Translations under genes and position numbers: made by a program | In this document: positions 1-41,069 of the stretch, in pieces | How positions within the stretch are numbered: the stretch's first letter is position 1 | How the letters are laid out: each line of letters starts with the position of its first letter | Virus record (IMG/VR): IMGVR_UViG_2541047748_000013 | Direction: 5' to 3' (one strand) | Source: a virus | Lineage: Duplodnaviria; Heunggongvirae; Uroviricota; Caudoviricetes | DNA: 41,069 bases | Notes under the pieces: model-generated | What the model was told of the DNA's origin: nothing | Seen by the model: the letters and a program-made list of their open reading frames with translations, nothing else | The model's database searches: none

Positions 1-516
1 ATGAAATTTAAAAAATGTCTTCTGCCTGTGGCAATGTTAGCGTCATTCACTCTGGCAGGATGCCAGTCAAATGCTGATGATCATGCCGCCGATGTTTATC
101 AAACCGATCAACTGAATACCAAACAAGAAACTAAAACCGTTAATATTATTTCCATTCTTCCCGCAAAAGTTGCCGTAGACAACGCCCAAAATAAACGGAA
201 CGCACAAGCCTTCGGCGCGCTTATTGGCGCTGTCGCTGGCGGTGTTATCGGCCACAACGTCGGGTCTGGCAGCAATTCCGGAACGACGGCAGGTGCAGTT
301 GGCGGCGGAGCTGTAGGCGCGGCAGCGGGTTCTATGGTGAATGATAAAACCTTAGTGGAAGGTGTTTCTTTAACATATAAGGAAGGCACCAAAGTGTATA
401 CCTCCACCCAGGTGGGTAAAGAGTGCCAGTTTACGACAGGTTTAGCCGTTGTTATTACCACGACGTATAACGAAACGCGTATTCAGCCAAATACCAAATG
501 TCCTGAAAAGAGCTAA
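1..516 (+). CDS. Glycine-zipper outer-membrane lipoprotein (Pcp/SlyB-like); host flank or Bor-like moron
   Basis: ATG at window position 1; signal peptide with lipobox LAGC; long Gly/Ala-rich glycine-zipper segment (GALIGAVAGGVIGHNVGSG...GAVGGGAVGAAAGS). Confidence 0.6.
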   Translation: MKFKKCLLPVAMLASFTLAGCQSNADDHAADVYQTDQLNTKQETKTVNIISILPAKVAVDNAQNKRNAQAFGALIGAVAGGVIGHNVGSGSNSGTTAGAVGGGAVGAAAGSMVNDKTLVEGVSLTYKEGTKVYTSTQVGKECQFTTGLAVVITTTYNETRIQPNTKCPEKS

Positions 517-531
517 TAATCAGGAGGAGTC

Positions 532-1071
532 ATGAAGAAAGTTTTTCTTTGCGCCATCTTAGCCTCCTTAAGCTATCCGGCTATCGCCTCATCATTGCAG
601 GATCAACTCTCGGCTGTCGCAGAAGCGGAACAGCAAGGTAAAAATGAAGAGCAAAGGCAGCATGACGAATGGGTCGCGGAGCGCAACAGGGAAATCCAGC
701 AAGAGAAGCAACGTCGCGCAAACGCCCAGGCCGCGGCTAATAAAAGAGCGGCAACGGCAGCAGCGAATAAGAAAGCTCGTCAGGATAAACTGGACGCCGA
801 AGCCACTGCGGACAAAAAACGCGATCAAAGTTATGAAGATGAGCTACGTAGCTTAGAGATTCAGAAACAAAAACTGGCGCTGGCGAAAGAAGAAGCCCGC
901 GTCAAGCGCGAAAACGAATTTATCGATCAGGAACTGAAGCACAAAGCTGCGCAAACCGATGTGGTGCAATCTGAAGCTGACGCAAACAGAAATATGACTG
1001 AAGGCGGTCGCGATCTGATGAAAAGCGTGGGTAAAGCAGAAGAGAATAAATCAGATAGCTGGTTTAACTAA
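532..1071 (+). CDS. Secreted charged coiled-coil protein of unknown function
   Basis: RBS AGGAGG about 7 nt upstream of ATG; N-terminal signal peptide (AIASS); K/E/Q/R/A-rich low-complexity body; 16 bp after previous gene. Confidence 0.55.
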   Translation: MKKVFLCAILASLSYPAIASSLQDQLSAVAEAEQQGKNEEQRQHDEWVAERNREIQQEKQRRANAQAAANKRAATAAANKKARQDKLDAEATADKKRDQSYEDELRSLEIQKQKLALAKEEARVKRENEFIDQELKHKAAQTDVVQSEADANRNMTEGGRDLMKSVGKAEENKSDSWFN

Positions 1072-1108
1072 ACGATGTTAGTAACTTCAAACCTATAATT
1101 CTTTAGGA

Positions 1109-1143
1109 TAAAAAAACCCTCTGTAGTAACAGAGGGTTTTGTT
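1109..1143. terminator. Bidirectional intrinsic terminator between the lipoprotein pair and the lysis cassette
   Basis: A-run, stem CCCTCTG/CAGAGGG, T-run (aaaaaaaccctctgtagtaacagagggttttgtt). Confidence 0.6.
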
Positions 1144-1289
1144 CATTCATAGTGCAGGGTCAAATCATTCCCACTCAATTATTTACGATAACCATAACCA
1201 ATTGAGTGATAACATTTTTCCAAATCTCAATTTTTCCCGTACCGTTTTATATACCGTCACCGGAAATCAGTACCATGAAAAATGCCATG

Positions 1290-1772
1290 CTATCTGGTCA
1301 AAGTGTCGTACTGTTTTTCGCAGACTCTTCCGGCTTCGGCTGCCCGGTCAGCATACTCTGCCAGTTGTCTGTTTCTCTCGAGAGATTTGCTGAGCACGTC
1401 GGCAAGCAAAACTCCGGTGTCTGCGGCTGACGACCCAGCGCCGACAATGGCGTTATACTGCCTGAGCTGCTCACGGATGGCAAAGAGTTGTTGCTGCAAC
1501 CGGCCAGCGCTAGCGGCAGCATCAAGAGCATCATTGCGCGCCTGGTCGATCCTCTGCTGAGCTTCACGTTCATTGGTCACTTTCTCCTGTTCGTAGTACT
1601 GACGAACTTTGTCTTCTTCGGCTTTGCGGTCTTCTTCCGCCTGAGCATACCCGGCATCGTACTGGCGACTGCCGTGTATATTCCAGGCAACCACTCCTGA
1701 TATGACCAGAACAGCAAACACTGCCACGATAAGAAACTGTTTCCAGTATGCTTTTACGAATGCCCAGATCAT
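1290..1772 (-). CDS. Rz-like i-spanin
   Basis: N-terminal TM helix, charged coiled-coil periplasmic body, immediately downstream of endolysin with 4-nt overlap; contains an embedded out-of-frame lipoprotein ORF. Confidence 0.7.
1298..1534 (-). CDS. Rz1-like o-spanin lipoprotein embedded within Rz in another frame
   Basis: Lipobox LALAGC, Pro-rich mature part, fully embedded in the Rz reading frame; start chosen at internal Met pair, start uncertain. Confidence 0.5.
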   Translation of the reverse strand: MMLLMLPLALAGCSNNSLPSVSSSGSITPLSALGRQPQTPEFCLPTCSANLSRETDNWQSMLTGQPKPEESAKNSTTL

Positions 1773-2398
1773 ACCGCCAGCACCTTACTGGCAGTGATGT
1801 ACCGCGCTCGCCGGTCGTCGATGCCGTTCCGGCCACCATTGATAATCAGAGTTACACGTGCAATATCGCCGGTATACTTCATGCATCCTTTGCTGGCGAA
1901 GAACCACGCCGCGCTACGAGCCGCATATCCGTCCTGCGCCAGCAGTTCAGGGCTCTCCAGCAGGTCAACCTTCAGACCGTTTCCGCAATCACGATAGTTA
2001 TTCAAACCGGTAATCTGGATAAGTCCGCGCCCTCGGTAATTCCAGCCATCACCAGGGGCATTGTTCCCCATGCGTTTGCTGTATACCAGATTTGCGATCG
2101 CGCGCTGGCGCTCAAGTGGCAATGGTGGTTCACCAGCACGGCGCCCCAGTGCATTAGCCTGCCCCTGAGTGAGACGCCCAGCCCGAACGAAGTTAGCCAG
2201 TCCGCTGACACTGTAGTTGAAATTCTCCTGCAACCTGGTGAAGCCCCCAGACTCATGCCCGACTTGAGCAATAAACATTGCCTGATCTTCTGCTTTGCTG
2301 ATACCAAACTCTTTCATCGCAGAAGTTATATGCGAGAACCAGCGTGCGGCCAGTGCCTCGCTGATACCAGCAGCTCGCTGGAATTGTTTAATCTCCAT
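1769..2398 (-). CDS. Endolysin, glycoside hydrolase family 19 (chitinase-like lysozyme)
   Basis: Motifs QVGHESGGF and [12 protein letters not shown] typical of GH19; start placed at ATG (MEIKQ) with GAGG RBS 8 nt upstream rather than the longer listed ORF. Confidence 0.85.
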
Positions 2399-2696
2399 GT
2401 TTAGACCTCGATACTTTAAAAATTTGAACGACGTTACCGCGCGTTTTAATAACCGCAGCCAGCATGACAGCGTTGATAATGACCTCAGATAAATCCACAG
2501 CCATTGGCGTACGTAACCAGATTGCATAGGCGACTCGAACAGGAATACTGGCCGCAGCAACAATCAGGAAATAAGCAAGCCATCCTCCCCACCTTCGATG
2601 TTGAGAGCCGTTACGCCGGAATGTGACAACGCGAATTGCTATGCCAGTGCAAATAACTGCATTGGTGATAAGCAAAAAAAACTCATGCGTTACCAT
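2388..2696 (-). CDS. Lysis-cassette membrane protein (holin/antiholin-like)
   Basis: 102 aa with 2-3 predicted hydrophobic helices, positioned between putative holin and endolysin. Confidence 0.45.
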
Positions 2697-3087
2697 CGTC
2701 TTTTCTCCCCGGAATTAACTCGCGTGGATTATCGGAACGGTGATAGAGCCATATACCAATACGCACAGCGACAATTGCTGACACGAATGCGCCTGCAGAG
2801 AAAACAATCCCTTTTTCAAAAGAGTCCTGCGTGATGGTAGGGATCAGGCTGGCTATGCCGATAAGAATTGATGCTGCTGGTTTGTAAAAGAGAAGGCCGC
2901 AAAGAAAGCTGAGCATCGACAGGAGCACCCGGCGACGGATGGGGTACTCTACTGCAGAGGTAACAAAAATTACCGCCCCAGCCAAAGCCCCTAAAGCAAC
3001 CTCCGGAGGGACACCTGCAATAACCGCAGCAAGAGAACCAAAACTAAGCAACTGATTTAATTGCTCACTTGTTACTTGAGCAGACAT
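2683..3087 (-). CDS. Putative holin
   Basis: 134 aa, several hydrophobic helices, charged C-terminus, first gene of the lysis cassette. Confidence 0.5.
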   Translation of the reverse strand: MSAQVTSEQLNQLLSFGSLAAVIAGVPPEVALGALAGAVIFVTSAVEYPIRRRVLLSMLSFLCGLLFYKPAASILIGIASLIPTITQDSFEKGIVFSAGAFVSAIVAVRIGIWLYHRSDNPRELIPGRKDDGNA

Positions 3088-3368
3088 ACTTTCTCCTGTT
3101 TACTATCTATAAGCCAGTCAATTATTGATGACTAACCCCGCATAGTAAACCATATATGAATCATTATTGTTCCATATCATATATCTCAATAAAAGTACTA
3201 ATGATTTTACAGAACGAGCCAGCAGAGTGGGGGCAGTTGTACAGGAACCATAGACTTAATTTTGTATTTAATAATGCTATGGTGTAATAAACCTGAACAT
3301 GTATTTAAAATACGTACTGATTCATGATAGAATTCAAAGATAACTTTTCACAAACTCCGTTTTTGATA

Positions 3369-3395
3369 CCCGCAAAATATTGCGGGCTTTTTTTT
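3369..3395 (+). terminator. Hairpin plus T8 run in plus orientation abutting the tailspike stop
   Basis: cccgcaaaatattgcggg followed by ctttttttt; no U-run in the minus orientation. Confidence 0.35.
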
Positions 3396-6300
3396 AACGT
3401 TCTTCCAGAGACTGAATCCGCTCTTTTATCTTATCCATTTCTCTGCGCTGCCATGCTGCCTCGATATAGAATAAGAGATCAGGTCTGACCCCCCATCTAG
3501 ATCCTGCTGGCGTTATTTCAACGCGCTCAATGATGTCTTCCATTACCATCACTGGATTATCATCCTCATCAACAATGATGCTCCCGTCATTATCAGTCAG
3601 CGGCATTTCCCTTTGGCCAGTAATGACGTCATCATATACTGCGGGATAATCGTCATAGCAAAGAAAGGCATAGCGGCATGTTGTGCTTTCTTCTTCCATG
3701 AGTCCGTGAGAAATAAGAACATCACGAAGTTGCTGCGCGATTACACCATGATGTATCCTCGCCCCTTCTTCCCCCTTTATAGCGACAGCGTTCAGCCATT
3801 TATAAGCGATATACCTGACGTCACCCCAGGCATCCAGCAATGCTTCGTCAGGAGAGACCGGCTCTGTCTTTAATGTTCCGTCACTGGTAACCACAGGATT
3901 GGAGCCAAGATAAACTGTCGAGAACCTGTTTCCCGGACCACCAAGAGCATTTACATTATCAAGATAAGGTTTAACATCTCCGTTCTCAAAAAGATGTTCG
4001 AGTGCGTTATATACCGCGCGACGTGGAGTACTGCTTCCGGAACCATGCAACGTTATCATTGCACCATCTGCTGAAGACGTTGTTTCACCGCCGCTAACGA
4101 TTAATCTCTGAGCGGTAACATCATCAGACGGTACTTTCTTCGCAATAATGGCGTAATTACCCTCAAGTTTGACTTCCGCGCGAACTTGTCCTGATGTACC
4201 TGCATGGACAGTCAGTGACTGGACGGCAACATCATCTGTGAAATCAACGGGTACAGGAACCGTCCTCACGCCTGACGTCGACATAAAAGTAGGAAGCGTT
4301 CTGTTAGGAGTGGCTCCGTAGACAAAATCCCTTGAAACAAATTCTTCCTGTTTAATTTTCACCCTGAAACAATACAAATCAGCCGGGTGACCATCGTGAA
4401 CATAAGGATATTTTCTGTTGTTATCCCCTATGCTCCATGGGTTTAGAAAGTCTTCCCCACCGAAAATGTAGTACAGCCAGTTGTCTTTGATACAAACTGA
4501 ACCAACACCAACCGCAGAGTTAACTATTCCGCCCTGATAAATCTGATCAGTAACATTAACCCACTCTACATTATCCAGACTCCACTCATTGACGTTAACT
4601 CTGGTCATAAATGTTCTTGGATAATTTCCTGCATAACGGTTATCAGGTTCTCCTCCTTCCCACTCACCAAATGCGCGCTCACTGCCAAAAATAATCAGCT
4701 CATCGCCAACTTTGGCAAAAGGAAGGTTTGAGTGATGAACATTATTTGGGAAGCGAAGAGAATTCCATGATGTACCTAAATCAGAGCTTCTGTGCAATGA
4801 ACTACCGGGTTGAGTACTTAATGTCCCCCTGGTCGTCAGATACAGAATGCCATCATAATATTTTACACATGGCTCAGATGCATTCGCCTCATATTCTACA
4901 GGTATGCGTCTGCGAACAAAGCTACCAGGAGAACCGAAAGCATCAGAGAAATAGAGTATCCCAAGCTCGCGTGGACCAATATCACCATTATGGTAGCCAA
5001 CAGCAAAACTGTTATCGCTAATCGTCGCAAAACTGTGAATCTCAGTAACAGGAGTGCTTCCGTCAACAAAAGAAGGAATAGTTCCAAGACTGGTTTTTCT
5101 CCATGGTGACGAGTGAAATGATGTACCAAAACTCCAGTATCTACCCTCGTTATTCTGATCCACATCCTGGGTATTTTGCGTCGTAACTGTAAAAGTATTT
5201 TTATCAATAACAGTAGTCACCGTCATATTCCCGGTAACACCTGTAACACCAGAGTTTGAGAAGTTGACAAAATCACCAGCAAATAATCCGTGATCAGTAA
5301 TGCGAATATAAGCGACTTGCTGATTTGCTGCTTTCGTTATACCACCATAAACGCGAAGGCTGCGACTCATTGGGCGATCCCACAACTCTGCAACCTGCAG
5401 TTTATTTCCGCTCACGGTCCGCGTCTCAATTACAGCAAAAAGGCGATTTCTGACAACCCCCATACTCATGCAGTGATAGTTAACTGTGGGATAGTTTTCA
5501 TGTAAATCTGTAAGCCATTCCGGCGTTGTCCAGGTCTTCCCGTCATCTCCTGAGCGAACCCATGCAACATGGAGGTTATTTACACCATGGCGGTCTCCAG
5601 CCATAAAAGGCGCATAGATGACATTGTCATATACAAACGTTTTATCCTGCGTCCAGGCGTTGTACCACGGTGTATCTGTAATTTTAAATAACTCTCCCTG
5701 GATAAAATCTTCAGAAGCATAAAAAAGAGGCTGGCCCGGTATTCTCTCAAATAAAAAACGAGCATTTTTAAATCGACTGACATCCGGAAGAGTTGATACT
5801 TTAAAAGTAAGCCCTAATCCGTCAATTTTATAACCTGGAGATGAGGCTTCAAGGCACGCGCTTATTGCAGTGGAATCGTCATTTATACCATCACCAACAG
5901 CTCCAAAATCTTTGGGGCTAATAGCATCACGCATTTTATCCTGGAACGTTCGGTACACAGCCCCAGAACCATACTGAATAAACCAACCAAAACCACCAAC
6001 AACCCCGGCGATTGCAGCATCGACATAATTACGCATTGAGCGATTATTTACAGCGTCCTGCTCAAATGATGGATCTGCAAGGTTAGAAATTTTGTTTTGC
6101 TTTGCATCGTAATATTTTGCAAGCAAAGATGGTTTCATCAATGCACGTCTGAACCACCCAAAACATTGCTGGATCAGCATCGTCAGGTAGTCAAAGGCAT
6201 CTTCATGCACTTCGGGGAAAAATTTTCCCTGATTGCGAAGGTCTGTCTCCTGCACTACATCAAGCACACGATCTATCGTAATTCGCCATCCAGTAGCAAG

Positions 6301-6513
6301 CGGAGACGGAAGAACCACAGAACCGCCACTATAAGTGCCCGCCCCAGTTACCGTATAACCGGTATCCAGAACCAATTCTGTTACGTTCCCGTTCAGGTCA
6401 GACACCTGAACAACCAGGTCTGATTTTCTGAAAATTCGAAAAGTATACGGAAACGATGTCGTAACGCCGTTACCGGTGTATTCGTTGTGGTCAACTTCGG
6501 TTGAGACCGTCAT
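3394..6513 (-). CDS. Tailspike/tail fiber: T7 gp17-like N-terminal adaptor, sialidase-like Asp-box beta-propeller, C-terminal S74-type intramolecular chaperone
   Basis: N-terminus resembles podovirus tail-fiber anchoring domain; Asp-boxes SGDDGKTW and SSDLGTSW; DFGAVGDGINDD motif; C-terminal SDGTLKT...HGVIAQQL region resembles autoproteolytic chaperone domain. Confidence 0.8.
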   Translation of the reverse strand: MTVSTEVDHNEYTGNGVTTSFPYTFRIFRKSDLVVQVSDLNGNVTELVLDTGYTVTGAGTYSGGSVVLPSPLATGWRITIDRVLDVVQETDLRNQGKFFPEVHEDAFDYLTMLIQQCFGWFRRALMKPSLLAKYYDAKQNKISNLADPSFEQDAVNNRSMRNYVDAAIAGVVGGFGWFIQYGSGAVYRTFQDKMRDAISPKDFGAVGDGINDDSTAISACLEASSPGYKIDGLGLTFKVSTLPDVSRFKNARFLFERIPGQPLFYASEDFIQGELFKITDTPWYNAWTQDKTFVYDNVIYAPFMAGDRHGVNNLHVAWVRSGDDGKTWTTPEWLTDLHENYPTVNYHCMSMGVVRNRLFAVIETRTVSGNKLQVAELWDRPMSRSLRVYGGITKAANQQVAYIRITDHGLFAGDFVNFSNSGVTGVTGNMTVTTVIDKNTFTVTTQNTQDVDQNNEGRYWSFGTSFHSSPWRKTSLGTIPSFVDGSTPVTEIHSFATISDNSFAVGYHNGDIGPRELGILYFSDAFGSPGSFVRRRIPVEYEANASEPCVKYYDGILYLTTRGTLSTQPGSSLHRSSDLGTSWNSLRFPNNVHHSNLPFAKVGDELIIFGSERAFGEWEGGEPDNRYAGNYPRTFMTRVNVNEWSLDNVEWVNVTDQIYQGGIVNSAVGVGSVCIKDNWLYYIFGGEDFLNPWSIGDNNRKYPYVHDGHPADLYCFRVKIKQEEFVSRDFVYGATPNRTLPTFMSTSGVRTVPVPVDFTDDVAVQSLTVHAGTSGQVRAEVKLEGNYAIIAKKVPSDDVTAQRLIVSGGETTSSADGAMITLHGSGSSTPRRAVYNALEHLFENGDVKPYLDNVNALGGPGNRFSTVYLGSNPVVTSDGTLKTEPVSPDEALLDAWGDVRYIAYKWLNAVAIKGEEGARIHHGVIAQQLRDVLISHGLMEEESTTCRYAFLCYDDYPAVYDDVITGQREMPLTDNDGSIIVDEDDNPVMVMEDIIERVEITPAGSRWGVRPDLLFYIEAAWQRREMDKIKERIQSLEER

Positions 6514-6617
6514 GTTAAATCTCCAGATAGTCGCAGCACCCGTTGCGCCGCATATCTGGTTATTCTATTACCTGAAAAACCACATATGGATAGAAAGACT
6601 GTAAATACGAATAGATA

Positions 6618-6632
6618 TTACCTTTCAGGTAA
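6618..6632. promoter_or_regulatory. TTACC-N5-GGTAA dyad (putative phage repressor operator) upstream of the antirepressor island
   Basis: Perfect dyad TTACCTTTCAGGTAA; identical copy at 25793-25807. Confidence 0.5.
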
Positions 6633-6671
6633 TTTGCAAAACGTGCTGGATAGCAAACAAATTATTTGCTA

Positions 6672-6687
6672 CTGTATAAATATACAG
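6672..6687. promoter_or_regulatory. LexA (SOS) box
   Basis: CTGTATAAATATACAG matches CTGT-N8-ACAG with AT-rich spacer; overlaps a TATAAAT -10-like element 22 nt upstream of the 6709 start codon. Confidence 0.7.
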
Positions 6688-6708
6688 TTATTGCATGGAG
6701 AAGATAAG

Positions 6709-6966
6709 ATGCAGCAGTATCACTATCCACTGGAAGACGGATTTACCGAAAGGATTCACACGCCGGGAGGCGTCAGGTCACTGGTGGAGGGATCGCACTT
6801 GATGAAATTACTCCGGGATCTCGATAAGGATGGATTTAATGTCGATGGCCCACTTGCCGAACTGACTGCACTGATTAACTACGTCACCAGCTCACAGATG
6901 TCTATGCAGGATCTGCAAACACATCTCGACTATTGTGCCGAACAATTACGAAAACAAACCAGATAA
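6709..6966 (+). CDS. Small protein homologous to the C-terminal domain of the downstream antirepressor
   Basis: 86 aa; GGAG RBS 8 nt upstream; aligns by eye with the Ant C-terminus (LMKLLRDLDKDGFNVDGPLAELT / LMNLLNQLQEDGHDVSGAAAELT; QDLQTHLDY / RDIQTHAEY). Confidence 0.6.
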   Translation: MQQYHYPLEDGFTERIHTPGGVRSLVEGSHLMKLLRDLDKDGFNVDGPLAELTALINYVTSSQMSMQDLQTHLDYCAEQLRKQTR

Positions 6967-6997
6967 GATTTGAAATTACCAATAGGAGTGCTTATAT

Positions 6998-7012
6998 TTA
7001 CCTTTGCGGTAA
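6998..7012. promoter_or_regulatory. TTACC-N5-GGTAA dyad inside a larger hairpin between the ant-like gene and ant
   Basis: TTACCTTTGCGGTAA flanked by inverted repeat AGGAGTGC...GCACTCCT. Confidence 0.45.
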
Positions 7013-7103
7013 ATTTACATCGCACTCCTCTTGTGCCATAGTAATCGGGCACTGGCAAAATCCAGTGCCGGGATTGGCGTCCCGGGTTACTAAGTGGCGC
7101 ATA

Positions 7104-7125
7104 CCACGCCAGACGTGGTTTTTTT
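7104..7125 (+). terminator. Intrinsic terminator upstream of ant
   Basis: CCACG ccaga CGTGG followed by T7 run. Confidence 0.55.
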
Positions 7126-7281
7126 ATGCGTTAAGCACAGCTATATCCGAATTATGGTGGGCTGGGCAGGGGTCCGAAAGGACGCCGGTACCACTTAGGC
7201 CGGTACGCCAACCTTGTCCAGTTCACCACCAGTAATTGGCGTTGCGGTGGTGATTAAAATCACTAAGTGGAGATAACCACC

Positions 7282-7992
7282 ATGGCTAATGCTCAAACTG
7301 CCATCTTCAAATTTGAATCTGTTAACCCTATCCGTTCCATCATTATCGATGGCCAACCATGGTTTGTAGCCCAAGACGTTTGTAGTGCGCTGCGTATCCA
7401 AAACGTCACCCAAGCACTTGAAAAACTGGATGATGATGAAAGGTCTATGTTCAACATAGGGCATGAACATCGTGCAATTTTTGACAGCCGAGTAAAAGAG
7501 ATCAACATTATCTCCGAGTCAGGCCTCTACACACTGATCCTCCGCTGCCGCGACGCAGTGACACCAGGCACTATCCCCTACCGCTTTCGTAAATGGGTTA
7601 CAGGTGAGGTTCTTCCTCAGATCCGCCGCACCGGAAGCTACATTAAAAACTCGCTCCCGCAGGAAGAACGCATAAAGATGGTTGCCGACCAGGTAGCCAA
7701 CGCCACAGCATCAGCAGTAATGCAGGCGATGAAGATAGAGAACAAAACCTACAGCGCCCCGCTGAAGCCCGGCTACCGCAGTTTGATTCACTCGCCGTCG
7801 GGTGTTCTCGGCCTGACGGAGAACTCACTGCTGATGAATTTGCTGAACCAGTTACAGGAAGACGGGCATGACGTATCGGGCGCGGCGGCGGAGCTGACCA
7901 CCATGTTCTGCTACATCGTCGGTGTGAGCAAATGCCTGCGTGATATCCAGACCCACGCGGAGTACATCAACGACAAGGCAGGGTTCTTCTGA
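7282..7992 (+). CDS. ant: Antirepressor, Bro-N/KilA-N N-terminal domain with Ant-type C-terminal domain
   Basis: Bro-N-like N-terminus (FVAQDVCSAL...SGLYTLILRCRD); GGAG RBS 9 nt upstream of ATG at 7282. Confidence 0.8.
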   Translation: MANAQTAIFKFESVNPIRSIIIDGQPWFVAQDVCSALRIQNVTQALEKLDDDERSMFNIGHEHRAIFDSRVKEINIISESGLYTLILRCRDAVTPGTIPYRFRKWVTGEVLPQIRRTGSYIKNSLPQEERIKMVADQVANATASAVMQAMKIENKTYSAPLKPGYRSLIHSPSGVLGLTENSLLMNLLNQLQEDGHDVSGAAAELTTMFCYIVGVSKCLRDIQTHAEYINDKAGFF

Positions 7993-8077
7993 CGAGCGGC
8001 GGCACATGGATGTGCCTACAATTATCAATAATTGTTTACACTCGTTGCAGTTAAAAGCATTATACTCATGTTTAAAA

Positions 8078-8092
8078 TTACCCGATTGGTAA
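8078..8092. promoter_or_regulatory. TTACC-N5-GGTAA dyad overlapping the promoter region of the moron operon
   Basis: TTACCCGATTGGTAA 22 nt upstream of the 8114 start; TAAAAT -10-like hexamer abuts it. Confidence 0.45.
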
Positions 8093-8113
8093 AGTCGATT
8101 GGTTGAGGTTCAT

Positions 8114-8440
8114 ATGAGCAGAAGATATGTCAAGGAGCTGGCTATAGAGTCTGGCACCCCTTTGGGTATCGTTCCTGGCTCCAACTATGCCAAGGCTTTA
8201 AACCGAGACTCTGTCGTCAAAGTTATATCAAGAGACATGAATATGGTCGGAGACGATCTCAGACGGTCAGAAAATCGTGTTTATGCTGAATATATAGTAA
8301 AGAACGGAAAAAAAATTGCAGCGCCTGCTGGCGGAAAATGGGCAATAGTGACAGGGAAAAACTCAAATGCAAGAGGAAAACCAGAAGCTAAAGGAATGTC
8401 CTTCGACAAATATGCAAAAATCTATTGGGCAACCAAGTGA
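8114..8440 (+). CDS. Hypothetical protein (moron operon gene 1)
   Basis: ATG with GAGG RBS 5-6 nt upstream; 109 aa basic protein, no family recognised. Confidence 0.45.
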   Translation: MSRRYVKELAIESGTPLGIVPGSNYAKALNRDSVVKVISRDMNMVGDDLRRSENRVYAEYIVKNGKKIAAPAGGKWAIVTGKNSNARGKPEAKGMSFDKYAKIYWATK

Positions 8441-8915
8441 TAACGAAGAAACTGAGTTCGAGGAAGTTGAGGAAGGGCTAAGTAACGAGATCATTCAACA
8501 CCCAGATGCCTTCACAAGAGTTCTTGATCGCCCTGAAATTCAGGAGATAGTTGTCGCTCACCATGCGTTTCAGGGTCCGCTTCCTCCCCCCTATCTGCTT
8601 CGCGGGTATCAGGATATTTTACCTGATGCCCCCGAACGCATCTTCCAGCTGACGGAGAAGGAGTTTGCTCACCGCCAGAAAATGGAGGAAAAGGCACTTG
8701 ACGGGGCTATTAATAGAGATAAACGTGGGCAGTGGTTTGGCCTGAGTGCAACTATTTTTACAGTAGCTTGTGCAACATTATTAGGTTTAACAGGTCATGA
8801 AGTTCTAGCTGGCACAGTGATCGGTACAGTTGTTGCAGTGGCTGGTATTTTCGTTCTTAGACAAAAACCAAGCATCAAGAAGAAATCTGAAGACAACAAA
8901 CCTGAAGAAAAGTAA
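8367..8915 (+). CDS. DUF2335-like membrane protein (moron operon gene 2)
   Basis: Acidic N-terminus, HHAFQGPLPPPYLL motif, two C-terminal hydrophobic helices; overlaps previous ORF, start uncertain (8367 or 8412). Confidence 0.5.
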   Translation: MQEENQKLKECPSTNMQKSIGQPSDNEETEFEEVEEGLSNEIIQHPDAFTRVLDRPEIQEIVVAHHAFQGPLPPPYLLRGYQDILPDAPERIFQLTEKEFAHRQKMEEKALDGAINRDKRGQWFGLSATIFTVACATLLGLTGHEVLAGTVIGTVVAVAGIFVLRQKPSIKKKSEDNKPEEK

Positions 8916-8936
8916 GCCCGCGCTGCGGGCTTTTTT
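8916..8936 (+). terminator. Intrinsic terminator after the moron operon
   Basis: GCCCGC gct GCGGGC followed by T6. Confidence 0.6.
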
Positions 8937-8967
8937 GTGGACGAAACAAAAGTCAGTGCTACACTCA

Positions 8968-8995
8968 TTGACGCCACATTGAGGTGGCTTATAGA
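8968..8995 (+). promoter_or_regulatory. Putative sigma70 promoter for the small secreted-peptide gene
   Basis: TTGACG, 16-bp spacer, TATAGA. Confidence 0.35.
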
Positions 8996-9008
8996 TGGAA
9001 ATGTCACA

Positions 9009-9170
9009 ATGAAAAAAGCATTTGCTGCACTGTTCGTTTTGTTGTCTCTGGTAGCTTCAACTCAGGCCTTTGCCGGTCGTTGTCAGCACGACAGCGATAC
9101 CGCCGCTGACGGCTCCCGCTGCGGTGGGCGTTCTGCGGATTCCCGCCCGGGCGGCGGTGGCATTCGTTAA
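9009..9170 (+). CDS. Small secreted Cys-containing peptide (53 aa precursor)
   Basis: Signal peptide MKKAFAALFVLLSLVASTQAFA; own promoter and flanking terminators; internal Met of listed ORF 8937-9170. Confidence 0.4.
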   Translation: MKKAFAALFVLLSLVASTQAFAGRCQHDSDTAADGSRCGGRSADSRPGGGGIR

Positions 9171-9192
9171 AAACAAGGCCGCGAAAGCGGCC
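9171..9192. terminator. Bidirectional intrinsic terminator between convergent genes
   Basis: GGCCGC gaaa GCGGCC with A-run upstream and T-rich tract downstream. Confidence 0.55.
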
Positions 9193-9193
9193 T

Positions 9194-9205
9194 GTGACAT
9201 GTCAC
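9194..9205. repeat. 12-bp perfect palindrome GTGACATGTCAC, copy 1 of 3; contains the TGA stop of the 9202-9498 gene
   Basis: Exact 12-mer also at 26777-26788 and 29042-29053, each next to a terminator hairpin. Confidence 0.6.
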
Positions 9206-9498
9206 GTTCCTTTTCTGAATGATAGCCGTTCGAAAAATGATGACATTCCACCGCAGACAATAGCAAAGATGATCCCACCAAAGAAGAGAAGGCCAGCCTG
9301 CCACCACTCCCACCGCCATACATCCACAGCACCAACCATACCAACAATCGCTCCAACAAATGGAATATAGCTCACGATGAAAGCAATGGGGGCTGCAATT
9401 ATCCAGTGCAATCCCCACCATGATTCAAGCCCAGCCATAATTGCTGCCAACTGAAAAAGGCCAACGACGATATAAACAATGAATCCTATCGCTTGCAT
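9202..9498 (-). CDS. Small integral membrane protein (3 TM), superinfection-exclusion-like position
   Basis: 98 aa, Trp-rich hydrophobic helices, directly downstream of the ejection-protein genes. Confidence 0.5.
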   Translation of the reverse strand: MQAIGFIVYIVVGLFQLAAIMAGLESWWGLHWIIAAPIAFIVSYIPFVGAIVGMVGAVDVWRWEWWQAGLLFFGGIIFAIVCGGMSSFFERLSFRKGT

Positions 9499-9510
9499 GT
9501 AGTCACCTAT

Positions 9511-9684
9511 TTACCCAGTAAAAATCAGAGGCCTCCCCTCAATAAGGCTTGCAACAAGAACTATTCCCTGCACAACAAAGATGAACCAGCAAATAGCTTG
9601 AGTCTGAGGGTTAAGAAAATATTTGTAGCGGTCAATAAATAACAACCCACCAGAAATTATCACACTCAAAATAATTAAAAACAC
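9511..9684 (-). CDS. Possible small hydrophobic protein (GTG start)
   Basis: 57-codon ORF not in the supplied track; AAGGAAG RBS 4-5 nt upstream of GTG; two hydrophobic segments. Confidence 0.3.
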   Translation of the reverse strand: MFLIILSVIISGGLLFIDRYKYFLNPQTQAICWFIFVVQGIVLVASLIEGRPLIFTG

Positions 9685-9693
9685 AACACTTCC

Positions 9694-12168
9694 TTATTGC
9701 GGAGTGACATCCTGAGGTCGCCACCAGTATGTCTGATTAAACTCTTTCTTCGAACGTTGCTCCATTTTACGCAAATAGCCTGGTGAAAAATACTCCTGCA
9801 TCTGGTTCAAGATCATATGATCGAGAGCCGCCTTTAAGTACCAGAGATTCGCACCTGGCATCAAACCTTTCCCCAGCTTCACCAGATCACCACCAGTCTG
9901 CTCACTCTTCCCTTCCACAGCATTTAACGGTATGCCCTGAGCAATCTTCACTACGTCATCAACCAGACCAGCTACCGGGCCAAGCATCGACGCCAGCGCG
10001 CCGCTTCCGTACCTAGTGTGATCTGACAATAAAAAGTCACCGTAAAGGCCAAGGCCACCACCTTTCAGTAGAGCACCAAGCCAGAATTTTGCGGCACCTT
10101 CTCCTGTCATCTCTCGAGGATTACGACCAGACGCAAGGTCGTTAAGTTGCTGCGACAAAGCGCCAAGAATGGTCGTACTGGCAATAAACGTCGCAATATA
10201 TGCCGCACGCCCACCAGCAGACGGCATACCCATAGCGCGTGACCAGTGACGCATAACAACCGAGATAGGGAACGATTTAAACAGGAAAACACTTCTCGTT
10301 AATTCACCTTTCCATGTTCCACGCTGAATACCAGAACCGGTTATCAGTTGCTCACGTGCTCCCGGTGTAATAACAGCCATATCAACTTCTTCAGTTACGG
10401 CACCGAGCAGTTTACGCATTGCCTCAAATTTCACTCGTTCAGGCTCACCAAGATGTTTAACTGCTGAATCAGGGATACGCATAATGCTTTCCGGTGTCAG
10501 CATCGTATTATTACCGTTCCCCCAGTCCTCCTGTTGCGCCAGCTTCCATACGCTCCAGTCTGTGTCAGTAATCCCTTTGCTTTTCAGGATACGAAAATCA
10601 GAGTCATCGAGGCTACGAAGGTCTGGTGTCCGTGACACTACTTCTCCCAGGCTTCCCATCATGGTTACGCCATAGGCGCGCTTGTGCGCATCTGACCATG
10701 CTGTAAGCCCACTGGCACGCATTACGGCCGTTGCCGCCCAACGAGACACTGACGGCCCCATATTATCCATCGCCCAGCGGTTAACGCTGCCAAGTAGAGA
10801 TTCCATCGCCAGACCAGCGCGGCGCGCCCGCGCAAGTTCTGTACGGTTCGTTGGGTCCATAGCTTCAAGCTGGTTGCGGAATAACTGGTTCATTGGAAGG
10901 TTGGTAACCTTCGCAGACAGATACATGGTTCCAAGATCAGAGAACGATGACAGCAACGCGGATCCGAGTCTGCTGGCAACCAGCCAGTTGCGGATATTGT
11001 CAGACCATCGCGCGATGTGCGGATTCGCTACAGGCTGTGTCTTTCCAGAAATAAAGTTGTACAGATTCTCTGTGTTGTTCGCCAGCCGCTCGACTTTACC
11101 GGTTTTACTCGGGTTAGCTGTTGCCGTTTCTGCCTTAACCTGATCAAGAAGGGAGCGGAAAACATGATCGGGGTTTGGGCCATATGTTTCCACCAGTGCA
11201 ATATCTTTACTGATACCTTCCAGGTGACCGACCATGATTTCCCATAGAGAGCGATCGCCATAAAGTTGCTGATATTGCAGATAGGAATCTGCATCTTTGA
11301 AATGTATCTGTCGTGATGCATTACCACGGTTAGCACGTGCGCCGGAAATTCGCATTCCGGTATCAGTAAGCTTATTCAGCCCACCAGTAGCGATCGTGTT
11401 ATAAGCCTCTCCAAGAAATGCAGACAACTCGGCATCGTTCATCAGTTGTCCATCGGCTCGGGTATAATATTTGCGATCCAGCTTACCTATAACATCGCTA
11501 ACCCATTTATCTTTTGATACCGCCCCAACCTTTTCCATAGAATGATGTTGAGGGATCCCCCAGTTTTCGAGATAGCCAATGTCCCCACCAGCATCATTAA
11601 ACCGGCGGCGGAGTAGATCTGTCACTTCTCTCCACGCCTTAGCACCTTTTCTTGCTTTAGCATTGCCAGTATTTTGCCCTCGCATTTCATATACCAGGTC
11701 ACGCACGCCCGCTTCATCTTCAAACAGGCCAAAAAAGCGAGGATCAACTGCTTCGAATGCCTCCTGCAATTGACTCAATGCATAATCACGAGTGGCTTTT
11801 GTTCTGGACTCAACAGAGAGGAAATTCGATTTACCGTCTGCATTAAAAGCAATAGTACGGTTAAGAGCGCCAAGTTTCCCATCAGCCCCTTGATAGCTAT
11901 TGATAAATTTATCCAATCTCTGACGTGCGGCTATAGTAAGAGCCACACGACGTTTCTTTAATGCCGCTTCTCGCTGTAATTCTTCAGATGCCAATTGTGC
12001 TGCACGATACAGCCGCTCTGACTCGGAAAGTTGTCGCCACGACATAGGGTCATCACGAGCAATGGAGCGCATATTGCGATAAATGCGGTCTTCAATGTTC
12101 TGTATTTCTCGCGCCGTTAACGTGCGCTGCGCCGCCTGCTGGACCGCTTGTATACATTCCTGTCTCAT
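9694..12168 (-). CDS. Internal virion / DNA-ejection protein (large)
   Basis: 824 aa, last of three large proteins following internal-virion-protein B-like gene, as in T7 gp15/gp16 block. Confidence 0.55.
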   Translation of the reverse strand: MRQECIQAVQQAAQRTLTAREIQNIEDRIYRNMRSIARDDPMSWRQLSESERLYRAAQLASEELQREAALKKRRVALTIAARQRLDKFINSYQGADGKLGALNRTIAFNADGKSNFLSVESRTKATRDYALSQLQEAFEAVDPRFFGLFEDEAGVRDLVYEMRGQNTGNAKARKGAKAWREVTDLLRRRFNDAGGDIGYLENWGIPQHHSMEKVGAVSKDKWVSDVIGKLDRKYYTRADGQLMNDAELSAFLGEAYNTIATGGLNKLTDTGMRISGARANRGNASRQIHFKDADSYLQYQQLYGDRSLWEIMVGHLEGISKDIALVETYGPNPDHVFRSLLDQVKAETATANPSKTGKVERLANNTENLYNFISGKTQPVANPHIARWSDNIRNWLVASRLGSALLSSFSDLGTMYLSAKVTNLPMNQLFRNQLEAMDPTNRTELARARRAGLAMESLLGSVNRWAMDNMGPSVSRWAATAVMRASGLTAWSDAHKRAYGVTMMGSLGEVVSRTPDLRSLDDSDFRILKSKGITDTDWSVWKLAQQEDWGNGNNTMLTPESIMRIPDSAVKHLGEPERVKFEAMRKLLGAVTEEVDMAVITPGAREQLITGSGIQRGTWKGELTRSVFLFKSFPISVVMRHWSRAMGMPSAGGRAAYIATFIASTTILGALSQQLNDLASGRNPREMTGEGAAKFWLGALLKGGGLGLYGDFLLSDHTRYGSGALASMLGPVAGLVDDVVKIAQGIPLNAVEGKSEQTGGDLVKLGKGLMPGANLWYLKAALDHMILNQMQEYFSPGYLRKMEQRSKKEFNQTYWWRPQDVTPQ

Positions 12169-12173
12169 TTAAT

Positions 12174-13976
12174 TTAACCTCTCAAGAAACACGCCACAGC
12201 GACATCAAACAGGCTGGAATCCTGTATTGCCTGCTCACTTTCCCTGTTCGTTTCATCCAGTACTTCACGCGCACTGCGCGATTGTGGATTACCATCATCA
12301 TCCAGCACGGTGATTATCATGTCAGGTGATTCAAGCAGCGAGTCTTCAGCTATGCGCAGATCAATATCTCCTGCCTGATCTGACATCATTTTTTGTTCTG
12401 TCTGTTGCAATATCTTACCGGGCTCAAAAGGAGCTACTTCGTCTGGCGTCCTGACCTCTGCTGTTTTATAGAATGAAACAGCCTGAGCATTAAGTTCACT
12501 TTCTGCCTGCTGTCGCCGTGCCAGTTCTGCTCGAGCTTCAAAAAACTGACCGCCAGGCTCATGCGGTGCCAACGCGTTACGGGAAAATTCCAAGCGTTCT
12601 TGTGCCTGCCGGATTCGTTGGTCAATATCGCGAAGTCTGGCCTGTTTATCTGATCGAGCACGAGATAAAGCCTTACCGCTACCGGTTGGCTCTTCTGCAA
12701 GAATTTGTGCGCGCTGTTCAGTGAGATTTTCAATAATTCGTTGGCTATTAGCGATTTCAGACTGGTAAACCTGTCTATCGCCACGCGGCAAAAGCTGCGC
12801 GGCCTGTTCTTCAAGCAACCGATTTTCTATAGCGCGCGCCGTTACTCCATCATCTACAGATGACAGAGCCTCATTAACTGCCTGAGACAGCAGACTCTTG
12901 CGCCCAGGAATTTCACTGAAAGATGCAGACTCAACAATGCTGGCAACGTCTACAGGTCTCCCCTGGCTAACATCAGACATGGCTTTTCGCAGAGCCTGAA
13001 TGTGCGAATTACGCGAAAGCACGTTGATCGGAACGCCGGGAGCAATATCAATTTCAGCATGATGAGCGGCATTCGCCGCCAGTGCAGCATCGATATCAAC
13101 TGGTGCAAAATTTGGTGCGCTTGTAGACTCGCCGCGAGAGTTCATAAATCTGCCGACACCACCAAACGCCACCCCAAGAACAGCATCAATAGCAATTGCC
13201 TGTCGATCCAACACATCATACTGGTTAGCCATTTCGCTATAGCCACCATCACGAAGCGTTTTTGCAGTAAGCCCACGCTGTGCCATACCGAACGCAATAT
13301 TTGTACCTGCGGCATAGGCAATATCTGGCGTTGCACGTACTGCTGTTGCTGCGGCGCGTCGCACTGAACTTTCACCCGTCCGCGCAAGCTGGGCCGCCAC
13401 ACCTTCCGCCAGCGCACCACCAGCACGTAACCCGAGGCTCATAGGGATCAGTGTTCCGGCACCAGCAGTAATACCCTGCACTAATCCCGCTTCCTGCGCC
13501 GTCCTGAAATCAACACCCTGAGCGGACAGGCGCTCAAATTCAGAGAATCCCTGAAGAGAGGTAACTGCGGCTGCGCCACCAATCGGCCCTGCTAATGCTG
13601 AACCGACAACAGCCTGTCCGCCCATATCGAACAACCCATAAAGAACCTGCCCGGCGGTTCCGGTTGTCGCGGCATCAGGCGTCAACCGCTTAACCTGCTG
13701 CTCTGCTAGTTTTCTCTGCTCGGCAATGTATGAAACTGAAGTATCATTGAACGAGGTGTTTTCGTTAACAAACTGAGCAATCGGGGATACGATTTTATCC
13801 ATTCCTGCCCATAGCAACTGGTCTGGCTTTGCCACCAGCCCGGAGTACAAACCAGACAATGCCGCTCCTACAGCATTGTCGAAAAAACCAACATCGCTGT
13901 TAAATCCCGCTGGATTTGATGCTGCTTCGTCAAGCTGCTGATTCTGGTTTACTGGATTAAGGCCAAAGTAACTCAT
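12174..13976 (-). CDS. Internal virion / ejection protein, Gly/Ala-rich
   Basis: 600 aa, G/A-rich N-terminal half, position in ejection block. Confidence 0.55.
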   Translation of the reverse strand: MSYFGLNPVNQNQQLDEAASNPAGFNSDVGFFDNAVGAALSGLYSGLVAKPDQLLWAGMDKIVSPIAQFVNENTSFNDTSVSYIAEQRKLAEQQVKRLTPDAATTGTAGQVLYGLFDMGGQAVVGSALAGPIGGAAAVTSLQGFSEFERLSAQGVDFRTAQEAGLVQGITAGAGTLIPMSLGLRAGGALAEGVAAQLARTGESSVRRAAATAVRATPDIAYAAGTNIAFGMAQRGLTAKTLRDGGYSEMANQYDVLDRQAIAIDAVLGVAFGGVGRFMNSRGESTSAPNFAPVDIDAALAANAAHHAEIDIAPGVPINVLSRNSHIQALRKAMSDVSQGRPVDVASIVESASFSEIPGRKSLLSQAVNEALSSVDDGVTARAIENRLLEEQAAQLLPRGDRQVYQSEIANSQRIIENLTEQRAQILAEEPTGSGKALSRARSDKQARLRDIDQRIRQAQERLEFSRNALAPHEPGGQFFEARAELARRQQAESELNAQAVSFYKTAEVRTPDEVAPFEPGKILQQTEQKMMSDQAGDIDLRIAEDSLLESPDMIITVLDDDGNPQSRSAREVLDETNRESEQAIQDSSLFDVAVACFLRG

Positions 13977-16486
13977 TGCGGAATATCTCCGGAGAATCTC
14001 TGACGCTTCTGTGTCAGATCAAGAACAACAGGAGAACCATCATCTTTCAGCAGATAACCAGTACCAAGTTTCACCAGATACTGACTATCGCCGTAACTTT
14101 GCAAACCATACTGACCAGGCGGTGTTTTTATCCCGGTGCCGACAACTTGTTCATTCCAAGCCTGATTAACCTGCTTATCGAATTGCTCTGCAGACATTCC
14201 CCACGGCAAAAGGACATTCCCCATTCCGTTATAGTCATGCACGCCACCTGTAGCTACGTTAACAGCCTGTTTCCAGATATCAGTGTCAATTTCACCTGAT
14301 ATCACGCCTTTTTTCGCCATCACACCAGCGTAATAGTCCTTTGCGATCTCGTATGCCATTGATGCCCCCTGAGCATCACCAGCAAATGCATCCTTCACCA
14401 TGTCAGAAAACTCAAGGCGAAGATCAGCATCTTTAGGCATCGGAATACCTTTCGCATCATCAGTACCTTTACGAGCCGCCGCGCCAGCAAGAATTGTCTG
14501 CGCAGCGGTTTCAGGAGACACGGAAACATCCGGATTAAACCAGTTTTTTTCTGCCAAAATACCACCAGGCTTGTCCATCAGTATCCCGGCAACGGCAGCA
14601 GATGGAGCGTTGGCACTGATCTGCTGTAGTGCTGACATATACACCTGCCCACCACCAGTGCTCTGCCTGATGGTATCGAGATATGCTGCCTGTTGGGAAA
14701 CTGGAGCATCACGAAAGAAAACACCGATCTGATTGGCCTCGTCTTTGGAAAAGAACGTCAGTGGAGTGCCATATGACTTAGCAAGGTCACTGACCTGAGC
14801 GGCACGCAAGGCAACGCTCTGTCCAAAGTTATCCTTATTGCTCATGTCGATAGGCTTTGTCTGTCCGGAGGCAAGAGAGAACTGCACAGGATCCGACTGC
14901 CGCTGCTTTATCACCTGATTTGCAGCCGAAACAACGTTGTCATAAAGAGCTGCGCGTGCCGCATACCCCTCCCCTGTTTCACCAGTATCCGGGCGTAATT
15001 GCTCAACATATGCTGTAATGCTGCTTGTCGGCATGTTGCGGAAAGAGCCTATATACTGTCCGGCGATCTGCGTATTCTTAAACTCGGTATATCGCAGGTT
15101 TCCTTCTCTGACTCCATAAGCTGCAATAAAATCATCCTCACCAGGTGGGTTAGGAAATTCAACGCCACGCATATACGCAGCCGTCGCATCGCGAACCCGG
15201 CTGTCGAGCATCGTTTTATATTCAGCCTGCTGTTGTCTGGCTAGTGCATCAGTCTGTCGCAACACGCTGGCCTGATCTGATTCACTTAAAGCATCGAACC
15301 AGGCTACACCGGTATAACGTTTATTTTTTGTCGGTAGCTGAGAAAGCCCCAGCGCAGCACTAACACCTGCAGTTAACTGCTGATCACTGTATGGCTGGCT
15401 ACCGTTTTCATGATGGATAATGGCTGCACAAAGCGCCTTCAGGGTATCAGGATTTGATGCATCGAGAGGCTCATCAGCAGAAACGCCAAGTTGTTCGCAC
15501 ACTGCTTTGATATACGACATAGTGTCATTTTTATCAGTAGGCGGTGCCCAGCGATTAATTATCTCGCTGACGGTATCAATACCCTGCCGCTGATACGACA
15601 TCAGGTTCCGCCCTAATGCACGAATACCGTGTTCAGGGGTTTCGAATTTGGCAAAGCGACCATCATCACCAGTCTGCCCAACCCACGGATTAGTTTTGCT
15701 GTATTCAAGATTGCCGGGGTTATTGTTGCGTATACCGCGGGTACGATCGGAAGAGCCACTATCTGCTACAGCACGGCGAGATCCAGCAGCAGTATCGCTT
15801 AACTCGCCGTTTTGCTGTCTTACCTGAAGATAGTTTGCTCCAATAGCATTTTGAGCAGTTGCTTTTGCTGTTGCTTCTTTAAACTCGATTTTCTTGGCCT
15901 GGATTTGCTCGTCACTCCAGCCATGTGCAATGCCGTAATCCTCAATTTGCTGGAAAGTTTGCTTATTAGCCAATACGTATGCGGCGTTGTCGCCATACAA
16001 TGCTGCGGCATTTTTACCATTGTTCAGCAGCGTAGCCTGAAACTGGCCTTCTTCGTAGGCATTTATTTGCCCTATCTCGTACCTCCCGGCCTGCGTAGTG
16101 AACTGAATGCGCTGCTGCTGCGCCTGCTGCATGAAAGCATTACGAGCCTGTTCATCCGGCAGCGACATAGCCAGTTGTTCGACCTGAGCATCAAACTGCT
16201 GCGTATACTCATGGCCTTTTCCAATAGCATTTTTCCCTTTCAGGTTAAGCAATCCTGTTTCAGGATTATTCAGCAGATCGCTGCTTATCTGACTGAGGTT
16301 AAGAGATGCCTCCTGAGCCAGAGCGATATTGGCACGCTGTTTTTCCTGACCAAAAACATCAATTGCCTCTGTCCCTGCCCGAACAAAAGCATTACCAATA
16401 CCTGGCTGAGAAAACGTCTGCAAGCCTGCTGACTGAACTCCACGACTTTGCACCTGGCGTCCGGATGTAGTAGGAACAACAGGCAT
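13973..16486 (-). CDS. Internal virion protein with putative peptidoglycan-hydrolase domain
   Basis: 837 aa; contains RNNNPGN motif region seen in virion-associated lysozyme domains. Confidence 0.55.
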   Translation of the reverse strand: MPVVPTTSGRQVQSRGVQSAGLQTFSQPGIGNAFVRAGTEAIDVFGQEKQRANIALAQEASLNLSQISSDLLNNPETGLLNLKGKNAIGKGHEYTQQFDAQVEQLAMSLPDEQARNAFMQQAQQQRIQFTTQAGRYEIGQINAYEEGQFQATLLNNGKNAAALYGDNAAYVLANKQTFQQIEDYGIAHGWSDEQIQAKKIEFKEATAKATAQNAIGANYLQVRQQNGELSDTAAGSRRAVADSGSSDRTRGIRNNNPGNLEYSKTNPWVGQTGDDGRFAKFETPEHGIRALGRNLMSYQRQGIDTVSEIINRWAPPTDKNDTMSYIKAVCEQLGVSADEPLDASNPDTLKALCAAIIHHENGSQPYSDQQLTAGVSAALGLSQLPTKNKRYTGVAWFDALSESDQASVLRQTDALARQQQAEYKTMLDSRVRDATAAYMRGVEFPNPPGEDDFIAAYGVREGNLRYTEFKNTQIAGQYIGSFRNMPTSSITAYVEQLRPDTGETGEGYAARAALYDNVVSAANQVIKQRQSDPVQFSLASGQTKPIDMSNKDNFGQSVALRAAQVSDLAKSYGTPLTFFSKDEANQIGVFFRDAPVSQQAAYLDTIRQSTGGGQVYMSALQQISANAPSAAVAGILMDKPGGILAEKNWFNPDVSVSPETAAQTILAGAAARKGTDDAKGIPMPKDADLRLEFSDMVKDAFAGDAQGASMAYEIAKDYYAGVMAKKGVISGEIDTDIWKQAVNVATGGVHDYNGMGNVLLPWGMSAEQFDKQVNQAWNEQVVGTGIKTPPGQYGLQSYGDSQYLVKLGTGYLLKDDGSPVVLDLTQKRQRFSGDIPQ

Positions 16487-17061
16487 CAGTAACCTCCTAT
16501 TTTGAATCGGGAGTCAGAATTCATAAAACCTGAGTTAGATAACATTGGCGTCCCACCACTAGATGTACTTCCTTTAGAGAACGGACTCCACGTCCCACCA
16601 AACATCTGGTACGCACCGTATGCCTTCAGAGGCGCAGTGAGCAATGTTGTTGCTGCTCCCACATTCCCCTGTTTACGGGCTGAACTGGCTTCTGCTTTAT
16701 AGTTGGCAGCCTGAACCTGATAACCGTAAGCCTCGCGTTGCGCGTTATTCACCGTCGTCAGCGAATCAAGAGCGCCAAACTGGGCAGTGTCGCCAAATAT
16801 ATCCAGCGCGTTACCTGTAGATAAATCAGCGCCGGTAGCCCCCATTGTCGCCGCCTGTGTACCAAGCCGCTGTCGGGTCTCTCTGCGTCGTTGCTCAGCT
16901 TCAGCGTTACCTCTGTTTATTGCATCATTTGCCTGAGCTGTGGCTATATCTGCGTTCGCTTCTGCAACCTTCGAGGCATACTTTCCCTGTTGGTACTGGG
17001 TGTATGCCTGAATGCCACTCATGGCGAGCATTGCGCCACCAGCAATAACCGGATCGCACAT
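16486..17061 (-). CDS. Internal virion protein B-like (T7 gp14-like)
   Basis: 191 aa, Ala/Gln-rich, N-terminus MC..A....SGIQA; size and position match. Confidence 0.5.
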   Translation of the reverse strand: MCDPVIAGGAMLAMSGIQAYTQYQQGKYASKVAEANADIATAQANDAINRGNAEAEQRRRETRQRLGTQAATMGATGADLSTGNALDIFGDTAQFGALDSLTTVNNAQREAYGYQVQAANYKAEASSARKQGNVGAATTLLTAPLKAYGAYQMFGGTWSPFSKGSTSSGGTPMLSNSGFMNSDSRFKIGGY

Positions 17062-17525
17062 TATTTTCTCTCCATGTGAAATCTGTGGAAATTAAGACCA
17101 AGAGCACCATAAGGCGCGGCTTCTTCAAGCCTGAATCCAAGCCAGTGCAGCCATGCTTTGGCAACATGGTTTCGCTCGTCGACGTAGTTTTCCAGGCGCG
17201 GATAAACTGCCAGCATCTGCTGCAATACAGGGCGGCAGTGGCGAAGAAATGTCTTCTGATATTTTTCAATACGGCTGGTTCCGACCAGCCAGGGCGTACC
17301 ATTGCCACCGATCATTGACGCCGGAGATACGCCAAACATGGTTACCAGTTCTCCGTTCGCAAATCCTGACCAGGCCATAGTCGCAGTACGCAGACCAACA
17401 CGCAGTGCATCTTCGGTAGTCATCAGTGATACCGCATACAATTCGTCAATATCAGCCTGACGAACATCCGGCAAAATCATCTGAAGATGCTCTTCGGTAG
17501 CGGGAATAATTTGAACGTAGATCAT
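17061..17525 (-). CDS. Internal virion protein A-like (T7 gp13-like)
   Basis: 154 aa, directly downstream of tail tubular B-like gene. Confidence 0.45.
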   Translation of the reverse strand: MIYVQIIPATEEHLQMILPDVRQADIDELYAVSLMTTEDALRVGLRTATMAWSGFANGELVTMFGVSPASMIGGNGTPWLVGTSRIEKYQKTFLRHCRPVLQQMLAVYPRLENYVDERNHVAKAWLHWLGFRLEEAAPYGALGLNFHRFHMERK

Positions 17526-19996
17526 CAGAATCCCCCAACAGTAAGGCGAGGAATAACGGCAAGAACAGACAGCGGCAACGGGTCAAGCTGACGGATTTTT
17601 ACACGTCCGTTTTTGCCCCAGTTACTGTCCAGTTTCACTTCTACTTTTCCGGTAGCGTCATCAACAGGATCATCGTAGAACTCGAATTCACGCTGTGGAT
17701 ATTCGTACCATTTACCGCCGGGCGTAGTCGCCCAGATGCCGCGACTGGCATTCACAACCAGAGTAACAGACGGGATCACCTGTTTTTTGTCCAGCAGCGT
17801 TTCCTGTCCGTTAATGTTGATATCCAGTGTTTCGAATTCAGCAGTTATTGGCAGGCCGATGTGCACTACAGCCCCCGGAGATTCCAGCGTGACGGCACCT
17901 CCGGAAACCACTTTCTGTGGTTCCACGTTCGCATCAGAGAGGATGTTTACGGTCTGGCCTTCAAGATGAGACAAGCCGCCAAATGTCCGGCGCGCCATCT
18001 GCCAGTTCGTGGTGGCCACATTCCTGAGGGATGGCGGGACGTTCCTGTTAGCACGAACCACTACAGCGGTATTGCTGGTTACAGAAATAATGTCGCAACG
18101 TAATTCTTTTGACACCTCATCGCCAGTATCAGGATCAGTTCCGGTATAAGGGAACTGTAGTTGCGCGCCGACATCACTACTGGTGAAGTACGCACCACCA
18201 GAAACACTGATTGTATATTCCGCGCGGTAATCCCATTCGCCAGAACCACCAGTGATGATCATCGTTCTGTCAGACGTATTTCTTCCATCATAGCTAAGGC
18301 CAGAATCAACAAAGAAAGCATCTTCATCGCTGGTAAATAAACGGCTGGACAGTCGCTCGATGTATCTCACTGTTTGCCCGTTAACGGTTCGGTTAATGAC
18401 GAAATACACCGCATCTTCATTGCCTTCGCTGATACTGCATGTGCTTTCATATTTTCCGGTACTGGACTGTGGTGCCCATGCAAAAACCTGTTGATCACGC
18501 AAATAGGTCATCACCAGTAATTTACCGTCATCACGAATGCAGAAGGCGCTGGAGTAAGGGACTATCGAGAAGCACCAGTCAACAATGCTGTGCTTCTGAA
18601 AAAGATGATTGGCAAGGATAGTAAGGTCGTTCCCCTGATAGCCGTCAACATCGAATGAGTAGGCCAGATCACGGACAACACTGCCTTTCTCCTGGACGAA
18701 CAGAGCAATATTCGCCACGGCAATTGGTGGGACATTGCTCGAGCCATTTGATCCCTGAGAGCTGAATGCAAATGATGATGGGGTAAGCACTTTGTTCTGG
18801 TCGCCAGTGATGACGTACTCACCTCCGGAAGTCAGCGCCACCAGCGAACCAACATCAATCAGGTGACGGATCTCATTAACCTGACGCCCGGCATAGGTGT
18901 AGATAATTCTGTCGTCATCCTGCGTAGGATTGCTTTTGCCAAAATCCTTATAATCCCCGGTACGGCTGGCCCAGATAGTCTGAGGAAACGCAGTCGATGC
19001 GGCGAAGTAAAGACGTTGTTGATAATAAACAACAGTGCCAGGATAACCATTAACACTGTTCCAGGCATATTTAGCCCATTTATAGCTGGCATTATCCTCG
19101 CCCACGACCTGCGAAGGGATATAGGAAATCACCTCGGCAGTTGCAGTAGTTCCATTTGCAGCAGTGATACGGGCAATGCCAAAACCACTGTGCAGATATT
19201 CCCACTCAATGCCAGTATCATCATCACCGGATCCGCCCCAGCCATCCCATGATGTGCCTTCTGTATGCGAAGGGCGCAAAGTACCTGTTTTGCCTGCTGT
19301 AACGGCGCGATAGTAGTTACTGTCTGCACGGCGAATATCGCCAATCGACGTACTCTTACTGGTTTCCCATACCGGCACAGAATCCACTGCAGGCTGTTCC
19401 AGATAGAACAATTTGCCTACCTGCTCCGCGCCAAAAATAGAGGCGCTTGCCGTTAGCGTAATTGTCCCGGTGCTGGCGCTGGCATAAACCGTCACTGACT
19501 CGTCAATATTGATATCTTCAAATGGCCCGTTCTTCGTTACCACATCAACCAGTTGCCAGTTGTCATGCGCATAGCGGCGCAACTCTTTCGGCGGGTATGC
19601 CGGATGAACCAGCGTAAGCACGTCTGCGCTTTGCGTGAATTTAATTCGGAACAGATCGGCTTCAGTATATGGCGTGGAAATTTCATAAATAACATTGCTG
19701 CTGTTCAGCACCAACGCACCATCTTTGATAACGCGCATGTACTGGTGTCCGAACTCCAGAGCATAAGTCTGAACCGTCGAGAACTGGAACGGGATCAGGC
19801 GGCATTTCCGATTTGGGTATTTGGCGGCACCGACAAAACGCGTACCAGGTCGATTCTCAACTCCGCCATACTGCCGCACGATAAAGTTATCGCACTTGCG
19901 CAATGCCACCTGGTACTTCGCCATGTCAATACGACCGTACAACGACGGTCCAATCTCACCACCGGCAAAGCTGGGCTGGATCCAACTGATAGCCAT
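17525..19996 (-). CDS. Tail tubular protein B-like (nozzle)
   Basis: 823 aa, follows a 201-aa tail tubular A-like gene; size and order as T7 gp11/gp12. Confidence 0.55.
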   Translation of the reverse strand: MAISWIQPSFAGGEIGPSLYGRIDMAKYQVALRKCDNFIVRQYGGVENRPGTRFVGAAKYPNRKCRLIPFQFSTVQTYALEFGHQYMRVIKDGALVLNSSNVIYEISTPYTEADLFRIKFTQSADVLTLVHPAYPPKELRRYAHDNWQLVDVVTKNGPFEDINIDESVTVYASASTGTITLTASASIFGAEQVGKLFYLEQPAVDSVPVWETSKSTSIGDIRRADSNYYRAVTAGKTGTLRPSHTEGTSWDGWGGSGDDDTGIEWEYLHSGFGIARITAANGTTATAEVISYIPSQVVGEDNASYKWAKYAWNSVNGYPGTVVYYQQRLYFAASTAFPQTIWASRTGDYKDFGKSNPTQDDDRIIYTYAGRQVNEIRHLIDVGSLVALTSGGEYVITGDQNKVLTPSSFAFSSQGSNGSSNVPPIAVANIALFVQEKGSVVRDLAYSFDVDGYQGNDLTILANHLFQKHSIVDWCFSIVPYSSAFCIRDDGKLLVMTYLRDQQVFAWAPQSSTGKYESTCSISEGNEDAVYFVINRTVNGQTVRYIERLSSRLFTSDEDAFFVDSGLSYDGRNTSDRTMIITGGSGEWDYRAEYTISVSGGAYFTSSDVGAQLQFPYTGTDPDTGDEVSKELRCDIISVTSNTAVVVRANRNVPPSLRNVATTNWQMARRTFGGLSHLEGQTVNILSDANVEPQKVVSGGAVTLESPGAVVHIGLPITAEFETLDININGQETLLDKKQVIPSVTLVVNASRGIWATTPGGKWYEYPQREFEFYDDPVDDATGKVEVKLDSNWGKNGRVKIRQLDPLPLSVLAVIPRLTVGGF

Positions 19997-20601
19997 CAGG
20001 ACAACCTCGCAATGGTAAACTCGTCAACCGGTGGCAGTGGTTCCTGTGATTCATTCTGGCTATGCGAGCCAGCACTAAGAATCACGCGATTGTACATATT
20101 GAGGGCAAACGTACCGAGGTCTGCATTCCCAGTCAGCGCCATGTTAATAGCTGCCGCAAGACGCCAGGCCAACGCCTCCATAAAAATGGCATCAAACATG
20201 TTCACATCTGAAACGCGAGAGACATACTTGAGCCATGCCTGCGGCTGGTCTGTGTAGATCAACTTTCCTGTTCCGTTGGTGTCTGCACCAACTTCGTACT
20301 GAACGCGCATTGCTGCTGTTGGATTGCGTACACCAGGAAGCATAATTTCAGTAATGCGCAGACAATCGGACGGGTACTGATACGCATATTCCCAGTCAGG
20401 CGGTGGATTGCTCGTATCTGCAAGCGCCACGCGTTTGGTAGCAAAGTTCCAGTCAAAATCAGAAAGCACAGCATCACGGCAGGCCTCAAAGTGCAGCGAA
20501 CATTCCCCCGCTTCCTTGCTGGCTTCCGTCAGGCTGTTAATGCTGCGGCTATTGCCAATATTGGACAGCGCACGATTGCAGATCTCTACTACAGAGGCCA
20601 T
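19996..20601 (-). CDS. Tail tubular protein A-like (adaptor)
   Basis: 201 aa; position between head-completion genes and tubular B-like. Confidence 0.5.
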   Translation of the reverse strand: MASVVEICNRALSNIGNSRSINSLTEASKEAGECSLHFEACRDAVLSDFDWNFATKRVALADTSNPPPDWEYAYQYPSDCLRITEIMLPGVRNPTAAMRVQYEVGADTNGTGKLIYTDQPQAWLKYVSRVSDVNMFDAIFMEALAWRLAAAINMALTGNADLGTFALNMYNRVILSAGSHSQNESQEPLPPVDEFTIARLS

Positions 20602-20930
20602 TACTCACCCCCATTGCCGTACAGGGTTTCAGCCGCTGATTTTTCTACATCCCCGGAAACAGGAGCGATCGCCATATCAGTGATCTGCAGATCGGCGCTG
20701 CGATTAACACCATCGTCAGTTTCTCTGGCAGACAGGCCTCGAATAACAGCTTTTGCAGTTATCATCACTTCTGTTCCGACGCCCTGAGGTTGCGCCTTCA
20801 GCTTATTCAATGTGTCGTTATTAAGAGTGATGCACAGCCCCCACGGGTATTCATCGCGAGTTCTGGTTTCTCCGCTCTCATCCTGGTAGCTGTCAGTGCC
20901 GGTTTTGAGGTTTACGAGTTCCATATACAC
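20601..20930 (-). CDS. Virion-module hypothetical protein
   Basis: 109 aa, contiguous with structural operon. Confidence 0.45.
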   Translation of the reverse strand: MYMELVNLKTGTDSYQDESGETRTRDEYPWGLCITLNNDTLNKLKAQPQGVGTEVMITAKAVIRGLSARETDDGVNRSADLQITDMAIAPVSGDVEKSAAETLYGNGGE

Positions 20931-20974
20931 TCCTGCAATAAAGGGGCCGAAGCCCCTTGTCGGATTCGCGAGGC

Positions 20975-21319
20975 TTACACGCCTAGTTCTTTACGCTTAT
21001 CTGCGATCTTCTCGCGGAGCGTTTCGGCTTTAGCGTTATGGTGTGGCTTCTCGTTAAAGAGCAATTCGTACTCTTCACGGAGCTTATCCAGTTCACCATC
21101 ATCTGACACATCGTTGATGATTTTGGTGCTGGTTGCTGCCATTGACACCTTTCCTGCAACTTTTGCTTTTGCCTGTCTGGCTGCATCGTTAACAGGTTCC
21201 AGTGCGCTACCAGGCTCACCTTCGTATTCGATTTCTGCCCCCTCCGGCCACAGTGTGTTATGGATATGAGAGAGGCGCAGAACGCGGTATCTTGGTTTCT
21301 CACCTGACATCGATATCAC
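20975..21319 (-). CDS. Virion-module hypothetical protein
   Basis: 114 aa, contiguous with structural operon. Confidence 0.45.
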   Translation of the reverse strand: MISMSGEKPRYRVLRLSHIHNTLWPEGAEIEYEGEPGSALEPVNDAARQAKAKVAGKVSMAATSTKIINDVSDDGELDKLREEYELLFNEKPHHNAKAETLREKIADKRKELGV

Positions 21320-21320
21320 C

Positions 21321-21758
21321 TTAACCAGTTACTTTTGAGCGGATCGGATACGGCGTATTGGCATCAACATCAAGACTGATACCAGCAGTGAATTCGCCAG
21401 CCGTTAGCGGGCCAGTTGCGACGGAGTAGTTAACACGCAGATATCGCTGAACACCGGCAGGCACCTTTGCAGAAACAACTCGTTTACCTGCTGTCAGGGC
21501 GGTCTTTGCCAGTGCACCACTATCATAAATAGTGGTCCATGAGCTGTTATCCTCACTCGTCTGCAACTGGATGTTTACAGTTGCATCACCGCTTGCTGCG
21601 GCGGCTGTGTTAACCAGCGCCCAAAACTCAAGCGGGTAACCCACGCCGATATCACGACGTTTTCCGTCAATTGGACCGAGATCGATTACGTCAGTAGAAG
21701 CCGCGGTATCAGTTACCGCCTGTGCTTCGGAGAACATCAACAGTTTGTCGGTGATCAT
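21321..21758 (-). CDS. Possible capsid decoration / Ig-like protein
   Basis: 145 aa, immediately downstream of major capsid gene; beta-rich composition. Confidence 0.4.
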   Translation of the reverse strand: MITDKLLMFSEAQAVTDTAASTDVIDLGPIDGKRRDIGVGYPLEFWALVNTAAAASGDATVNIQLQTSEDNSSWTTIYDSGALAKTALTAGKRVVSAKVPAGVQRYLRVNYSVATGPLTAGEFTAGISLDVDANTPYPIRSKVTG

Positions 21759-21809
21759 CTTCTTTCTCCATTAGTGGGTCTGTTACGACCCACAGGTTAA
21801 TAACAGGCG

Positions 21810-22802
21810 TTACACCACGCGGGCTTCTGTTTCCAGAAGCGCATCAGTTTCACGGATTGGTACACCACGGAATGAAGTCCACCACTCGCCTTCTGTCTCT
21901 TTTACGCTGATAGCCAGAGATGTTTTCTCCAGAGACTGCAGATCAAGAGCCTGGCCTACAGTGCGGTTCATGTAGAACACCGGGCGGCCCATGCCACGGT
22001 TTGGAATGCGATGCAGTGCTTTAACCATCAACTTCGCAATATTTGCGGCAGAGGATGGTTCTGAAAGATTGCTGACATCGATGTTTGCAATGCGAACAAC
22101 ATAACGCCAGTCACGCAGAGCAAGTCCGTTATCCCATTTGTAATGGGTGCGATAGCCTTCGTACTTGCCGCCATTAGCATCTTCCAGTGTCACCTGGCCT
22201 TTATCTTCCATCTGGATGCCAGCCTTCTGCCCTTTCGGGAAGATGCCATGCACGGTGTTTTCGCCCCACACCACTAACCAGATTGAGGTGTTATCTGTAC
22301 CCGTGCCACCAGCATCAATGATGTTCTGAGCATTACCCGCAGACAGGCTGGAATAGCGGGAGGACAGTCCCATAAACTGCTGAGGATTAACGCTGGAATC
22401 ACCATAAAACAGCGTCTGCGCCATCTGCTGATTCATCGCTTCAATAAATGCGCGGTCTTCAGAAAGGCGGAATTCGGCGGTATTGCCGTTCAGATCAGCC
22501 AGTGACTTATCGACTTCCGCATAGGTTTCCAGCATGCCAACGGAATCGGTTACCTGCACTGTGGTTGATTTGCTTGGCTGTACGCCATAGTTCAGCAAAC
22601 GCCAGGTAGCTGAAGGTAAACCAGAACGAATGGTGGTTCGGTGTCCGGTAGGAAGGTTCCCTTCGACAAAAGGCATATCCTGAAGGATCGGGTTAGTTTG
22701 ACCGAGAAGCTCGATAATCTTATCGACTTTCCCGTTTGGATCGACGCGCTTACCCCAGTCAGCCAGCGTTAGCGCAGTTAAGCCTTTAACAGCCATTGTC
22801 AT
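21810..22802 (-). CDS. Major capsid protein
   Basis: 330 aa, follows scaffold gene in the canonical terminase-portal-scaffold-capsid order. Confidence 0.7.
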   Translation of the reverse strand: MTMAVKGLTALTLADWGKRVDPNGKVDKIIELLGQTNPILQDMPFVEGNLPTGHRTTIRSGLPSATWRLLNYGVQPSKSTTVQVTDSVGMLETYAEVDKSLADLNGNTAEFRLSEDRAFIEAMNQQMAQTLFYGDSSVNPQQFMGLSSRYSSLSAGNAQNIIDAGGTGTDNTSIWLVVWGENTVHGIFPKGQKAGIQMEDKGQVTLEDANGGKYEGYRTHYKWDNGLALRDWRYVVRIANIDVSNLSEPSSAANIAKLMVKALHRIPNRGMGRPVFYMNRTVGQALDLQSLEKTSLAISVKETEGEWWTSFRGVPIRETDALLETEARVV

Positions 22803-22810
22803 TTCCTCTC

Positions 22811-23512
22811 TTATTTGCCATAGAGCACTTCGGCCGCACTACGCTGGCCTTCATTACTACCGGTGACCATGCCATCTTCAGACATCGCCTTTCCGATTTT
22901 CACGAACGTTTTGACCAGATCAGGGTGATTACCCAGCCCGGTGGTGTTCAGATATTCTTTGAGTTCAGGTGTCCCGAACTGGTCAAGCGCACGCTGTGCG
23001 GCGCTAAGGTTAGAAATCAACTTGTCGCCACCGATTTCTTTGTCAGCTTTTACATCAGCAGCCCACTGCTCGGTTGTTTTCTGCCAGGCTTCTGCCTGGC
23101 GCTGCTGCACACCTGCCAGAATCTTCGGATAAGCATCAACCAGCTTTTGCGCTTGCTCGTTGGTCAGGTTTAGTTCTCGCGCCACCGGCTCGAATTCCTT
23201 CAACGCTTCTGTATCCAGCTCTACGCCTTCGGCAGCCTGAAACTCGTACTTTTCAGGCGCACCCTCTGGTTTATCGCCGTCCTTTTTTTCATCCTGCTTA
23301 TCGTTTTCAGGCTTTTTGTCATCAGCAGGTTTATCGCCATCAGCAACAGGTTGTGGCTTATCACCTTCCTGTTGTGATGGATCACCAACTGGAGCAGGGT
23401 TATCACCTGCAGGCGCTGACGGTTCTGACGCAGCCGGAGCTGCTCCACCATCGACTGGTTGCTCATTGCAAAGACGGCGATACAGCAAACGCTCAAATAA
23501 ATTCATGATCAC
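22811..23512 (-). CDS. Scaffolding protein
   Basis: 233 aa, acidic, Pro/Asp/Lys-rich low-complexity N-terminal half, between portal and capsid. Confidence 0.65.
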   Translation of the reverse strand: MIMNLFERLLYRRLCNEQPVDGGAAPAASEPSAPAGDNPAPVGDPSQQEGDKPQPVADGDKPADDKKPENDKQDEKKDGDKPEGAPEKYEFQAAEGVELDTEALKEFEPVARELNLTNEQAQKLVDAYPKILAGVQQRQAEAWQKTTEQWAADVKADKEIGGDKLISNLSAAQRALDQFGTPELKEYLNTTGLGNHPDLVKTFVKIGKAMSEDGMVTGSNEGQRSAAEVLYGK

Positions 23513-23805
23513 TCCTGTTCACTGGCCTCTTTGGCCATCTTCAAATACTGTTCAGGGCAATGCGCCATAACGCGCTGAAACAGTTCCAGCGCCAGATTGC
23601 GTTGCCCCTCATTAAATGCCATTGCCATAGCGTCCATCGGTGAGATAGCGGAAAACACACGGCCTTTCTCCAGCACCGACCAGACAACGCGACGCCCCTG
23701 TTCACTGCTCATGACAAAGCGAATGTCATCAATTTCACGCTGTGCCATGTCACGTTGCTTACGGGCGTTTTCTTCTTTCAGTTGATCATCTTCGTAATCT
23801 GTCAT
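23509..23805 (-). CDS. Hypothetical head-assembly protein
   Basis: 98 aa, 4-nt overlaps with portal and scaffold genes. Confidence 0.5.
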   Translation of the reverse strand: MTDYEDDQLKEENARKQRDMAQREIDDIRFVMSSEQGRRVVWSVLEKGRVFSAISPMDAMAMAFNEGQRNLALELFQRVMAHCPEQYLKMAKEASEQE

Positions 23806-25481
23806 TGTGATTGCCCACCCTGACCACTAACTGCATTCGCCATAGCTGACAAAACACTCGGATCCGAAGTTTTAGCTTCGCTTAGCGTCTTGGCACCCTG
23901 TGCCGCCGCCATCCCCATCGCCATCATTTGTTGCTGCTGTTGTTGCTGTGCCCGTTGCTGGCGAGCCTGCTCAACCTGTTCCTGCGGAACAATGACGGTT
24001 GGAGACACTCCGGACATATCAGCGAATGCATCGATCGCCTGATCAACGTTGAGTTTGTCGAGAGCTTCTGGTTTCGCTTGCGCAAGTTGACCAATGAAGT
24101 TAACCGTGGACGCCAGACTGGACAGGCCGATAGACTTCTGCGCCTGAGCCATGACGGAAATGTATTCGACCTTCAGGGGCATACCTTCCATCACGTCTGG
24201 CGGTGGCGGCAGCATGTTTTTACGCACCATCATCGAGAAAGAGCGGTCAATGAGAGGATTAAGACATTCGTCGTTCAGACGCTCCAGAACCGGCCCCAAC
24301 ATCAGAAGTTTTTCTTCTTTCATTTCGATCACCGCTTCAACAGGCATCGAGCGGGTATTGATGTTCTGCAACATCATGAACAGATCGACAAAGTAGGCGC
24401 TGTTAATGATTTGACGAGTGTCCTGAATGTCTGCCACCAAATCTGCTGTACTGGGGTTAACCAGATAAGCAGGCCTGAAACCATCCTGACCAGTAATCTG
24501 ATCGATATACGTGATGTCGCCAGGAAGAAGGGAGGCACGCTGATTCTTGAGGGAAGTCGGAGCAACCATCGGCGGATTGGTGGCTTTATCAATCAACTGC
24601 GACTTGCGCTTCTGAAGAAGCTGCAATGCCTTAACAGATCCAAGCGCCAGCATACCCGGGCATGATGATCCATAAACATCTTCGCCGTTAACTTCCCAGC
24701 GCGGAGCCATAATTGGAAACTCATCGAATCCGGACTCACGCAACAACTTGTCGTTATCGCCACCAACCTCGTAATAAACCGATTTGAATGGCTTGTTCTT
24801 GCTATCCAGCTTCGATGTATCGCGGTCAATGTTCGGGTAAACCGAATGCATCACTTCAATCCACTTCTCGTAGGTGCCGCTTTCCCACATGCTTTTTACG
24901 GATTCGCTGACGTTATTTAGTCCGAACTCCTGAACAAGCTGACGAACAGTCATAGAGAACTTGCGAAAACAGGTGTCCACACTGCCACGAGGTGAGTTAG
25001 CCAGGTAGTAACTGCCTATCGGGAATGGCATTGTGCGAATGATGTCCTCGTCATCCTCCAGCACTGCCATTGCACCAGTGCTGTATGTGCCGAGGCTTCC
25101 GTATAACTGCGGCAGCGACTGATAGAGATTCGACTTATTGAACATATCGTTCATGCGGTTCTGCACCGCCTCAAGCCACAACTTAACAGGGCCATAATCC
25201 ATCATTTCAGGATCTGGCGTAGCCAGGCGAAACCACGGACGCGCGGGGCTTGTGATGCCTGACATCATGCCGCTGGCGAGAGTGCGCGCCGCCATAGTCC
25301 CGGTCGAATCAATAATGCGTGTATTGCGTCGATCGTTACGGTTAACCTCAGAAGTCAGAAAGCGGGAACCACGCGGGTTGATGTAATCACTCAACTCGCG
25401 CCAGTGCGGCTCGAACGACTGACGCTCGCTTTCAAGTTGTGCGAACTGTTTGTTCAATCGCTCTTTAGTTGTTTCCGCCAT
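23802..25481 (-). CDS. Portal (head-to-tail connector) protein
   Basis: 559 aa, first large gene after terminase; Gln/Ala/Met-rich C-terminus reminiscent of T7 gp8; GGAG RBS. Confidence 0.75.
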   Translation of the reverse strand: MAETTKERLNKQFAQLESERQSFEPHWRELSDYINPRGSRFLTSEVNRNDRRNTRIIDSTGTMAARTLASGMMSGITSPARPWFRLATPDPEMMDYGPVKLWLEAVQNRMNDMFNKSNLYQSLPQLYGSLGTYSTGAMAVLEDDEDIIRTMPFPIGSYYLANSPRGSVDTCFRKFSMTVRQLVQEFGLNNVSESVKSMWESGTYEKWIEVMHSVYPNIDRDTSKLDSKNKPFKSVYYEVGGDNDKLLRESGFDEFPIMAPRWEVNGEDVYGSSCPGMLALGSVKALQLLQKRKSQLIDKATNPPMVAPTSLKNQRASLLPGDITYIDQITGQDGFRPAYLVNPSTADLVADIQDTRQIINSAYFVDLFMMLQNINTRSMPVEAVIEMKEEKLLMLGPVLERLNDECLNPLIDRSFSMMVRKNMLPPPPDVMEGMPLKVEYISVMAQAQKSIGLSSLASTVNFIGQLAQAKPEALDKLNVDQAIDAFADMSGVSPTVIVPQEQVEQARQQRAQQQQQQQMMAMGMAAAQGAKTLSEAKTSDPSVLSAMANAVSGQGGQSQ

Positions 25482-25495
25482 TTCAATGACTCCGG

Positions 25496-25702
25496 TTACT
25501 GACCAAGCAGCGTTTTACCGCTGGTATTAGCGGTTGATGTGTCGCCCTGAGAACCGGTAAGCAGCGTAGAACTACGACCAGCAGCAACGCGACGGCGACG
25601 TGTTTCTTCGTCGCGGGCATCAACAACGGCGGCATCCTGCTCCTGTGGTGCTGCCTGAACTTCTGGTGTTGCAGGCACTGATGGTGAGCTACCCATGCAC
25701 AT
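25496..25702 (-). CDS. Small hydrophilic hypothetical protein
   Basis: 68 aa, GGAG RBS 9 nt upstream, stop 12 nt before portal start; preferred over overlapping 25483-25722 frame. Confidence 0.45.
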   Translation of the reverse strand: MCMGSSPSVPATPEVQAAPQEQDAAVVDARDEETRRRRVAAGRSSTLLTGSQGDTSTANTSGKTLLGQ

Positions 25703-25770
25703 ATCAATGACTCCGTACGCAATTAAATTATTACCAATTTAACCACATATGATTTATTTATCGTAGATAG

Positions 25771-25807
25771 TTGACATTTAACGCACAAATTATTACCTTT
25801 CAGGTAA
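25771..25807 (+). promoter_or_regulatory. Putative plus-strand promoter (TTGACA) with TTACC-N5-GGTAA dyad upstream of tRNA-Arg
   Basis: TTGACA at 25771-25776; dyad TTACCTTTCAGGTAA at 25793-25807 identical to the 6618 site. Confidence 0.4.
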
Positions 25808-26129
25808 CCAAAGAGTTCATTCCGGTTACTAACCTGACTGGCTTGTCGTTAAATTGAACAGGTGGAGTGAGCTTTTATTTTGAGCAGTACGGCGTATGGC
25901 ACATGCGCCGATAGCGGTCTGGATACGTTTAAGGGGCACCCTCCCTTGCTCGGGCAAACGAACCAGGTAGCCGGAATGTGCAAGTCGAGCGGTTTTATTC
26001 CGCGCACGGGGATTCACCATCCCGGCGATTCGGTGTGACGCCTCGGAAGAGACGAGGGTACAACGATGAGAGCATTTATGGAGCCGCGACAAAGTGTGGC
26101 GCCTTAACAGGCTAAGTGCTCTCAGCGTT

Positions 26130-26206
26130 GTGGCATTAGCTCAGTTGGACAGAGCAACCGCCTTCTAAGCGGTTGGTCGCAGGTTCGAATCCTGCATGCC
26201 ACGCCA
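26130..26206 (+). tRNA. tRNA-Arg (anticodon UCU)
   Basis: Manual cloverleaf: acceptor GTGGCAT/ATGCCAC, D-stem GCTC/GAGC, anticodon stem ACCGC/GCGGT with loop CTTCTAA, T-arm GCAGG-TTCGAAT-CCTGC, discriminator G, encoded CCA. Confidence 0.9.
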
Positions 26207-26249
26207 GAATCACGCCTAAGGACCGTGATGCCAGAAGTTCCAGGTGCTT

Positions 26250-26291
26250 GGCGGTGATGGTTTCCCTTGAAGGACTATCACCGCCCTTTTT
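26250..26291 (+). terminator. Intrinsic terminator downstream of tRNA-Arg
   Basis: GGCGGTGAT...ATCACCGCC stem followed by CTTTTT. Confidence 0.55.
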
Positions 26292-26400
26292 ACAGCAGGA
26301 CGCCATTGCGATGACTTCATGCTGTAAACCAGTACAGCCACGGAAGGCATAACTCATTGCTTCCGGTTCGCCGGGCATTTTTTTAAGGTGAGATTAGACT

Positions 26401-26772
26401 ATGAGTGACAAAGACATTGAATCTGAAATTCAGGCTAAAGGTTTAGCCGCGCCGCGCGTTACGCCAGACCATATCGAGAGCATTATTGCTCAGGAGGCAT
26501 ATTTCACAGCAGAAGATGGTGCCTTTGGCGTAGCCATAAAAGCGAAACATACTGGCGGAGAGGTAAACTACCAGCCGCACGAATCACTTTCTCTGCTGAC
26601 GTTCTGCGTCCTGGTGCTGCGCAACGGCTTCACCGTCACCGGAGAGAGCGCCTGTGCAAGCCCGGAAAACTTTGATGCGGAAATTGGTCGGAAGATTGCC
26701 CGGCAGAATGCTGTAAACAAAATCTGGATGCTTGAAGGTTACTTGCTGAAGCAGAAGTTAAGCGAGCAATAA
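26401..26772 (+). CDS. Gp49 / Sf6 gp66-family phage protein
   Basis: 123 aa; recalled resemblance to the Phage_gp49_66 family; plus-strand island inside the minus-strand late operon. Confidence 0.55.
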   Translation: MSDKDIESEIQAKGLAAPRVTPDHIESIIAQEAYFTAEDGAFGVAIKAKHTGGEVNYQPHESLSLLTFCVLVLRNGFTVTGESACASPENFDAEIGRKIARQNAVNKIWMLEGYLLKQKLSEQ

Positions 26773-26776
26773 CACC

Positions 26777-26788
26777 GTGACATGTCAC
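26777..26788. repeat. 12-bp palindrome GTGACATGTCAC, copy 2 of 3
   Basis: 4 nt after the Gp49-like stop, immediately followed by a terminator hairpin. Confidence 0.6.
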
Positions 26789-26791
26789 AAA

Positions 26792-26819
26792 CAGCCAGCC
26801 GATGAGCTGGCTTTGTTTT
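26792..26819 (+). terminator. Intrinsic terminator after the Gp49-like gene
   Basis: AGCCAGC cgatga GCTGGCT followed by TTGTTTT. Confidence 0.55.
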
Positions 26820-26862
26820 ATCCTCACCAGAGGATATCTCCGTCATTATCCCCGCTAACGGA

Positions 26863-28338
26863 TTAAGCATAGGGATCATAATCTGTAATGGCCTTGCCTT
26901 GCTGGTTCTGCTGCCCGGGAATTCGCAGACGCTTAGACACAGGGAACGCAAACGTCAGCAGTAGCGCATCGCCTTTACCCGGCGAACGCCCAAGCCGCTC
27001 CTTGATATCTTCCTTCGGTTCGATAACGATTTTACCGTCCACACGAACTTTGTACTCTGCCGCCGACAGGTCGTCTGCAGTTTCCTGGTCATCCAGCATG
27101 CCGCCGAGCCTCAGCCATGTCTTGCATGAGTTGAACATCTCCCCACGCTTGTTGAGCATCTGCGGGTCAGTAGACGCGCCACCGAACGGAACAAGTTGCC
27201 ATGTACGTCCCCAGCCATCACCGATTGACTTCAAACCGGTTCCGTAACCGAAGTCGATGAACACCGCGTCAGCCTGATACTGGTCTTCAAAGTCAGCGAT
27301 ACGCTTCGCCATAATCAGATCGTCGGTAGTCTTGTTGCCAGTCCACAGCACCTTACTGTGTAGCCCCTGCCGCAGGTATATCACCGCGTCATCAACGCCT
27401 GAATATGCCGGGTCAACACCGATTATCACCGGAGCATGTGCAACCTGCGCAGCGGTAACCACCCGCTTCATGGCCTCGTCTGTAAGGCCTGTTGGGATAA
27501 ACTGGAGTTCTGACGCGTCAGGGAAGATCCCCCGCACGCGGACCTTCACGAAGTCGCTGTCTTCGCCGTAGTCGTCAACCCATTTCTGCAGCTGCTGCTT
27601 GTTTGTGCCTTCCACGGTGCGGCTGTCAATCTGCGCGCACTTCCAGCGGTGCTTGTACTTGCGGAAGCATTCGCGGAAGCGCCCGGTGTTACGCGTCGGG
27701 TTCCCAAACGCCACCCAGATAATTTCCGTGTCTTCGTCCGTAAGCGCACCCTCAGCAACTTCCCACACCAGATCCGCAATGTTCGACGCTTCATCGAATA
27801 CCACGATGATGCGTTTGCGCTCGTTGTGTAGTCCGGCGAATGCCTCGGTGTTGTGCTCAGACCAGGGTATTGCGTCAGCCCGCCACCGCTTGTCGTGCCC
27901 TAGGTCATTGCTGTACATCGCGGTAGCGGTACAGGTAAACCAGTCTTTCGTGATAGCAAGGTTCGACCACTTGATAATTTCCGGCCAGGTCTTCGTTCGT
28001 AGCTGGTTGTCGGTGTTGGCGGTCACCACGACCTTACAATCCTCGCAAGTGGACATGCCCCAGTTGATCAGCATTGAGATGAATGCGGATTTACCAATAC
28101 CGTGACCAGAAGCGCGTGCCAGCATAAGCGGCTGATAGCGCGTCTCTGGATTCTGCAGGTGATCACGTATCTCTCGGAACGCATCAGCCTGCCACTGACG
28201 TGGGCCGGTGGCATGTGCCAGTTCAGTCCCCTCTTCCCCCCACGGGAACGCATAGAGGGCATAGCCAAGCGGATCGTGAGTGAACCCTGCAATATCCTCG
28301 ATTAACTGCTCTTCAGGAGATAACGCTGTATCTGTCAC
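26863..28338 (-). CDS. Terminase large subunit
   Basis: 491 aa; N-terminal ATPase-like region (GHGIGKSAF Walker A-like) and C-terminal nuclease-like region; overlaps small subunit stop. Confidence 0.85.
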   Translation of the reverse strand: MTDTALSPEEQLIEDIAGFTHDPLGYALYAFPWGEEGTELAHATGPRQWQADAFREIRDHLQNPETRYQPLMLARASGHGIGKSAFISMLINWGMSTCEDCKVVVTANTDNQLRTKTWPEIIKWSNLAITKDWFTCTATAMYSNDLGHDKRWRADAIPWSEHNTEAFAGLHNERKRIIVVFDEASNIADLVWEVAEGALTDEDTEIIWVAFGNPTRNTGRFRECFRKYKHRWKCAQIDSRTVEGTNKQQLQKWVDDYGEDSDFVKVRVRGIFPDASELQFIPTGLTDEAMKRVVTAAQVAHAPVIIGVDPAYSGVDDAVIYLRQGLHSKVLWTGNKTTDDLIMAKRIADFEDQYQADAVFIDFGYGTGLKSIGDGWGRTWQLVPFGGASTDPQMLNKRGEMFNSCKTWLRLGGMLDDQETADDLSAAEYKVRVDGKIVIEPKEDIKERLGRSPGKGDALLLTFAFPVSKRLRIPGQQNQQGKAITDYDPYA

Positions 28339-28931
28339 TGATTGCCATCCTGACGTTCTTTCAGTCTCTTCCTGGCTGCCGCTATGCGATCAGCAATTGT
28401 CACATTCACATTAACATCCAGGCGTTCTTTGAATGCGTTGACGTCGACGTGCTTACCAATCAGTTCGAGGTTCTTCACCTTGTCAGGCCATTTAATTTTT
28501 TTGAGGATTGTCTCTATCGAATCCTCGTTCATGTTCATGATGGTCGATGACAGATCAAAGCCACTAAGCGTAGTGCGCCAGATTTTCGGCCACTCGCGGA
28601 TTGGCTTAAGGCTCCCATCGTCGTTGAGGATGTCGATCACGTCCATCTGGTCGATCTCCACCAGGCGCATGAGAACGTAATCAGCACTGACGCGCATTCG
28701 TTTGTTGCGCTCCTCCATCAACTCGGCAATCCGTTTTTGAATGCGTTCATCGCGCATCATGACACTGGCTTTAACTGCCGCTGTATTTGGGGAGAATCCT
28801 GCGTTAATCGCTGCCTGAGTCTGGTTTTCAGGCGTTTTGATGTATGACTGGCAATAAGCCTCCTGCATTGCTGTTAGTGGCTTAAATTGCGTTGATTTGC
28901 GTTTATAGGCTTTAGGTTCAGCAGGCATCAT
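28335..28931 (-). CDS. Terminase small subunit
   Basis: About 198 aa from internal Met pair (MMPAEP); immediately upstream of large subunit; listed ORF start at 29009 judged too far upstream. Confidence 0.7.
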   Translation of the reverse strand: MMPAEPKAYKRKSTQFKPLTAMQEAYCQSYIKTPENQTQAAINAGFSPNTAAVKASVMMRDERIQKRIAELMEERNKRMRVSADYVLMRLVEIDQMDVIDILNDDGSLKPIREWPKIWRTTLSGFDLSSTIMNMNEDSIETILKKIKWPDKVKNLELIGKHVDVNAFKERLDVNVNVTIADRIAAARKRLKERQDGNQ

Positions 28932-28948
28932 AACCACCGTGGTAATAG

Positions 28949-28963
28949 TTACCGTTGTGGTAA
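28949..28963. promoter_or_regulatory. TTACC-N5-GGTAA dyad cluster just upstream of the terminase small subunit start
   Basis: TTACCGTTGTGGTAA flanked by GGTAATAGTTACC and GGTAATAGTACC. Confidence 0.45.
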
Positions 28964-28971
28964 TAGTACCA

Positions 28972-29000
28972 TGCAAAATAAAGCCGCCATAGTTGGCGGC
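28972..29000 (-). terminator. Intrinsic terminator (minus orientation) in front of the packaging/late operon
   Basis: Minus-strand hairpin GCCGCC aactat GGCGGC followed by TTTATTTTG. Confidence 0.5.
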
Positions 29001-29041
29001 AGTATTCAAACCCCATCAAATTCATCATGCATAATCTACTC

Positions 29042-29053
29042 GTGACATGTCAC
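29042..29053. repeat. 12-bp palindrome GTGACATGTCAC, copy 3 of 3; contains the TGA stop of the 29050-29391 gene
   Basis: Exact 12-mer; about 40 nt upstream (minus direction) of the terminator hairpin. Confidence 0.6.
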
Positions 29054-29391
29054 ACTATTAATTTCGTTTCATGCCAGCCTTTAGTCACCCAGCATTGCGA
29101 GTCACCATCACACGGGCATGAATTCACAGGAACTCTCTCGCCGCACTTACCGCAACGTTTTCTGCTGATCGATTTTATACGCCCGTGCACGCGTGCATCA
29201 TCCTGGCGGATCAGTAACGCTATATACTCACCAAATTCGTAAGGCGCACGCCCGGGGCGACGCGTGGCACAGTTACGCTCCAGCATTTCAATTTCCTGAG
29301 CATCAAGCACAATTTCCAGCTTACGCACACCAGATGCAGCTTGTCTGGCTCTCTGAGCGGCTTTGCGCTCTGCTGCTGATTTAGCCATCAA
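29050..29391 (-). CDS. Zn-ribbon protein (C-terminal CxxC...CPC), candidate late-gene regulator
   Basis: 113 aa; basic Ala/Arg-rich N-terminus and Cys4 cluster CGKCG...CPCDG; last gene before late terminator and terminase. Confidence 0.5.
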   Translation of the reverse strand: MMAKSAAERKAAQRARQAASGVRKLEIVLDAQEIEMLERNCATRRPGRAPYEFGEYIALLIRQDDARVHGRIKSISRKRCGKCGERVPVNSCPCDGDSQCWVTKGWHETKLIV

Positions 29392-29662
29392 TATTCACCT
29401 TTATCGCGAACACCTTTACCGGTTTATCGCCGAAGTGGGGATGTGTGATTGTCTTGATTTCATATCCGTCATACGGAATATCAATTCTGCGGCTGGAATC
29501 GTCGCGCTTCGGATATCCCTTTGTGATAATCAGGCGGTCATACTCGCGGAACATAATTCGCTTATTCCAGTAGTCATTACACAGGCGATACTCTTCCGTT
29601 TTCTCTCCGCGAATCATGGCATCGAAGTATTCACCTTTAACGGCAAGTTGCAGGTTAGCCAC
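29381..29662 (-). CDS. DUF3850/ASCH-like (PUA-fold) phage protein
   Basis: 93 aa; recalled resemblance (VKGEYFDAMIRGEKTEEYR). Confidence 0.5.
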   Translation of the reverse strand: MANLQLAVKGEYFDAMIRGEKTEEYRLCNDYWNKRIMFREYDRLIITKGYPKRDDSSRRIDIPYDGYEIKTITHPHFGDKPVKVFAIKVNIDG

Positions 29663-29745
29663 GACCTTCCTCCTTTGGCTTGTGAATTTGTATCGTCATG
29701 CCGCTTTGAGTGGTGACTACAACGACAGAACCAGGCTGAAGACTG

Positions 29746-29943
29746 TTAAGATTGAATGCTTCGTAAAACGAAGCCAAGGCCAGCGCTTTTTTTATTCTTT
29801 CGGTTCCACCAACGCCATCCATTGCTACAGGCTACACTGACAATCCACTGTCCACTCCTGTAAGCCATATAAAACCAGATGAGCAAAACCTGAATGAATG
29901 CTATCCAGTCAATAATCGTATATTTCGCGAAGGAGACCATCAA
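29746..29943 (-). CDS. Possible small membrane protein
   Basis: 65 aa, hydrophobic N-terminal helix, start abuts upstream gene stop; weak support. Confidence 0.3.
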   Translation of the reverse strand: MMVSFAKYTIIDWIAFIQVLLIWFYMAYRSGQWIVSVACSNGWRWWNRKNKKSAGLGFVLRSIQS

Positions 29944-30512
29944 TTAACCTCCTGCGGCGGTTCCGGTAGAGGCATCCAGTACAAGGCGTTCCCTAACCAC
30001 GATAAAGTGCCGTCGCTCAACTCCACGTATTCCCCTTGTACCTGTCCTGCCATATACTCGCCGTGCTTTGAATAAATTAAAATCCAATCATCTTGAGCGG
30101 GCATTCGCTCACTACAGCTTATCCAACCATCCGGAGTTACCGGATAGTTGCCCGACAGCTCGTTCAACTTGTAAGTTTGGCTTACAGGTTCGGCTTCCAG
30201 TTCTGCAATGCGCTTCTCTGCAGCTTCCAGCTCAACGCGCAGCTTCCCTACCGTTAGCGCAATTTCCTCGTTCTCCTGGTCGCGGCGTTTGATGTATTGC
30301 TGGTTTCTTTCCCGTTCATCCAGCAGCGCCAGCACGGTTTCTGGTCCGGTCAGAAATTTGAAGGCGTTGAGCGCATCAATATCCACACCGTAATCCTTAA
30401 GTTCCTGTTCACTTAACAAATCATCATCAACTGGCAACATTAACAGGCGTTCCATTGCCGGAATTGCACGTTCTGCCGCCTCACGCAGTGCCTGATAGTC
30501 AATCTTGTTCAC
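29940..30512 (-). CDS. DUF551-domain protein (coiled-coil N-terminus)
   Basis: C-terminal WISCSERMPAQDDWILIY...ALYWMPLPEPP motif; start placed at GTG with AAGGGAG RBS 7 nt upstream instead of the listed ATG at 30593. Confidence 0.55.
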   Translation of the reverse strand: MNKIDYQALREAAERAIPAMERLLMLPVDDDLLSEQELKDYGVDIDALNAFKFLTGPETVLALLDERERNQQYIKRRDQENEEIALTVGKLRVELEAAEKRIAELEAEPVSQTYKLNELSGNYPVTPDGWISCSERMPAQDDWILIYSKHGEYMAGQVQGEYVELSDGTLSWLGNALYWMPLPEPPQEVN

Positions 30513-30804
30513 TGGTTGTCTCCCTTGCAGGGCTTTCGAATGTATCAAACTCAAACAACTTAACCACGTCATCAAACAGGACATAATCGCCATCAGGATC
30601 TTCAGTCATGTCAGCGCCACACTCCTGACCGAACGAGTCACAACCATCCATATCAAGCTCGTATCGCTTCAGGTTTGCGATATTTGATAAATTCAGCGCC
30701 AGTACAGCTAGGGCATAAACCTCTTCGGCGGTATACCCTGCGCCATGCCCATACATTTCAATGCGGGATATGATTTCTTCTACCCGTTGTTTTGTGATCG
30801 TCAT
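30499..30804 (-). CDS. Acidic hypothetical protein
   Basis: 101 aa, contiguous in nin-like operon. Confidence 0.5.
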   Translation of the reverse strand: MTITKQRVEEIISRIEMYGHGAGYTAEEVYALAVLALNLSNIANLKRYELDMDGCDSFGQECGADMTEDPDGDYVLFDDVVKLFEFDTFESPARETTSEQD

Positions 30805-31280
30805 TTTTGCTCACCTCCATGTTCTTCCAGAAAAATACGCATAGCCTCAAGCATCTCTTCGGTGTCATACGGAGACAGCTTGTCACGCAGGATGTGTTCA
30901 ATGCTGTTAATGAACTTTCGGATTGCTTTGCGTTCAATTTCAGTCAGGAAAGCATCGGTGGCTGGGGTGTCTGATTGCAGAGACTTTGCGCGATAGTCAT
31001 TCCACCCTCTTGCATACATGGGATTAACTCGCACTCCATCTTTTACGCAATATGCCTGCCCTCCACGGTTGATAACCTTGATTTCGTCCATAGCGCCAGA
31101 CTTCAGCCCCGCATTCTCTGCCGCCAGCGCATTAGCACGCACCAGTTGCACTTCCAGTTGCGTTGCCAAATCGCTGATCAGCTTTGCCACACTGCGCATA
31201 TCAACGGCACCACATTCTGCTTTCAGTTCCGAAGCCATCTCATGCCCGGCGGCAACTAACCCTTTGATATTACTTTCCAT
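30801..31280 (-). CDS. Hypothetical protein (possibly Ead/Ea22-like)
   Basis: 159 aa, coiled-coil N-terminus; 4-nt overlap with next gene. Confidence 0.5.
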   Translation of the reverse strand: MESNIKGLVAAGHEMASELKAECGAVDMRSVAKLISDLATQLEVQLVRANALAAENAGLKSGAMDEIKVINRGGQAYCVKDGVRVNPMYARGWNDYRAKSLQSDTPATDAFLTEIERKAIRKFINSIEHILRDKLSPYDTEEMLEAMRIFLEEHGGEQK

Positions 31281-31341
31281 CTTTACCCTCGCTTATCCAC
31301 ATAACTTATTGATTACATTGATAACTAAAAAGATCGTCGAT

Positions 31342-31686
31342 TCAGAACTCTTCGATGTTCCAGCCACCACCTGCTTTCTTTGGTTTAACCGTTACCCCGA
31401 TGATTCGGAACGGATACTGATCTGCGGCGACTTTGGTTTTCACCCTGGCGTCGTCGGTCCAGAAACCTTTCACTTCGTGCAGTTCCATCTCTCCGGTGGC
31501 GAGCATCACAGCGAAATCTGGCGTATAGAACGTGTTGTCAGCTAACCGCAGCTTGATACCCTCGAATCGATACCAGGCGATTTCCCCTGCACGTTTACGC
31601 AGCTCAAGGTGCTGGCAATACGCAGATTCAGTTTTGTTCATCTGGCCTGTTTTGAGTCGACCAAGAGCCTGTATCTGTTTTCTCAT
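31342..31686 (-). CDS. DUF1064-like phage protein (possible nuclease fold)
   Basis: 114 aa; own promoter-like element and operator dyad overlapping the RBS. Confidence 0.5.
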   Translation of the reverse strand: MRKQIQALGRLKTGQMNKTESAYCQHLELRKRAGEIAWYRFEGIKLRLADNTFYTPDFAVMLATGEMELHEVKGFWTDDARVKTKVAADQYPFRIIGVTVKPKKAGGGWNIEEF

Positions 31687-31689
31687 GAT

Positions 31690-31704
31690 TTACCTCTGAG
31701 GTAA
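31690..31704. promoter_or_regulatory. TTACC-N5-GGTAA dyad overlapping the Shine-Dalgarno of the DUF1064-like gene
   Basis: TTACCTCTGAGGTAA 4 nt from the start codon; the GAGG of the right arm is the only RBS-like element. Confidence 0.5.
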
Positions 31705-31751
31705 TTAAAAACCACATAAGACATGAAATCAATAGAGTTTATAATATTTTG

Positions 31752-31766
31752 TTACCTAACAGGTAA
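31752..31766. promoter_or_regulatory. TTACC-N5-GGTAA dyad between replication and nin-like genes
   Basis: TTACCTAACAGGTAA. Confidence 0.45.
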
Positions 31767-31803
31767 TTATCGAGGCGTAAAAAAATGCGCTATCGCGCTG
31801 GTA

Positions 31804-32580
31804 TTACTTGATAAATCCTGCCGCCTTTCCCCGCCTGTATTCCTCCATCAGCCACTGCGCCGGTGTTATTCCCCCAAGGGTGGCGGCGTTAGGCATGCAC
31901 CCGAAACTTCGCCCTGGTGGATGGTAAACGTCTCTCCCTGTGTCCGGAGGTGTACTCATGGGCTCTGGCTTTGCCTGTATGCTGATCACCGGATCGGGTA
32001 TCTGCTGTCCGGAAGCCACCTTTTTCGCCCAATCATCGAGCAGCCTGCGCGCGTGTTTCTCAACCTCACTCTCGCTAAGCTGGCGCTGATACATTGCACG
32101 ACGGGTATCACATACGACCCAGTACATAACCGGATGCCGCCACGGGAATCTTTCGGGACCACCAGGATATAAACTTTTTTCCTTGCTGTACCGGTGAAAC
32201 TCCGCCATCACATCGTCAATGGTGACGCCAAGAACCATCTTGCTGTCTTTGCACCACTTGATGAATTGCCCTGGCGACGGCCAGAACGGAGATTCACTGG
32301 CGCGGGCGTGGCGCATACCAGCGTTAACCTGTTCCATTGTAGTGATCCCATTCTCCAGAAACGCAAGCATCCATTGCTTACGGAATTCATTAAGTTTGTT
32401 CTGCTCCCTTATGGTCGAAACGCTTGCAGGAAATGCAGCCTGTAACTGGACAAATAGTTCATTGAAAATTCTAGCAACCTGCTCCTTTTTGCCATTGCTG
32501 TCACGCCGCTCTTCATGCACAGCAACACCATGCTCACGTAAGCGATCGTACTCATTGAGAAGTTCTGGAGTTGATTTCAT
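31804..32580 (-). CDS. P: Replication protein P-like helicase loader
   Basis: Recalled strong similarity to lambda P (ENGITTMEQVNAGMR, PSPGQF). Confidence 0.8.
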   Translation of the reverse strand: MKSTPELLNEYDRLREHGVAVHEERRDSNGKKEQVARIFNELFVQLQAAFPASVSTIREQNKLNEFRKQWMLAFLENGITTMEQVNAGMRHARASESPFWPSPGQFIKWCKDSKMVLGVTIDDVMAEFHRYSKEKSLYPGGPERFPWRHPVMYWVVCDTRRAMYQRQLSESEVEKHARRLLDDWAKKVASGQQIPDPVISIQAKPEPMSTPPDTGRDVYHPPGRSFGCMPNAATLGGITPAQWLMEEYRRGKAAGFIK

Positions 32581-33400
32581 CCCACACCCCTTCTATCCAG
32601 TCAGTGTTATTCCAGTCAAGCTCATCGCTTTTCCCGGCATTTTTTGATTTTCCCCTGATATGATTTACGTGCCTGGCGAATTTTTGTTCCCACTGAACCT
32701 GCGTGAACACTTTGCCCTCAGCCATCCAGTAATCCCGGAATGCAGCAAGTTCAGCAGGTGTAAATTCCGGTTCCGGCAGGGCCGTTCCCCACAGCGCAGC
32801 ACGCCGCCGAAAATCTGGCGACGGTAGCCAGCCATCTGTCATCGGAAATTTCCCGATGGGTTCACTCAGGCCATCCAGAAATTCAGGTTCTGCCACCTGC
32901 AACGGCGTACTGTTCGCTTCACTGGTCGGAGCACCCTCGCACACGTGCGCTATGTGTGGGGTTTTATATATATCTTCCTCTTCCTCTTCCTCTGGTAACT
33001 CCTTTTGTAACGCTGTTGGCGTTACTTTTTGCGTTACTCGTTTTCGATGCTCTGCCACTCTTCTATTCGTAAGTGCACGTTTTTTCGATGATTCTCCATT
33101 ATGTCGCTCAAAGTTTGGAAGAATTAGTTTGCCGTCATGATAAGCAAGCCATCCGACGCTAATGAGGGCGTCAGCAAATCCTGTAATAAAAGCGAGTCTA
33201 TCAAGTACTCCTTTTGTAACGCTGCCAGCGTTACCGTCTATTGTTTGCTGGTCAGCCCATGCCCATATACGAACCAGCTTTCCAAGAACAGCATCTGGAT
33301 CAATACCCAGAATTTCTGCTATCTGAAAAATTTCAGGTTTATCAGGAGTGATAACTTCAACCTTAATCCAGCTGCTTGCCATAGGTTTCCCCTCTTGCAC
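32552..33400 (-). CDS. Replication initiator / replisome organizer (lambda O analogue)
   Basis: N-terminal replisome-organizer-like domain, poly-Glu linker, C-terminal DnaT-like region; iterons inside the coding sequence. Confidence 0.7.
   Translation of the reverse strand: MQEGKPMASSWIKVEVITPDKPEIFQIAEILGIDPDAVLGKLVRIWAWADQQTIDGNAGSVTKGVLDRLAFITGFADALISVGWLAYHDGKLILPNFERHNGESSKKRALTNRRVAEHRKRVTQKVTPTALQKELPEEEEEEDIYKTPHIAHVCEGAPTSEANSTPLQVAEPEFLDGLSEPIGKFPMTDGWLPSPDFRRRAALWGTALPEPEFTPAELAAFRDYWMAEGKVFTQVQWEQKFARHVNHIRGKSKNAGKSDELDWNNTDWIEGVWDEINSRTSQ
32960..33234. repeat. Putative replication origin: paired 19-bp palindromic iterons plus AT-rich tract inside the O-like gene
   Basis: GTAACGCTGTTGGCGTTAC (33007-33025) and GTAACGCTGCCAGCGTTAC (33216-33234), both preceded by CTCCTTTT; extra GCGTTAC at 33031; AT-rich GTTTTATATATATC near 32961. 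Confidence 0.5.
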
Positions 33401-33575
33401 TCTTTAGTGCACAAGCAAATTCATTACGATGGCGGTTGGCGCTATTCATTGCACATTCAACACATGTTCCGTTCAGAACATACCTTTCAGAGAGATGGCC
33501 GTGACGGCACCGCTTTCCTGTGAAATAGCGATTTAACCCGGCTTTTGCGGCCTCCATTCTGGTTACTATCTTCAA
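33363..33575 (-). CDS. Small Cys/His-rich protein in the cII position
   Basis: 64-70 aa, CRHGH...CVEC cluster; overlaps O-like start; weak RBS; low support. Confidence 0.3.
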   Translation of the reverse strand: MKIVTRMEAAKAGLNRYFTGKRCRHGHLSERYVLNGTCVECAMNSANRHRNEFACALKSARGETYGKQLD

Positions 33576-33653
33576 TTTTTCCGCCCCTTTTTGTTATTGA
33601 TATTGGCTATTTTGCACAATTGGAAAATTTGATCAACCAGATTTGGTTTTTTA

Positions 33654-33668
33654 TTACCTTTGAGGTAC
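33654..33668. promoter_or_regulatory. TTACC-N5-GGTAC dyad between cro-like and downstream genes
   Basis: TTACCTTTGAGGTAC, imperfect right arm. Confidence 0.4.
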
Positions 33669-33670
33669 GA

Positions 33671-33701
33671 ATAGATATGAAAAGACCGCCGGGTGGCGGT
33701 C
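33671..33701 (-). terminator. Weak intrinsic terminator after the cro-like gene (tR1-like position)
   Basis: GACCGCC-ACCC-GGCGGTC hairpin followed by TTTTCAT on the minus strand. Confidence 0.3.
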
Positions 33702-33723
33702 TACAGAGGGTTGTAGCTGGATA

Positions 33724-33954
33724 TCATGAGTAGAAGAAGTATGCCAGTTCTGCTTTTGAGCGCAGCCATTGTCTTGTTTTACAGGCTTTAAAAAGCCCAT
33801 TCATCAATACCTTACCTGGCATTTTGCGCTTACCTGTTAAGTGAGTCTGGATATAGTGACTCGTCGTTCCGGCTTCCTGTGCGAAGGCTTCACGCTCATC
33901 CGGAGTAAGTGCAAGCCAGTGCTTTTTGAAATCGAAATGTCCGTTATCGCTCAT
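33724..33954 (-). CDS. Cro-like HTH regulator
   Basis: 76 aa; HTH-like segment (FAQEAGTTSHYIQTHLTGKRKMP); divergent from the repressor gene across an operator-rich 154-bp region. Confidence 0.6.
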   Translation of the reverse strand: MSDNGHFDFKKHWLALTPDEREAFAQEAGTTSHYIQTHLTGKRKMPGKVLMNGLFKACKTRQWLRSKAELAYFFYS

Positions 33955-33990
33955 AGCTATTGCCTGATATTTATTTCAGATAATAAATAT

Positions 33991-34053
33991 TCACCCATAA
34001 GGTAACAAAAATCAAGGATAGTTACCTATGGGGTGCATTTACCTGTTGGGTAA
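33991..34053. promoter_or_regulatory. Tripartite operator in the divergent repressor/cro promoter region
   Basis: Three dyads: TCACCCATAAGGTAA (33991-34005), TTACCTATGGGGTGC (34022-34036), TTACCTGTTGGGTAA (34039-34053). Confidence 0.55.
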
Positions 34054-34108
34054 TATTGCTTTAAATTGAATCATCTACTGATTCATATATGAGGCGATTT
34101 CCCAGAAA

Positions 34109-34693
34109 ATGAAAAGTATCCAGGACGTCCGCAGGCAAAATCTCAACGACTTGATCGACCGTGAATTCAATGGTGTTCAGACGCGGATGGCTGAAAAACT
34201 TGGAACTCAGGCAAATCTGGTAAACCGCTGGGCTCTTGGCAAGAAGGTTATCGGCGACCAGGTTGCACGAAAAATTGAAGCTGCCGCCAATAAACCCCGT
34301 AACTGGCTTGATATTGATCGCTCGCTTTCTCAGGAGGGTTTTCAGCCTGTCGGCCCGAGCGATATAGGTCAGCTGGCGGCTCACAACCTGGAACGCTGGA
34401 TGAGCGAAAGCCGCGACCTTTCAACGCAGGGAAAACTACACCGCGCATCCGGCGTCGCCCAGGTGACAATCAGCCGCCTGTTAAACAATGAGGTCAGCGT
34501 TTCCATTTCCACCCTGGAGAATGTTGCATCCGCATTCGGGCGTCACGGCTATGAATTACTGATTCACCCGCACGACCCTGCGACCATCAACTATGATCGC
34601 TCGCGCTACGCATTGTTACCCGAAACCGAGAAAGCAAAGATCGAAAGTTACATTGAATTTGTCATCAACCAGAACGAAAAAAACAAACAATAA
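34109..34693 (+). CDS. CI-type repressor with tandem HTH domains and no S24 peptidase domain
   Basis: 194 aa; two XRE-like HTH segments; no Ala-Gly/Ser-Lys autocleavage domain visible; short leader. Confidence 0.6.
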   Translation: MKSIQDVRRQNLNDLIDREFNGVQTRMAEKLGTQANLVNRWALGKKVIGDQVARKIEAAANKPRNWLDIDRSLSQEGFQPVGPSDIGQLAAHNLERWMSESRDLSTQGKLHRASGVAQVTISRLLNNEVSVSISTLENVASAFGRHGYELLIHPHDPATINYDRSRYALLPETEKAKIESYIEFVINQNEKNKQ

Positions 34694-34715
34694 AATCATA
34701 TTTTTCAGTAAGTAA

Positions 34716-34738
34716 GCCGCCTTCTGGCGGCTTTTTTA
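34716..34738 (+). terminator. Intrinsic terminator after the repressor gene
   Basis: GCCGCC ttct GGCGGC followed by T6. Confidence 0.6.
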
Positions 34739-34750
34739 TTGCCTATACGA

Positions 34751-34765
34751 TTACCTAACGGGTAA
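34751..34765. promoter_or_regulatory. TTACC-N5-GGTAA dyad upstream of early-left promoter
   Basis: TTACCTAACGGGTAA. Confidence 0.5.
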
Positions 34766-34784
34766 TTTTTTTAACTCATATCTA

Positions 34785-34812
34785 TTGACATCAAACCAGA
34801 TACGCATAATCA
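34785..34812 (+). promoter_or_regulatory. Putative early-left (PL-like) promoter
   Basis: TTGACA at 34785-34790, CATAAT-like -10 around 34805-34812, bracketed by two operator dyads. Confidence 0.45.
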
Positions 34813-34827
34813 TTACCTCAACGGTAA
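34813..34827. promoter_or_regulatory. TTACC-N5-GGTAA dyad just downstream of the PL-like -10
   Basis: TTACCTCAACGGTAA. Confidence 0.5.
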
Positions 34828-34846
34828 CAGACCGAGGTAACAAGTT

Positions 34847-35008
34847 ATGCAGTGGAAAATCATCAACGGTTGGTACTGCGTTACTGCATGCGGATTCATG
34901 AGCTGGAAGTTCCGCACCTTACAGGAAGGCATTAAGTGGGCTTTCGTCAGCAAAGAAGCTCGCGATGTGGCAAACGATAACGAGATATGGGAGGAGGTTA
35001 GCAAATGA
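34847..35008 (+). CDS. Small Trp-rich protein, first gene of early-left operon
   Basis: 53-codon ORF not in supplied track; GAGGT RBS 7 nt upstream; stop overlaps next start (ATGA). Confidence 0.4.
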   Translation: MQWKIINGWYCVTACGFMSWKFRTLQEGIKWAFVSKEARDVANDNEIWEEVSK

Positions 35009-36039
35009 GTGAATTATCAATCATCGAAATCACACCAGATATGGCACCAAGAATTTACGTTGAAAAAGGACTAGAAAAGTTTCTCGAGCAGATCCGCGAA
35101 GGTGTTAATGAAGTGCCTGACATTAGCACAGACAAAGGAAGAAAGCGCATTGCATCTCTGGCTGCGAAGGTTTCAAGAAGTAAAACAGCGGTAGAAAAAC
35201 CAGGACGTGATTATCTGAAACGCCTGAAAGAACAGCCGAAAGTAGTTGAAGCAGAGTTGCGACGCTTCGTAACCGAATGCGATCGGCTTCGTGATGAAGT
35301 ACGCCGCCCACTCACCGAGTGGGAAAATGCTGAGAAATTACGCACTGAAGCACTGCAACAACGCCTGACAAATTTGCGAGCACTGGCTGACGTGATCGAT
35401 CTCTCCGGAAACTACTTGCCATCATCTGATATTCAGGAACGAATTCAAGAGGCTAAATCAGTAGCACTTGATGAAAGTTGGCAGGAGTACGCAGCAGAAG
35501 CTGGAGTAGCCAAGGATTCAACCATCCAGAAACTGGAAGAATCACTCGCAGTAGCTCAAAAACGCGAGCATGAAGCCGCTGAGCTGGAGCGACTTCGCAA
35601 AGAAGCGGAGGAAAAAGCGCGCATTGAGCGAGAAGAGAATATCCGCCGGGAAGCTGCTGAACAGGCCAGGCTCGAAGCTGAACAAAAAGCGAAAGCTGAA
35701 ATTGATGCTGCGGCACGCCTGGCGGCGGAAGAAAAAGCACGTGCTGAAGTAGCAGAACGTCAGCGAATTGAAGCAGAGCAGCGTGCACGACGCGAAAAAG
35801 AAGAAGCCGTTGCCGAGGAACGCCGACGCCAAGAGGCGGAAGAAAAAGCCCGCCTTGACGAACAGAAGCGTATCGCCGACGAAGAAGCGCGCCGAGCTGC
35901 AGATAAAGAGCATCGCCGTACCGTTAACCGCAGAGTAATCGCAGATCTGATAGCCCAAGGCATTCCCGAAGAATTCGCGCAGAAAGCAATGTTGGCTATC
36001 GCTGGCGGCAAAGTGCAGGACGCGTATATCAAATATTGA
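35005..36039 (+). CDS. Coiled-coil protein with long EAR/K-rich repeat region, unknown function
   Basis: 344 aa; about 120-aa N-terminal domain followed by charged Ala/Glu/Arg/Lys low-complexity region. Confidence 0.55.
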   Translation: MSELSIIEITPDMAPRIYVEKGLEKFLEQIREGVNEVPDISTDKGRKRIASLAAKVSRSKTAVEKPGRDYLKRLKEQPKVVEAELRRFVTECDRLRDEVRRPLTEWENAEKLRTEALQQRLTNLRALADVIDLSGNYLPSSDIQERIQEAKSVALDESWQEYAAEAGVAKDSTIQKLEESLAVAQKREHEAAELERLRKEAEEKARIEREENIRREAAEQARLEAEQKAKAEIDAAARLAAEEKARAEVAERQRIEAEQRARREKEEAVAEERRRQEAEEKARLDEQKRIADEEARRAADKEHRRTVNRRVIADLIAQGIPEEFAQKAMLAIAGGKVQDAYIKY

Positions 36040-36040
36040 G

Positions 36041-36346
36041 GTGGGTATGAACGTTAATCAGCAGAAAAATCTTCAAAAAATCATGCTGGCATTCGACAAG
36101 GACTACCGCCTGTCAGAACAGCTATATGACCGACAAGTTGAACTGATCGATAGCATCCGGCTTCATCAACTGGCCTCAACTTTTGACGCTGTAACAGGCA
36201 AAGGAGTTCGCCAGGAAGTGCTGGAGGCTGCTAAAGACAGCCCTGAGTTCGAAGAACTGACAGATTCCTACCGGCGCGAGGCAATGGCAATTATCGCACG
36301 CTGGGATCTGGCGGATCGGATTGATGGGCAGAGGGAAGCGGCATGA
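36041..36346 (+). CDS. Hypothetical protein preceding the exonuclease
   Basis: 101 aa; 1-nt gap from previous gene, 4-nt overlap with next. Confidence 0.5.
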   Translation: MGMNVNQQKNLQKIMLAFDKDYRLSEQLYDRQVELIDSIRLHQLASTFDAVTGKGVRQEVLEAAKDSPEFEELTDSYRREAMAIIARWDLADRIDGQREAA

Positions 36347-37242
36347 TGCAGAACGCTGGAATCATGGATAGAACAAAATACATCGGAGGAAGCGATGTTG
36401 CAGGGATTCTTGGAATTAGCCCATGGCGCACCCCGCTTGAGGTTTATCTGGATAAGGTCCAGCCACGTGTCAAACCAGTAGACCCAAGCAAGCAGAAAGT
36501 TTTCACGCGTGGCCAGCGTATGGAGCCATACGTAATAGACCTGCTTTCTGAGGAAACAGGGATGGAAATCGTTCATCGCGGAAACCGCTATATCCACCGT
36601 GATTACGATTTTATTGCAGCTGAGATCGATGCAGAAGCAGCGTCAGGCGAGAACATTGAGATCAAAACAGTTAGTCCGTTCAAAGCCAAAGAATGGGGAG
36701 AAATCCAGACAGATGCAATTCCTGTGCATTACACGGCCCAGGCCATGCACGGGTTGATGGTTACAAACAAACAGGTATGCGTTTTCGGTGTGCTTATCGG
36801 TGGCGACGACTTCCGAATCTATCGGGTTGAGCGTGATGAAGAAACTATCCAGGCGATCTTAGAAAAAGAAATCGCTTTCTGGGACCGAGTGAAAAATCTT
36901 AACCCGCCGGAAGCTACCAGCGTAAGCGATGTATCGCTGATGTTTGAGAAAGATGCCGGGACAAGTATCGAGGCTGACGGAAAGGCACTCGCACTATTCA
37001 ACGATCTACGAGACATGAAGTCACGCAGAAAATCACTGGAAGAAGAAATAGCTATATCAGAAGAGAAGCTGAAGATGTACATGCAAGAGCACTCAGTCCT
37101 GACCCTGGACGGAAAGCCGCTCTGCACATGGAAATCTCAGATCAGCAACAGATTCGACCAGAAGCTATTCCAGTCAGTACACCCTGAGTTATTCGAAAAA
37201 TTCAAAACAACAACGACACAACGCGTCTTCAGAATGAAGTAA
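36343..37242 (+). CDS. YqaJ-type recombination exonuclease (lambda Exo-like)
   Basis: YIGGSDVAGILG motif and PD-(D/E)xK-like region; immediately upstream of RecT-like gene. Confidence 0.8.
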   Translation: MMQNAGIMDRTKYIGGSDVAGILGISPWRTPLEVYLDKVQPRVKPVDPSKQKVFTRGQRMEPYVIDLLSEETGMEIVHRGNRYIHRDYDFIAAEIDAEAASGENIEIKTVSPFKAKEWGEIQTDAIPVHYTAQAMHGLMVTNKQVCVFGVLIGGDDFRIYRVERDEETIQAILEKEIAFWDRVKNLNPPEATSVSDVSLMFEKDAGTSIEADGKALALFNDLRDMKSRRKSLEEEIAISEEKLKMYMQEHSVLTLDGKPLCTWKSQISNRFDQKLFQSVHPELFEKFKTTTTQRVFRMK

Positions 37243-37251
37243 GGAGAAAAA

Positions 37252-38274
37252 ATGTCTATCAATGCACTTAAGGCAGCGGCTACCGGTAACCAAGTTGCAC
37301 ATCATAATGAGAAACTAACAACTCTGGCCGGACTTCTGGCAGACCCAAAAATTAAAGCTCAGATGGCTTTGGCACTTCCAAAGCACATGACAGCAGACCG
37401 TCTGGCGCGCATAGCAACCACAGAGATCCGAAAGGTTCCAAAACTTGCATCATGCGACCAAGCCAGCTTCCTGGGGGCAATTATGCAATGTGCCCAATTG
37501 GGTCTTGAACCAGGCGGAGCTCTTGGACACGCTTACCTGATACCGTTCGACAAACGCCAGAAAGTAAATGGAAGATGGGAAACCGTATCTACAGAAGCAC
37601 AGCTGATTATCGGCTATCGCGGAATGATTGACCTTGCCCGCCGCTCTGGGCAGATCCTGAGTATCTCGGCTCGTACCGTACATACAAACGACAAATTCAG
37701 CTACTCATACGGCCTGGAAGAAACGCTCGAGCATTTACCTTGCGAAACAGGTGACCGCGGAGAATTAACGCACGTTTACGCCGTTGCACGACTGAAAGAT
37801 GGCGGAGTCCAATTTGAAGTTATGAGCCGGGCAGACATTGAGAAAGTTCGTGCACTGAGCAAAGCCGGTAGCAGTGGCCCATGGGTTGATCACTTCGATG
37901 AGATGGCTAAAAAAACAGTAATTCGCCGACTATTCAAATATCTTCCTGTTTCTATTGAAATGCAGAAGGCTGTTGTTATGGATGAGCGCGCTGAAGCTGG
38001 ACTTAGCCAAGATAACGCAGCTGTTATCACTGGTGAATATTCCGTAGTTGACGATGAGCGTCAACACCTGTCGCCAATTTCAGATTCAGAACGAGAAGAA
38101 GCTCGAGAATATATCATCGCGATACTTAATAGCCTGGATCCATCTGCTGAAGATGCAAAAACGATGTTCAAGCGCGCTGAAAATGAGATTAACACCATGG
38201 CTGAAAAGCTCGGTGATGAATATCACCAAAAATTCATGATGACGCTTAACGATATGCGTCCAGAATTCGAGTAA
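37252..38274 (+). CDS. recT: RecT-family single-strand annealing protein
   Basis: 340 aa; AAGGAG RBS; recalled RecT-like core (GYRGMIDLARRSG). Confidence 0.8.
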   Translation: MSINALKAAATGNQVAHHNEKLTTLAGLLADPKIKAQMALALPKHMTADRLARIATTEIRKVPKLASCDQASFLGAIMQCAQLGLEPGGALGHAYLIPFDKRQKVNGRWETVSTEAQLIIGYRGMIDLARRSGQILSISARTVHTNDKFSYSYGLEETLEHLPCETGDRGELTHVYAVARLKDGGVQFEVMSRADIEKVRALSKAGSSGPWVDHFDEMAKKTVIRRLFKYLPVSIEMQKAVVMDERAEAGLSQDNAAVITGEYSVVDDERQHLSPISDSEREEAREYIIAILNSLDPSAEDAKTMFKRAENEINTMAEKLGDEYHQKFMMTLNDMRPEFE

Positions 38275-38323
38275 CCACCACCGCGGTGCCACACGCGCCG
38301 CACTGCAACCAAGAGAGGTATTT

Positions 38324-38572
38324 ATGAAAGGTGCATTAGGTAAGAAGGAACTCCTGGCGGTGGTGCCACTGTCATGGAGCACTATCGACCGTATGGAGCG
38401 CGCAGGGGAATTTCCTAAACGCTGGTATATCACTGACAAACGCTGCGCATGGAACCGTGACGAAGTTGAGCGTTGGCTTGATGAACGTCAGGCAGCAAGC
38501 CCGGCAGAGTTCCAGGGTAAAAAACCTCCTGTTCAGCAACGTGTATATCGTCCTGTGAGCAACGCGGCATGA
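38324..38572 (+). CDS. AlpA-family regulator / excisionase-like protein
   Basis: 82 aa; MerR-type HTH pattern typical of AlpA/Xis; GAGG RBS. Confidence 0.65.
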   Translation: MKGALGKKELLAVVPLSWSTIDRMERAGEFPKRWYITDKRCAWNRDEVERWLDERQAASPAEFQGKKPPVQQRVYRPVSNAA

Positions 38573-38681
38573 GTGTGCTGCTAAGGCACTGGAGCAAATG
38601 GTCAGGATGGTACTTATTCCTGGCCTCTGTTTCAGCATGGCTTTATCTGCTGGCATTAATTTTCAGAGAGGGTTGGATTAA

Positions 38682-38981
38682 GTGAGAAAGTTAAGCCGAC
38701 TTGAAAAATATCACATGAACAAGGTTTCAATGCGCAGCCCTTCAAAGGTTGTTGCCGTTACTCCTGCGGCGATAGAGATCGAAAAACGCGCGATTGAAAG
38801 AGAGAAAAAAGGGCAATTCCGCATTGCCGCTCACCTTTGGCTTCAGTGTATGGATGTTGCTTCTGGTGATGTTGAACGTGCAAGGATCGCGGTTCGCAGG
38901 GACCAATGTATCACAAAAGGTAACGGCCTTCGCCGTGGCGACTATAGCGGCATAGGATGTTGTGGGGTGGTTTATGACTAA
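38682..38981 (+). CDS. Possible PerC/ANR-family regulator
   Basis: 99 aa; Trp/Arg pattern (RIAAHLWLQCMDV...ARIAVRRDQC) loosely resembles PerC; GTG start assumed. Confidence 0.4.
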   Translation: MRKLSRLEKYHMNKVSMRSPSKVVAVTPAAIEIEKRAIEREKKGQFRIAAHLWLQCMDVASGDVERARIAVRRDQCITKGNGLRRGDYSGIGCCGVVYD

Positions 38982-39624
38982 GAAATACACACTAATCTAT
39001 GCAGATCCACCCTGGGTATACCGGGACAAAGCCGCAGATGGTAATCGCGGTGCCGGTTTTAAATATCCGGTTATGAGTGTGCTGGATATCTGCCGCCTTC
39101 CTGTGTGGGATTTGGCCGATGAAAACTGTCTGTTGGCCATGTGGTGGGTGCCAACACAACCACTCGAAGCACTAAAAGTTGTTGAAGCCTGGGGATTCCG
39201 TCTGATGACCATGAAGGGCTTCACGTGGATAAAATGTGGTAGTCGACAACCAGATAAACTGGTTATGGGTATGGGACACATGACTCGCGCCAATAGTGAA
39301 GATTGCCTGTTTGCGGTAAAGGGAAAACTACCTACGCGCATTAATGCAGGGATCGTTCAGTCATTTACCGCACCGCGGCTTGAGCATTCAAGAAAGCCAG
39401 ATATCGTTCGTGAAAAACTTGTGCAATTATTAGGCGATGTTTCTCGCATTGAACTGTTCGCCCGCCAGACGTCTCATGGCTTCGATGTTTGGGGTAATCA
39501 GTGCGAAGACCCGGCAGTGCAACTACACCCTGGATACGCGTTGGATATTGGCGGATTAACAAATGCATTCAGCAATGCTCCGCTGTCACCAACAGACAAC
39601 CAGGGGCGGGAGCGTGCTGCATGA
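38974..39624 (+). CDS. MT-A70 family N6-adenine DNA methyltransferase (orphan)
   Basis: DPPW catalytic motif (YADPPWVY); no adjacent restriction endonuclease gene. Confidence 0.8.
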   Translation: MTKKYTLIYADPPWVYRDKAADGNRGAGFKYPVMSVLDICRLPVWDLADENCLLAMWWVPTQPLEALKVVEAWGFRLMTMKGFTWIKCGSRQPDKLVMGMGHMTRANSEDCLFAVKGKLPTRINAGIVQSFTAPRLEHSRKPDIVREKLVQLLGDVSRIELFARQTSHGFDVWGNQCEDPAVQLHPGYALDIGGLTNAFSNAPLSPTDNQGRERAA

Positions 39625-39815
39625 ACAGGGCATCACCAGCAGATTTAAGAAAATGCCTTGAAACTGCAAACATGCTTGCACACAGCGGGATCAGGTTTGT
39701 TCCAATTCCCGCTGTCACTGATGCTGAATTTGCAACACTGTCAGCAATATTCGAAAACAAAATTGAATCACTGGCAGCAGAAGCAGAGATGGAAGAAAAT
39801 CAGCAGAACTATTAA
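39621..39815 (+). CDS. Small hypothetical protein adjacent to integrase (DUF1382-like?)
   Basis: 64 aa; ATGA overlap with methyltransferase stop. Confidence 0.4.
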   Translation: MNRASPADLRKCLETANMLAHSGIRFVPIPAVTDAEFATLSAIFENKIESLAAEAEMEENQQNY

Positions 39816-39818
39816 ACG

Positions 39819-41069
39819 TTATTCCCCCGCCATCCACTTCTCAAACTTCGACGGGGAGAACGGAATCAGATCCGTATGCTCCCCGTCAATCCATGAATCA
39901 ATCATATCGGCCCACTGCTGCAACATGTAGGCGCGCTGTCTGGCGTATTCCGCTTTGTTATATACGGCGCGCACACCTTTCTGCTCATGTGCCAGAGCCT
40001 TTTCAATCCAGTCTGAAGGATAACCAGCCTCATGCAACAACGTACTGGCTGTACGGCGCATATCATGTACAGTGAAGTCCTGAATATGCTCACCATCTTC
40101 ATTTATTATTTTCACCGTTCTGTCGATCAGAGAGTTCAGCGCGGCATTAGATAATGGCTTCCGGAAATTGTAACGACCAGGAACCAGATATTCACTTCCA
40201 CCAGCGCACATCTGCAACCCGACCAATATATCCTGTGCCTGTTTAGGCAGGTAAATAACGTGCGCCCGGCTTCCCTTCATGCGGTCTGGAGGAATTGTCC
40301 ATGTCCATTTTTTAAAATCTATTTCATCCCACGTTGCATTGGTGAATTCGCCCTTACGAACCATAGTGATAAGCACCAGTTTTAAAGCCATTTTCATAGT
40401 GCCCATAGCACCAATGGCATCCAGCGTGCGGAAGAACAGGCCAATTTCTTCTGGTGTCAGTGTTCGCTCTCGTGGTTTAAATATGGCGATAGACGAAGGT
40501 TTAATGTCAGCCGCAGGATTAAACAAACCATGACCACGGTCATTGGCGTGACGGTATACGCTACTGATGATCTCCCTGGCCTGCACTGCTGTTGCCCGGC
40601 CACCGCGTTCGACAATCCGGTCACACAAATCACGAACCATCGATGTGGTAATTTCAGCCATCATTTTATTGCCAAGAACCGGAAGTATGTCACGGTCGAT
40701 CACCGCCTGTTTCATTGCGCGGGTACTGTCAGCCAGGATGACGTGTTTCATATAACTGTCGGTATGTACCGCAAACGTCTCGGCACCACGAATCTTTTTG
40801 ATACCGTCACGTTTAGCCGCAGCCGGTGACTGGCCTGCTTTAAGCAGCTTCTTTGCAGCAATCAGTTCTTCTCGCGCTTCTGCCAGGCTGATACCGTCAT
40901 GCCCATACTGCCCGATTACCAGTGTTTCGCGGCGACCGTTGATACGGTAGTCATAGCGAAACGAGACCGTGCCTGACGTAAGCACAGCTACATACAGCCC
41001 GTCACGATCGGAGACCTTGTACAGTTTGTCCTGCGGCTTGAGGTTTTTTAATTTTGTATCGGTAAGCAC
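39819..41069 (-). CDS. int: Tyrosine integrase, P4-type; 5' end runs off the window
   Basis: N-terminal LTDTKLKNLKP arm-binding-type motif; C-terminal R...HxxR...Y-type catalytic region (HDMRRTASTLL, VRAVY); ORF open at window edge. Confidence 0.85.
   Translation of the reverse strand: MLTDTKLKNLKPQDKLYKVSDRDGLYVAVLTSGTVSFRYDYRINGRRETLVIGQYGHDGISLAEAREELIAAKKLLKAGQSPAAAKRDGIKKIRGAETFAVHTDSYMKHVILADSTRAMKQAVIDRDILPVLGNKMMAEITTSMVRDLCDRIVERGGRATAVQAREIISSVYRHANDRGHGLFNPAADIKPSSIAIFKPRERTLTPEEIGLFFRTLDAIGAMGTMKMALKLVLITMVRKGEFTNATWDEIDFKKWTWTIPPDRMKGSRAHVIYLPKQAQDILVGLQMCAGGSEYLVPGRYNFRKPLSNAALNSLIDRTVKIINEDGEHIQDFTVHDMRRTASTLLHEAGYPSDWIEKALAHEQKGVRAVYNKAEYARQRAYMLQQWADMIDSWIDGEHTDLIPFSPSKFEKWMAGE

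Follow-up and report, generated by a model that had tools for sequence, protein, structure and literature searches.

The MT-A70 methyltransferase identified beside the integrase is given about an even chance of being an early-operon, Dam-like, GATC-specific orphan N6-adenine DNA methyltransferase of the MT-A70 (beta-class) clade. The window, that is, the whole stretch of Caudoviricetes DNA analysed here, comprises 41,069 nucleotides. The original prediction had placed in its integrase-proximal block an orphan methyltransferase of the DPPW type beside AlpA-like and PerC-like genes, and this identification was right. The methyltransferase with its DPPW motif, the AlpA-like gene, the PerC-like gene and a small overlapping ORF were all recovered at the predicted positions by Pfam, PHROG and the sequence itself, and the bounds given for the block, 38324 and 39815, are exactly the AlpA-like start and the DUF1382 stop. 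Three roles had been proposed: protection of phage DNA from restriction, epigenetic action on promoters, and a regulatory pair with the PerC-like protein. By analogy with published relatives the first of them, restriction protection by DNA methylation, appears the best supported. The features are the following:

34785..34813, + strand, predicted sigma-70 promoter of the early-left operon (TTGACA-17-AATCAT, 10/12, a consensus match only)
38324..38572, + strand, AlpA-like excisionase / transcriptional regulator, 82 aa (Pfam Phage_AlpA, E 3.1e-5)
38569..38685, + strand, predicted membrane protein, 38 aa (phrog_17484 "membrane protein", 4.7e-27)
38682..38981, + strand, PerC-like small helical protein, 99 aa from GTG (Pfam PerC, 30.1 bits)
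38974..39624, + strand, MT-A70 methyltransferase, 216 aa from ATG (Pfam MT-A70, E 2.8e-22)
39004..39015, + strand, catalytic motif IV DPPW, residues 11-14 (read from the sequence)
39621..39815, + strand, DUF1382 protein, 64 aa (Pfam DUF1382, 103 bits; phrog_292)
39819..41069, - strand, P4-type tyrosine integrase (Pfam Arm-DNA-bind_3, Phage_int_M and Phage_integrase)

The block (38324-39815) comprises five overlapping plus-strand genes converging on the integrase. The overlaps between successive ORFs are 4, 4, 8 and 4 nt, and the DUF1382 ORF ends 3 nt from the convergent integrase stop codon. The AlpA-like ORF also matches phrog_66 "excisionase and transcriptional regulator" (2e-16) and is syntenic with epsilon15 gp33 and phiV10 p36. 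Its stop codon is overlapped by the ATGA start of the 38-aa membrane ORF, the counterpart of phiV10 p35 and epsilon15 gp32. The methyltransferase ORF has an alternative GTG start at 38962, and its stop is overlapped by the ATGA start of the DUF1382 ORF, whose protein is 51% identical to the DUF1382 gene product encoded downstream of the methyltransferase in Stx phage PA8.

Along its full length the window shows 99.995% identity to a prophage in the E. coli strain SF-468; it is a phiV10/epsilon15-like Uetakevirus, with the integrase adjoining guaA. The methyltransferase gene is ordinary and already known: phiV10 and hundreds of genomes have it annotated, and of 5426 complete E. coli genomes 539 (about 10%) carry it as "MT-A70 family methyltransferase". 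Among the Uetakevirus relatives examined it is syntenic in phiV10, epsilon15 (77% identity between the methyltransferases) and Tyrion, and a homologue is also carried by SPN1S and SPC32H. A first scan of IMG/VR recovered near-identical phiV10-like prophages only, with no added diversity.

What could be established directly for the gene is its family, fold and motifs, the purifying selection on it, its orphan status and the layout of its operon. The protein scores 79.9 bits with Pfam MT-A70 (PF05063; cut-off 23.9), and the match spans the entire profile (positions 1-172 of 172). Its motif order is permuted: DPPW comes close to the N-terminus and precedes the SAM-binding elements, and a conserved S-R-K-P-D element lies at residues 139-143; both elements are kept among the homologues and can be aligned with Tetrahymena MTA1. 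Across 26 homologues Pro12 and Trp14 never vary, while Asp11 and Pro13 are at least 90% conserved; across 68, Trp14 is invariant, the other three DPPW residues are nearly so, and 37 alignment columns show no variation. A conserved core (residues 1-187) is followed by a variable 29-aa tail. The AF2 model (pLDDT 81, pTM 0.80) predicts a METTL3/MTA1-like Rossmann fold, the top Foldseek matches being METTL3 and Tetrahymena MTA1 (E 4e-14, TM 0.66-0.69). Purifying selection on the gene is strong, with dN/dS of 0.04-0.08 against four relatives and synonymous sites saturated.

The prediction that no restriction enzyme lies nearby was borne out in the prophage of SF-468, where the RefSeq annotation contains neither an endonuclease nor a second methyltransferase. 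In PADLOC the methyltransferase was matched by "Type II methyltransferase" models only, and nothing was found for the AlpA-like, PerC-like and DUF1382 ORFs or for three upstream early-operon ORFs. The prophage annotation holds no endonuclease gene paired with the methyltransferase, which places it outside the Type II restriction-modification systems.

The early-left operon is formed, in this order, by small ORFs, a RecE-like exonuclease, RecT and the AlpA/Xis-like, 38-aa, PerC-like, methyltransferase and DUF1382 genes. The predicted promoter lies just beyond a terminator-like hairpin (34714-34733) located 3' of a repressor-like HTH gene. From this promoter to 39815 no further plus-strand promoter or terminator was predicted, no internal promoter, terminator or RNA element was found in the block, and the sole Rfam match (34681-34739) falls outside it and far below threshold. 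On this layout the block would be the far end of a repressor-controlled early operon.

Since the methyltransferase gene occupies the second-to-last place in the early-left operon, the enzyme would be made after induction or infection and not in the quiet lysogen, its translation being coupled to that of the PerC-like gene. It would be a second, unrelated "Dam", binding S-adenosylmethionine and flipping the target adenine into the DPPW pocket. Outpacing the limiting host Dam, it would bring all 160 GATC sites of the phage genome to full methylation during replication; once packaged, the DNA would be protected in the next host against GATC restriction that is sensitive to methylation, and MutH cutting at unmethylated GATC would be avoided during RecET recombination. 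Both the timing of expression and the biological benefit we infer; E. coli already has Dam, and what a second GATC methylase would add is conjectural. The number of sites itself gave an uninformative observed/expected ratio (0.76), and GATC avoidance or enrichment was dropped as a clue to specificity.

GATC is the most likely target, as taken from published relatives. The primary source for one of these, M.EcoGV, is Fang et al. 2012, whose result is given here second-hand. According to PMC10810198, M.EcoGV expressed alone from a plasmid methylates GATC in vivo and is "highly similar" to M.EcoPA8orf6770P of the Stx2a phage PA8, and in PMC6602927 (Table 3) it is tabulated with GATC specificity. 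M.EcoPA8orf6770P is identical at 207 of 208 positions to the methylase of the O104:H4 Stx phage P13374, and the equation of this O104:H4 phage methylase with M.EcoGV, taken from the Koudelka paper, rests on its "highly similar" statement. PhiBZS1_p32 of the Serratia phage vB_SspM_BZS1, expressed in a dam- host, yielded DNA resistant to MboI and sensitive to DpnI and is GATC-specific, as is the Tn1549 enzyme M.EfaBMDam (PMC7556043). Since M.EcoGV, BZS1_p32 and the Tn1549 enzyme all recognise GATC, this specificity appears to be conserved across the bacterial MT-A70 clade. Several points count against the GATC reading. The window protein lacks a target-recognition domain of its own, and the MT-A70 enzymes of eukaryotes depend on partner subunits.

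A different substrate is suggested by the same Stx-phage enzyme, for which PMC10810198 reports GATC methylation of DNA as well as PNB-2-dependent methylation of 16S rRNA. M.EcoPA8orf6770P is reported to bind PNB-2, the product of the upstream gene, 1:1 to form a two-subunit 16S rRNA methyltransferase, which preferred 16S rRNA and 30S subunits more than 13-fold over DNA and is reported to raise the induction of Shiga-toxin phages; the purified enzyme alone had almost no in vitro activity on dam- DNA (PMC10810198). Both the preference for rRNA and this near-inactivity count against the GATC reading. The sites reported in 16S rRNA are 832, 1098/1100, 1132 and 1190. The C-terminal 27 or so residues were proposed by the authors as needed for the complex with PNB-2 (PMC10810198).

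By extension, the window methyltransferase could be the catalytic half of an RNA methyltransferase with two subunits, in which a small co-translated PerC-like or DUF1382 partner directs it to 16S or other RNA; host translation would be altered, and so would how often the prophage is induced. This reading is considered unlikely. It draws on the 83% identity between the cores of the two enzymes, on the 8-nt overlap of the PerC-like gene with the methyltransferase start, and on the recurrence of PerC/ANR-like genes in the upstream position. However, no PNB-2 homologue was found in the whole window (tblastn; one hit of E 5.3, at chance level), and the tail that would bind PNB-2 is unrelated. The published rationale, ribosome protection from Shiga toxin, is inapplicable to a phage lacking stx, and overlapping starts are a general feature of these phage operons.

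The PerC-like ORF, the candidate partner, exceeds the Pfam PerC cut-off (22.6 bits) and matches phrog_868 (6.5e-62), its match to ANR_neg_reg (23.6 bits) being below the threshold of 32; in phiV10 the gene is annotated in an 88-aa ATG form. It has a dN/dS of 0.09-0.11. PerC and Pch activate transcription at LEE1. The AF2 model of the window protein contains four helices with weak MIT/TPR-like matches, and neither an HTH nor another nucleic-acid-binding fold was found in it. That it might be a remote homologue of PNB-2 was rejected, as BLASTP returned nothing and profile-profile comparison gave a probability of 0.15%.

Three separate phage lineages have PerC/ANR-like genes just upstream of a methyltransferase of this clade: Uetakevirus, another prophage type in which fusions of a MarR-like wHTH with PerC also occur, and BZS1 with a true ANR gene. 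In phage Tyrion the PerC slot is occupied by a MarR-like wHTH gene, and PerC-methyltransferase fused ORFs are present in public assemblies (the natural fusion P0003, for instance). Against a partnership, PerC is absent from 39 of the 52 species-level loci, other genes lie between PerC and the methyltransferase in epsilon15 and Tyrion, relatives act on GATC without any partner, and NinB is equally common upstream (7 of the 57 non-redundant ORFs scanned, PerC accounting for 8). The slot holds 40 unrelated families, which rules out a universal upstream partner gene. Nor does tail type track the upstream partner: the window-type tail occurs with PerC in phiV10-like phages, with the wHTH of Tyrion and with unrelated ORFs (L085, L094), and the PA8-type tail accompanies either PNB-2 or a 76-aa protein retaining only the PNB-2 C-terminus.

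For the regulatory pair of PerC-like protein and methyltransferase that had been proposed, the evidence is gene order, which is suggestive. Being recurrent and not universal, PerC/ANR-like genes make such a partnership a minority possibility. A broader proposal is that PerC/ANR-like and small winged-helix proteins (PNB-2, Tyrion gp30) are interchangeable partners of a bare MT-A70 core and that here the PerC-like protein gates the substrate, for which the chances are slim; such gating may, for example, shift the enzyme from GATC DNA to RNA or to particular loci. If this were true, the PerC-family "activators" would gain a previously unknown biochemical role.

Epigenetic action in the lysogen, in which low-level methylation of host or prophage promoters would shift expression or the lysis-lysogeny switch, is improbable. 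For PA8, transcription of the homologous gene pair in lysogens, driven by a stationary-phase promoter, has been reported, as has a rise in spontaneous induction due to the pair (PMC10810198). In the window the upstream repressor-like gene has the same orientation, with only the hairpin terminator in between, and read-through is conceivable. However, promoter prediction is empty between 34813 and the methyltransferase gene, and the block, with no predicted internal promoter and a position at what would be the far end of the early operon, lends such a role no support. If GATC is the target, host Dam would already saturate the sites in a resting lysogen, and in methylomes the surveyed E. coli prophage methyltransferases are usually silent in laboratory growth.

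A relaxed or non-specific adenine methyltransferase giving broad protection from restriction, like M.EcoGII, Hia5 and OS31_p25, is very improbable. The protein is small, has no target-recognition domain, and several prophage adenine methyltransferases are non-specific. However, every characterised bacterial MT-A70 member is reported to be GATC-specific, and the papers describe M.EcoGII and OS31_p25 as apart from the MT-A70 members. Hia5 was dropped as an MT-A70 analogue, having been published as a Dam-related enzyme of the alpha class, a different family, with DPPY. Finally, that the gene is an inactive passenger without a present function is scarcely credible: no activity is reported for the orthologue and many prophage methyltransferases leave no detectable motif in methylomes, but the dN/dS values (at saturated synonymous sites), the intact DPPW, the invariant columns and the retention of the gene in E. 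coli genomes and in the Uetakevirus relatives examined all stand against it.

The gene, read here as probably encoding a Dam-like GATC methyltransferase, matters little in itself: it is a prophage accessory gene of a routine kind, and its annotation is correct. Its residual value is that of a natural control for the question of DNA versus rRNA substrate in its closest studied relative, the window orthologue having a core 83% identical without PNB-2, with a different tail and with no toxin. The recurrent PerC/ANR-like upstream neighbour is in turn a cheap lead on the role of the PerC family in phages.

Among known systems the closest is phiV10, whose gp33 (PhiV10p33, YP_512288.1) is 98% identical to the window methyltransferase and is labelled "putative adenine methylase / DNA methyltransferase" by similarity only. 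The neighbours are shared (AlpA, 38-aa protein, PerC, DUF1382 and convergent integrase); phiV10 differs by a fused RecE-RecT gene upstream and is otherwise essentially the same. In PA8, M.EcoPA8orf6770P is 83% identical to the window core (residues 1-187), shares the central loop variant KCGSRQPDKLVMGMG, and also lies in an integrase-proximal early region with a DUF1382 gene next downstream. The differences are a C-terminal tail with no alignment past residue 187, PNB-2 (143 aa) as the upstream gene, and a lambdoid Stx phage as host. Of the M.EcoPA8orf6770P-PNB-2 system the window appears to contain the homologous subunit only, PNB-2 and the matching tail being absent.

METTL3-METTL14, which forms m6A in mRNA, and Tetrahymena MTA1c, which forms 6mA in DNA, have the same fold and catalytic motif as the window methyltransferase. 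METTL3 and MTA1 are the best PDB matches by both sequence and structure, although the identity is about 20-26%. The eukaryotic enzymes are obligate multi-subunit assemblies with RNA- or DNA-binding partners, whereas the phage protein is a bare core of 190 residues. T4 Dam, P1 Dam and M.EcoVT2Dam are examples of orphan phage GATC adenine methylation in Dam-bearing hosts and belong to the alpha class or to PF05869; the window methyltransferase falls outside these families, which serve as the proposed working analogy. PhiBZS1_p32 is 40% identical and belongs to the same bacterial MT-A70 clade with DPPW, differing by a 23-residue insertion in the central loop. Like the window gene, it is an orphan adjoining an integrase and an excisionase, with a PerC-related ANR-family gene directly upstream.

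The block at 38324-39815 comprises five ORFs on the + strand and is met by a convergent integrase gene:

38324-38572, + strand, AlpA-like ORF (Pfam, PHROGs)
38569-38685, + strand, ORF for a 38-aa membrane protein (PHROGs)
38682-38981, + strand, PerC-like ORF (Pfam, PHROGs)
38974-39624, + strand, MT-A70 methyltransferase ORF (Pfam, PHROGs)
39621-39815, + strand, DUF1382 ORF (Pfam, PHROGs)
39819-41069, - strand, P4-type integrase gene, convergent with the block

The five ORFs overlap by 4, 4, 8 and 4 nt in turn, leaving no intergenic space, and the stop codons of the DUF1382 ORF and the integrase are 3 nt apart. All family assignments passed the curated Pfam thresholds with PHROGs in agreement, which bears out the block as described in the original prediction, whose limits are exactly the AlpA-like start and the DUF1382 stop. 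The interpretation offered there is supported in part. The orphan status of the methyltransferase was confirmed by a RefSeq annotation of the prophage in E. coli SF-468 with no endonuclease or second methyltransferase and by PADLOC, which returned only Type II methyltransferase models.

The prophage is a member of the phiV10/epsilon15 group (Uetakevirus). Over its whole length the window shares 99.995% identity with the SF-468 prophage, inserted between guaA and yfgI; positions 1-1071 are host DNA (yfgH, yfgI) to the left of the prophage proper. The MT-A70 gene is already known and annotated: the RefSeq labels in SF-468 are "PerC family transcriptional regulator", "MT-A70 family methyltransferase" and "DUF1382 family protein", and phiV10 gp33, annotated as a putative adenine methylase, shares 98% identity with its product. 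The epsilon15 copy is syntenic and 77% identical. Of 5426 complete E. coli genomes, 539 carry the methyltransferase and DUF1382 stretch at an identity of at least 95%. In about one third of the carrier genomes the methyltransferase keeps this tail but has a gene other than DUF1382 after it; in carriers H119-H121 (e.g. NZ_CP074861.1, NZ_CP095533.1) this is a serine/threonine phosphatase (2/3) or a hypothetical protein (1/3), so the downstream slot is variable as well. Other cargo includes a tRNA-Arg(tct) gene at 26130-26206 (+) and a tailspike gene at 3394-6513 (-) annotated as endosialidase, which makes the K1 capsule the probable target of this phiV10-like prophage.

The sole + strand promoter predicted nearby by consensus scan lies at 34785-34813, just past a hairpin terminator 3' of a repressor-like gene, and no further + strand promoter or terminator was predicted from 34813 to 39815. 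The block thus appears to form the distal end of an early-left operon with RecE-like and RecT genes and, as far as consensus scans alone can tell, would be expressed after induction or infection. The first gene of this operon (35005-36039, +) encodes a protein of 344 aa with a high content of Glu, Ala, Arg and Lys, apparently a coiled coil, with no match in Pfam or PADLOC. The corresponding position in phiV10 is occupied by small ORFs only. A GC-rich hairpin with a 7-bp stem (GCGGTGC-cacac-GCGCCGC) and lacking a T tract lies at 38283-38301, in the interval from recT to the AlpA-like gene, at a place where the epsilon15 annotation has a "transcriptional pausing" stem-loop. The operon and int converge at 39813-39821 with no predicted terminator, so early transcripts would extend antisense into int; the epsilon15 annotation marks an RNase III site in the corresponding position.

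The methyltransferase consists of a 187-residue conserved core, with DPPW at residues 11-14, followed by a variable tail. Its AF2 model (pLDDT 81, pTM 0.80; low-confidence loops at residues 18-28 and about 95-105) resembles the METTL3 catalytic domain and Tetrahymena MTA1, in concordance with the PDB sequence search. The dN/dS values of 0.04-0.08 against epsilon15, PA8, Tyrion and a Buttiauxella prophage, obtained with synonymous sites saturated, indicate a functional gene.

Among studied relatives, M.EcoPA8orf6770P of Stx2a phage PA8 shares 83% identity with the core and matches the methylase of O104:H4 Stx phage P13374 at 207 of 208 residues; PNB-2, its partner encoded upstream, is 100% identical in both phages. 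Purified M.EcoPA8orf6770P alone was reported to be nearly inactive on dam- DNA and to form a 1:1 complex with PNB-2 (Gong, Chakraborty, Koudelka, PMC10810198). This complex is reported to favour 16S rRNA and 30S subunits as substrates and to increase spontaneous induction (PMC10810198); according to a preprint, it also shields ribosomes against Shiga toxin. M.EcoGV, equated with M.EcoPA8orf6770P because it is called "highly similar" (PMC10810198), is cited as methylating GATC in vivo from a plasmid that expresses it alone (PMC10810198), and PMC6602927 lists its specificity as GATC. More distant clade members, BZS1_p32 of Serratia phage vB_SspM_BZS1 (40% identical to the window methyltransferase) and the Tn1549 enzyme, are GATC-specific DNA methylases (PMC7556043).

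The neighbours of the clade were surveyed in 52 species-level genomic loci and 80 viral contigs. The core gene occurs in very different settings (Uetakevirus-like integrase-proximal block, replication module, nin regions after NinB), and PNB-2 and DUF1382 are infrequent neighbours. Of the 52 loci, 13 have a PerC-domain ORF on the methyltransferase strand no more than 1.2 kb upstream of the gene, and no such ORF lies at any other position in the loci. When 57 non-redundant ORFs situated immediately upstream were sorted by Pfam family, PerC ranked first with 8; NinB had 7. One prophage type has an upstream MarR-like wHTH-PerC fusion overlapping the methyltransferase start (Dryocola and Buttiauxella; L101:2567-3010, L103:2546-3004, L104:2492-3004; 147-170 aa, the winged-helix match weak and sub-threshold). 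Logan assemblies contain single-ORF PerC-methyltransferase fusions equivalent to 38682-39624: P0003 fits deletion of a single T from the GTTTATG overlap, and P0001 is internally deleted. Both may be genuine variants or artefacts of assembly. That the PerC-like protein is a partner of the methyltransferase is nevertheless quite improbable: the cases trace to about three lineages and so do not count as independent, a PerC gene is missing from 39 of the 52 loci, intervening genes separate the two in epsilon15 and Tyrion, starts in these operons overlap as a rule, BZS1_p32 and M.EcoGV are active with no partner, and the PerC-like model, a four-helix bundle with weak MIT/TPR-like matches only, has no similarity to PNB-2. 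In Tyrion the upstream slot is filled by a MarR-like wHTH gene. Among Uetakevirus relatives, the gene directly upstream is DndB-like (DGQHR) in some (L092:1937-3004; Salmonella phages SPN1S/SPC32H), and others have an HNH endonuclease gene (L091) or an ORF whose PD-(D/E)XK-like match is weak and below threshold (L089). BZS1 p33 (L219:11704-11886, minus strand), 2 nt upstream of the GATC methylase gene p32, is a true ANR-family protein (50.9 bits, cut-off 32), and PerC-domain proteins beside other clade members give ANR matches below threshold, which suggests that the two small-protein families are related.

The best-supported mechanism, held with moderate confidence, is a Dam-like GATC DNA methyltransferase expressed from the early operon. 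Replicating phage DNA would thereby be fully methylated, would escape GATC restriction and would avoid MutH cutting during RecET recombination. An ASCH-domain protein is encoded at 29381-29662 (-); since the literature predicts that this domain binds modified nucleic acids, the protein could serve as a methyl-mark reader.

Outside PA8, gp37 of Escherichia phage HK639 (L220:1412-1840) is clearly homologous to PNB-2 (55% identity, E 4e-54) and is encoded two genes upstream of an MT-A70 gene whose product is 75% identical to the GATC-specific BZS1_p32 (PMC7556043). PNB-2 is therefore not restricted to Stx2 phages, contrary to the abstract of the preprint, and is found with two diverged branches of the clade. 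In Stx2a phage 06-3462 the 76-aa protein encoded upstream of the methyltransferase (L003:3274-3504) has only its last ~10 residues (LYIDEFENAL) in common with PNB-2, which places the recombination junction just upstream of the methyltransferase start and shows that an intact PNB-2 is missing from some Stx phages. Two of the defining features of the rRNA model fail here: the window has no PNB-2 homologue anywhere, and the C-terminal tail, suggested by the authors to bind PNB-2 in M.EcoPA8orf6770P (PMC10810198), is unrelated in the window enzyme. In addition, stx is absent from this phage. The default is therefore the lone in vivo activity of the core, GATC DNA methylation.
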